Shown: positions 1 to 64,000 of the stretch, in pieces
Numbering within the stretch: position 1 is the stretch's first letter
Layout of the letters: every line of letters starts with the position of its first letter
DNA from: Lama glama
Taxonomy: Eukaryota
Reading direction: 5' to 3'
DNA: 64,000 nucleotides
Assembly: GCA_028534125.1 (NCBI GenBank)
Contig: CM052816.1
Coordinates: forward strand, 84,570,001-84,634,000
The notes under the pieces: model-generated
What the model saw: only the letters and a program-made list of their open reading frames with translations
The model's database searches: none
What the model was told of the DNA's origin: nothing
Made by a program: the position numbers and the translations under genes

Positions 1-3000
1 GACTGGAGCTCCGCTGGGAGAAAATTCCCTAGAGGGAAACATAACTGTCAGTGGAAATTAGACTATTTCCATAAAATTAAAAATTGATGAAGTGGGCCAA
101 AAGAGAGAGGGCTGAGTGGGTGTGATATTTTTGTGAAAGAGTATAAGTAGTTAAATTTAGTGCCTCTGAGGACAAATGTTTTGAGTCATCACTAATGTCA
201 AAAGGAATGGGGTTAAATATCCATAAAACAACACCGACTAGTGAGTTAGATGTATTGGCTGTGTGGCTGCTAAAATGACCAGAGTCTGAGATAGGGACTA
301 AGATGGTATCATGGGCAGTCTTTTAAAACCCCAGGTGTACAGCGAAAGAGCAGTGGTAGTTCAGCTAATGTTAGAGAAAGTATAACCCACTATGGAAGTG
401 AGAGTTCAGAAATGTTTGAGGAAGGAAAATTTTGGTTTGGTCAGTGAACAAGGGATACAAGGCATGAGGCCTGGTGAGGACATGCTGTTCTGTCAAGTGT
501 GGTAGTCTCAGTGGAGCTCTGCTGGTGGTGGCCTCATGTTTTGGGGTTTTAAAATTTAGCACCCAGAAAGAGAACCCTGTGATGTTTAGATGTTTATTCT
601 GTATCTATGGCTCTAGTCTCAAGCAGAGAGAATAATAACCAACTTTTTGTTTTCCATCTGTTCAGACAATACTGGGGAGACTGTGCCCTTAAAAAGCAAT
701 GTTCTCTTAAAATAGGTTGACACTGCACCAGCTCATTCAAATTTATATATATATATGTATATAACAAGAACAACTATAAACTTTGTACTTTATAAAGGAA
801 TCAGTAATTAAACATTTACCTTGGGCACAATACTAAAGAAAAATGCTGACAGCCTTGGATGTGCCAGTCTTTCATTTATTGCTAATACTGAAATCACATA
901 ACAATATAATGAGGTTCTTGTTAGTGTTCGCTTTTTATGAATGAGGAAACAGAGATGATTACTCAAACTTCCAGTAATATGTTAGGGATCAGAATTTGAA
1001 CCAGAACAATCTGGCTCTTACTGACAGCCTCCTAGTGTTCTTAAGTTGCCTTTCAAAAAATTAGAGGAAATGAAAAGATGAAACAGACAGTATTCTTGCT
1101 TTCATGGAGTTCACAATTCAGTTTGGGCTGACAGTACACATTAAAATATAGAGTATGGTTTTTATTCTGATAAATATTGCATGAAGGCATAAAGTTTCTA
1201 CGTATATTTCAAAGCGACAGCAGAGTGTAATGGAAATATCTTAAAACTGAGACTCAGAGTACTGGCTAATCAACCAAGTAGCTCTGGGACCTTCGACAGG
1301 TTACTTACGTGTTCACATAGAAAGGAATATATAATTCATGCTTTGAAAAAGTATTGTAAAGACTGTAAAATAATGGGTGTAAAACCTTTATTTTAGTATC
1401 TGGAAACAATAAGCATTAAATGACAGTTCACATTAATGGCAATTAAAGACTACTATGAATTGTAATTTTTAAATAAACACATTTCTTATCATACCAGCAC
1501 ATATATTAACTGACAATAGTAGGAACATCATACAAATTTTTTTTGAAATGTTTCATTATTTCAGAATTTATCTAAGTGCCCTACCCCTCCTTCACTTCCA
1601 TTAATCTTATGTATAATTAAAATTTAATGAAATCTGTCTTCACTATTTGATTGTAAGTCTACTATTCTATAAATATCAACTGAATCACACTGCTTTACGT
1701 AAGGCAAACTTCATATAAAATTCAAATCACCCTTTGGAAGTCCTAAGACAATATATATAACTCTTAATGTCAAAAACTAATGATATAAATTGGTTTAAAT
1801 GGTGATTAACATTTGTGTCAATTTGTTAGCTCCAACTCTCAAGAAGGCGACTAACTTTTACTATATGGAGACATATCTTGCACATAAATGGACTATATCC
1901 ATATAAATTTGGCAGTATGCATTCAAAGCATTCCACATGCCTTGGATGGTGAGGGAAAGTCAAATGGAAATAGTCATAGTCAAACTTAGTTTATAAATTG
2001 GGAATGATCACATTCACAAGTAAATTAAAACTTTTATATTAACTTCACATTTTTTTCAAAATTATTAAAATAAGCCAAAGTATAGTATTAATTATGTCTT
2101 GGAGATTTCCTTGGTTTTATTGTTAAATCTTATGTAATGATTTCAAACAATGTAGAATGTGTCTTCTGAAAAATATTCATTTAAATCTATAATAATGAAT
2201 ATACCATTATTAAAGAAATGTATTTTCAGAAAGAAAATTGCTGATTTCCTCAACACACCAATGCAATCAAAATATTATCCTCCTATAAAGTAAAACTATA
2301 CAGTGTATTAGCCTCCATGTCTAATTAAAAAATAAAAAATTCATTTTCACATTTTTATGCATAAATAATGTTTTGTATAGTTAAGCCTTTACTGTATCTC
2401 ACAGTGTAGAACAGGAAGGAAACATTTGAAATAAAGATAATGATGTTGCTCTCAATGAGAAGTTTAGTATCTCATAGACTGAACTGAAATAGAATTCAGA
2501 GCAGAAGTGACATTAAGAAGAAATTGTTTCATGTACACTTTCTCTATTAGACGTAAATCCAATTTAGAGTTCTTTCCTAGTTGTTGATGCCTAAAGTAAT
2601 GTGCCCACTAGGTAGTTTGAAAATCAATCAAAGTTTCTACTGCCTTCGGGAAGATAATGGCCCGACCATGAATATTCAAGAGACACCAGAAGTCACTGTA
2701 GATGTCCTTAATTCTTTTTAGTTTTAAATGAGAAAAAATTTACTCATGCTTAGAGAAAAATTGGAAAATCTGCATGTAGTTAATATATAACATTTTAGAT
2801 TCTAAGCTACTTTTGCTTTAGGAGCTTATTACCGAACCAACTAATTGCTTGACAGGTAATATTCAGTAATAGAGAAAAATTTGACTAAAGGAGATAGATG
2901 TTGCTAAGATTACTTGACAAACAAATGTTTTTTTTTATTTCCAAGAGGTTTTGAATCACATTTACAAGTGCATCGAGTTTCTCATTTGCACATTTTTAAA

Positions 3001-5753
3001 AACATTTTGATAATAATATTTGGTGCTTTTTAAAAAAATAATATTTTACTTATCTTCAACCACTTAAACTACCATGTGACATCTTATTTTCATAGTCATT
3101 TTGTGGAGACTGCTACACATTACTAATGCATTGCTTTGCTCACCTAACCACAACAAATTAACACTCAAAGTGAAAAATTGTCTCCTTTATCTTTTATTGA
3201 ATTATAGGAAATACTATGAAATTATAATTATGAAAAATTATAAAATCAAAAATCATATTCCTTTATTTAAAATACATATTTTAAAATAGCATGTACTACT
3301 ATTTTAATACTGCATTATTTTCTCTTATATAGTGTTTTAAGCTTTCATTAATAACACTAGATACTGGTTAAATCAGAAGCACACCATGTTTTGGTATCTT
3401 TACATGTAGGGAACTAATCTGTAGAAATTCATGTTTTTCTTATAATAGAAACAATGCATGACAGCTGGGTCAAAATGCCAGGTAAAATTCAGTTTATTTT
3501 AGTAAATGAAAAGGCAGTTTATGTTTAGCTTTAGATATTTTGCCCTTACATTTCTATAGCTGTTACCCCTCTTCAGACAGCATTTGTGAAGGTAACAGGG
3601 ACAGGTTGGGTTGGAGAGGGCAGCTAAGAAGAAGAACGTGGATCTCATTTTCCTGAAGTTAAAGTATCAACTAAATTATTTTCACTTTCCTTTTAGTTCA
3701 AATTATTTTGTAAAATATTTTGAATTCCCCCTCAATGAGACTTGATTCAGGAATCCCACAGACACCGTGACTAAGTTCTTCCGTAACAGACAGTGAAAAA
3801 ACTTAACATTTCTCTCTTTCTCAATCTATTCAGCACAATTATGTGGATTAACATGTGGTCTAAAACATGTGGTTTATACTAAGGAGTGTATAATGGAGCA
3901 GCAGACCTAGAAGATGTACGTTCTGAACATAGCCAGCCAGGCAGTTCCAGGACTTTTGAGCTATTTGGGGCATGTTACTTAACCATCTTGTACTGTTTCT
4001 GTAAAACGGATGTAATCTTACTTGAACTTTCCTCAGAGAGGTGATGTGAGGATGAAACAATTTATGTTATTTAGAACAGTACCTGACTTATAAAAAAAAG
4101 CATTCGCTGTCTGTCAGTGAGTGATTATTATTTTCTTAATTAACTAGCTTGATGTAGAAAGTAAAGTACCTCTGTCAGGTCTCAACCTGACAGAGTAATA
4201 AGACAGTAAATAAGACAGTAAGTAAGAATTGTTTATGGTTTCAGAACTACTATCTTTAGTTGACTGTACCTATATTCACAGGAGGCTGACGTGAACTCAT
4301 CAGTTGGATTAAATGAGGAAACGAGTAAACTCATTCAAAAGGGAAAAAAAGAAGCTGAGATTTATTCGGTTTTTCAAAGTCATAAAAAATACTTTCCTCC
4401 ACTTATTGAAAGCTATGTAGACTCTTTGGAAAGACACCATAGGTCACCAAATTTGATTTTGTGGTTGTTGTTTCAAATAGGTAAAAATACAAGTAACTTA
4501 CAAGTTAATAGCACAGGCAGAAAAAAAGTCAATGTCAGAATATAACTTTCTCTGTAATTAAAACAGAATATTTCTTAAAAGTCTAAGATTAGAGACAAAA
4601 AGAGATAAAAAATAAAAGCATAATTTCTTAATATCCTTGTCTCAGATATATGTGTCTGTGTGTGCTTGAATTGACATGTTTCACCAACACTGCATATAAA
4701 AAAAAGGAGACAAACAATGAAATCAAAATAATTTCATCATAATGCTCATTCTGTCTTAATAAGAAAATTCCAGAAAGCACACTACTATATATTGAAACTC
4801 TCCTCCCTACAGAATTTGGGATTCCATTGCCTATACCATCCTGCTCAATATTTTCAATTTTTTCTTTGCAAAATGTTTCACTCTATTTCTCACCAAATAT
4901 GTACAAACATGTGTCCTGTTTAAAATATCCATGTGCCTGTGTGTGTGTTTAAAAATATATATTCACCAGACACTGGTGATCCGTAGTTACCATCCTACTT
5001 ATTTCTCTTTGTGCAAAACCAGATTCCCGAGGATGTGTGATCTCTAACTGCTGCCTCCACTTCTCACAGAGCCCATGAGTTTAATACCAGGAACCTATGG
5101 TCACCAATCAGCAACTCTGTCAAATCCAATCATACATGTCTTTTCTCCCTCAAGTGCTCAGAGCATTTGACTAATTATGGAGAATTCAGTGTTTAAAAGG
5201 CTTACTTTGGCACACAACAGCCTTTAACTTACTCTCTGTTTAACCTTAAGAATGTTACATAACCTTTCTTGAGATACATATTCCTCATCATTTAGAAAAA
5301 GTAATATGACATACAGATAGTCTAAGAAATGACACAACTTTTCCAGTTTCTCAGAAACATTAAATGTGTAACAAATGGAAACATAACTATTGTGGTTATT
5401 GTTCATGTTTTTATTGACCAAATCACCCACCTTTAAAATTTCTTTGCTTCTCTGATGCTATTTCTTTCTCTAACTCTTCTTTTTAATTTACAGTTTTCTC
5501 AGAACAACTTTTATGCCTATCACACTACAATTGTGCTAGACAGTTTCTGGTGACCTGGAGTCTAGAATTTTCCAAATTCAGTCTTCACTATTCATTCTGG
5601 AATCAGCTCTGTGGTCTGGGGCTCTGACCTTAACAGACAGCCTCAAGGGTTTCCCTGGAACAGAGGCTATTCATCGGGTTTAGTTAAATTGGGGTATTAA
5701 TTCCTCTGGTCCCCTGGTCCCCTCCCTGTCATATCACTACTTGTTTACTGTGA

Positions 5754-6253
5754 NNNNNNNNNNNNNNNNNNNNNNNNNNNNNNNNNNNNNNNNNNNNNNN
5801 NNNNNNNNNNNNNNNNNNNNNNNNNNNNNNNNNNNNNNNNNNNNNNNNNNNNNNNNNNNNNNNNNNNNNNNNNNNNNNNNNNNNNNNNNNNNNNNNNNNN
5901 NNNNNNNNNNNNNNNNNNNNNNNNNNNNNNNNNNNNNNNNNNNNNNNNNNNNNNNNNNNNNNNNNNNNNNNNNNNNNNNNNNNNNNNNNNNNNNNNNNNN
6001 NNNNNNNNNNNNNNNNNNNNNNNNNNNNNNNNNNNNNNNNNNNNNNNNNNNNNNNNNNNNNNNNNNNNNNNNNNNNNNNNNNNNNNNNNNNNNNNNNNNN
6101 NNNNNNNNNNNNNNNNNNNNNNNNNNNNNNNNNNNNNNNNNNNNNNNNNNNNNNNNNNNNNNNNNNNNNNNNNNNNNNNNNNNNNNNNNNNNNNNNNNNN
6201 NNNNNNNNNNNNNNNNNNNNNNNNNNNNNNNNNNNNNNNNNNNNNNNNNNNNN
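5754..6253. other. Assembly gap (500 N)
   Basis: Run of exactly 500 N, the same size as the second gap, so probably a placeholder of unknown true length. Confidence 0.99.
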
Positions 6254-8284
6254 AAAAAAAAAAAACACAATTAGAATAAATGAATTCAGTAAAGTTACAG
6301 GATACAATATTAACACACAAAAATCTGTTGCAAAATGTGTTGCATTTCTACACACTAATGACAAACCATCAGAAAGAGAAATGAAGAAAGCAATTCCACT
6401 TACAATTGCATCAAAAAGAAAAAAATACCTGGAATTAAATTTAACTAAGGAGATGGAAGACCTATACTTTAAAAATTGTAAGACATTGATAACACAAAAA
6501 TAGCACAAATAAATGGAAAGATATATCATGCTCATGAATTGCAACAATTAATATTGTTAAAATGTCCATACTATCCAAGTGAATCTGCAGTTTCAATATA
6601 ATCCTTATCAAAATACCAATAGCATTTTTCACAGAACTATAACAAATAATACTAAAATTTATATGGAACCACAAAAGACCTGGAAAAGACACAACAATCT
6701 TAAGAGAAAAAACAAAACTGGAGGCATCAATCTCCCTTATTTCAAACTATATATAAAGGTATAGTAATCTAAACAGTGTGGTAATGGTACAAAAACAGAC
6801 ATCAATGGAACAGAATAGAGAGCCCAGAAATAAACTCATACACATATGGTCAATTAATCTATGACAAGGCAGGCAGGAACATACAATGAGAAAAAGACAG
6901 TCTCTTCAATAAACATGTTGGGAAAAGTGGACAGCTACATACAAAAGAGTGAATCTGTACTGCTTTCTTACACCATATACAAAACTAACTCAAAATGGAT
7001 TAAAGATTTGAATGTAAAACTTGGAACGAGAAAACTCCTAGAAGAAAGCATGGGCAGTACACTCTTCAACACTGGTCTTAGCAATATTTTTTGGATCTAT
7101 CTCCTCAGGCAAGGGCAACAGAAGCAAAAAAAAACAAGTAAGACTATATCAAAAAAGGTTTTGCACAGCAAAGAAAACCAGCAAAAAACAAAAAGGCAAA
7201 CGGCTGATGGGAGAAGATATTGGCAAACAACATGTCCAATAAGGGGTTAATATCCACAATATACATATATAAAGAACTCACACAACTTAATACCAAAAAA
7301 CAAACAAAAAAAAATTTAAAAATGAGCAGAGGAACTGGAACAGACAATTCTCCAAAGAAGACATACAAACAGCCAACAGGCACATGAAAAAATGTTCAAC
7401 ATCACTAATCATCAGAGAAATGAAAATCAAAACTACAATGAGGTATCACCTCACATCTGTCAGAAAGGCTATTATCAAAAAGGCAACAAATAGCAAGTGT
7501 TGGTGAGGATGTGGAGAAAAGGGAATCCTCATATACTGCTGGTGGGATGGTAAACTGTTACAGCCACTATGGAAAACAGTATGGAGGTTACTCAAAAACG
7601 TGAAAATAGAACTACCATGAGATCCAGCAATTCTTCTTCTGAGTATTTACCCGAAGAAAATGAAAACACTAACTGAAAAAGATATATACACCCCATGCTC
7701 ATTTCAGCATTATTTACAATAGCCAAGACATGAAAGCATCTGTGCCCACTTACAGATGACTGGATAAAGAAGATGTGAGTTAGATAACAGAGAGATAGGT
7801 AGATAACAAAACATTGCTCAGCCATTAAAAAAGAATTAAATCTTGCCATTTGTGGCAACAGGGATGAACCTAGAGGGTATTATGCTAGTGAAATAAGTCA
7901 GACAGAGAAAGACAAATACCATATGTTTTCACTTGTATGTGGAATCTAAAAAACATACAAACAAACAAAACAAAATGGAATCAGATTCAAAGATACAGAG
8001 AACAAACTGGTAGTCGCAAGAGAGGAAAGGGGTTGTGGAGATGAGAAAAATAGGTGAAGGGGACTAAGAGGCACAAACTTCTAGTTATAAAATAAGTCAG
8101 TCATGGAAATGTAATATACAGAATAGGCAATATGGTCAATAATATTGTAACAACTCCAAGTGGTAACAGATAATAACTGTATGTGTGGTAATCATCTCAT
8201 AATGTATATGAATGTCAAACTACTATGCTATACAACTGAAATTAATATAGCATTGTATATGAATTATACTTGAATTAAAAAAAA
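6254..8284 (+). mobile_element. LINE-1 3' part (degenerate ORF2 C-terminus, 3'UTR, A tail)
   Basis: ORF2-like fragments (NKTGGINLPYFKLY; YTIYKTNSKWIKDLNVK), typical L1 motifs such as 'cagccactatggaaaacagtatggagg', and an A-rich end at 8277-8284. Many stops and frameshifts; the 5' part runs into the gap. Confidence 0.95.
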
Positions 8285-8289
8285 TTCTG

Positions 8290-9623
8290 TAAGACTAAAG
8301 GCAAAAACATAGTACATAAGCACTGTATTTTTGTTGATGAAGTTATTTCTTATGAGGGCACAGATCTAGCATTGCTTACTTGCATAGTGAAATTGAACAG
8401 TTAAATAGATGGGAGCCAGATGTCTCACTGCTGGCATGCAAATTCACAGATAGTAAGAGGAGGAGTCTTAAAAGGTCCCTGTAATGGAACATAACTGAGA
8501 CATCAGTTTGTACACATGTTCAGCTTAGTTAGACACAAATGTAGAAATATTTTTATATCTATGTTAATAAAAGGCTAATATACACACGTATTTCCTTCCT
8601 TTGTCAGCTTATAAGTTGAAAAGCTGGAACATCCCAGTAGCAAGGAGCACACCTAGCACCAAGATCTTGGTTTCTAAGACTATTCTCCAATAAAAGGAAC
8701 CTTTGAAGAAATGGCTGATTTTAAGGCTGAGGCAGGACATATACATGATGAGCCTAGAGTACCTGGCACAGGTATTGCTTATTGTGTTAAAAAGCAACAA
8801 AGTGCTAAAAAAGCAGATAAAACAAAAACAAATGGATGGAAATATGTCCAAGGGGTGCAGCAGGAACCAACTAAAAGAGTGCCCAAAGGCCAAAGCTAGA
8901 AAATTTGAGTAGAAATATTAATAAAGTAGTATTGAATTATAACACAAAGATTAAAATAAATATATATTGGTTCGTATTGATGTAATTAAACAATTGGATA
9001 AGTAAATATATGTGGAGAACAGACAAATCTCTCATGCAGAAGAATTAGAAATAATTTATGCAGATATTCTGTCCTCAAGGAGAGAGAATTTAAACCCCCT
9101 GTCCTTTAAGGTGAGCTGCACCAAGTTACCTCTTTCCAAAGAAAACGGAAAAGAGGGCAAAAAGTAACTTTATGGTGGAGAAAGCTGACAAACAGGACCT
9201 CAGCCAGGTGACTAAGGTCAGTATAAACAGTGATAGGTCATTTTGATAGTAAATACTCTTGACATGAGATGATGAAATGGAATTTTACCTCAGTGGTCTT
9301 CAATCTTACTAAAGAGAGCCTAAAGAAAGCCTAAGACTGCCCTAAAGAAAACATGCAAATAAATGTAATGCTGTGTCCTGTGCAGATCACAGAACAAAAA
9401 AAAAAAAACCTTAGATAATCTGAATAAAGTATGGACTCTGGCTAATAACAATGCATCAGTATCAGGCCATTGTTTATAATGAGTACTATCTTAACATAAA
9501 GTGTTAATAGGGAAAACTGGGTGCAAAGCATTTGAAGTATATGGGAACCCTCTGTGCTAAATTCTCAATTTTTCTGTAAATCTAAAACTGTTCTAAAAAT
9601 AAGTGTACTTTAAAAAAAGAAAA
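8290..9623 (+). mobile_element. Ancient L1 (L1MC/L1MD-like) 3' region
   Basis: Recalled motifs 'ggagaaagctgacaaacaggacctcagccaggtgactaaggtca' and terminal 'aaatctaaaactgttctaaaaataag' followed by an A run. Confidence 0.7.
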
Positions 9624-9664
9624 CTGTGTGTCTAATGCTCTCAATCTCATTAGTTAATAGAATG

Positions 9665-9852
9665 CAGAGATCTTTGAAGGCCATGAAACCACAAGACAGG
9701 AGGAACCTTTGTCTCTGAATCCAGGCAGACATCCTGCAGGAATGCTGCCTGCAGACCTGTAATGACACACTGCATTATTAAACCAGCATGAAATAAAGGC
9801 CTAGTGTGTTACACAATGAAAATTTGGGGGTTTGTGTGTTCCAGCAGCTAGA
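9665..9852 (+). mobile_element. MaLR (MLT1-like) LTR fragment
   Basis: Ends in 'aaaatttgggggtttgtgtgttccagcagctag', resembling MLT1 3' ends. Confidence 0.5.
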
Positions 9853-11764
9853 ATCCCCCTATAAGATACCATCTTATTATGTCCACTTTAACATGTCTGG
9901 CGTCCTGTATGAATGCTTTAGATTGCAGATCCTAAAAGGTAAGAAGATATCCAACAACTGGGTAAATGTAGCTAGATGTAGAAGATAAAAGTTTAAATCT
10001 GCTATTTATTTCATCTTCAAACAATAAGACTGAGCCAGTTTTGTAAGTTCAACATTGTGTTAGTCACTAGGGACAGAGTGATGAGCAGAGAAAGTATCTG
10101 CTCTTTGCATTGGAAAAGCAAAGTCATTAGGAAAGGAGAAGAATGTGAAGGAGGAGGGAGAGGAAAAGAGGGAAAGGAGGAAACAAGTGGGATGCTAGAA
10201 AAGAGAACAAGGGCCCTGGGGGGATCTTATCATGGGAAATTGTTGAGAAAGAGAAAGTATGAAAGTAAAACTTAAAAATTTTTCAAGATATTTCTTCCTC
10301 AAATTTCCTGTGTCTTTTTCAAAATGCAAAAGAAATGATGTCCTAAAGTGGAAGAACTTCTAAACAATATCAAGGAATGTTTAGATACTTAAATGTTAGG
10401 ATTTTCAGCACATGTTGGGAGATCTATAACTTTCAGAAAGAAGATAAATGTTAAATAAGTAAGATAAATGGGAAAAAAATGATATGAGAAAAAAATAATT
10501 TACATACGTGGGTCTCTCATAACAGAGGTTTAAAATATCTGCATTTCAATAGTCAAATAGTGAAATGCTTACTATAAAGAATATGACCTCTTTTCCAAAT
10601 CATTTTAAATAGGCACCTTTTAGGGAAAGAAATAGAAATCATTCTTACACAGGTTTTGGTTTTTTTTCCCTGTTAAAAGAGAAATAATTATTTCTTCTAA
10701 TCAGAGCCATATTTCTTATCAGATGAACATATAAAACAACTTGCCCATTATATTTAATTAGTTGGTAAAAGTTAGTTTGAGGAAGTGACTTACCAACTTA
10801 CTTAGAAAATCAGACTGTGACCCAGAAAAAAGTTGAAAATTTACACGGTAGCATACATTTATATATGAAGACAACTTCTGAGATATGAGGATGATTAGTC
10901 AATGTGAGGAAAATTAACTTTAACCTCCTCCCTGCATGAGCTTTTGTTTTTTTATGACATGCTTCACTACATAGGAAATGTTACATGTTTATGAAGACAA
11001 TTTTTTATACATTCTTCATTTTACTTAATCTCTTAAGAGATACTTTAAAAATGGGAACTCTTAAATGAAACTGTTCATGGAATTGTTAAAATGAAACATG
11101 AAAATACTACTTAAGTTTAGGTTTCTTAGGAACTTGTTCTAAGAAAGAAAATAACTCAGTGATCTGTTTTTTTCCCCTTAAACCTCTTTTATGAGGCCTA
11201 ACACAGTGTATCTGAATAAGTTCAGGTAAATTTTCAAGAAAAAGAAAAGAATGACCTTACACAATCAAGAAAATGAATAATTTTAAAAATTTATAAGCTA
11301 AAATATGACAGTAATTTTCTCAAGCAGTCAGGCACATTGCCCTTTTATATTACCGGGCCCAATGAATTATGAATGTTGGCTGAATAAAAAGCCTGAGGGT
11401 GACAACGGAGCCGTGTTTTGTCATCTGCACTTACAGAATGTCTACTGCCCGAGCTGGGTTCCCAAACCTTTCTATTCATTGGCTGCTAAGGACTGGCTGC
11501 TAAAGAAATACAGGAGGAAAACTTTGGGGGTGGAGAGGATAGAATACTAATTGCTACCCATGATAACGAGTCTAAAGCATATAGACACTTTAGTCTTTTG
11601 ATGTATGTGAGCAGCCAAGCTCAGCAAACTCCCACTGTCCTAACCTACCCGAACACACTGAAGCAAAAATCAAAATGAAAAGGCAGTTTTCAAGTGCATA
11701 CATCTCAGCTGCAGGAATTATGAGTGGGAAGAACAGGTGTTCTGAGAGATTCTACGGTGCTTCC

Positions 11765-11778
11765 GTTGCTAAGGAGAC
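11765..11778. promoter_or_regulatory. RFX X-box-like motif GTTGCTAAGGAGAC
   Basis: Good fit to the imperfect-palindromic X-box (GTTGCC-AT-GGCAAC class) inside apparently non-repetitive sequence. Function not shown. Confidence 0.4.
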
Positions 11779-13524
11779 CACTTTCATCAGTTCAGAAAGG
11801 CTAATAACCTGGACTTTCGCTGCCGAATTGGTATCAACAGAGGCTGGAACTGATATAAACACACATACACAAATAAAAAGGACATGGGTACTTTCAAAGG
11901 TAATTTAGTAATAAGGTTGTGTTGAGATACCTGGCAAAATATTTGTATATTAAACAATACTTGCATAATTGTTAAATAATTTGAGGCAGATTAATCTGAG
12001 CACATAATTATAAAATTAAAGTATAAAAATAGAGTTGATTTATGCCATGATCTCATTAGAAACAATGTTAATGCAGCCAATGATATGTATGTTTTAGGAA
12101 TTACATTAAAAAGCTGAAGTTATATTTTAACATGTTGCTAATTATACAAAACAGAGAGAAGTGAGTACTAGATAATTTCATTAGACATTAATAAATACTA
12201 ATTAATTATTTCCTGGGCAAGTTGTGTATGTAACAGAGAAGCATTTATGCATAATGTGATATAAGTGGCATTTTAAGGGGCAAAACATGATTAACATTGC
12301 ATTGCCCGACCCAAATATTTTTAATACAAATAATTGGTTTACAAAAGCATTACACCTATCTTTGTTGAGCTGTTAAACTATTTATTGAATGATGTAGTGT
12401 CATCCATTCTTTACAGTATCAAGTAACAAAGTATGAGAAATGAGAAAAAAAGGAAATAGCAAACAAGTATGAAAGAAAAATCTCTCCTCCATCCCAGTTT
12501 TGATTAGTGCAAGATTAGAAATATTGAACTTACATCTAATATATAAGATCTTTCCATACTTCATATTACTGAAAAATAATTAAAATCATGATTCATACAC
12601 TAATGTTTAGCGACCACTGCATCTTTCAACTAGATTACTTACGTGATTATTCTTAAAAAGGTTCAAAATGATGAAAAGTAACATTGTAAGTTTATGTTTA
12701 AAATATCAAGAAATACTATTAAACCCTAATATTTCAAGTCTAATAGCGAAGTATAATATATTCTAGTAAATTTTGCTTGTTCCATTATGTAAAAATAAAA
12801 AGTGGAGGTAGAAAGAGACATTGCATTTTTCACTTCGTGCCATTTTCATCATAAAATCATTTATGTTAGAAATAGTTATATAATTTTGGCAGAATTTGAC
12901 AAAAATGGCACATCTGCAGATAATGGTACAATTTGATATTTATAAAGTATCAAGTTTTCTATAAATATATGTTTCGTTTCCATGGAAATTGAGTAATCAC
13001 TACAGATGATATGTATTTATCTTCTTTTACTGAAATCAAAAAATTATTTATAGGGCTGTTTTAAAAGTCTGTGACAATTAACTCTTTAACCATTTTACAA
13101 AATTAATATACTTTTGACTGTTTATAAAGTCAACAGATATACTTTAAAACCAAACCTGCAAAAAATAATTCCAGATTTAACTTAAATGCTCAAGTGAACA
13201 TTACTTAAGCTCTGGGGTTTTTTCTTTTTTCTTTTCTTTTCCTTTAATTTTTGTTTACTAGTTGGTAAAATGAAAGTATTAATGTAAGCTATTTCACAAA
13301 GTTGTTATATAAGTGAGCTAATGCAGGAACAGTGTTTAGAAAATGTGCCCTGCATGTGTTTAAGTGATACATAAATGTTCCAAGTTCTGCAAAAGAAAGG
13401 ACTTCTGAGAATAACTGGGATACAGTAGGCACTTAATCAAAATTTGTTAATTAACTAAATTTGGAGTTTATCAATTATAGCTTTTTATTGGATTTTAGAA
13501 TAGTAAATGTGAAATAGGACCCCA

Positions 13525-13700
13525 CTGAAATTTTTCATAGGGATGGCATCAATCAATGGCTCTGGGTAACATGGGCATTTTAACAGATCTTTTAACAATT
13601 TTTCCAATCCATGAACACAGAATGTATTTCCATTTGTTTGTGTTTTCTTCCATTTCTTTCACCAAAGTCTTGTAGTTTTCAGTACAGATCTTCTACTTCT
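13525..13700 (-). mobile_element. LINE-1 ORF2 fragment, minus strand
   Basis: Reverse complement reads 'agaagtagaagatctgtactgaaaactacaagactttggtgaaagaaatggaagaaaacacaaacaaatggaaatacattctgtgttcatggattggaaaaattgttaaa', the ORF2 segment just after the RT core. Confidence 0.85.
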
Positions 13701-15548
13701 AACCACACTTTATACTTCAAAGAACCAGAAAAGTAAAGAAAAACTGAGACCAATGTTAGCAGAAGGAAGGAAATAAAGATCAGAGTGGAAATAAATGAAA
13801 TAGAGATCAGAAACAAAATCAAAAAGATTAATGAAGTTAAAAGCTGGTGGGGTGTTTTTAAAAAAAAAGAAAGGATAATTGACAGACCTTTAACTAAACT
13901 AACCTACAAAAATATGGAAATAACTGAAATAAAATCAGAAATGAAGAAGAGACATTACACCAAATGAACAGAAATACAAAGGATCCTGAGAGACTACTAC
14001 GAAGAATTATATGCCAAAAAACTGGATAACCTAGAAGAAATGGATAGACTCATAGAAACATATAACCTACCAAGACTAAATCATTAAGGAATAGAAAAAT
14101 CTGAACATTATCAATAACAAGTCATGGGAGAAATTTTCACATATTGAGGAATAATCTGTTTTGTAGCCTATTAAATATACATTGTATATATGCTTTAACC
14201 ATTAAATAAAAAGGGCACACTGCCCAGAAGTAAAGAATGTCCATTTTGAAGATAGAAATGCCTCCCTCCCTGGGACATCAATGCTAGTACTCTTTAGATG
14301 ATAAGGTTCACTTTCCAAGCGCCAAGGCCATACTGACTCGCTATGTGGTTGGTGATCTGTCTTTTTTGAAATCTTGAAGGAATGTACCCCTGTCACGTTT
14401 GATGTTCTAGGTTTGTTCTGGCAAGACACAAAACTGGGCTGACAGCCAAGCTTTTTTGGAACAGTTCCTCAGAGCTATCTGAGAGGCTGTCTCTCCCACT
14501 ACAGTCCTCAGTTTAGCTTGAATCAAACTCTCTTCTATTCTTATTACCAATTGGCTATTGATTATTTCCGTCAACACAAGTAAAGAGATAAAATCAAAAA
14601 CCTCCCAGTACAGAAGTCCAGAACCAGACTGTTTCAGTGGTGAATTCTACCAAACATTCAAAGAATACCAGTCCTTCTCAAACCCTTCAAAAAAACTGAA
14701 ATGGAGAAAACGCTCCCAAACTGATTTTGAAAGGCTGGCATCACTCTGTTACCAAAGCCCAATAAGGAAATTACAAGAAAATAACAGACCAATATCCCTG
14801 ATGATTATAGAGGCAAAGATTATCAAGAAAATATGAGCAAACTGAGTTCAACAGCACATTCAAAGGATCATGTATCATGATCAGTGAAATTTATCCTTGG
14901 GCTGCAACGAAGGTTCAACATATGCAAATAATAAATGTGATGCACACTATTAATAGAATGAAAGATAATCATCTGATCATGATCATCTCAACATTGCATT
15001 TAAGTTTTGCTAAATGCTGAAAAAAATTTAACAAAATACAACATCCTTTCATTATTAAAAAAAAAAAAAACCTCAGCAAATTGGGTATAGGAGGAACATA
15101 CCTCAACAAAATAAATGCCATATATGACAAACCCACAGCCAACAGCATACTCAATGCTGAAAAGTGGAAAGGTTTTCCTCTAAGGTCAAGACTAAGACAA
15201 GGGTACCCATCCTCATCACTCCTACTAAACATAGTACTGGAAGTCCTAGCCAGAGTAATTAACCAAAACAAAGAAAGAAATAAAAGGCATCCGAGTGGGA
15301 AGGAAGAAGTAAAAGTGTCTTCGTTTGCAGATGATTTGATCTTATATATAGAAAATAACGAAGATTCTACCAAAAAACTGCTAGAACAAAACAACAAATT
15401 CAGTAAAGTCGCAAGATACAAAATTAACATACAGAAAACTGTTGCTTTTCTACACTAACAACAAAACATGAGGAAAAGAAATAACGAAAATCTCATTCAA
15501 AAACAATAATACTTGGGAATAAATTTAACCAAGAAGGTGAAAAACCTC
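13701..15548 (+). mobile_element. LINE-1 ORF2 fragment including degenerate RT core, interrupted by a solo LTR
   Basis: ORF 15081-15458 has L1 RT motifs ([37 protein letters not shown]). Also SPEPDCFSGEFYQTFKE and NRPISLM at 14.6-14.8 kb. Disrupted by stops and frameshifts. Confidence 0.95.
14122..14576 (+). mobile_element. Solo ERV LTR (ERV1-like) nested in L1
   Basis: L1 homology breaks at 14121 and resumes at 14577. A 4-bp TSD CAAG lies at 14118-14121 and 14577-14580. The insert ends in ...tcaaCA and has an LTR-like R/U5 ('tgagaggctgtctctcc...agtcctcag'). Confidence 0.85.
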
Positions 15549-18124
15549 TTTCTCTTATCTGTTTTGTCAAAATGGATCTTTCCATCAAAAAAAAAAACAA
15601 AAAAACTCTCCCTCGCTTGCACAGGGAATTAACTTTTCACAGTGGTAACTTTATATTCATTGGAAGTAAATTCCAGACTCTTGTTTTGCAGTCCTTTTCT
15701 TCATATTTTGCCTTCTCTTGAGAAACTTTGGAGATTAGGTAATATAAAAATATTTTTCTATCATTATGTGTATAGTCTGAAAATATCTAGTACAAAAAAG
15801 TCTGTATTTTCTAAAAATACTAAAATGTAACTTTTCCATAATTTTTCCTTATTAGAACTGTATCTCAGAAGAAAAATTTTAATAAAGAATTGGTAATGGC
15901 CTTCCTTCCTAGGTAAGAAGAATAAGTATATACCTAGAGATTTTGGTGTGAAGTAAAAAATTGTAACAATTTTTGATACAAGAACAGATTTATTTTTTTT
16001 AAAAGAGTCCAGGTAGTATTCCTCATAAATAGGCAGTTTTTTCAACAATTAGAGTAATTTCATTTTAGTTTTAAAATATTGTATGTATTGTAATTGATTG
16101 TATTGTAACTTCATCATGTTAACACGTTACTTTAGTTGATATATTATATACCTCTACATATTTAGTAAAGCAAAAATAGACATTTTAGTTGCATTTTATC
16201 TTTCATAACAATAGTTATAAACTAGATTTGTGTATGTCTAATCACACAGACAACACGCACACACACCAACACATTAAAATTAAATAGTATATTAAGGTTA
16301 AATCAAAGATAATAAATATTAAAAGAATAATTTAAAAATACAAATTGAGATTACAATGCAAACATAAAAGGTGAGATAAAATCATATCTACTTGTCTCAG
16401 TTTATCTTGCTTTCAAATGATGAATACAAAAGAAATAATAAATTGTCTAAAATAAAATTAGTTTAATGTTCATAGACTTATCTGTATAAGCAAAGCTTAT
16501 GAATAATTTATTCCAAATTATTACATGGCGGAATCACAAAAAGTAAATATAAAATTTGCATTTGTTCCTGAAAAGCGACCAAGATTTTTCTGCTCAAAAA
16601 CAGTTATTTATTTTAATCACTATATTATTCTGTTGGTGCTCAAAATATTTGGCCTATTCCTGATTGATCTGTATCAAAAATTTCTTATTAAAAAACTTGC
16701 TAATGATCAATTTTGCTTGTTTTGGTTTATTTTCAGAATTTGTCAGGCACTACTTCTTGCCTTTAGATACTGATTTTCATTTTTACCTTGTATCTTCTCA
16801 CAATTTCTTGATTTTGTTAATGACAAATTAAATCTTTAGATTCAGAATAATTAAATATTTATTGACCACTGAATCCAGTCTAGATGGAATAAGCCTGCTA
16901 CAGCCCACCTGTCTTCCTGGTCATAACTACAAACTCTGGAAAAATTTTAAATAACTGCTTAAGAACTTGTAAAAGTAAACAAAAGCCAGCAGAGATAGGA
17001 AAGAGAATGAAAACTTGAAGAAGTAACTCATACAGAAGTAAGCTATGCAGCTTTATTTGTTCTTTGTTTAGGTTTTTGGCTTTGTTTTGTTATTTCTTTT
17101 CCCAGCACCCTCTGGTGAGATCCTAGCAGAGTAAACTTCCAAGAGAAACATCTATTTCGGCCAAAGAACTAAGAAAAATGTCCCTGTGCTCTGGACAGTT
17201 TAGGGAGAATATCCTGTTTTGGCTGTTTTTTTTCCCTGGAATCTTCGCCAGTTTATACAAAGATAGACACCTTCACTTTTTGAAAGGAAGGGGAGAAAAA
17301 CTCATTATGTTTGCTTAGTATTCTGTAAATTTAATTAATTCAGATCTCATGTGGTGCTCTTTCATTTTTTCAAACTTAAGAAAAAAAATCAACATATTTA
17401 AATGATTGTAAGTTTTAGGAATATATAGTCAAGTTCACGCACGAGGAACAGTACAAAGAGTTTGCTTGGATGTCTGCAAAGCTTACCACTACCAGGAAAC
17501 TGTCTCACTAAATCTTACCAAGGTACTGTGTCTGCCCTCAAAAGCTCCTGAAGATAATGGCTTCTCTTTTAACTGTAACATTTTATTCACATAATCCTCT
17601 CATTGACAAAATTTAACCTGAAACCAAGTATGGGAGGGGATTCTGGGAAATGCAGTTGGCTGCTTTAGATAAGAGTAATTACGATTCTGCATTTTAATTA
17701 TTTAAACAAGAGTAATATAGCATATCAACACTTCATTAATGATAACCCTTTCCCCAAAGATTTCCTAGTAGTTGGAATTTATCATGGATGAGCTGACGAC
17801 TTCCTTAAAAATAATTTAATGTGATTCAATTTGTAGAGTATTTTTATGCTTTGAAAATATTTATTATACCAAAAACAAAAAACTTTGCAACAATTTCATA
17901 AATCAGTGGGCTATGGATATGACTAAACAAAAATTAGCTACTTTTCCCCAAAAGTTGTTTATTAACTTTTCTATACTTTACTTCATTTAAATCACAATTA
18001 TAATTTTAATATTATACAGTTTCTCAAAATTAAATTATAATTTAAGAATTCAGGGATTATCACCATCACTGAAATATATACATATATATATAATATTTTA
18101 CACATGTCTCCTCCAAAATTCATA

Positions 18125-18127
<3 letters not shown>

Positions 18128-18160
<33 letters not shown>
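18128..18160. repeat. (AT)n microsatellite
   Basis: Perfect dinucleotide run. Confidence 0.97.
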
Positions 18161-18164
<4 letters not shown>

Positions 18165-21159
18165 GTGTAAATATTGTATTTACTTTTTATATTTCTCCAA
18201 ACTCAATGCTCAGGTATAATTAATAAGCTTCCATGATTATTTCTATTTGTTCTTTTATTTAAATTAAATTATTTAAATTGCAAGTTATAACTGTATTTTC
18301 TGCAAATTAGAAATTAAATACAGAAATTTCTTTAAATTATATGTAATTTATTAAAATAAGTTATATAATCAAACTATTTAAATTACAATATAAATTTTAA
18401 TTTTAATTATAATTAAATTGTTGTTTAAATAATAGATTGCATAGTCTTAATTTTCTTTTATTTACATTACATATATAACAGTTTGCCTATCTAAGTCAGT
18501 ACATACAGAAGGATGAAAATTTGGGGGGTCAAAATAGTATTCAGTATTCTATTATTAACATACTCTACTGTAACTAATCATTTTTTGTATAGGCATTGAG
18601 TTGATTCATTCTTTTCTTTAAGTGTTGCGAAGTACATATTGATAAATACATCTATCTATATTTGGTAAATTTACAGAACACTGATCAATAAATCTTTTCA
18701 TTGAATGGAGTCTCAAATTAATGCAGAGTTATGGAATTAAAATATAAACACATTCCTAACATAATTTACCTTATTCTCTGTAAGCGGAGAAACTAAGGAT
18801 CTGGAAGAATATGACTTGCCAAAAACACAACAAAAGTAAAAATAAAAAATAAGAGCTCACGTTTTCATTGTCTTTACTCAATGACAAACATTCTCTAAGT
18901 GTTTACAACTTCTTTACATTTATTACCTCAATGATAGGCATGCTATTATTAACCTCACTGACGGTGGACAGAATTGAGCGGCAGACAAGCAGAACCAAGC
19001 AGCAGTCATGGTAATGTTAGTAACAGCCACAGCTGTGGCAATAACTAACAATTATACAGTGCTTACTATGTGCCAGGCCTTGTTTTAATAAATTTATTCA
19101 GTTATCTAATGAAATAAAAATGATTATTATGATTATTTTACAAGGAAATAAGTGAGGCTCCATCCTAAACATGCTTTTATAAGATATGTACTAGCATATG
19201 GGTCAGTTACCATATGTTACTCACATCATCAACATTACTGTCCAGAGAGGACACATATTTACTCCTTCATTTAATGAATATTTCCTAAATAACTAGTGTA
19301 CATATAACCACTGTTGCTTGGGGCTTTTGAACCCCTTTCTCTTCATTCTATATAAAGATGTCTATAAGAAGACGTATTAAAATTCTCTAACAGTTAATTA
19401 CTTCCATGAAGATTCTATCCAAATCTACACAATTTTTAATTAGCCATATTACGTTATCTAATTTATTGATATTCATATTATGCATAGTGCTGTACATATG
19501 CACATACAGTTTACTGTAGAACATAAACAACATAAGTATTAACATCAGCGCTTTCGAGTCGTTGAAATATGTAAGTCTAATGAGAGATTCTCCTCATTTC
19601 AGTTTTTTCCTTTATCAACCTCATAGGAGCTCCTAATGGAGATATATACAATATACTTTAATTAGATTCCAATCCACTATTTTATTCTAGAAAAGACGGA
19701 AATTCAGTTGGAGTCTCTAAGTTATGTGTACCTTACAATACTTTTATTGCTAACTAAAATCAAACTAAGGAAAATTCACTGTACCATGAATTTTGTTGAC
19801 CTCAAAGAAAATTCTCTCACATAAGTTTAGGTTTTCTTAAAAGTAAATAGTACTTTAGTGTCGAAGAAATAAATTTTATTCGGAGAGAAAAAGTTAGTCA
19901 CCAAAGTATTTATGACATGAAAATGTGATAAAATAATGACAGATTGATGTGAAAAAGAGGGATTATGCAAACACAGAAAGTATCTTCCACCATATGTTTG
20001 TGTAATGAAGCCAGAAAATCATTCAAATTGTTTTAGCTAAAAGGAAGGCATTGTATTTAAAGTAAATATTCCTTGTTTCAATTGAAATAGTTCAACAAAC
20101 TATTTTAGGTATTACTATTTACCAAGTACTGTGGCTGTAACTTGGTATATAAAATTGTATCATTTAAGATGTTTAAATCTAGGTAAAAATATAATTATAT
20201 TAAAAATTATGAGATAATTTCAATACAGTCATATAAGTTTTAAGAAAGTGAAGGGAATAAAGTAGTTAAGGAAGAAGTAATTCATCCAATTTATTGCTTT
20301 GTTTTTAATAGCTAACAGAGAGATGTTTGTCACATGCCATTCGTTCAGATGAACAACCTACATTTCTTTTCTTGTTTAATCCTCAGTGTGAATCATCATG
20401 GGAATCAATTACTATAATTATTGCTATTTTGTAATATCCTTATTTTGTAATGAGGCATATCAGGCTTTGAATGGTTTGATGTCTTTTCCATGGTTCCACA
20501 GCTTGTGAAAAGTGTAGCCAAGATTATAACCCACAGTCATCTAACCACAGAGTTTACGGAGATGACATGTGATCCAAATCTGAAGTATGAACTATAATTA
20601 CTTTGAGTGGAGAGTGATAGAGTTGTGGACTGGGCTTGTTGTGTTGATTGTGATGCTGATGCAAATGGTGTGTGTGGGGTTGAGTGTTAAGTTAAAAAAA
20701 AAAAGCACATAATAGTATAAAATAGTCATTTCAGGAAATGTATAAAGACATAAATTACGGTATCCTGTGCAGGAAAGTAAACATGCTCTTTATTTGAACA
20801 TGAAAGTATTGTAAGAAGATCAAGTTTGAAAGTTGGGTAGTTAGAAATAAAATCGGCAATTGTGGAGTAAACATATCAGAGAAGCTCCTACATCAATTTC
20901 ATGAAGCTTGCTATTTTCCTGAAGAATACAGGAAATAACTGGAGTGCTTGAAGACAGGTGGTGGAGCAGTCATATTTGTGTTTACAGCTCATTCTTCCTT
21001 ATGAAGAACGGATACTTTATTAAGTTTATAAAGATATAATTTACACACATTAAAATGCACCTGAATGTATACACTTGCATAACTCCATCACCCAAAATGT
21101 TCCCTCACACCCCTTCACAATCAAACTCACCCATCTTCAGCCCCAGATAATCAATCATC

Positions 21160-21400
21160 TACAGTAGCCAAACCTTGGAATCAACAAACACAAATCTCTA
21201 TCATCAGGAGATTGGATAAACAGATTAAAGTATACTTATGCAATGGAACTTTTTTAGTAATAAAAAAGGATCAACCATGATGCATGCAGTAACATAGAAA
21301 AATCTCAAGAACATTATGTTGCAAGAAAGAAGCCAGGCACAAGAAAACACGTTTACATGAAATTTCCAAACAGCAAAACTAATTATAGAAAACACATCTG
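21160..21400 (+). mobile_element. Ancient L1 (L1ME-like) 3' fragment
   Basis: 'agtagccaaaccttggaatcaac...ggagattggataaacag...aatctcaagaacattatgttgcaagaaagaagccaggcacaa' resembles old L1 3' regions. Confidence 0.65.
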
Positions 21401-21839
21401 TAAGCACGCAGAAGTGCTTAGGTAAGGAGACTGTTTAGATGGTTTGTTAAGAAAAGTCTTAATTATGGAGGTAAAAATAGTTTTTTGTTAAGTAGAATTG
21501 GGTTATTAAATTTCCTGTACTTGTATATTACAACTAAAACTTTAATAATAATTTTAAAATACACTGTTTTGGAAATTAAGATACCTCAAATTCAGATTTA
21601 AATTTTAGTTCTGTCATGTATTAATTGTAAACTCTTTAGAAAGTTATTGTATCTTACTGAACTTCAAAATCCCATAACCAACGTTCAAGATAACTTTTCT
21701 CCTTGAGCTTTAGTAATTATATAATGGCCTGACATATTAAAGAGCTTAATAGAATATCTGGCTCATGGTAAACTTATTTCAAGTGAAGGGTAGGTAGATA
21801 TTATTTCAGTACTCATCTTATGAAAAAAAAAATTCTTAC

Positions 21840-23290
21840 CTTTTCACAAGCTGAGAAGATACCTGCTCAGTCATGACTTGAGCACAGGTGACCCTTCCCT
21901 CCTCAGTCTCTGCCTGGCCCGATGCTGTGACCGCAGCGTGAACAGCGGGGCCAGGACAGGGCGGGTGGCAGGTGCTTGGGCTTGGAGGACGAGATCCAGC
22001 GAGAGATCCAGCTTGGGGGCAGGTCGGCGGGCACCTTGTGGCCCTCACGGTCGACTTTGGTGAGGTGGTGGTCCAAGACAGATTCTTCATTATCCAGCAG
22101 CCCGTCCCGGTCTACATCGGCTAGGTTCAGGACCTTGCTCAGCGCCGTACCTAGCGGCAGGGACTTGTCTCCTACTTAGCGTTGGCACCTGATCTGACCG
22201 CTGAAAGGTGGCAGCTTGTTGATCTCGTTGTAGGTGGGCTAGTTCCTGCCCACCACTCGCTCAAGGACATCAGTGTCCTCACCAGCCCCCTCGCCACAGT
22301 CACGCCCAAAAAGCCTGATCTGGGAGCCATCCAAGGCACGGCCCTTCACCGCCTGGGCGGGCATCGCGGGCTCCACCAGGCACACGGTCGCGGTCCGCAC
22401 GGCGATGCCACCGACCGGCATACCGCCCACTGTGCCAGCAGCTTGGGCTTCCAGGCCTGGAACTTCAGCGCCACGCTCTCCTGTCCCACGGGCCTGGACA
22501 ACTTCTGACTTCTGAGAACTCCTTGAAGATGGTCACTATTCAGGTGTCAAAGAGCAGGGTGACGTGGTGGACAGGCCACTCGGGGGCCGCCACAAAGACG
22601 TAACCTTCCTGAGGCGCTATTTCTCTCCAGACCCTCCCTCTCCGGGAGGGCCGGAGACGCGCCTGCAGTCCAAGGCCGGCCGGGCAGCTGAGCACACCTG
22701 AACCTGCCGAGGAATCCGCAGGGAAGATGCTGAGCGTGTGGAAGCGGCGCCACAGGCCCACGACGAGCGCGCGGCCGGGAACCGCGTCCTTGGTGAGGCT
22801 GTCCGGTGGTGACAGTGGTGTGCTCGGCTGATGTGCATCCCCAGGAAGCGCTTCTTCACCAGGTGCCTAGTGCAGGTGGTTGGGCCTGTACTGCCCCAGC
22901 CCACGAGGTGGGATTCAGAGTCCTCCAGCGCCGGTGACTGCAACTCGTGGAGTTAGGTACACTGCTCTTCGGCGGGAGCGGTACTGCTCCTCCAGGAGCA
23001 GCAGCTTCTGGGAGGCCAGTGGGCGCAGCCCCCGCCATCATTTGGAACAGCTCTGGCTCCTTCTTGTGGCGGGTGTCCTTGCTGACCCCGCTGAACGTGC
23101 TGCGAGAGACACGGACGGCTGCGGCTGCGCAGACGCGCGGCTGAGAGCGAGCGGGAAGACGGCCCAGAGCCAAGGCGGGAAGGGCCGCGGGCGCAGGCTT
23201 CCGCAGGGCGGGGGTCCTGGGAGCGGCCGGCACTGCGCGTGCGCGCCGCGAGGCCGGCGGAGGCGCCTGCTTCTGGGCGGATAACGTGCT
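21840..23290 (-). pseudogene. EHD1: Processed pseudogene of EH domain-containing protein 1 (EHD1): 5'UTR-like part, disrupted CDS, short proximal 3'UTR
   Basis: Minus-strand frames give TFSGVSKDTRHKKEPELFQ (EHD1 MFSWVSKDARRKKEPELFQ; ATG appears as ACG at 23098-23096), QKLLLLEEQY, SPALED, GWGSTGPTT (degenerate P-loop GQYSTGKTT), LLFD, FQAWKPKLL, GEGAGEDTDVLERVVGRN and DVDRDGLLDNEE...HLTKVDREGHKVPADLPP (EH domain). There are no introns at the recalled EHD1 exon 1/2 and 2/3 junctions (~22703, ~22604). Frameshifts and stops are present (TGA 22540-22542, TAG 22239-22241). Confidence 0.93.
21900..23290. promoter_or_regulatory. CpG island coincident with the EHD1 retrocopy; densest at 23.1-23.3 kb
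   Basis: About 29 CpG counted by eye in 23101-23280. GC boxes at 23206-23213 and 23275-23280; NRF1-like TGCGCGTGCGC at 23234-23244. Flanks are strongly AT-rich. The composition is seen directly; promoter activity is inferred. Confidence 0.7.
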
Positions 23291-23619
23291 GAGATGGAGG
23301 AGTTTTTTCATAGGGAATTGGAGAGTTTCCCTTAAAAGAACAAGGTAAATGCGTCTGCATGATCTTGTAACATCTACCCTTTTCTTTAGGTGCACGTTGT
23401 GTGGTGCCAGGAGGAGGTGTCTCTGCTTTCACCAACTTAGGTGATAGGAGTCAAGTGTGTAATTGAGAAGATCATTTTTTGAAAATCTGCACTAAAGTAA
23501 AATTCTGGAGTTAATAAAGACCAAAGAAAACATTATAACTAAGTTTTCAGACTTTATGGTGATGTTATTCAAAATGTGAGGCTGTAACTAGGAGAGGTTA
23601 GCCTTAAGAACTAGTCAGG

Positions 23620-23784
23620 AACTGAATAGCACAGGGAACTATCTTCAATATCTTGTGGTAACGTGCAATGAAAAAGAATATGAAAAGCAATATATATATG
23701 TACATGTATGACTGAAACATTATGCTGTGCACCAGAAATTGACACAACATTGTAAACTGGCTATACTTTAATAAAAAAAAAAAA
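23620..23784 (+). mobile_element. Young, 5'-truncated LINE-1 3' end with poly(A)
   Basis: 'atagcacagggaactat...tgctgtgcaccagaaattgacacaacattgtaaactggctatactttaataaaaaaaaaaaa'. Similar flanks (aagaactag / agaaactag) are a probable TSD at a TT/AAGA site. Confidence 0.88.
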
Positions 23785-24618
23785 GAGAAACTAGGTAAAG
23801 AAAACATACCTTTATATATGAGATAGTTTATAATCTAGTGCATTTATGTCTTAATTTATCATATTGACCCATTGATGTTTAATAGACAAGGTTTGGTAAT
23901 TTACTATTTCAAAGTATTTTAAAATGGAACTTGTAATAATGTATTAGCTCAGACTCAGACCAAAAAAGTGCCTTTACTGCCTTCATCAGATGGTCTGTGT
24001 TGGGATACACATTACGTGAGATCTTTGAGATGCTCAAGTTTAGCTGAATATCAACAATGGACTATTTCACTGCAAAGGATCAAATATTTTGTTTCCTTAT
24101 AATCCCAACTAAATTATTTTGTTCTGAAAGAAACTGATCAAGTAGAATCAACCACTTATAAATCTTGCTCTCATTTATAAATTTCTTCCGTTTTCCTGTC
24201 ATGGAATACAGTAAAGCTATGAAGTCATAGGTGTTTAATTTTAATACACATTAAAGTTTTATAGCACATGATGGGATTCTTCTTATGTATTTTTGCATTT
24301 CCCAGAAATGACTCAGTGATATTATTTTTAGTGTGCCCATAAATAGCTAATGAACATTCAATGAACCATTAAGAGAAAAAGTACTTCCCATTGCCCCTAA
24401 TAGCTTTTTATCAAAATATAATGAAATGGAAAATTGACAGTCCAATGTGAGTTTGATACAAAATTGGAATGCAAAACACACTGTCAGTTCACATGAAAAA
24501 TAATAATGTGAAATGCCACTACATGACCATTTGATTGCATTGACCCTATTCATAAATAAGACTATTGTTCTAAAAGCCCAGAAATGACATTTATGCTATG
24601 TAAAATGTGAATATAGTC

Positions 24619-24668
24619 TATTTTTTCACTGAAGTATAGTCAGTTTACAATGTTGTGTCAATGTTTAA
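24619..24668 (-). mobile_element. Very short L1 3' tail insertion
   Basis: The reverse complement of 'ttttttcactgaagtatagtcagtttacaatgttgtgtcaat' matches the end of the L1 at 23.7 kb. Flanked by gtgaatatagtc / gtgaatatattc. Confidence 0.8.
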
Positions 24669-24721
24669 GGTGAATATATTCCAAACCAACTCTCAGAATA
24701 TGAAGAATTATCTTAGATCAA

Positions 24722-24900
24722 AGTTGTGCCATGGAACTTTCTTTAATGATAGAAGTGTTCTATAATTGTCTAACATGATAGTCACTAGCCACAGGTAGCT
24801 ATTAAGCACTTGAAATGTGATTAGCATGACTGAGGAATTGCCTTTTACATTTGAATTAATCAAAGTTCAATTTTAAATAGTTATACGTGGCTGGTGTCTG
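24722..24900 (+). mobile_element. MER3-like hAT MITE
   Basis: 'gaactttct..aatgatagaagtgttctata...gtcactagccacaggtagctattaagcacttgaaatgtg...tgactgaggaattg' follows the recalled MER3 consensus. Confidence 0.8.
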
Positions 24901-24924
24901 CAACAGACACCAGCCACGTATAAC
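24880..24924. repeat. Perfect inverted repeat, 21-bp arms with 3-nt spacer
   Basis: GTTATACGTGGCTGGTGTCTG-caa-CAGACACCAGCCACGTATAAC. Confidence 0.98.
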
Positions 24925-25169
24925 AGAATAGTCTTAGATTGATAATGGGAGTTATTTCCACAGTGGACAATTATCCACAGCAGGAAGTAGTAACTGTGAT
25001 GGAGGCCAATGAAGCAGGATGTTTTATTTGACACAGATCAATGATCTGTTCCTCCCAAACTTAAGCACCAAAGAGAAAATTGGCACATATTCTACAAAGA
25101 TTTCCCAAAAATATTTGTAAGTATAACTTGTTCTTATGATATGATGAGAAGTTTTATTTTTTAAGAAGT

Positions 25170-25708
25170 GTACTGAGAGTTGAAATCACTTGCATTAACA
25201 TAGCCTAGCAATCTTAACTAAGACCTGAACCCCACCCCTCTTATTATTTCAACTTGTCTTGACCATCCCTAGATATTATTGCTCATAAATTTATGTCTAG
25301 AAACCAGTAAGCAGACTTTGTGTTTGATTTAAGGAAATCCTATAAGCCAATATATGGTTGCTTATTTAGGCAAATAGCTCTCCTAAAAGGAAAAATTTTG
25401 CCAACCAGTGCAAGCAGTTTAGTTATCAGGCAAGTTTACTTATTGAAGCCATTTCCTGTCTGCCTACAAGCCTAAACTTTTGTGTCAGAAATGTTTCCAT
25501 CCCATTCAGCTTCACACACTGAAAGACTTGCTTTAAACCAGTAGGACTCAGACCCTGCTAATTCTCTCAGTATCTTTCCCTGACAGCCCTCTTTTGCGAT
25601 TCACCAACATTCAGTCAAGGCAGTGTTCTCCATACCTGCATCGGTCTGAAAATTAGTTTGCTTAATCAGTAAGTTTTCTAGTAACATTTGTGGGGCATCA
25701 ATGTTACA
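25170..25708 (+). mobile_element. Old ERV1-class LTR (MER31/MER67-like)
   Basis: The 3' part 'gtcaaggcagtgttctccatacctgcatcggtctgaaaattagtttgcttaatcagtaagttttct...gttaca' resembles recalled MER31/MER67 ends. Confidence 0.55.
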
Positions 25709-26197
25709 CAGAGATCTTGATAGGAATCCCTAGTTAATAAAAGTCAAAATTCATATTTTGTTCTTTCTGGGAATAAATGGAAAGAAGTTGGTAAAGGCCC
25801 AAACCCAAACCCAAAGGCCACCTTTTGTTTTACCCTCCTTCTCTGTAAAATGAAGACATTAATAGTGCTAATGCCACATGGTTGTTACATGGTTTGAATT
25901 AATTGATCTATGAGATTCACTTGCTTTTCTCCCAAATAAGCCCTGAAGAGACATCAATTATTTTTAATGTTTCTCCCAAGAAAGAAATATCTCATGAAAT
26001 TTTAGTATTTCTCAATAGAGTGAAAAATATCATCAAATGTTCAAATAAAGCAGGGTTTATATATTAATTATATAATAATATTCAATGTGATAGATATCAA
26101 TTATATATAATTATATATAAAATATTAGTTATATATAACTATATATAATTAATATAATATAAACTCAAGGTTAATAGAGCCTTTCTATTCATAAAAA

Positions 26198-26204
<7 letters not shown>

Positions 26205-26244
<40 letters not shown>
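26205..26244. repeat. (TA)n microsatellite
   Basis: Dinucleotide run with one interruption. Confidence 0.95.
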
Positions 26245-27882
26245 AATTGGAGTTTCTTAGAAATAGTAAGGCTGTATTTAACTTTGAGCTTCATCTTGGT
26301 GCCACAGTCCAGATAACCAGTAAACTATGCAATTGTGATTTGAGACACTAGCGCAGGGCATAGTAATATTCCCCAAGAAATTCATGGGAGGAAGTGTGGT
26401 TGGAATAATGCAGGGTTGTACATGGTACTCCAATGCCATAACGGCTGCACTCTTTCCTTTTCAGTAAAATTATTACATGCACCAGTTTCTACAGTGTTCT
26501 TCAGTCAGAGAAAAATCATCACTAGACAATACCACATTCAAATTCATGTAAAGGTTATTAGTGCAACATTGAAGAGAAATGAAGAAAATTGTGGAATTAA
26601 TATACTAAAGACTGGAACTGACTATCCACACTGACAAATGAGAGCACATTTCAATTAACATTTGCCAATTATGGGAAATCCAAATTCAGCTTAATCGACA
26701 CCTATATCAAATCCTTTAGTCCTATAAATTAGCTCCCGGAGACACATAATTCCAGGAAAGTTTAACAGAGGCATCCATAATTGATGTGTTAGCACTCTCG
26801 TAGTATGCCAGGGAGTGCATTTAGGTGTCACTGGGCTCTTTCAGCATTACTGAAGATGAACAAATTAACCAGCTGCAGATCCTGTGGAGTTTCACAAAAG
26901 AATCTATTTTAAGTTTTTATATACTTTGAGAAGATTTAGGATGAATGTGTGAAATTAAAGAGTTATACAGATAATGGTAACAGATTTTATACTGCAAGAA
27001 ACACCATTGCTTATTCAACTATTTTTGTCTATCAATACAAGCTCTTTATCACCATAGAAACACATTACAGAATCATTGTATGCTTAGTGATTGCCTACAT
27101 AATGACAGGTGTTAACAGCAGAGTCTAACGTTACTTGATATTGTTAAGGCAACAAAATATTTAATTTTTCAGGAACTTCTAGACTCTAGTTTGGATGCAA
27201 ACAAAGAAGCCCATAATGCAAATTAAATGTAAGCTAATCTGGGAAGGTGAGTGAACCCAGAAAATAAATTAATTTAAAACATACACATTTATACTTGCTC
27301 TTTCACCACTTAACATATGTAAGCATTATTATTATTGTATGCCTGGAATACATTTATCATCATCTAAAGAATAAATCCTATCTAGACAACATGATTATAA
27401 CAGTTTACTGTCAGAGAGATGATTGTGCAAAGACATTGCTATTAATATTGTTATTAATCTTTGGAGTTGACAAAATATTTTTCACAAATTAAATTTAAAA
27501 ATAATTTGACTTATTATATTTCCAGAAAATATCAGTTGCAAGAAAATATTGACAATGTTTGAAGAAAAAGCAATAGAAAGCCAAAATAATACTTAATAAT
27601 AAAAATAATAATGTAAATTAAAATAGCTGAACCATAATCAACATAGCGTCTCAAATCTCCCATAATTATTCCATGAACTATTGTAACAATCGGTAAATTT
27701 TTATATTTATTCACAAATTTACTCTCTGAATGCTTTCATATTAATTTAAGGGAATAATTCCTAGGAATTTAAGTTTTACCGAATCTATATATTTATAGAA
27801 TGTTGTGAGTTTTCAAATAAGTAGAAAAAAACATATTTAATCAATATAGATATATTAATACATTAAATAACTGAAACATACT

Positions 27883-28560
27883 TGAGTTCCTTTATAATAT
27901 GTCCACTTGGCTAGGCCAAACTGCCCTTTCCAGAAATCCTTTTCCTACTAATTTCCAATTAAGATGGGTCTTAAAGAGATCCTTGTGCACAATATAGTCA
28001 TCCCTCTGTATCTCTGGGGGATTGGCTCCCGGACCCCTGGGGATACTAAAATCCTCAGATACTCAAGTCCCTTATATAAAATGGTGTAGTATTTGCATAT
28101 AACCTATGCACATCCTTGTGTATACTTTAAAACATGTCTAGATTACTTATAGTAACTAATACAATGTAAATACTATGTAAATAGTTGTAAATACAATGTA
28201 AATGATATGTAAATAGTTGTAAATACAAAGTCAATGATATGTAAATAGTTGCCAGTGCTGCAACTTCAAGTTCTGATTTTTGGAACTTTCTGGAATTTTT
28301 TTCTGAATATTTTCATTCTGTTGTATGTTGAATTCCTGGATGTGGAACCCTGGACCCCACGGATATGGAGGGCGGATCATATTTGAAAAACAGAAGTGAA
28401 GTAGCGGTCTTTCTGTATATCACTCATATATTGCTACCTATTACTTGCTCATCTTGTTAGCTTGACACAACTGGCCCTGAAAATACTCCACCTTCCCTGG
28501 GATCCTCTTTGAGCTTCTCTGACTCTTGGTCCAAGTAGGTGTGTTCAGTAGAAGTGTGCA
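27883..28560. mobile_element. Ancient ERVL-class LTR interrupted by MER2
   Basis: 'tatgtccacttggctaggccaaactgccctttccagaaatcc' before the MER2 and 'atttgaaaaacagaagtgaagtagc' after it read as one continuous old LTR. Family uncertain. Confidence 0.5.
27995..28379 (+). mobile_element. MER2/MER2B-like Tigger MITE
   Basis: Degenerate TIRs 'tagtcatccctctgtatct' and 'ggatatggagggcggatca', TA on both sides, internal 'ctcaagtcccttatataaaatggtgtagtatttgcatataacctatgcac'. Confidence 0.9.
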
Positions 28561-30721
28561 ATTTCAAAAGACAGAAATGCTATTTAGGACTACGGTAAGA
28601 GTACATGAGTTTCCCTGGGTTAGTTTGAGGCCTCATCGGGGACAACCTGTAAGAGCTGAGATAGCTGGAAACGAATATGCTGCATTTACACCCTGGATGT
28701 CTATGTCCTGACCAGATGCATCAGTAAGGCTTACTTGCTGCACTTCCTAGTAGATGGAATAAACAAATCAATTCTCAAGGAAACAAAGAAAAGAGTCCAT
28801 ATGAGGTCTGAAGTAGTGACCCAAGGCAAATTTGTCCAAGGCCCCTCAGTATATTGAAACATTTTACTTAGTGGCCTTTGGGGTAGGTTCATGTTGCCAG
28901 TCTTATTGAGCAGATTCTGCTACCCATTGTCACTTTCTATCATTAGAAACAATAAAAATCCACAAATATAAGAGAGAAACAACAATAGAAAAAAAAGATA
29001 CAGGCCATATTTCACCCAAGGACATGGGATAACACAAGCTGATCAGATTCCTAAATTATGTACTTAAACTTAGGAATAAAAATAAACAGCAGCACAGGGT
29101 TTAAGAAAAACTTTTTGAGCTTAGATTTAGCATAATATTTCACGATAAAAAGCTAGGTGGTCTCTAACAGCTGGAGGTAAATGGGTCTCACATGGGAGTA
29201 TTATTACTGAGTCTACCAACAGCGACAACCAAGGATACACCTCTGTTGCAACCAAATACAAGTTTATTACCACTCTGTGCCTAGAGAGAATGCAGAACAA
29301 TTGATCCTCAGGAGTGAGTCCTTTTTCTTTTGAATCTTTGGGGAAATGTTTCTTGGGGTTTACTTCAAATTGAGGTTCATTATTGTGGCTTATAATTAAC
29401 ATTTTGCAGGAGGCCTGTCAATGGCTTCTGACTATAGCAGGCTATTGATTTGCTACACACAAATATTCTAGAAAAAATGTAATATAAGAAAACTCAGTGG
29501 TTATAACTTTACAACATTTAAAGATCAACACATCTAACAATAACTTTGTTACATTTGGTTTTAATGGTAATCTTACACCCAGAAATGGTTTATTTAATTT
29601 ATGGTTGATTTTTAAGAGAATGATATATCTTTCTAAAATATATTTGCCTACAGCTTAGTCTAGAGCGGAAGTTTGAGCATCCTTAGCTTGTCTTTTCACT
29701 TATGGGACATTTGATGAATGCTTGAAAATTCTCAGTTACTCTTGAGGCACTATATTGGTTGCTGATGATAAATGGAAATCTAAGGACACTAAAGGAAGTT
29801 GGATTAAAATCTAATCTTTGGCTATCTGAGCAGCCACGTATCATGACCAGTATAAGATCTGGGTGTAACTGATAGAAATAATATGTACATTGGGAATTTT
29901 CCTCATCCCATATCTGGTTTACCTCACTTACTGATTATTTCAACAACAGAGAGGACACATCTTTTTCACTACAATGTGATTATCTATCTTTTACAAGTTA
30001 TGACGTAATGTCTTGTCTATAAATCTTCAGTTCAAGTAACATAGATTCCCAGAACTGCCTTATATGATTTTCTACTGCATTGTCATCCAACCATCAGTAA
30101 GGATAAAAAAAAAAAAAAAGTAAATGGTCAAATTATGAAACATTTCACATCAAAATCTCATTTTTACATTAATTTTGATAATTATAAAATAACCTAAAAG
30201 AATGTGAAGAATGTCCTTGGAAATAGATTTTTTTTTAATATGCTATCTAAACAGTGGAATCATTGTCACTGTAACTTCAAAGCACTTGATATCTCTAAGG
30301 GAATATGATAATTTCAAAAATACTGTCTGCATTGATTGATTGCATAATTTGAGAGACAAAATGTCAGAGGTTTTCAGAGAGAAAATGCTTGCAGGCAGTT
30401 CTTACGTGAAATATTCTGATTTATTTTTTATTTTAGAAGCTAAGCACTATCATATTAAAAGTTATATGTAGAGAGTTGTCTTATCATAGGACTGTATGTC
30501 CCATTTTATTGTCCTTTTAGTGATGTTTTTATATTGTATAATTTTAGCAAATTTTGCATACTCATTACTTCTCACCTTAAAATACTTTGGTACTTTGGCG
30601 TCTTTTTATGTGCCTTTTCTGTGTTTCTCTGTTAATTCTGTAGTAGTAAATAATTCAGGAATAATAGTTAGATTAATTACTTACTTGTGATATTAGATAA
30701 CATTATGTTTACTATTACTAT

Positions 30722-31296
30722 GGTTATCGGGAAGAGGGGGATAAAATTTAGCTCGGTTCTTAGTCACCCCCCAAAAAATGAATTTTTAACAACAAACAGA
30801 AACCATGATATAAACAAGATTTTATTAGTGAAGTAAAAATGTAGTAAAATATAGTACACCCCTGAGAATTGAAGGCGGGCCAATCCAAGAGAGGAAAGAT
30901 GAGACTGCTCTTTTGTTTCTCCTGTCTTATATCCTGGGTCAGGTGCGGTTTTTGTCATTGATTGATTTATGGCTCAGTTCCTTGTGCTCAGGCACACCCA
31001 TCCCTTTTGTGCAGGTTCTTACCCATGATGCACACAGAGAAACCTACGGGAGGGGCTCAAACTGCAATGTTAATTACATTATCATGAGCATTTGGTCAGG
31101 TTAAGCCGGGTCCTTCTTTCTACAGTGCAGCTGTAGCATTCGATCCTAAACAGCTTCTTTTCTGGCCCTCACTTAGAGAAAGTAAAAGATTTTGGAGCCC
31201 CTTATCCCAAGTACAGACTTACTGCTGTTTTCTGGGTTGCTGCCTCCCCTTTCCTCTCCCTCTGCCCAGTGTTCATTTCTATCTAACTGCCTAACA
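30722..31296 (-). mobile_element. Solo ERV1-like LTR
   Basis: The minus strand begins TGttaggcagttagatag. A 4-bp TSD CTAT lies at 30718-30721 and 31297-31300; minus-strand AATAAA at 30821-30826. Confidence 0.8.
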
Positions 31297-33716
31297 CTAT
31301 TACTTACTATGTCAAAACCATTTATTGAACAATGATTACATTAAGCATTACTTCAAATGTAAAGCAGTAAATAAATAGACTGATCAGATTTAACAACTTG
31401 AAGTGATACCTTGGAGGATGATAGTGATAAAAAGTTTAAAAAAAGTAATTAACACATTATACTTAAGCTTAATGGCTTTGAATAAAATAGGTCTTTTAAT
31501 AATATCTAATATTTAAGGCATGCTAGATTGAAATGTGCTAGTGTCTATTCTTTTTCTCTATGCCTAGGGAAATTTGATATACAGATCTGCTTAGTATATG
31601 TTGGTCAAGGGGCTTCTGGACCTTACTTGGCTTAAACTTGAAATGTGTTTCCTTTGCCTCAGGTGCTCACAACTGGTTATTTACACCAAATGCTCTACTA
31701 TCATGTCTATTTTATCATATATACATTTTTATCATATATATTATAGATATCATACATATTATTGATATCACATGTATGTGGTGTCTCTAAATCTTTATCT
31801 TTAACCTATTTATCACCTATCAATCTATTTATCATCATCTAACTATAGAAGGATAGATGTTCTAAATTGAGCTTTTAAAAATAATCTCATCATTGGTCAT
31901 GAGATTTATTCATCAATTAATGATGTTAATCAACTTTTTTCTCTTTCTGATCCATTTTTCCTAGCTAATTGAAAATTTTACCTCCTCCACGCGTCTCCAT
32001 TTTATTTCTAACATTCATTGTCAAGTTTAACATCATAATTAAACCTCATCATCTTGAGTTCAGGCTCTTTTTGTGATGTAACTGGTCAACTTCAATACTT
32101 TTACCTTTAGTCTGTTTTTCACAGTACCACCAAAGGTTTATTTTTGCATCATTTTTGCATCATGTGTCAGTAAATGTCAAATTATGTGATGAAGCTTAAA
32201 ACTCTATGCATGCTTACAGCAATATATAACATCTTACACAGATATGTAATATCAGTTTTGCTAATATAATGTTTCTCTAAGTGCAGTGAATACTTTAAAC
32301 ATGGCCAAAGTACTTGTATTCTTAATGTACTACATAGATTCACACTTCTGTGCCTTGATGTATACTATTTAACCTGGCTGGAATAGCCTTATTCACTGGT
32401 GTTCCCTCTTAAACAAAGTCCTATAAATCCAAGCTCTAAAAATGTTTGTATGGCTTGACAATTCATTATTCCCCCTTCTGCACACCCCCTGCACTGTGTT
32501 CTGTTCCCCATTATGGCATTCCCTATTGCACTTTTATTTGATTATTTCTTGTTTTCTTTATTTTCTAATAGGTACTTTAGGGTTGGAAATAAAATTTAAC
32601 CCATCTTTGTATGTGTACACCTAAGCACTTCTTAGAATATACTGAGTACTCAAATATACTTTTTTCAAATACAAAAATTTGACAATTAAACAAGAATCTG
32701 TTCGTATACAAACTATTTCACATAACCAAATATGATGAACCTTCCAGAATATAATACTTTCTAAATAACAGTATGGTTGATCCTATAAAGTACATCATTT
32801 TAATTATACTCCTTTTTTTTTACAAAAGCTTCATATCTAACAGCAAGATGGAAAGTGATCTTATGTTTTGATTCTATATACAGTGTATGATAAATTTCTC
32901 TCCTATCATTAAACTGTATTAATAAACTAGAAACTGACTGGAGGAAAGAAGAATTTGATTGTCCATGTCACTGTATATCTTCATTTTCAAGAAGTTAGTA
33001 TTACTATGTTAAATCTGCTTTTTACACTTTTCAATATAACTGAAATTGTCTGACAATCAATGACATTTAAAATTGCCGTCAGCCCAGCATGTGCCAACTG
33101 GGCTGTTATTCTTGGTGATGTAACTGCCCAACTGTAAACTCTCAACAATTTAGTCAACAAACTAAGAAACAGTGAAAGGAGGCCCCTGAGTCCTAGTTGT
33201 TGTGTGAAAACGTTCACTTACAGGAAACATCGATTAAGAACAAGCATCAAAACATAAAAATGGATGTCAACAACCTGGGAAAATACTGAAGATTTTTGGA
33301 AGAAAACCCTTAAAGAGAAACCACTCTTAAAAAACTGCTGTATTCTCATAGCTCTTTATTGGCAAGAGATGATACTTAGTGGAAAAAAGTACATATCTAT
33401 GGCTTTGACTTTTGACTTTCCTGATTTGGAAAGATCAGACTCAGAAGAAATTTTAAAAATCCCTAACTCTTGTTTTCTCATTGTCCATATGTTTAATTTA
33501 AAAATGATATATTCTTAGTATCTATATCTAAATAAACCTAAAATTACCTTTTAATATGACTTTGTTTAAAAAAGGTATTTTTTACTGGATAATATATGGT
33601 GATAATATCATAAACTCATTAAGCACTTATCAAACTACTCATTATGGCTGTAGTCCGGACTATAGCTGACATGAGTAAAAATTACCTAGGCTTAGAGTCA
33701 CATACTTTAATTACTA

Positions 33717-33747
<31 letters not shown>

Positions 33748-34518
33748 TTAACATACTTGCACACACTAACAACTAACAAACATGAATAAAGACACATACA
33801 TAAATGCATAATTTAAACATTATTTGGTAAGAATTTGGCTGAGGAAGATGATAGTTTTTATTGCAATTTTCTATCTATGTCCTTGTTCTTCAGTTTTCAG
33901 AATTAATATTTACCTTTAAAAATTGTCCTTCAGGCTCAATGTTTATTTTCATAATTGTCTTTTCAATTTCTCATAGCAAAATCAAATATTTTGGGTAGTT
34001 TAATTTTCTCTTTTCTTAACTTCAGTGACACTCAAAAGGTTCTGCGTATTTTTTTAATTTTTTTTTCTCTAAAAACCCAGTTGATTCCCATAGGTTTTTG
34101 GAAGATTTTCTTTTTAATCAGAATCTAACTCATGACTATTTTTTTCTGTTGACATGGGGTTAAAAATATTACTTCTAAAGTTTAGGCATAAACTATGGGG
34201 GAAAATGTCATGGCCATTTATTTTATATCTTCAGCAATATTCAGGTTTCTTTTATGCTAGTTCATCTATTTATATTTATGTATTGGCAAATTTTATAAAA
34301 TGTCTTTATTTAAAGAAATATAGAATAAATACATAGTTTACAGAAGATGAATGAGAATCATTTTTCAAGGGAGAAATTTTCCTTTTGAATCTATTCATTT
34401 TATTATCACTAGACAATGCAATAAACCATGCACACGGATTTCAGGGGAAACCCTCTGGTATTTTTACCTCAGTTTATTGATTCATTGCTTTAAAATCAGC
34501 AGTGATTTGCTTCTCATT

Positions 34519-34930
34519 TGTGGCAGAGGCTGCCTATTTTTTTTCCTCTTTTTTTTTTTTTTTTTCTTTCTGGACAGAGCCAGATTTTATTTCCTGGGCT
34601 CTCTACAAGTTAGTGTGGTCATGTGACTCAGTTGTGGCAAATAGAATGTCATCAGAAGCTACACAGGTCACTGGTGGGCCCAGCACCAAATATTTCCCAG
34701 GTGTGATCCTCTACCTTCTTTTCCTGACATGCTGGCTGAATTCAGAGGGCTGTTATAAAGCGGGGTAGACTGAACTGGGGAAGGGACCTGGGTGCCTGAA
34801 AGACCATATGCAAAGCCACATACTCACCAGACAAACCCATTTTTAACTTCTCATGAGTAAGAAAGAAGGACATTCCTACTGCATTAAACCAATGGATTGG
34901 GGGGGGGTTAATTTATAAAAACAATCACAC
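34519..34930 (+). mobile_element. MaLR (MLT1-like) LTR
   Basis: 'tgtggcagaggctgc...aagttagtgtggtcatgtgactcagttgtggcaaatagaatgt'. Confidence 0.7.
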
Positions 34931-35633
34931 TTTTCTGTTAATATTAATAATACATTGCCATCCTCGATTTTTCACCTTCACAGAATAATGTGTGCCCTCT
35001 ATTTTCCCCTGTTACTTGGATCCCAGCAAGTAAAGGGATAGACATAAACTAATCCAGTTTGGACTCATTCAACAAGGACTCTATTAGGAACTAAAGGAAA
35101 AACAAATCTAAAATAAATTTAAAATGCAATATTTAACATTAGGCTACTTAAGCCTACTTAACATTTAATATAGCATATTTTTAGTGTAGCCCCAGACTCC
35201 TTAGCTGGTATATTTGACCAGCCACATGAAAAATTCTATATAACATGGATGAATAAGTTTATGTAACATTGCTATTTGATCATTCTCAAATTAAAGTTAA
35301 GTAGCACTGTTTTTTATTTAGTAGAATTCTTATGTCCTCCAAGAACTTAGTTTCTTGACTTCTCTTTGACCATGGGCACTATGTTAATTTCCTCTCTGGC
35401 TCATGATTGGGCTGTATTTCTGCTCAGCCACTGGCATTCATTGTTCAATTATTTTTTGACCTTCTCCACAATTGATTCCAGCTACAGTCATTTTATATTG
35501 TTAAATGGCCTTGAGATTCTTCCCCTAGCTTTTTAAATGAGACATGAATATTATAATTGAAATAATTATAGAATTTTTATAGTAAGCAGAAACCTCATGT
35601 GCACAATGCAAATGCAATCATAGACACATTGTT

Positions 35634-36187
35634 TGTGATGGTCAATGTTATGTGTCAAATTGACTGGGCCACAAAGTGGCCAGATATTTGTTCCAAACAG
35701 GATTCTAGGTGTTTCTATGAGGGTGTTTTGGATGAAATTAATATTTAAATTGGTAGAGTAGAGCAGATTGGTGTCCTGTAATATAGATGGGCCTCATCTA
35801 ATCAGTTGATGATTTAAATTAAAATCTAAAAAAGCTTATTTTTCCTCCAAGTAAGAGAGAATTCTTCCTACCTGATAGACTTCAGAATGAATCATTGGCT
35901 TTTTTCCTGATTTCAAATTTGAACTGAAACATTGGCCTCCTCCTATGTCTCAAGCCTGCTGACCTTTGGACTAGAACCAGATCATTGGCTTTTTTACTTC
36001 TCAGGCCTTCTGACTTGGACTGAAACTAAACCATTAGCTCTCCTGAATTTTCAGCTTGCTGACTCACCCTGCAAATCTCAGGTCTTGCTAGCCTCCATAT
36101 TCATGTAAGCCAATTCTTTATAATAAACCTCTGAACAAATATATACACACTATTATAACACAGTAACAGTATTCCTTGGAAGAACAA
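35634..36187 (+). mobile_element. MLT2 (ERVL) LTR
   Basis: Starts 'tgtgatggtcaatgttatgtgtcaaattgactgggccaca' and contains 'ccatattcatgtaagccaattctttataataaacctct'. Confidence 0.88.
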
Positions 36188-38599
36188 TTAGAAAACATAA
36201 AATGAAAAGAGCAAATAATTTTTTGTAAAGGCATCTATTTATAGAACCAGAGTGAAATTAATTGAATCCTATCAACAGCATAATAAGGGAGATAATAAAG
36301 TTCTCATACTACTAAAATATTAAAATTGTTGTGAAGATCTAAGCTTTTTAGACTAGTGAAGAAACTCAGGCACTTCACTAATTAGCTTCTATAAACAAAG
36401 GAAACTATTAATAGAAAAGGGAAAATTAGAAGAAGAAAACATTTTTAAAAACATCATTCATTGCAATATGCTGCCTAATTTTTTATTTCAAAATGTCATC
36501 AAGTTTAATGTGATATTCAACTGAGTATCATGCAAAAAATAAATCTGTTTTGTTTATTTTTGTTCTATCATTTGACAAGAATTGATTTCATGTCTACTAA
36601 ATGCTGGGTACTGAGATTATAACAATTATGAGAAAAAAGATCTAGTATCAAAGGCACTTAAAGTTTGGTGAAGTAAAGTCATATTTTAAAATATAATAGC
36701 AAAAATATAATGTTATAGAAGGTGTAATTCCAAAACATCATGGTGATGTAAAAATAAAGATGTAAACTCAACTAGTCTTGGGGAAGAGGTTGAGAGATAT
36801 CAAGGACTCAGAGGCAGGTACCTGAGTGGAGTGTATTAGGTGAAAGCACTAGTTCAGTAAACCAAGTCTCAGAGTGTAGATTAGGAAAAAAGTGGCATAA
36901 TAAAATATGGAAGCAGTATGTTATGTTTGGGAGATCCTAAAGTTTGGGTAAGAGTGCAGATTTGAGAGAGGAGATGTTAGTTGTAGGGGACAAGGTAATA
37001 CTGTAAGGTAGGCATCATTGAATATTTTGTACGTTTTAGGTAGGGAACATTTTTTTTTCTTTACCTATCCATACATACTGTCCTAGTCTTCCTCCTGAAT
37101 GCACATTTGTTCAGTCAACAAACTGAAATCATAGATCACAGGGATGGTTGGTCTCTTCCCTATGTATAAGAATGAGTTCCTTTCTAATTGTTTAGGCCCT
37201 GGCCTGGATTACAATACTGGCTAGTCATATTTGCAGGTAAGTTAACTTAAGTTTTAGGAGGGGTTTTCTTGCTCTTTAAAAAAAACCCCAAAACTAAAGC
37301 CATTGGCTTATCCAAAATTCCTTGAACTTCTGAACCCTTTTTCTTCTTTTCAAGTTTGCTTGAAATAGGCCAATAGTTTTTCTGAACTCTTCTTTTTTCT
37401 ATTACCTTGATAAAAATTTACAATGACTTTGAACACTCACCACTATGTTTGGCTTTCCAACAAATTCACTTAGAACCTACTGTGTTTGTTTGTTTGTTTG
37501 TTTTAAGAATAATCATTGATTTTTTAAAAGCTGTTTTGCCATTGCATAACATCTGGTACCATCTTTTCAGTCTCTGAGTTTAGCATTCTCATTTTTGAAA
37601 CTCACTTTCTAAGCCATTGCCACACAATTAGATGTTTTGCAACAATAATACCCAGTTCCTGATACCAATATTCTAAGTTAGTAAGCATGGACTAAAAACT
37701 AAATCATGTCACAGAAACAACAATGACACCAACATTCTCAATGGATTTATATAACAAGAGTTTATTTTCTGTTTGCACACCGTGTCACATGCATGGCATG
37801 TGGAACTCTAGCAAATTAATAATTCTGGGTCACTGGATGATGGAGAGTTTACTAGCTTTTAAATGTATCACATGGGACATGCAACCTCCTCCATCATAAC
37901 AGTAGAGAAAGAATGGAGTGGTTAATGATAAATAAAGATTTTGCTGCCTCTTCTTGGAGTCAAAAAACATTATTTCTGCCTATATTTCATTCATCAGAAC
38001 CTTTCCTATGGACTAGGATATTCAGAGCAGGAGAGTATCTCTCTCTGCTTTAATAGAAATCTTGTATATTTTATTGTTATTGAAAATAATGTTATTGCTT
38101 TTTAAAATATTTTTGTTCATTAATTTAAATATTATCCTTATTTTTGTAAAAAATCTAAGGTTTCTTTTTTTACTATTGATTTATTGCATTTCTTACAGTG
38201 TTTGTGATGTGCTACATCATATTACATTATCACCTAATTATAAATTTGTGTTTCCTTTCCAATTCTTATGTTTCATTTTCTTTTTTTAATTTTAAGAGTA
38301 CTGGTTAGAATCTAGAGAACAATAGCTATAGTGGAAGTTCCTGCTAACTTTCTGAAATTATACATTATTATACTGTTCTAGCCATTGGGTACATGTATCC
38401 ATGCAAAGGTATCTGATGCAACTTTCTATCTTGCTGCCTCCAAATTGTTGATTCTTGTATCCCCAATTCATGTCTTACTAAAATTCAAAAATATGGACCA
38501 TAGGAATAAGCAAGGAACCCCAAAGGAATTGTTACTTTAATGCTACTCATATCTTGGGAATAGTCATTTTGTTTATGGTACATTTTGGCTTTACAGAGC

Positions 38600-39270
38600 A
38601 GCCTTGTTTATGTTAAACCCTTTATTTTATTATTGAGTTTTGATTTTTTTTAAATTCTGAATATTGTCCATAGATAGGAATGCAATTTTTTCAGTTATAC
38701 TCTCCCATCCTGTGATTCTTTTCATTTTCTTAATAGTGATTTTTGAAGAGCAAACTATTTTAATGTTGATAGTCTATTTTGCTTTCATTTTTTAAAATGG
38801 TATTTTCAGTGTCATATTTAAAATATTTTCAATTAACTTCAAGGCACAAATGGTTTTTTTCTTATATTCATTCTAAAAAATTTATAGTTTTAGCTTTTAC
38901 AGTTAGAACAATGATCTATTTTTAGTTAATTTTTGTGTAAGTTGTGTATGTGTTGTTGTTGTGTTGTTCTTGTTTATGTGATTATCTAGAATACTGCAGC
39001 ACCGTTTGTTGAAAAGACTAAATTTTTTTCCCATTAGGTTGCATTCCATTCCATTAAATCTCTATCAATTGAAAAATATATGTAACACTATTTCTAGGCT
39101 CTCTGTTCTCTTTTGTTGATGTATTTCTCTGTACCTGCTTCAACCACATTATTGTAATTAATGAAAAATTACTGTTGGTCTGGGCATTAGATAGTTAACA
39201 ATGTGAAACTTCCAATTCTGTTCTTTTTCAGTATGGTTTTAACTACAGTAATTCATTGTCATTCCTAGAA
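38600..39270 (-). mobile_element. Ancient L1 ORF2 fragment, minus strand
   Basis: T-rich antisense L1 motifs: 'tttatagttttagcttttacagttag', 'gttaatttttgtgtaagttg', 'cagcaccgtttgttgaaaagacta'. Confidence 0.75.
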
Positions 39271-40429
39271 GTTTTAGGTTTTTGCTTTGAAGGAAAGGTG
39301 GGGAGAAGAATATGAGTTCCATAGTGGCTGCTGTTCCCCATAGTCCCAAAGCCTGCAGCAAGAGGTAGACTTTCTCAGGACCTCACAAATTTGGAGTAAA
39401 CACTTGATATTGTCCTTGGAAATGAGCCCAAGAGAGGTTGGAAATTTCTTCAGTGTATATGGCTTTAACAGGTTCTGTAATATTTTCCTAACCACTCTAA
39501 CTGATTAAACATTTTCCAGAATTATTCTTACTGGTGGCCAGTGGCATCTGTCCCAGGTGAGCTAGTACCAGCATCACTCCTCTGTTTAGAAAAACCTGTC
39601 ATTTCTTAGGTTTCTGGTGAGTTGGTCACCCTGTGACCTCAGTTTTTTGATGGATACAAGAAAACTTGAATTTGCAGATCATCCAGTGTTTTTTGTGTGT
39701 TGGTTTGCTTTTGTTGCCATTGTTGTTGAGTGGAAATTATGCTGTTTCAAGCTTTTTTACACCCTATATGGACGCCAAAAGTCACACAGATCTTAAGCCT
39801 TATTTTGAAGATTTTTCAGCATAGCAAGCACATGTTTTCAGAGTTCAGCTCAGTTCTCCTCCTTCTGGTTTAGCTTAGTAGTATAAACCTTCACCCAACA
39901 TAGATCTTCTTATTTGAGCTGATTTTTTCCCTATGATTCCATATAAGACCAATAATGACAACACTATTGAGAGGCATGGGACTACAAGTAGGTAAGTTTT
40001 GAATGAGCTTGGATAAGAAAAAGTTGACTCTGAATGAGGAATGTGGTAATATGGATGGAAAAGAAATGGCGGGTTCAAGGGGCAGAAGAGAGTTATTTTG
40101 ATAATTGATTTACTTATTTCAGAGATATTTAAGGAGCAGATGATGAAAAGGATGCCTTTTTTTTTTCTTTTTTGACAGTGAAAAGTGTGAAAGTCTTACA
40201 GCAAATTATACAAGGGGGTAATAAGTTTAGAAAAGAAAGCAAATAATAGGCATTATTTGAGCTCTTTTTTGTGTGCATGAGCTGAGCTGTTGTCTTTCAG
40301 ATGTATTCTTTTATTTAATCTTCACAATTATCCTTTAAAATATATATTATTTTGCTCACAATGAAATGCAGTTTCAATGAAATTGAGTGGCAGGGATACT
40401 GTGTGGCACAACAGAGAACATGCTCTAAC

Positions 40430-40626
40430 CCAGGATTTCTAACCCTTGGCGCTACTGTTGTAAGGTCAGGTGACTCCTGGGGGCAGCTATCCTGTACACT
40501 GTAGGAACCCTGGCCTCTACTCACTATGTGCTGGTACCTCCCACTCAGTCCTGACAACCAAAAATGACTCGATATTGCCAAAAGTCCCCCAGGGAAGGGG
40601 AGATTTGCCCCATTTGGGGAACTATC
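40430..40626 (+). mobile_element. MER20 hAT DNA transposon remnant
   Basis: 'ctatcctgtacactgtagga..ccctggcctctactcacta...tgacaaccaaaaatgactc..tattgccaaaagtcccc'. Confidence 0.85.
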
Positions 40627-43600
40627 CATCTAATCTCCCTTAATTCAAACCTTGTGCTATTAATAAGTCATATATTGCCTCCTGGAGTTCAGTATGTATC
40701 TTTGAATTTGACATTTAATAGTTGGCGAATATTCCAACTATTCTAACTCTAAATGGAGGCAATAGTATAAAATAGCTTATAAGTATTATTATCAGAAATT
40801 TGGGGAAATTAGTGAAATTGTCTTGGTTTGATGGTAATTTTAATATCTCTAACATATGCCTAATTAGTGATACTAAAAAATTTCACCTAACCCATTTTGT
40901 TTCATATTAGATTTTATTAGCACAATTAAGCTGCTCTTTAAAATCCATAAAAGTCCATCTGTCTGTAGTCTAGAGGCAGGCACATGTTTTTCAAGGTCAT
41001 TTTATAAATTGATAATTAACCTTCTAAATATAGGTACTTCATACTAAAGGCCTTTTGCCATATCTAATTAAAGCAAAGCGGTTGCATTTATATCTCCCAG
41101 AAGATATGTGGCTTACATTTATTTTAGCATTACAGTTAAAATGATTTTTTTTGTTTTTTGTTGAAAACAACATCTGTTAAGATACTAACAATAGTATTTG
41201 TATATCTAATTTAATAAGCTTTTATTAAGCACCCACTTGTCTGAATCAGAGACGTATGGATTCCAAAAGAGATCACACAGAAAAGTACTAACTGGGGAAA
41301 ACAAAGTCAGACAAATGGTAAAAATTCAAACATGAAAGGAAACTCACAGGTCTACTGATGCATGGAAACCAACTTGGTTTAAGATTGAGAAATTAGGACA
41401 CTACAATTAAATACTATTAAGGAAAAATCAGGCAGAAGTTAAAGGAAGATTAATTAGGATGTCTGGGGATGTCTAGTTAGTTGAGCAACACAGTGACATA
41501 GATTACCATGCAAGGATTAAAACCAGGATATTCAGTAATACGTTTATTGTTGTTTGGCTATTAAGTAATAAAACAAGGGTCTAGTTACTGGAGAACTGAT
41601 GGAATATAGTTCAACTATAATAGGCCACAGTACAAAGAACACACTTTATTCTTTTGAACTTTTAAAGTTGAAATGCCTTTGTAGTCAGGTGTCTGTATAT
41701 TTTAATTGAAGGTCCAATACAAATTGATAACTGCAGGAACTTGGGAGAGTCTTAGCAAACTTGGGCACAATTAATAATTATGCCAGTTCTGTAGTACAAT
41801 AAGTAAGACATATGATAAAAATCCATAAAATCCTATGACAGTTTGTAATATACTAACCATGTTTAAATACATCCTTGAGTGTAATTTTTTTCAAAATGGC
41901 CACTTTGAAAATGTACAAGTGCTGTTTCAGAATTGCTTGTTAAAATGTAATTTTGGAGTTACATGCAAAATATGTTTACCATGTTATTTTAAAGTATGAT
42001 TATCTATTTATATATTTAATGCTTCTTTAAAATAGATTTTTGCTAAGTTGGTTACTTATAATTAATCATAATAATAACATAATTATAATTCATTCACTTA
42101 TGAATGCATACATTAATTCTACACACTCTTACTAGTACTATGTTATGGTCATGTGATAAACGCAGTAAGAATATTAAAATAAGACTTAAATTTCCTTTTT
42201 CCACTTTAGAAAAACTAATAGTGTGCTACAAATCCACAGGCAGGGAGCTCTATAGCTTCTAACAGCAGGTGAAAAACATAATGATACTATATTTCAAAAT
42301 CATATTTTAATGAAATGATCCTCAGAAATGTTAATAATGTAAGCAACTTAGTCTTACAGGGTATTCTGCTGACACTAAGTTCAAGACTTTGAGAAACTGT
42401 AATTCTGTATCTTTTAGATTTTTAGCATGATATTGAATATGTATGAAACCCTACCTTATTATTTTGAATTATGTATTGGAAGAATACTCTTAAGATATTT
42501 AAATGTGATTTGCTAACTTAAGAATGATATTACGTGATGAGGAAAATCATGATTCTTAAATTCTGTTGGCCTGGGTTATAATAAGAGCTCCATCAATCTT
42601 AATTACTCTAAAGACTCTGGACAAGGTATTTACCTTCTCCAAACTTCTGATTGCCAATCAAGAAAAAGGTGATCCTTGTGAAAACTAGCTTATAGAGCTG
42701 GTGTAAGGATTAAATATTCCTTTCTCTTAGTAAGTAGTCAAGTGTTTGCTATATTTTTTTACTAAGTAAAAAAGGCAAATGACTGATAAATTTAAGGACC
42801 TTATTCTAAGACCCATCAAAATTTAAACATTTCCTCTTCTGCAGGTTACTCTGTGAATTCAGTTGATATAAACCAAATTTTCAACAACAAATTTGGTTAC
42901 ATTGGGCACAATTCCTCCTTCAGATCCTATGTCACCATTTGAAGTGATTCTCCTCTGAGCAGAGATTCCGTGAGAGGATCTGGTGGTAACACACACTTTG
43001 AGTGCACAGCTCTGTTCCCAGTGAGTATCTGGAGTGGATACAAGCCATGCTTTATTCTGACACCTAAGACCCCTGAAGCAGGGGTCTTATGAAATGCTAA
43101 TTAATTAGAATTCAATAGTGAAGAATGATAATTAGGTACTCCTGGACCGCCTATGGTGTAGAAATTAATTAAATAATAATTTAAAATAATTTCTCACATT
43201 TTCAAAGTGAGGTTGCCATCTTCAGTAACTTACTTCCAACATTGTTGATTGTTTACCATTGCAACTCGTGGTAGAACTGAACACCTTGACATCCAGTTTC
43301 TAAATACCTCAATTTCATCTTCATTACATCCAAAACATGATCTTCCCACGAGATATATATTACTTTCCCCCTCAAATTTACATATTGGGTATTTTAAATT
43401 ATTACTCTAATTTTATTAAATCTATTTTTGTGTTTTTTCTCATTTTGGAAGCTAATATTGGAAAAAGTATGTCTTAACTGTTTTGCATAATAGCTGACAA
43501 AGGACAGTGAGTGATACATAGACCTAACCGATGAAGTCATACAACTGATGAGATATTCGTCTTCTATGAGAAAGAGAAACGGGCTACAGAGTCAGGACAG

Positions 43601-45009
43601 CATGCATCTCAGCTCTGCTCTGTCACCCACTGAACGTTTGCAGGTAGGCCAATTACCAAGTCTTTATACACCTATTTGTACTTAGGTTACCTAGAGTTAA
43701 TAAGTCCTTACATAATGGTCTGCTGGAACCATGTGTATCTGTCTTGAGATAATATTGTATCCTGTCATTGAATTCCAATATTTAAATTGTCAAAAGTAAG
43801 TATTTGCTTTCTTTAGATAATGAAAATGAAAACCTATCATGTGAACACTTTCTAGTGGTATAATTTAGGACCATTCTACAACACGTTTAGCATTTTGTTT
43901 GTAGGGTGTTTAGTTTGTAATTAGATTAGAAAGAATTATTTTTTCTCTACATAAATTACCTAAAGATACAGAATACATAAATTATAAAAGAATAATAGAT
44001 TCAGGACAATATTGTCTCATTATACCACTTATCATATGAAGTCAGATTGCAAATTAAATTACTAGATAAAACTTCTTTAAAGGATTCTCAATATCCCTTC
44101 AAATATTTTTCTAGTAAATTTTCAATTATCTATTATCAAGGAATTATCTATAGATTTATTTAGTACCTGAGAATATTTCTCAAGAACAAGATTATTTTCA
44201 CAGTAAGTATGAAGTAAGAAACACATACACACACAGGAATACATAGAAGCATTTAGTTATGTAATTAACTTTTACAAAAACATAGAAATTTACATGTTTT
44301 GAGATATATGAATCACTTATTGATATTAAAAGTCATGTCACACAAGTTGGTTGTAGAAAAATACAGAAAAATATAAAATTAAAAATTATGGTAAACTGAT
44401 TATACTGAGAAGAAAATACTATACCATGCAATTCATAATATTATATGCAGAAACGATAATGTAATGAATACTACTTTGTAATGTTTTACAATGAAACAAT
44501 GAAAGTGAAATATGTTTGTTATATTTTGTTAAATTATTTTGAATAACTGAATTACAAGGAAATTTTTGTTTAACAAGATATAATAAAACACGTGTTGAGT
44601 ATCATAATTACAATATTATTTTCTTCTTGAAGGTGATGACCTTGATTCAATTATTAGATACCTGATGTTTTTGAAAAATCATAAAATTGAAACAAGTCAA
44701 TGAAAAGCAAGTCCTGATAAATTGATCTTCAAAATGAAGGGGGGAAAATGAGGAACAATCTCAGGTTTTTAGGGGAGTAAGGAGATAGCAAAAATAAGGA
44801 AAGCAGATTAAAAAGACTGAGTCCTTGTTATTTTGAAGGATATGGAGTGAGAAAGAGGCGGCTTGTTTAAGTTCCACTATTAGCGCAGGTGGATGTGTTT
44901 GGAAGGGTTGGTGTGTTACATGAGAGTGCCAGGCACATCTGGTTGAAGTCATGCAATTCTCTTCACTGTAATTATTAACTTCTTATTTGGATAATTGAGT
45001 AGTTTGGAA

Positions 45010-45037
<28 letters not shown>
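45010..45037. repeat. (GT)n microsatellite
   Basis: Perfect dinucleotide run. Confidence 0.97.
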
Positions 45038-45040
<3 letters not shown>

Positions 45041-46418
45041 AATTGCTGCACACTTTGAGAAGTAGAATGTGGAAGTACGTTGAAATTCAGAATAAATCAG
45101 AGTTTACTAGGAGTCGGCTCATCTATAATACTCAGGAAGGAATGAGGAAAATGCTCACTAGCCAGATGCTAGGTGACTCGCACACTTCATTTCCTAAATA
45201 TAAAAATTCAAAATGGCAGGTCTCTTTTATATGTTGGTAAAATCTAAAATATATTTTTTAAATTGTTTTATGGTCAAGCAAGGGATTAAGTCTTCATGAT
45301 TCTCAAATATGAGAGAGCAGACCTTACCATACTCTGTAGGGGAAGGCCATTTGAAAGCTAAAAACATGTCTGTTATTCAAAAGTGTGAATTTATCTAGTA
45401 AAATGTTAATTATATACTATATTTAGATTTTTATTATTTTTTTCTAAATAGAGATAGGCAGCACTGGAGGGACTGAATTGTTAATTAGTAAACATTCACC
45501 ATCTTTCTAAAGCAAGAATGTTATTCCAGATAAGCAAATTAAACCATTATTTTGATTAATCAGTACAAACATGGATAGAGTGGGTAATAAAATTCAAAAT
45601 GTGCTTGAATTTCTAAAACAAATCAAGCAACTTCAAAGACTCTTTGAGTTTATGGAGCATTTATTTATGCTCTTTGGGAGTACAATTTCACTCTCCCCTG
45701 CCATTAGCTGGAAATTAATACATTAATTAATTCAATAAATATATAGTTTCACACAGTGAACATGGCCTTGACTGTAGAATGCTAAAGAAAAGAAATACTG
45801 TTGGTGCTCATGGTCCTTGCAATTTAGTGAAGACCAAGAGTAATTCATCTATTATAGACAAAATATTTTAAAATAGTGAACTTTGGGAAGGAAATAAATG
45901 GTTTCATTGTGACAGAAAATAAGGAGAGGGAATATAATACTTCATACAGATAACATGAGTAGGTAAGACATTACAGGGTTCTCTGTCTCCTCACGGTGTT
46001 TACTTTCTGTTCTTTCATAAATTCTCTTCCACATTGTGTTAGTTACTTTTTGTATTCTACCCGCCCTTGCCTGGAAAGTAACTTCAGATACTGATTTTTT
46101 TTTCCCAGCAGTATAGGACTCTAATGCTCTCTGAGCCCTTTCATGTATAAGAAAGTCTATCTGTCATTTTAAGAACAACAACAACAAAAACATCAGCTAC
46201 AACAAAAAGAATCTTTACTCATTTGCTGAGAATAAAACTATTGGGTAATAACAGTTTCCAAATAAAGCAGAATGAAACTCCCCATTCTTTCAGTATTTGA
46301 TATTGTTTAGGAATCTGAAGCAAACAAATTTTGAATTGACTGGAGAAAATCTCTTTCCTCACTTAAGACTTGTAGGATATATTATGCATTCTTATAGTTC
46401 AACACTTTCCCCTAACAC

Positions 46419-47023
46419 TGTTAGGGGCTGTGTTAGCCTCCTTTTGTGTATCACTTAAATCCTTCTACCCCACTAGCCAATATCGAAGTGACTGGTTCAG
46501 AGCAGATTTTACCTACTTCACAGGTTCACCCTATGCACACATGGCCCCAGTGCCTCTTGCTGCCGGCCTTAGAACTTTTCCATGTGACACAACTACCATT
46601 CACAGGTGAACCGTGTAAATGCCACGCCTGACCAATCAGAGATGCTGGACAAGGATACGGGTCCCCCTTTAATAGCCCGACCCCCATGCAGAGCTCTGAC
46701 ATTCATTTACAAAGCCTCCACAGAATGTCTCACAAGATTAAACTTCGGTTGTCAAATTAGAGACCAACTTTGTAAACCATCCTCCATCACTAATTCTTTT
46801 TTTTTAAATTTCTTTCTCCATTTTATTTTATTTTTTAATGTTTTTTTGGTGAGGGGAGAGGTAATTAGGTTTATTTATTTGTTTATTTATTTATTTTTAA
46901 TGGAGGTACTGGGGATTGAACTCAGGACCTCGTGCATGCTAGGCATGGCATGGGTTCTACCACTGAGGTATATCCCTCTCCTCCCCGTTCCATTTCTGTA
47001 TCCCTCACTCCTGCTCCCTAACA
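46419..47023. mobile_element. Probable solo LTR containing a SINE insertion
   Basis: Termini TGTTAGGG...CCCTAACA are 8-bp inverted ends (TG...CA), there is an internal CCAAT, and GC is higher than in the flanks. No clear TSD. Confidence 0.55.
46797..46986 (-). mobile_element. tRNA-derived SINE of camelid type (vic-1-like)
   Basis: The minus strand shows A-box-like 'tacctcagtgg', B-box 'gagttcaatcc', then 'ccagtacctccatt(aaat)n aaacctaattacctc' and an A-rich tail, a layout I recognise from camelid SINEs. Confidence 0.85.
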
Positions 47024-47734
47024 CTGCTTTGGAAATAAGCTAATTATTTTCAAGCCTCTGATTAGGTTCTACCTTGGGAAAGGAAGGGCTGTCATTGGTC
47101 AAGATAAGGTCTTACTTTAGAAAAGCAGTTTTAATTGAAAAGCACCAAATTTTTCCACCCAGAAATATTTTATTTTATGATTGTTTCTTTTCAATCTTTC
47201 TGGAGACTCTTATCACCATCGTTGGCTGGTGTGCTACATCTTGATAAATTTTACTCATTATAACGTAAGGTAACATCTTTTTAGACCAATGATTAGCTAC
47301 AAACAAAATGAGTTGCACTTTTGTCTACTGCTTGTCGGTTGAGTGGTCTTTCAAATCTAAAAGTGAGGACAAATTCGAGTGAGCATGCCCTTCTTATTTC
47401 TGCTCCCCGGTAGCTCTTCTCCGTTGTAATGGTAATCCTACTTTCCAGTCTTACTACATTTCTCTGTTGCCCTGAACATTATAGCTCCTGAGAAACTATA
47501 ATTTAGCTGATATATTTAACTATCTTTTTTTTTCTGTTTCTAATAGGCTTAGAACTGCAAGCTTTGTTCAAGGTCTTTGAAACTGCACCTCCCATATCCT
47601 ATTGTGCCTTTACTCTTGCTCTTTCTATTTTCACACCCAACTATTTTTTTGTGTGTCTAGAATTTCTCTTAGGTGGCTGAACAAGGTTGCTTGCTGATTA
47701 GGACAGACCCAGGACTGTTGGTCTCTCTGTATTG

Positions 47735-47950
47735 GATAAGCACTAAGTCCTTTGCATGCATTATCACACTGAGTCCTTCCACTAATACAAGCCCTGTTTT
47801 ACAGCTGAGGAAACTGAGCCACAACAAAGCTAAATAATGTGCCTCCATGTCACACAGCTAATAAAAGGTAGATCTCTGAATTAAGTAACATAATTTGAAT
47901 TCTAAATTCAAAGAGTCTGATTCCAGAGTTTATATTAATTACCACTTCAA
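47735..47950 (-). mobile_element. MIR SINE remnant (one of several; others near 0.9, 1.3, 3.9, 19.1, 20.5, 21.6, 40.3, 42.6, 43.6 and 63.8 kb)
   Basis: MIR core 'ttttacagctgaggaaactgagccacaacaaagctaaataatgtgcc...gtcacacagctaataa'. Confidence 0.8.
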
Positions 47951-50170
47951 CACCTTTCCTCCCTTATCATACTGGGAACATTTATTGAGGACCTAGTGTG
48001 AACCAGGCACCATTTATAACAAATAAGACAATTTATAACAAAATAATTTATAACAAAATTGTTGAAGTCAGATTTACTTAATTTGGCTCATAAGGCCTTC
48101 GATATAGACTGTCTCTCTTTTCAAAGTGATGTATCAACATTTTCACCCTCAGGCTCTACCTTAGACTGCAGTGAACTTATTCAAACTCCGTGTTTCATGC
48201 TTTGCCAAATCCTGGGTCTGGCACATGCTTTTCCTTCAGTGAACTGTGTGGTCCGTTAGATCAGGATCTAGGTATATGTCCAAACCAATAGACCACAATG
48301 CCTGCCACATATGAGGTACTTGTGAGTATTTATTTTTGACAGAATAAATGCCTAACAGCTAAGTTCTCCCTTATTTTCTTGTTCATCCTTCAGGCTTCAG
48401 CTTACGTATTTCCTTCAGAAAGCTTTAAATCACGTGCCCTGGAAGAATCACACATACCCACAAGGGCCTTGCATTTAAGAAAACCAAGTGTTTTGTTGTT
48501 GTCATAGTCGGTTTCTTTCTTTGTACAGTTTTTACTTTTTTATAAATGAACTGTATTTTACCTGGCTGGATCGCAAATGGAAATGTCAGTGGTCAGCCTC
48601 AGTGCCAATCTGCAAGCACAGGATAGTGGGATATACAGATCCAGGCTGATCTAGAAGGGCTGCCCCCTGAGACCCAGGGGACCAGAATCACATGGGTGTT
48701 TGCCCAGTTTTGCCACACCTTCCAGCTTTTCAAAAGAGTCCAGGAAGACAGACCAAAGTCTGTCTCTAATATTAATTTTTAAATGTTGAAAATCTGTTTA
48801 AATTTCAAATAATGTTAGGCCCCTTTTCCAGGTTATAACCTACACCTAAATTATACTAAATGCTTAAATACTCCTTCATATTTAATCCCAGCTGTTCCCT
48901 TTGTAGCTATAGCCTGTGGAATATTTTCTATTATTAATTTCCCCCCTCTTTTATCCTGCTACACTGAAAACTCTGTGAGGATGATACATAGATGGATATC
49001 GGTCTAGATATAGATACCGATATATTCACAAACTTAAACTCAGTGCATAGTGAACAGCGTAGAAACAGCAGATCCTTGATATATGACTCTAAACTGTGAC
49101 GAAAATTTAAAACCTTATATTCTTGCCCATCTAATCCTAAATACATTGTAAATTGATTATATATAAAATATTGGCAGAAAGGCTTGAAGTCTAGTGAACT
49201 GAATTATTTTTATGTGCTAATTCTAGAAAATATATATTTTCCACACAAAATGCAATGGTTCTACTTACATTCACCACTGTCAGTGTGTAATTTACTGCCC
49301 TTCTTAGGCTATAAGCAGCTATGAAAGAATGCAAAAGCCACTCACCCCGCCTCCACCCGCCCTACCCCTGCCCTTAGCTGAATGAATCATTTTGAATTTG
49401 GCTTATTTCTTTTGGCCTAATTTTTGCAAGTGTTAAATTTATAAGCTTAATTATAAACTGTCTTCTACATTACTGAAGTAATTATAAATATTAGAAAAAT
49501 GCAAAGGATCCGCCCAACAAAATTGTGAATTTAAAGAAGTCTGTTTTCTCATGATTTAAATCACTCACACACATAAGTATTTACTCCTAAGCAGTATTCC
49601 AGCTTCTTGGCTCTCTTTGGTTAAACAAAAGGGGTTTCATTAGCTGCTAAGGTGAAGAAGGAATTCACTGTTTTATACCATGAAGTATCGTTACAGCTCC
49701 ACTTCTATTTATGAAATCCTTTATAGCTCCAATCAGTAAAAGATTCTTTCTGGGCAAAGATGGGAATTCTTCCTCTGCCTTAATACAATAGAGCGACATA
49801 ATGGTAGAAAAGAAATAGATAAAGAAATAGATTCAGCCTAGACACAGGAAAAGATATGAAATGAGTAAGCAACAATAGCATAGTTCAGAGCATATAGGAA
49901 AGAGGTCTACCTGTCTCCACAGAAACCATTGATTTGATTTTACTCAGATAATTTTGAGTAGTGACTTAGATAATCTAAAAAGAATAACATACTTTCTGAT
50001 TCAAGGGTATTACTATCCCTGTGCAGAATTCAGTGGAGTCAAGGATTGCCTGTGACATCAAAATAAATGATCAAATTCATTTGAAAGAAATAGTGGAATC
50101 TATCATGGGCTAAAATAAAAACTGTCTACTTAGCTACATTGATTAATTATTTTGTTTCTTTCTATCTATA

Positions 50171-50670
50171 NNNNNNNNNNNNNNNNNNNNNNNNNNNNNN
50201 NNNNNNNNNNNNNNNNNNNNNNNNNNNNNNNNNNNNNNNNNNNNNNNNNNNNNNNNNNNNNNNNNNNNNNNNNNNNNNNNNNNNNNNNNNNNNNNNNNNN
50301 NNNNNNNNNNNNNNNNNNNNNNNNNNNNNNNNNNNNNNNNNNNNNNNNNNNNNNNNNNNNNNNNNNNNNNNNNNNNNNNNNNNNNNNNNNNNNNNNNNNN
50401 NNNNNNNNNNNNNNNNNNNNNNNNNNNNNNNNNNNNNNNNNNNNNNNNNNNNNNNNNNNNNNNNNNNNNNNNNNNNNNNNNNNNNNNNNNNNNNNNNNNN
50501 NNNNNNNNNNNNNNNNNNNNNNNNNNNNNNNNNNNNNNNNNNNNNNNNNNNNNNNNNNNNNNNNNNNNNNNNNNNNNNNNNNNNNNNNNNNNNNNNNNNN
50601 NNNNNNNNNNNNNNNNNNNNNNNNNNNNNNNNNNNNNNNNNNNNNNNNNNNNNNNNNNNNNNNNNNNNNN
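50171..50670. other. Assembly gap (500 N)
   Basis: Run of exactly 500 N. Confidence 0.99.
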
Positions 50671-53571
50671 AAAATGAAAACATTTATAAGTGGATTTTAC
50701 CATATATTATCTATAATTATGTTTTTGTATATAAATGTATAAAAAACTTATGTATTTCTTATTATCATCAAGTAATTTCAAACACACCTTTTCTCAATAC
50801 TCCCAAGATATGGAACTCCAATCCCAAGTAGATCTTGACTGATAACTACAGTAGACAAGCTAGTCAAAAACTGAAAAATCATCAACTTTGCAAAATCTTG
50901 CTTCATGAAGCTTATATGTATTTAAGCTGCATTTCACAAACTCACATAATTGTTGAATAAATTGTTTTGTCTGCTTTTCAGTGTCATTTGAGCACAACTG
51001 AATAACTGAGAAAATCTGCAGGGCATATTTTTAAATAATCATGAAAATATACACTGTAAGCTATTATCTGTGCATACAGAGACTCCCACCCTTAAAAATG
51101 TTTCAGAAACATTGTTCCTGTTCTGTTAAAACCAAAACTTAGTTCACAACTCTTTATCAAGTGGCAAAAAGTAAAACCACTCAGTAGTTTAGGAAAGAAA
51201 AAAACATTCAGTAAAATTATCAGGGGGATTTAACAAGGGCAGGAACTCCTATAATTACTTCTGTGATTTTTGGAGAGAAAAACCAGAGATACCTTTGATA
51301 TTATTACATGTGTTTCCAGGCTACTTTTATAAAGTTCAAGACTTGTGGATTATATTTTATTGGAAAGGCAATATGGTTTCAAGAGCAATAACTACTATTA
51401 ATAATAATACTTTCTCTAGAGGTTGATATAGAAACGTAATGGCAAAAGCAATACAACATATTTTGATGTATTTTTTCCCATTAGAGTTTCTTGCACTGAC
51501 CATAAAAGCTTTTATGTAAGAATTTTGGATTTACTTGATTACTTTTGTATTTTACAATGCAGTTACTTTCTTTGAATGTAATAATTGCTCATTTTTCTAT
51601 TTAGACAAGAATGGATCTCTAGTAATAACAGATCTCTGACTATCTTAACAGAGCAAGATATAAGCTATCTCTAGGGAGCATTATAAAGCTGAAAATGTTT
51701 TTGAAGTGTTTTTGTGTGTCTTTCAAAATAAACATGTAAATTCTCTTTTAAGGCAGTTACAAAAAATATAACTGTGGTATTAATATAATCTGAAACTATT
51801 TAAGACAACAGTTTTAAGTGTGCTTTTACATTAAAAAAAAAACTAGTTGCACAGGAAAAAAGTAAGGCCAATCAGTTTCACCTGAAAGTGTTTACCCACG
51901 TGCACGGGTCAGCTTTATCCCAAAGCAAAAATCTGCTCCTTCAAAACTGACCATGGCTTACCCCTTCCTACAACACCCTTCCCATTTGGGAAACACTAGC
52001 TGTTTCAAGTGGATATGGGGGAAAGAATGATATATGTGTGTGATATTATTATTATCTCTTTATTCTACAATATTCAATTATTCTAGCTCATGGAAATTTA
52101 CACAATAAAAGCATTTTAAACATTTTGAGATTGATGGGAATATAAAGTAGAATTTAGTTTAAAACATTGCAAATAAAAAACACTGATCTAATAATTGTCA
52201 TCACCTAGTGCAGTGTCATGTAGCCCTGTCAAAACTTTAGTCTTCTGTTATCTTCGATGAGCCCACTCTGTCTCACTGTACATGACACTAATTGCACTTT
52301 TCAGAGAAAAGACTCTAGATAAGAATAGAACTATTTTTCTTGCCACTTACACATTTTCATCAGTCCCCACTGTCTTTCTAAACCTAATCCATCCATCTGG
52401 ATTACAATTCTCAAATATTCCTGCCTTCTCAGGAGTGGGATGTCCCTGTTTCAATTATCAGCTTCCTTCTACTACTCCTTCCAAATTAGATTCTTCCCAC
52501 AGAAAGTTAATAATACACAATTCTCTTCATCTTCAGAAATTCCTTTGTACATAAAATCCCTTCTCACTCTGTTTTTTTCTTCCCCTTTATACATAGACTT
52601 GTTGAAAACAAATTCATCCTGTTGTTTTCTAATCTCATTCAGCCTGAATTTTAGCCACTGCCCCCAGAATGAAATAAGACCATTCTTGTCTAAATACAAA
52701 AATAAGCAGTTATTACATTCAAAGAAAGTAACTGCATTATAAAATACAAAAGTAATCAAGTAAATCCAATCATCTTGGTGGAGAATATAATCAACTCTTT
52801 CACTAAAAGGCAGTCTGCATTACCTGCTGGTCATATCCTCACACTTCAAGCATTCTCATCCTTTGTATTTTATGGTATCAAATTCCCCTAGTTTTGTCCA
52901 AAGCCATTTCTTCTGGTTTCCTTTGCAATCTCTACTTCCTTTTTTTTTTTTTTAACATTCGAATCTCTTAATCTTATTTTCTTTCTCCCCAAAACTCTAT
53001 CCAAGTGAGCTCATTGAATAACATACTTCCAGTTATCAGCTGTGACAGAAGATGACTGAATCACTGCCTCTAATTTACACTGTTCTCCTGAGCAAGTCCT
53101 CCTATATTGCTGTTATCTGGACATTTTCATTTATATGTCCAACAAGTACCTAAAATCAGGTTGTTCACATCTTTTTATTAAAATTTGCTTGGTTTGTGCA
53201 TGTGTGTGTGTGTTTGTATTTCTTTTTTTTAAAAAAAAAAAAAAGGACACAATTCAGTGTTTTCCAAGGCAGAAAATTAGATGTCTTCCATGGTTCTCTT
53301 GTCTGTGCCTCACTTATTAACCACATCCAATCAGCTATAAAATGCCATTAACTACCTGTCTATAACACCTCTTCAAAATATGTGTTTTCCCTCCATTTTC
53401 TTATACTTTCCCTGCATTACCTTTCCCTCACTCAGTGGGATTACTCTGTCTCTTAATTACTTTTGGTGGGGAGGGTCTTCAAACAAACATTCTCTAATCC
53501 ATTTACATAAGGCACCCAGATAAGTTTACAACTCTCCACTTCTTATTTAGCCATTATTTATCTTTCCTCCA

Positions 53572-54120
53572 GTCATTCATTTCAACAAATATTTATTGAA
53601 CACCTACTGTGTGTCAGTCATAATCCTGTGTGCTGATAATGTGATGATGAACCAAATAAACAAGGTGAATTACACTGAGCTTCCAGGCAAGATCTTGTTG
53701 AAGGTAAAATATTGAAGCTAAAAATTGTAGGATAGGATGTGTCAGCCAGTGAAAAGAAGAGGATAGAAGAGAGGATTTAGGTTACAGGAAGAGTAAATTT
53801 GAAGTTGTTTACATCAGAAAGATCTTGTTGATCTTGAGAAATTGAAAGATTGCTGTGGTTGAAACACAATAATTAGAGTAGTGGAAAGAAATGAGACTTG
53901 TTTGGGAGACAGGGTCCTTACTGCTGTTGATACTGAAAAGGTATTAAGTATTGGATGGCTTTAAGAAGAGAACTATTACCATATATTTTATACTTTTAAA
54001 AGCTCTTATTTTCTGCTATGAGCAAACAGGGGAAAGAGGGGAGGTCAGGAGGCTGGTTAGGAAGCTACTCCTGCAGATCAAGGAAGAGATGCCATGCCAT
54101 GGCCTGTAGGAGTAGCAGCT
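53572..54120 (-). mobile_element. LINE-2 3' remnant
   Basis: 'cattcatttcaacaaatatttattgaacacctactgtgtgtcag' is the antisense L2 terminus. Confidence 0.75.
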
Positions 54121-54139
54121 ATGTTTTACATAAACTTTT

Positions 54140-54526
54140 GAGAGGACATCCTGATCCCTTACAATCTCCTCACTCTCTCTCCTACCAAACAATTCATCCT
54201 GCAGTCATATAATATTTTGTTTCCATCCTAAAAATTGCTCTCCCTTTACCTTTCATATTTCCCCTTCACTGGGACACTTAAGGCCATCTGCTTAGGCTAT
54301 ACTTCCTCTGGGAAGTTCCTTCTGCTTCCATAACATCTTGTACTTACTATATTGCTAATCACACTTCATTGCAATTGCCTGTAACCCCCCCCCACACACA
54401 CACACTTAATAGGAAGCTCTATAGAGGTCAATCAGGGACCATGCCTAATGTATTCTACCTGGCACCCCTCGCACCTAATAGATCTCCTAGCACGTTGTAG
54501 ATGTTCAGTGAATATTTGTTGAGTGG
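54140..54526 (+). mobile_element. LINE-2 3' remnant
   Basis: Ends 'cctagcacgttgtagatgttcagtgaatatttgttgagtg'. Confidence 0.65.
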
Positions 54527-55891
54527 TATTAAAAGATAATGTTCTCCTTTACTCTCCGATCTTTAATAAACATATCAACTCACCTATTTGAATTAATAGC
54601 ACTTAATTTTTGTCATTTAAAATCAAAATCTTGCCTAGAACTGGAGATCATTTTTCCTTGCTTTTAGTAATACTTCTGAAACTTAAAGTGCAACAGATGA
54701 TGTTAATGGTAAAAGCTTACTTGTGTTTGGCACCTGAGATAAATGGAATTAATTTATACCAAAGGTAAATTCGAGATAATGATTTGCCTTTTAAAGAAGT
54801 GTTTTTAAATGAATCAATCAAGTAATAATGCCTATTATGCTTTAAAAAACGGTGCTATTTATTATAAAAAATGAAGAATACATCACAACCTTTGCTCTCA
54901 ATTAGTTTGAATTCTGTTTGCAGAACCAAAATTAAGGACAGAATAATAAACAGATAAATATTAGGCAGAACCTGTATTAAACACCACCCTGGTGAAAAAT
55001 ATATTATCAGAGAAATATATATATAAAGATGGGACAACTTCTTTTCACAATAGACAGAGGAGGCCTTATTTAAGTTTAGATCTTGACCCTGGCATTCAAG
55101 ATTGGAATAGAAGAATGGAAGATGGGAAAGAGGTAAATTGTAGCTTGAGGACAAAAAAAGAGTAATTAAATTAGCATGATGTCTGAAGCATTGTTTAAAA
55201 GCAATATTGGCTGGAGTTAAATGGACATTTTGAGATGAATTGAAATATGTTTTGACAAATGTGAAAAAGCAGTAAAGAATGAGTCTTTATGATAAAGAAG
55301 AACAATTTAGATTTTATACTGGCCAGTATACAAAGCATTTAATCCAATTAACGTATTCAAGTACATAGATTGAAACTATATTGAATATTTTGCTCCTACA
55401 GCTGAGGCTTCAGGAATTTGGCATTTTTCATCTTCAGTTATCTTGGGAGGAGAGACCAAAACCCATTCCAGGTTTAGAAGTGATGATCAGATGAATAGCA
55501 ATAGCAAAAAAGCATGTAAATATATATTATTTTTTCTTAAGCATTCTTTAATTTCCATGTCTGATATTGGTCTATTTTCTATATTACCTATTGGAATAAC
55601 TTATTTGCTTTTTTAAAATGTTTGTATAGTTTTTTAATTACGTCGCTTATCAGGAATTTTTCAAATAATGCAGCAAAGCATAAAGAAGAAGAAAAAGCAA
55701 ACTAAACAAAAAATGTGAAAATACTATCTAAACCCACACTGTCTGTATATAACTCATAAAATTAGACAACAGTTTTTAGATTGCTCTTGATGCACATATA
55801 TAGATAGATGGATGAATGGGAGGATAGATGTGTGGATGGATGGGAATAATATTGAAAAAACTTTGTTATCCATGTTATTTTTAATTGATTG

Positions 55892-56625
55892 TTTTTATTT
55901 TTTAATTGTGGTGAAATATGTGTAATATAAAATTGACCATTTATTCATTTTTAAGTGTACAGTTAAGTGATATTAAGTACATTCACATCATTGTACAACA
56001 TTTACCATCATCATGTCAGAATTCTTTGCATCTTGCAAAACTGAAATTCATATACATTAAACAATAGTTCCCCATTGCCCCTCCTCCCAACTGCTGGCAA
56101 CCACCATTCTCCATTCTGCTTCTATGAGTTTGACTACTCTAAGGTATCTCACATAAGTGGAAGCATAGAGCAGTTGTTCTTTTGTGACTATTTTATTTTA
56201 CTTGACATCGTAACTTCACGTTTCATCCATGTGGTAGTGTGAATAGGCATTTCCTGCCTTTTTAAGGTTTAATAAGTATTCCATTGTGTATATATACCAC
56301 ATTTTTTTAATCCATTCATCTGTAGATTAACACTTGGGTTGCTTTTGGCTATTATAAATAATGCTGTTATGAACATGAGGGTACAAATAGCTTTTGAAGA
56401 CCCTGCTTTCAGTTTTTTGGGGTATATACCCAAAAGTACAACTGCTGGAACGTATGGCGATTCTGCTTTAAATTTGTATGTGTGGTGGGGAACCATACTC
56501 TTTTCCATAACAACTGCACCATTTTACATCCCATCATCCGTGCAGTAGGAGTCTGATTTTTCCACATACTCGCTAACACTTATTTTCTGTTTTTTTTAAT
56601 AGCAGTCTTGCTACTGAATATGAAA
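55892..56625 (-). mobile_element. L1MB-like 3' end
   Basis: T-rich tail, then 'aattgtggtgaaatat...aagtgtacagttaagtgatattaagtacattcaca...ctggcaaccaccattct'. ORF 56269-56508 resembles the ORF2 C-terminus (ICTLMFITALFIIAK). Confidence 0.9.
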
Positions 56626-57332
56626 ATTTTTAATATATACATATCTATCTCCCAGTTCTTCTGAGATTTTCAAAAGTACTCTATACAGATCAGAAATGAA
56701 AAAAAAGTTTGAACAGATGTAAACGCTGCAAATTATAAGAACATATCAACTTTGGCATTTACAAAGCTCATGTGATATTTCTTTAGATTTTATCGAAGTT
56801 TTTTTACTTTTATCTAAGCTAGCTTTTATTTTGATAATTTCTTTTATATTTCCTATTTTATTAATTTCTGCTTTTTATTGTAATATACGCATAACAAAAG
56901 CATTATCATTTTAATCATTTTACATGCACACTTCAGTAGCATTAAGTATATTCACGTTGTTTTGCAAGTGTTATTTTTAATATAAAAACAATGCACTTGA
57001 GTGCTTAAAAAGAAATAATATGATCATAAAACGAAAAGTAACCATCCACCACCCCCACCGCTCCTTTCCCCTCACACATATTAGTCCAACTCCCCATTTC
57101 CATCATATTTAAGACTTGGTATTTCAACATCTTCTAGTGGCTAGTTAACATTATAATTAAAATCACTACATTCACAAATCCCTATTAGTTCTTCATTAAA
57201 GTGCAGAATTATAAAGAGCAAAACAAAAAATTCTAACCAATTTCAGTTTTTCCCTAAAGGAAATTACTTTTAATGTTTTGTGACTTCCCTTTCTCTGTTC
57301 AGATGTGGTTTTGTTTGTATTTTTAGTGTTTA

Positions 57333-58140
57333 TGTTATCACACTCTTTGGGTTCCTGGACCCAACTCCAAGGTTTTTTGTGCGGGTGTGAAGGGGCTTCT
57401 CCACACCAGTAAGCAATTCTTAGATACCCTGCTGGCATCTGATAATTCAACTCAACTGTAGCGCTGTCTACTCAGAGACAGCATCAGATTGCAGAGGCTC
57501 GGGGTTCAGTCTCACAAGACTGGCACCCTCCCTAACTTCAATATCCAATTGCAAGTTCAGGTTGTTTCCTGGGCTTCTTTCTGACTGACTGGCTACAAAT
57601 TGGAGGTTCCAACAAACCCTTCAAATCAGGATGCCAATCTAAAATCCAGGTTGTTACCTGTACTTCTGACCAACTGTCTGTAGATCACAGATTCCTACAA
57701 CCTGATCCTGGGGTTCCATTAATTTGCTACAGTAACTCACAGAATTCAGAGAAACATTTTACTCACTAGACCACTGGTTTATCTTAAAGAGGACAGAATT
57801 CCAGAATAGTCAGATGGAAGAAATCCATGGGGTAAGACATGTATGAAGGGGTAGGGGGCTTCTATGAACTCTCCAGGCACAAGTTTCTTTCCAGCCTCCA
57901 GCCTCTCTCCCCTCCCCAGAGGTCTGGGATGGTGGTAGGGACTCAAAGTTCCAAACTCTATCAAGTAATTGGGTCTCCTGGCAACCAGGCCCCATCCTCT
58001 GGTGCGGGTCCAAAGCCACGTCATAACATAAGGTACCTCCACGCTCTCCTCACTTAGGAATTCCAAGAATTTTAGGAGCTCTGTTCCAGAAATGGGATGA
58101 AGATCAAATACATATTTCTATCAGAAATCACAATATCACA
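57333..58140 (-). mobile_element. MER21-like LTR
   Basis: 'ttctccacaccagtaagcaattct', 'gcatcagattgcagaggctcggggttcagtctcacaagactg' and terminal 'aaatcacaatatcaca'. Confidence 0.8.
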
Positions 58141-58772
58141 TGTACTGTATCACTTTCTTTTATCTGCTTCTTTCATTCATATACTTTTTTCTATAATTGA
58201 AAATTTGATTATGTACTTAAAAGTTTCATAATGGACATAGATTATTTCCCCTAAGTGTCTCATTTTGCTTACACACACACACATACACATTTAACATGAT
58301 GAAAATGAACATTTAATGATATTGTCTCAATAATTTAGCAAAATGCATATCAGTTTTAGTAAAAAGATGTGTTAAATTGGGACACATAAGAGGAAATTAA
58401 TCCCATTAAAATAACTGTGCAGGTTTTTATTTAATTTTTAAAAAGATCTGTGACTTTGAAAAAGTGAATGTTAATTATTCATTTTTCCAGAAATATACCA
58501 CAGTAAAAAGTATATAATTTTAAAATCAAATATTTTACCACTTACACTAAACACAATTTCATCCTGTAATATTAGCCAGTTACACATTATTTTAATGAAC
58601 TATGCACGTTAGGAGAAATTATTAGCATGAGGTCACATATTACACTTTACCATGTCTTTCACTGACATTCATTAACCTGTATGTTATGTGTCTTGAATAC
58701 TTAATGGTTTTAGAAAGTATCTAAATGCTATTGATGGTTCCTGTATATGATTTTATGCACTCTGAATAACTG

Positions 58773-59286
58773 CTATTTTATTGGTTTCCTATTGCTGCTG
58801 TAAAAAATTACAACAAACTTTGTGGCCTAAAACAACACATATTGATTAAAGTTCTGGAGGTCAAAGCCTGAAACAAAGTCTAACTAGGCTAAATTCAAAG
58901 TTTAGAGAGGGCTGTACTCCCTCTGGAGGCTCTAGGGGAAAAATCCCTTTTGTTCATTTTCCAGATACTAAGGGCCAACAGGATTTTGTGGCTTGTTGTC
59001 TTATTGCTGTCTTCAAAGTCAGTGAAGTCAGACGAAATCCTTCTCATGCTGCCATCTTTCTCTCTCTTTTCTTCCTCTCTTGTGCATTTATAAGAATCCC
59101 TGTCATTACATTGAGACTATTCAGATAATGCTGGATAACCCCACCATTTTAGTATCAACTGATTACCAACCTTAATTCCCTTTATAATCCTTATTCTCTT
59201 TGTCATGTAACCTAACATATTCACTGGTTCCAGAGATTAAGATGTGGGCATCACTATGAAGGGAGGGGCATTATGTTGTCTACCAT
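58773..59286 (-). mobile_element. MaLR (MLT1C/D-like) LTR
   Basis: 'ggtttcctattgctgctgtaaaaaattacaacaaactttgtggcctaaaacaacac...agttctggaggtca...tctggaggctctagggga'. Confidence 0.85.
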
Positions 59287-60904
59287 GCCTAACTATGTCT
59301 GAAGGTGACTCATTGGTCAAAGAGTAAGTGTGAATAACTAATCATCCACCAAATAATCACTCATAGTGATAGTAAAATTGAAATGGTCACAATATAAAAC
59401 GTCATGGAGTGCCAAAATAATGATAATTTTTATTACACTTTGTTATATACTACTGTAAGTTTATATTAAAGGAAAGAGTTGTACAATGTTAGATTCATGA
59501 TAAATTATGGAGTTGCAGTCTCTAAGCATGAAATGACAAGAATCTTTAGATGAAATTATGTGATTTTATCAATGTTTAATTTGACTATAGGTTAAAATAA
59601 TTTTAATTACTTTTTAATCATCCTGACCAAAGGAAAACTTTAAAAGATTATCTATCTAAACTCTATCCATCCACATACACATGAATACATATATTACAAT
59701 TCTTATCATCTCTGGATTAATCACACATTAATACCAAGTATAATAATTCCAAAAAATTGGTAACATCAGGATAATTCAATTCAATATAAAAGTATTTACT
59801 GAAGAAACTACTTGTAGTAGTCCATGCTCAGTAAGAAAAACTGAATTCTCTACTTGTTCTATAGTAGAGGAATAGTGGTTAATGCAAACTTCACAAAAAA
59901 AAAATTAGAAATCATCAGAACTAATCAAAAGTTCCCATAAACCTGTTTGACATAGACAAAGGAACAAATTAAAAAGCTGCCAAGATCTATGTACAGAAAA
60001 TCTACAGAATCTCTTTAAAATGCCAATAAAAAATGAAAGATGTGCATCATCATTGGTAAACAGAAAGTTGTAACTCAAATCAAGAATGACAATATATGAT
60101 TATAGACACATTCAGCCTGGAAACACAAAATGGTGGGAAACAATACTATACATTTGCACTATAACAGAGAGTTTTTTCTCTGCTCATGTTATTCCAGTAT
60201 AGCAATATAAATACATTAGTGCAATAGAGGCATATCCAATTCATTGGACTATGACAAAAATGCTAAAAATAAAAATAGATAGCTAAATGGAAACAGTGCT
60301 TCATAACCTAAAAAGGAATGCTTCCACAAACTTTATCTTTCATCTCATAAAATTCTCATTTAATCAGTTTAAGGATCTTTAAAAAACATTTATCTATGAA
60401 CTTACAAAAAGCAAAAAATCTGGTCTCTCTATTAACCTTTCACATAAAAGTATTAATTATTATTGTTATAATTATTCTGTCTATTGTTAACTAAGCAGCA
60501 TCCATTAAAAATATAGCTTCCTTGCATATGTGATTTTGAAAGCAAACAAACAAAATGCATTAAGACGTAGTCTCAAATTCTAAAATAGTATATTTTCTAG
60601 TTAAATGACATTTAGAAACATTGTTTTCTTAGGTTTGATTCTGTCCTCTCATATATTCTTAGACAAACAATCACATGAAAAATTTTCATTTCAGTACTCC
60701 TGAGCTGTTTTGAAAAGAATGTCAATTTCCTAATTTAAGGCCCATTTACCTCTCCACCTAAGCTCTTACCTGCCTCCCTTCTCCAGCTCTGCACTTTGAC
60801 CAGGTGAATGGCTGATGGGATCCCCAATGTGTGATTCTGTGATGTCCTCTTTTACCTCATACTTTCTGTACAGGCCATTCCCTTGGCCTATTACATAATT
60901 AAAG

Positions 60905-60905
<1 letters not shown>

Positions 60906-60947
<42 letters not shown>
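60906..60947. repeat. (TA)n microsatellite
   Basis: Perfect dinucleotide run. Confidence 0.97.
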
Positions 60948-60949
<2 letters not shown>

Positions 60950-62879
60950 TATAGAAATATATATATAACCTGATTAAATTTCTTACTGGCACAATATCTG
61001 TAATTCTATTTTCTCTTACATCTTTACATTTAGTGATATTAAAATCTATTAATTCTTCCAATGCTGACTTATATCTGGTAGGAAATCTCAACCTTGATCC
61101 TGGGAATGCAGTCCCTAACTTCAATAGTGTGTTCCTTAAAGTCTGATCAAGATTTAGGCATTACTTTCATTAAAACTCTGAACATTTTGGCTGAAAAGCT
61201 ACATACTCATTTAATTTATTTGAAATTCACAATAAAATTTGGTTTCACAAATAGGTTATAGAAGAGTGTTTGCAGATATGTCATCAATGTTTTTAGTACT
61301 TAAAATTCTAATTCAAAGAAAATTTCAGAAATGTATGTCTTATTCTGACAGGCAAATGCATCAGACACACTTTTCAGGTAAAGAAAGGTATATTAGGATT
61401 GAGACCAGATCATGTAAAATTTTCTAAAATATATATTTTATCTGACTACTTTATATTACTAAAGCAATATTATCTGTACTTACAACTTCCCTAATATGTT
61501 CTATAGCACAAGAAAATTCTTGTGGGATCTTGGAGCACAAGACGCAAGCTTAAAAGGTGAATAAAAGAATTGGGTGGATTTATCCTTCCCAGACAAGATT
61601 GAAGGAAATTTAATAAGTAGCTAGGGAGGATTAGACCTCACCTCATTTTTATTCTATTACATATCGGAGTTTTTTTATATTGAAACTTGCAGACTAGTTC
61701 TATTCACATTTTCCACCTTATGTTTATTTTAGCCTCTATGCTTTCTTCATAATATTAAGAAAAATTTTAAACTAAAATAAAAAAACAATGAACAATAACA
61801 ACAGTAACAAAATCTAACTCTCAGATCTAAACACCAAATGAATGGTACATTTACCTGAGGGGCAAGATGGGGGACAAGAAACTAGCTGAATACCGTTTTA
61901 TACAACTGTCGACAGGGACCAAAGTGATCCTTCTAATCCCTCGCCTCCTTCTTCCCTCCTTTCCTTCCTTCTTCCTCTCTTCCTTCCTTCCTTCCACAAA
62001 ATTAAGCAGCTGTTAAATGTTGAATTAGAAAAAACAAGTTGAAATATAAAATGAAACAGAGTGTTAGAAGGTCAACAGGATCATAAGATATGATAACAAC
62101 AAGCAAGCAAGCAGAATTCTACAGCAAGGAAGAGTCGTACCAGAAGAGTCAAAGCATAAGCACTACCTGTAGAGACTGTTTGTTGGAGTAAAAAGGGAAA
62201 TTGACATGAGACAAAAACTTCCTAGGAGTTTGTTTTGGAGTAAGACATTATTTACCTTGGCATGCAAATTTAAACAGAGAATCTAAGATAGGAGGGCAGG
62301 ATATAATTGAAAAGTTTTCTTTTTCTTTCTAAAGCACTGTGTAATTTCATGGATAATTGAAAATTTCCATTTCAAAATATATTCAATTCTCCAAGAAATT
62401 TGCTTGTCAATAAAATTTCCACTCTTGTTAAAATGAACAAAGGGAGATCCACAAAGGTTGGTTACATGTACAATAATTAAAAGCAGTACACCTGCAGTTG
62501 AGGATGAGGCAATACGTATATATTACAATTCTAAGGACATTTTAATAAAAGAGTTGTTTCACTTCATTAACATCAGCTTTTTTACTTAAAGGTGAAATTA
62601 AATAAATGAATTATTAATACTTCTTTTATACTTGTATAATGTGATTGACCACACACTTGAAATATACACCTAATTTTACCAAACTTTTATTCTAATAGTT
62701 CCATTTTACCATGAAATGAGCATATCATGGATTGGGAATAAATTTAAATTATTGTACAACCGACTTATGATTTTTGTTGTATTTTTCAACTATTTTATGT
62801 ACTAAAGAGTAAACACAAGTTGTAATCCAACGATATATAGCAACAATTTGGCTTGCATGAAATATGTTATATTTGATTA

Positions 62880-63720
62880 TATCGAATTCATTTTTGTACA
62901 TGGTTTGAGGTGGAGGTCAGGTTTCACTTTTTCTCCACTTGTGTATTCAGTTGATCTCACACCATTTATTGAAAAAACTATCCTTCCTTGAATATATTAT
63001 AATGTTACTTGTCCTAAATTAAGTGAACATATATGAAGTAGGTATTTCTGAACTCTCTCTTCTGTTTCATTGGTTTTATCCTTCCTTGTGCTTATAAGAT
63101 GCCAAATTTATATTAGCTTTACAATAATTTTTGATCTCTGGTTGTGTTATTCTTCCAAATTTGCTCTTCCTTAAGTAGTTTTCTTATTCTTAGCTCTTTT
63201 TACATATGCCATTTTAAAGTCTGGCCACCAATTAAAACATATACACACACAAATTTGCTGTGACGGAGATTGTATTTAATTTGAATCTAGCATAAATATA
63301 GTGATAATTAACATATTGTAATTATTGAGTCTTCCAGTACATGAGTGTATTTCTATATTTATACAGGTCTTAAATTTCTCTCAACAATTTTGTTTATGTG
63401 TATGTGTGTAGGTGTCTTACAATGTTACCTTCATTTGATTTTCTTTGTAACATTGTGAATGCCACTGTTTTTAAAATTTTTATTTTTTTATTGTTGCTTT
63501 CATGTGGACAATTGGTTTTGTACATCAGCTTTGTAGGATGATGGATTCCTTTATCAATTTTAAGAGTCTATGTGAAGATTTTTGGGTTTTCTAAGTACAC
63601 ATTCATCTTCTCAGCAAATAATGAGAATTTTATTGCTTTATTCCGTTTCTTACAACTTACATTTCTTTGTATGTCTTCATCACCTTGACTAAGTTCTCCA
63701 GGATAATTGTGAAGAGACAA
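62880..63720 (-). mobile_element. Ancient L1 ORF2 fragment, minus strand
   Basis: 'caccatttattgaaaaaactatcctt', 'attgagtcttccagtacatgag', 'ttcatcttctcagcaaataatgaga'. Confidence 0.75.
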
Positions 63721-64000
63721 AGCAACATAGAGAGCACTGTGGCCTCATTCTGCAGTGAGAACATGGGTCTGAGAACGGATATGCATTCTCAGTATCACTG
63801 GGGCCCTTAGTCTTCCCCCCTTTATAAATGTGTGAGATTAGGATGAACTTTCAAATTTACATGGTAGAAAGAAAAGCAGGACATTATTGTCTTACTGCAT
63901 TACTTAATATTTAGCTTATTCTGAAATATATTCCATACTGTTATACATGTTTGCTATTGCAGAAAGCAAGATTAATCAGTCAGAATCTACAGTACTGTAA

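Follow-up and report, generated by a model that had tools for sequence, protein, structure and literature searches.

A dead EHD1 retrocopy that is the sole CpG island in an AT-rich region of the llama genome

How does a gene copy whose reading frame is broken throughout remain a CpG island? The window analysed here is a 64,000-nt stretch of the Lama glama genome (G000:C1:84570001-84634000, CM052816.1); positions are counted from its first letter unless a contig is named. The window has a GC content of 0.33 and a CpG observed/expected ratio (o/e) of 0.21, and the corresponding values for the surrounding 664 kb are 0.33 and 0.16. Positions 21840-23290, by contrast, have a GC content of 0.65 and 109 CpG, with an o/e of 0.72, as expected from an earlier sequence-only reading that described a decayed EHD1 retrocopy forming a CpG island in an AT-rich desert. 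That reading proposed germline hypomethylation or re-enrichment in GC as the cause, and possible co-option as a regulatory element. We present evidence, to which we attach a probability of about 0.58, that a dead processed EHD1 copy has kept the CpG density of its parent, and that it is likely unmethylated in the germ line, has likely undergone moderate GC-biased conversion (gBGC) and likely yields a low-level spliced non-coding RNA.

The EHD1 copy, its setting and its age

The features that define the copy and its immediate neighbour are as follows.
21845..23262, minus strand: aligned body of the processed EHD1 copy, coinciding with the CpG island (977/1316 columns identical to the parent's joined exons)
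23096..23098, minus strand: dead start codon, ACG (alignment to parent)
22878..22901, minus strand: broken P-loop, GWGSTGPT for GQYSTGKT (alignment to parent)
22703..22704, minus strand: exon 1/2 junction without intron (alignment to parent)
22604..22605, minus strand: exon 2/3 junction without intron (alignment to parent)
22466..22505, minus strand: 40-nt filler where the parent mRNA has 497 nt spanning most of exon 3, the whole of exon 4 and the start of exon 5
23621..23792, plus strand: short interspersed-repeat piece, repeated in the flanks and of very high depth, which we take to be an L1 3' end; an unrelated neighbour

The parent is EHD1 on contig C36, a gene of five exons that encodes an intact protein of 534 aa and matches alpaca EHD1 at 100% identity in exon 5. 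Both the 5' and the 3' UTR of the copy align to this gene, which identifies EHD1 itself, and not a paralogue, as the source. The copy begins near the parent's start site and comprises the 5' UTR, exons 1-2, the start of exon 3, exon 5 and about 110 nt of the 3' UTR. Introns are absent at junctions 1/2 and 2/3, as in a processed pseudogene, and junctions 3/4 and 4/5 fall in the deleted part; the missing middle and 3' UTR were not found within 264 kb. The copy stops at an A-rich tract in the 3' UTR and lacks a poly(A) tail, and no target-site duplication was found, there being no 8-mer common to its ends; such absences are expected at this age or after internal priming. A second EHD1 copy as an intermediate donor was considered and rejected: none was found in the genome, and the three remaining matches were assigned to exons of EHD paralogues, one of them having been read.

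Copy and parent agree in 74% of aligned columns (K2P 0.32), hence their divergence is not low. The coding part contains 15 indels, 10 of which are not multiples of three, and four in-register stops. The lost start codon, altered P-loop, frameshifts and stops of the sequence-only reading all reappear in this alignment, and the reading frame is disabled. The 497-nt internal deletion, the absence of a poly(A) tail and a splice donor at the 3' edge are additions to that reading. The copy stems from an EHD1 mRNA inserted into an AT-rich desert, with no coding constraint on its later decay. Two insertions in the copy, of 12 and 25 bases (21990-22012 and 22950-22977), look like local tandem duplications.

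CpG islands, orphan islands included, are commonly defined by a GC content >0.55, an o/e >0.65 and a length >500 bases. The EHD1 copy exceeds all three (GC 0.65, o/e 0.71-0.72, 1.4 kb) and is the sole CpG island in 664 kb, where CpG-rich sequence otherwise occurs only at a probable L1-like 5' end and in a short exon of a cadherin gene. The former (G000:C1:84461951-84463150) lies 130 kb from the island and, with a GC content of 0.60 and an o/e of 0.42, has the appearance of a partly decayed island. At the left edge of the EHD1 island GC drops to background within about 50 bases, without a conversion shoulder. No coding exons are evident elsewhere in the 64-kb window, which also holds L1-like fragments at 6413-8343, 14500-15460 and 55898-56597 and N runs of 500 bases each at 5754-6253 and 50171-50670.

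Cadherin last exons were detected on the same contig at 82.08 Mb (minus strand) and 84.97 Mb (plus strand), with three more beyond. The island is upstream of the plus-strand cadherin gene, and the first coding exon of this gene, 310 kb away, is the nearest detected by a search that covered cadherin motifs and long frames, short of a full annotation. By sequence this gene is likely CDH9: the best Atlas cluster for the exon bears the automatic name 'CDH9' at 0.93, followed by cadherin-11 at 0.92. The setting would then be the CDH6-CDH9 desert. An intronless EHD1 copy that lies this far from any detected gene start, and is the only island of the region, supports the proposal of a retrocopy-born orphan CpG island.

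The age of the insertion is bracketed by residues of the parent protein. In a panel of 120 EHD1 proteins, none of them from a perissodactyl, A406 and R492 occur together in 14 of 14 cetartiodactyl entries and in 1 of 106 others (a gecko). At both sites the copy has the codons of the camelid parent, a coincidence with a chance of about 4e-4 given its own substitution spectrum. At residue 108 the copy's codon, GCG, differs by a single change from the valine codon found generally and by two changes from the methionine codon of camelids. On these codons, insertion probably took place in the cetartiodactyl lineage before the camel-llama split. Third codon positions differ at 87/352 where 76 would be expected from positions 1+2; the parent has therefore changed just 3% (+/-6%) at third positions, as suits a copy of moderate age. 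If the insertion is at most about 75 My old and neutral change along the branch amounts to 0.09-0.13, the divergence of the copy (K=0.31) is about 2.5-3.5x too high, which would imply faster than neutral change. A metagenome scan for EHD1 DNA of other mammals yielded one distant locus, at 60%, that was left unused; it thus supplied no DNA outgroup, and no orthologue was seen outside camelids.

Retention of CpG and direction of substitution

The copy carries 106 CpG where the matching parts of the parent carry 105, with a GC content of 0.65 and an o/e of 0.71. CpG density peaks in the copied 5' UTR: positions 23101-23280, for which about 29 CpG had been counted from the sequence alone, hold exactly 29 (GC 0.78, o/e 1.10).
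23099..23283, minus strand: copied EHD1 5' UTR, the CpG-densest part; the parent itself has 23 CpG in the aligned columns
~23235, minus strand: NRF1-type motif in the copied 5' UTR
~23206 and ~23275, minus strand: GC boxes in the copied 5' UTR
~23157 and ~23181, minus strand: E2F-type motifs in the copied 5' UTR, both absent from the parent's exon 1

These motif matches are candidate sites. Among 96 aligned parent CpGs, 32 were kept and 32 became TG/CA. Conversely, of 94 CpGs in the copy, 62 face a different dinucleotide in the parent, TG/CA in 26 cases, and some of these 'new' CpGs may be losses on the parent's side.

Decay of the parent sequence was simulated in eight runs per setting with an assumed 2:1 bias to A/T. 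Methylated decay, with tenfold CpG mutation, left 10-15 CpG, and unmethylated decay without a push toward G/C left 78 CpG and a GC content of 0.52. Under the assumptions of the simulation, methylated decay by itself can be excluded, and an unmethylated state alone does too little for GC. The sequence-only reading had offered hypomethylation and GC re-enrichment as alternatives; since neither alone fits the simulation they are not alternatives, and the substitution patterns support both indirectly.

Recent change was followed in four of 20 listed runs, compared over 16000-24000 (the small-share runs X3, X4, X6-X10 and the raw-read runs X15-X20 were left out). X1, X2 and X5 come from a related (sister) species and X11 is near-identical to the window. 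The listed differences of X1 in the island number 34 of 47, leaving 13 unlisted. Six of the 34 are CpG transitions, a rate ratio of 3.6 (p=0.04 against a tenfold ratio, 0.005 against fifteenfold and 0.02 against no excess); in the worst case, with all eight unlisted transitions at CpG, the count of 14 fits a tenfold ratio (P=0.32). Transitions and transversions over all 54 places stand at 27:27, which is low for methylated DNA. Germline hypomethylation of the island is likely on this sequence evidence.

A dromedary EHD1-like protein provides a value to set beside the island's 3.6: CpG transitions explain five of its 11 changes, a ratio of 12.6. Two dromedary models, P0096 and P0097, have 10 substitutions in common relative to the camelid parent, half of them CpG transitions. 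Judged from the protein, the gene is likely a young Camelus retrocopy; a copy of this type was not found in the Lama glama genome. It is a possible same-gene control for methylated decay.

The opposite view takes the island for a methylated pseudogene like any other, derived from a CpG-rich gene and not yet decayed completely, and the RNA signal described below for stray DNA. It can point to the 32 of 96 parent CpGs that went to TG/CA, to the worst-case CpG count and to an RNA depth of 2.5-7. Such a pseudogene would nevertheless have diverged by 26% with no net loss of CpG or GC, where the simulation leaves 10-15 CpG and the L1-like 5' end 130 kb away has fallen to an o/e of 0.42, and stray DNA would not break at a splice donor. 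We regard this view as very improbable. Alternatively, methylation in one germ line only (RB1-like, oocyte-methylated) would make the island an imprint-like, differentially methylated retrocopy. The CpG transition ratio is indeed intermediate, exceeding 1 at p=0.02, RNA contig ends at 23438 (see below) allow an upstream exon, and retrocopy-born islands unmethylated in sperm and half-methylated in soma are known, in the account given in the sections of PMC4122923 drawn on here. The cases described there sit in introns of host genes, however, and no host gene is evident at this locus, so that we give this alternative only a slim chance.

Retention of CpG in an island that is likely unmethylated leaves its GC content to be explained. 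The direction of substitution was read at codon positions 1+2, because mammalian versions of the parent protein hardly vary. Changes from A/T to G/C (W>S) occurred at 85/351 sites and the reverse (S>W) at 56/350 (p=0.008), a bias toward G/C that persists away from gaps. The equilibrium GC at these positions is 0.60 (CI 0.53-0.67), or 0.55 (0.46-0.65) with all CpG sites masked; over all sites with CpG masked it is 0.59 (0.52-0.66). The mutational equilibrium is assumed to lie near 0.38. Relative to this reference, equilibrium GC is raised even with CpG masked, as at gBGC hotspots, and the bias is moderate, with B of about 0.7-0.9. GC-neutral changes are also common, at 5-8% for S>S and 5-6% for W>W, so that a raised mutation rate is needed besides gBGC.

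Recent changes differ in their spectrum. Polarised with the parent EHD1, 27 of the 34 listed X1 differences comprise 14 S>W, six W>S and seven GC-neutral changes. The resulting equilibrium GC of 0.43 (CI 0.17-0.64) rests on 20 changes and separates from neither 0.38 nor 0.60; a G/C bias since the camelid split is not detectable in these 20 polarised changes. The recent spectrum tells against strong present-day conversion.

These data bear on a further possibility, that hypomethylation and a raised mutation rate of the promoter type suffice, with no recombination hotspot and with the G/C bias a product of the local mutation spectrum. The recent equilibrium of 0.43, the many GC-neutral transversions and the sharp edges of the island all suit it. 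The long-term equilibrium of 0.55-0.65, however, exceeds the mutational value of about 0.38, and the unmethylated simulation drops to a GC content of 0.52. The same source is favourable in one respect and adverse in another: germline mutation peaks at start sites, those of lncRNAs included, and G and C suffer a net loss near start sites, in the results of PMC13712754 consulted for this work. We consider this possibility improbable.

For the preferred reading, with past gBGC at an unmethylated island, hypomethylated loci bear gBGC peaks in many mammals with intact PRDM9, according to the material used from PMC11161765. A PRDM9-like gene lies near a contig end in the llama assembly (G000:C35, ~26.883-26.889 Mb; L076:8050-8400), with open SSXRD, SET and zinc-finger exons. 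On the SSXRD, SET and zinc-finger exons, loss of PRDM9 as an explanation is unsupported. The terminal array of this gene shows two complete fingers only, of near-identical units, and is probably collapsed in the assembly.

Transcription, constraint and a proposed course of events

RNA contigs cover all six bins of the island in each of X1 and X2, which belong to one study, and X5, which belongs to another; left of the island they cover 6, 9 and 0 of 22 bins, respectively. The runs were found via the island itself, and cover is weak evidence by itself; the contigs show neither strand nor level, and RNA libraries can contain DNA. The flank to the left, being the presumed intron, provides no silent control. 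Two further features bear on transcription.
21834..21842, minus strand: splice donor AAG/GTAAGA at the copy's 3' edge; last exon base 21840
23254..23438, strand unassigned: island edge not derived from EHD1, with 1/185 differences, covered by RNA contigs of two studies

The donor occupies the place of an A-rich tract in the parent's 3' UTR and is the sole minus-strand match to MAG/GTRAG in 16001-24000, where there are 16 looser sites. Record 4 of X1 (157 letters, depth 3.7) aligns from 21840, with 54 letters unaligned beyond it. Record 18 of X2, from the same study, runs through 21840 unspliced, which makes a species indel at this position unlikely. No joint is listed inside 16000-24000, and the next exon would therefore lie outside. 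At the other end, alignment breaks off at 23438 in contigs of both X2 and X5, leaving six and 19 letters unaligned. Either an indel or a weak acceptor on the minus strand at 23436/23435 would fit, and given these ends the island would be either a first or an internal exon. The single contig that breaks at the donor suggests that the island is now an exon of a spliced non-coding RNA. Two other arrangements were rejected: a plus-strand donor at ~23345 with an acceptor at ~23390, through which the RNA contigs run, and a far promoter for the cadherin gene, for which no joint is seen within 16000-24000. As a side observation, the human lncRNA PURPL presumably lies near the position of the island as scaled from cadherin-gene distances, a coarse estimate based on approximate human coordinates; its orientation is that of the spliced RNA, and no homology is claimed.

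Differences between species gave no sign of constraint on the island apart from the edge at 23254-23438. The island differs at 45/1259 positions (3.6%) and the flanks at 24/905 (2.7%; p=0.26), and five of the seven differences to X11 fall in the island, which makes up 27% of the length (p=0.02). The edge has fewer differences than the island (p=0.02) and than the flanks (p=0.10), for a region picked post hoc. A 150-codon minus-strand frame has three silent and 10 replacement differences where 28% silent are expected, indicating no coding constraint, and a protein search returned no homologue of it (0 of 2578 candidates scored). The sister species retains nine bases at 22575-22577 that the window's copy lacks relative to the parent, so that the loss of these bases happened recently in the lineage of the window; one base, at 22644, is in turn missing from the sister species.

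Regulatory co-option, which the sequence-only reading had raised, is not borne out by this comparison of island and flanks, and the RNA cover and the one spliced-looking contig suggest activity. In its full form the proposal holds that the island was co-opted and selected as a functional lncRNA promoter or a distal cadherin element, selection favouring G/C and CpG. It would accord with the lack of any other CpG island in 664 kb, with RNA contigs from two studies and a donor that looks used, with 1/185 differences at the edge and with two E2F-type sites that the parent lacks, and orphan islands do serve as promoters in the parts of PMC5927659 and PMC4772013 on which we rely. A selected element would not be expected, however, to diverge at 3.6% where its flanks diverge at 2.7%, to collect most of the X11 differences or to change faster, not slower, than expected over the long term; transcription of the spliced RNA would lead away from the cadherin gene, and the 150-codon frame (three silent, 10 replacement) has no homologue. 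Selection of this kind is unlikely, and no selected function is needed to explain the island.

A divergence of 2-4% suggests that the species of the RNA runs are Old World camels. If so, and with a camelid split at 16.3 My, the date used from PMC12337305, the recent rate in the island would be about 1.1e-9/year and the earlier rate at least 5e-9/year.

We propose the following course of events. An EHD1 mRNA with a CpG-rich 5' UTR was copied into the AT-rich desert, probably in the cetartiodactyl lineage and before the camel-llama split, and its coding sequence then decayed. The copied promoter-proximal sequence, with its NRF1-type site and GC boxes, may have kept the insert unmethylated in the germ line, so that its CpGs were not drained. 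The open, unmethylated island would in turn have attracted recombination, fixing A/T-to-G/C changes and holding GC at 0.65; this conversion, probably mostly in the past, may together with a raised local mutation rate have sped divergence. Finally, as one contig suggests, the donor at the copy's 3' edge would be used by a minus-strand transcript that leads away from the cadherin gene. A bolder version is doubtful as a whole: the dead copy would have seeded its own unmethylated island, which became a long-lived recombination hotspot, was rewritten in early ancestors of the camelids 3-4x faster than the DNA around it and gave rise to a new spliced gene and the sole CpG island of the CDH9 desert, as one of a datable class of retrotransposition-born hotspots.

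Relation to known systems

A pseudogene of a conserved parent is a natural experiment with a known starting sequence, from which the birth and upkeep of a CpG island can be read without coding selection. The EHD1 copy adds a date bracket, a possible methylated control in the dromedary and the hint of a new splice site. If a class of such loci were confirmed, it would allow a direct test of whether hypomethylation and GC-biased conversion suffice for islands in PRDM9-bearing mammals. As a single locus whose function is not demonstrated, it is of moderate significance.

The copy resembles L1-mediated processed pseudogenes, whose features are well established, in its joined exon junctions, its start near the parent's start site and its decay. 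It differs from them in that neither CpG nor GC has decayed, and no poly(A) tail or target-site duplication is left. In mainly non-subscription literature we found no description of GC-gaining processed pseudogenes, and none of this locus; the supplementary retrocopy lists of PMC4772013, which possibly include an orthologue, were outside that scope. Of the claim that the locus is undescribed, the part concerning the locus thus stands, whereas its kind is already known from what we have drawn from PMC4122923, PMC4772013 and PMC11161765.

Human retrocopy-derived CpG islands include RB1/PPP1R26P1, ASRGL1/retro-RCC2, PARP11/retro-OTUD4 and PDXDC1/retro-KIAA2013, and about 75% of 104 such islands are fully methylated, as given in the consulted portion of PMC4122923. 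Like these, the EHD1 island was made by a retrocopy that carried the parent's 5' CpG island sequence, and its probable transcription is weak. The human islands described there are intronic, of primate age and measured for methylation, whereas the EHD1 island lies in a gene desert on present evidence and is known from sequence; it is also 26% diverged, broken throughout and biased toward G/C in its substitutions.

PRDM9-independent hotspots at hypomethylated loci of placental mammals, as presented in the main text of PMC11161765, share with the EHD1 island an elevated equilibrium GC across about 1.5 kb of DNA that is rich in CpG and presumably hypomethylated, and the llama genome resembles those in which they occur in having a PRDM9-like gene with open SSXRD, SET and zinc-finger exons. 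Those loci are orthologous to mouse and dog hotspots, and camel and alpaca are unnamed in that text; the EHD1 island, unlike them, was born within a lineage, and its bias is moderate and undetectable in recent changes.

Finally, the EHD1 island is like the orphan-island promoters of PMC4772013 and PMC5927659, as far as the passages used describe them, in that no annotated gene is attached to it, it is probably transcribed and it may have a new splice site. Retrocopies in those systems mostly take over an island that was already present, and they may remain coding; here the island consists of the dead EHD1 copy, which would contribute an exon to a non-coding RNA.
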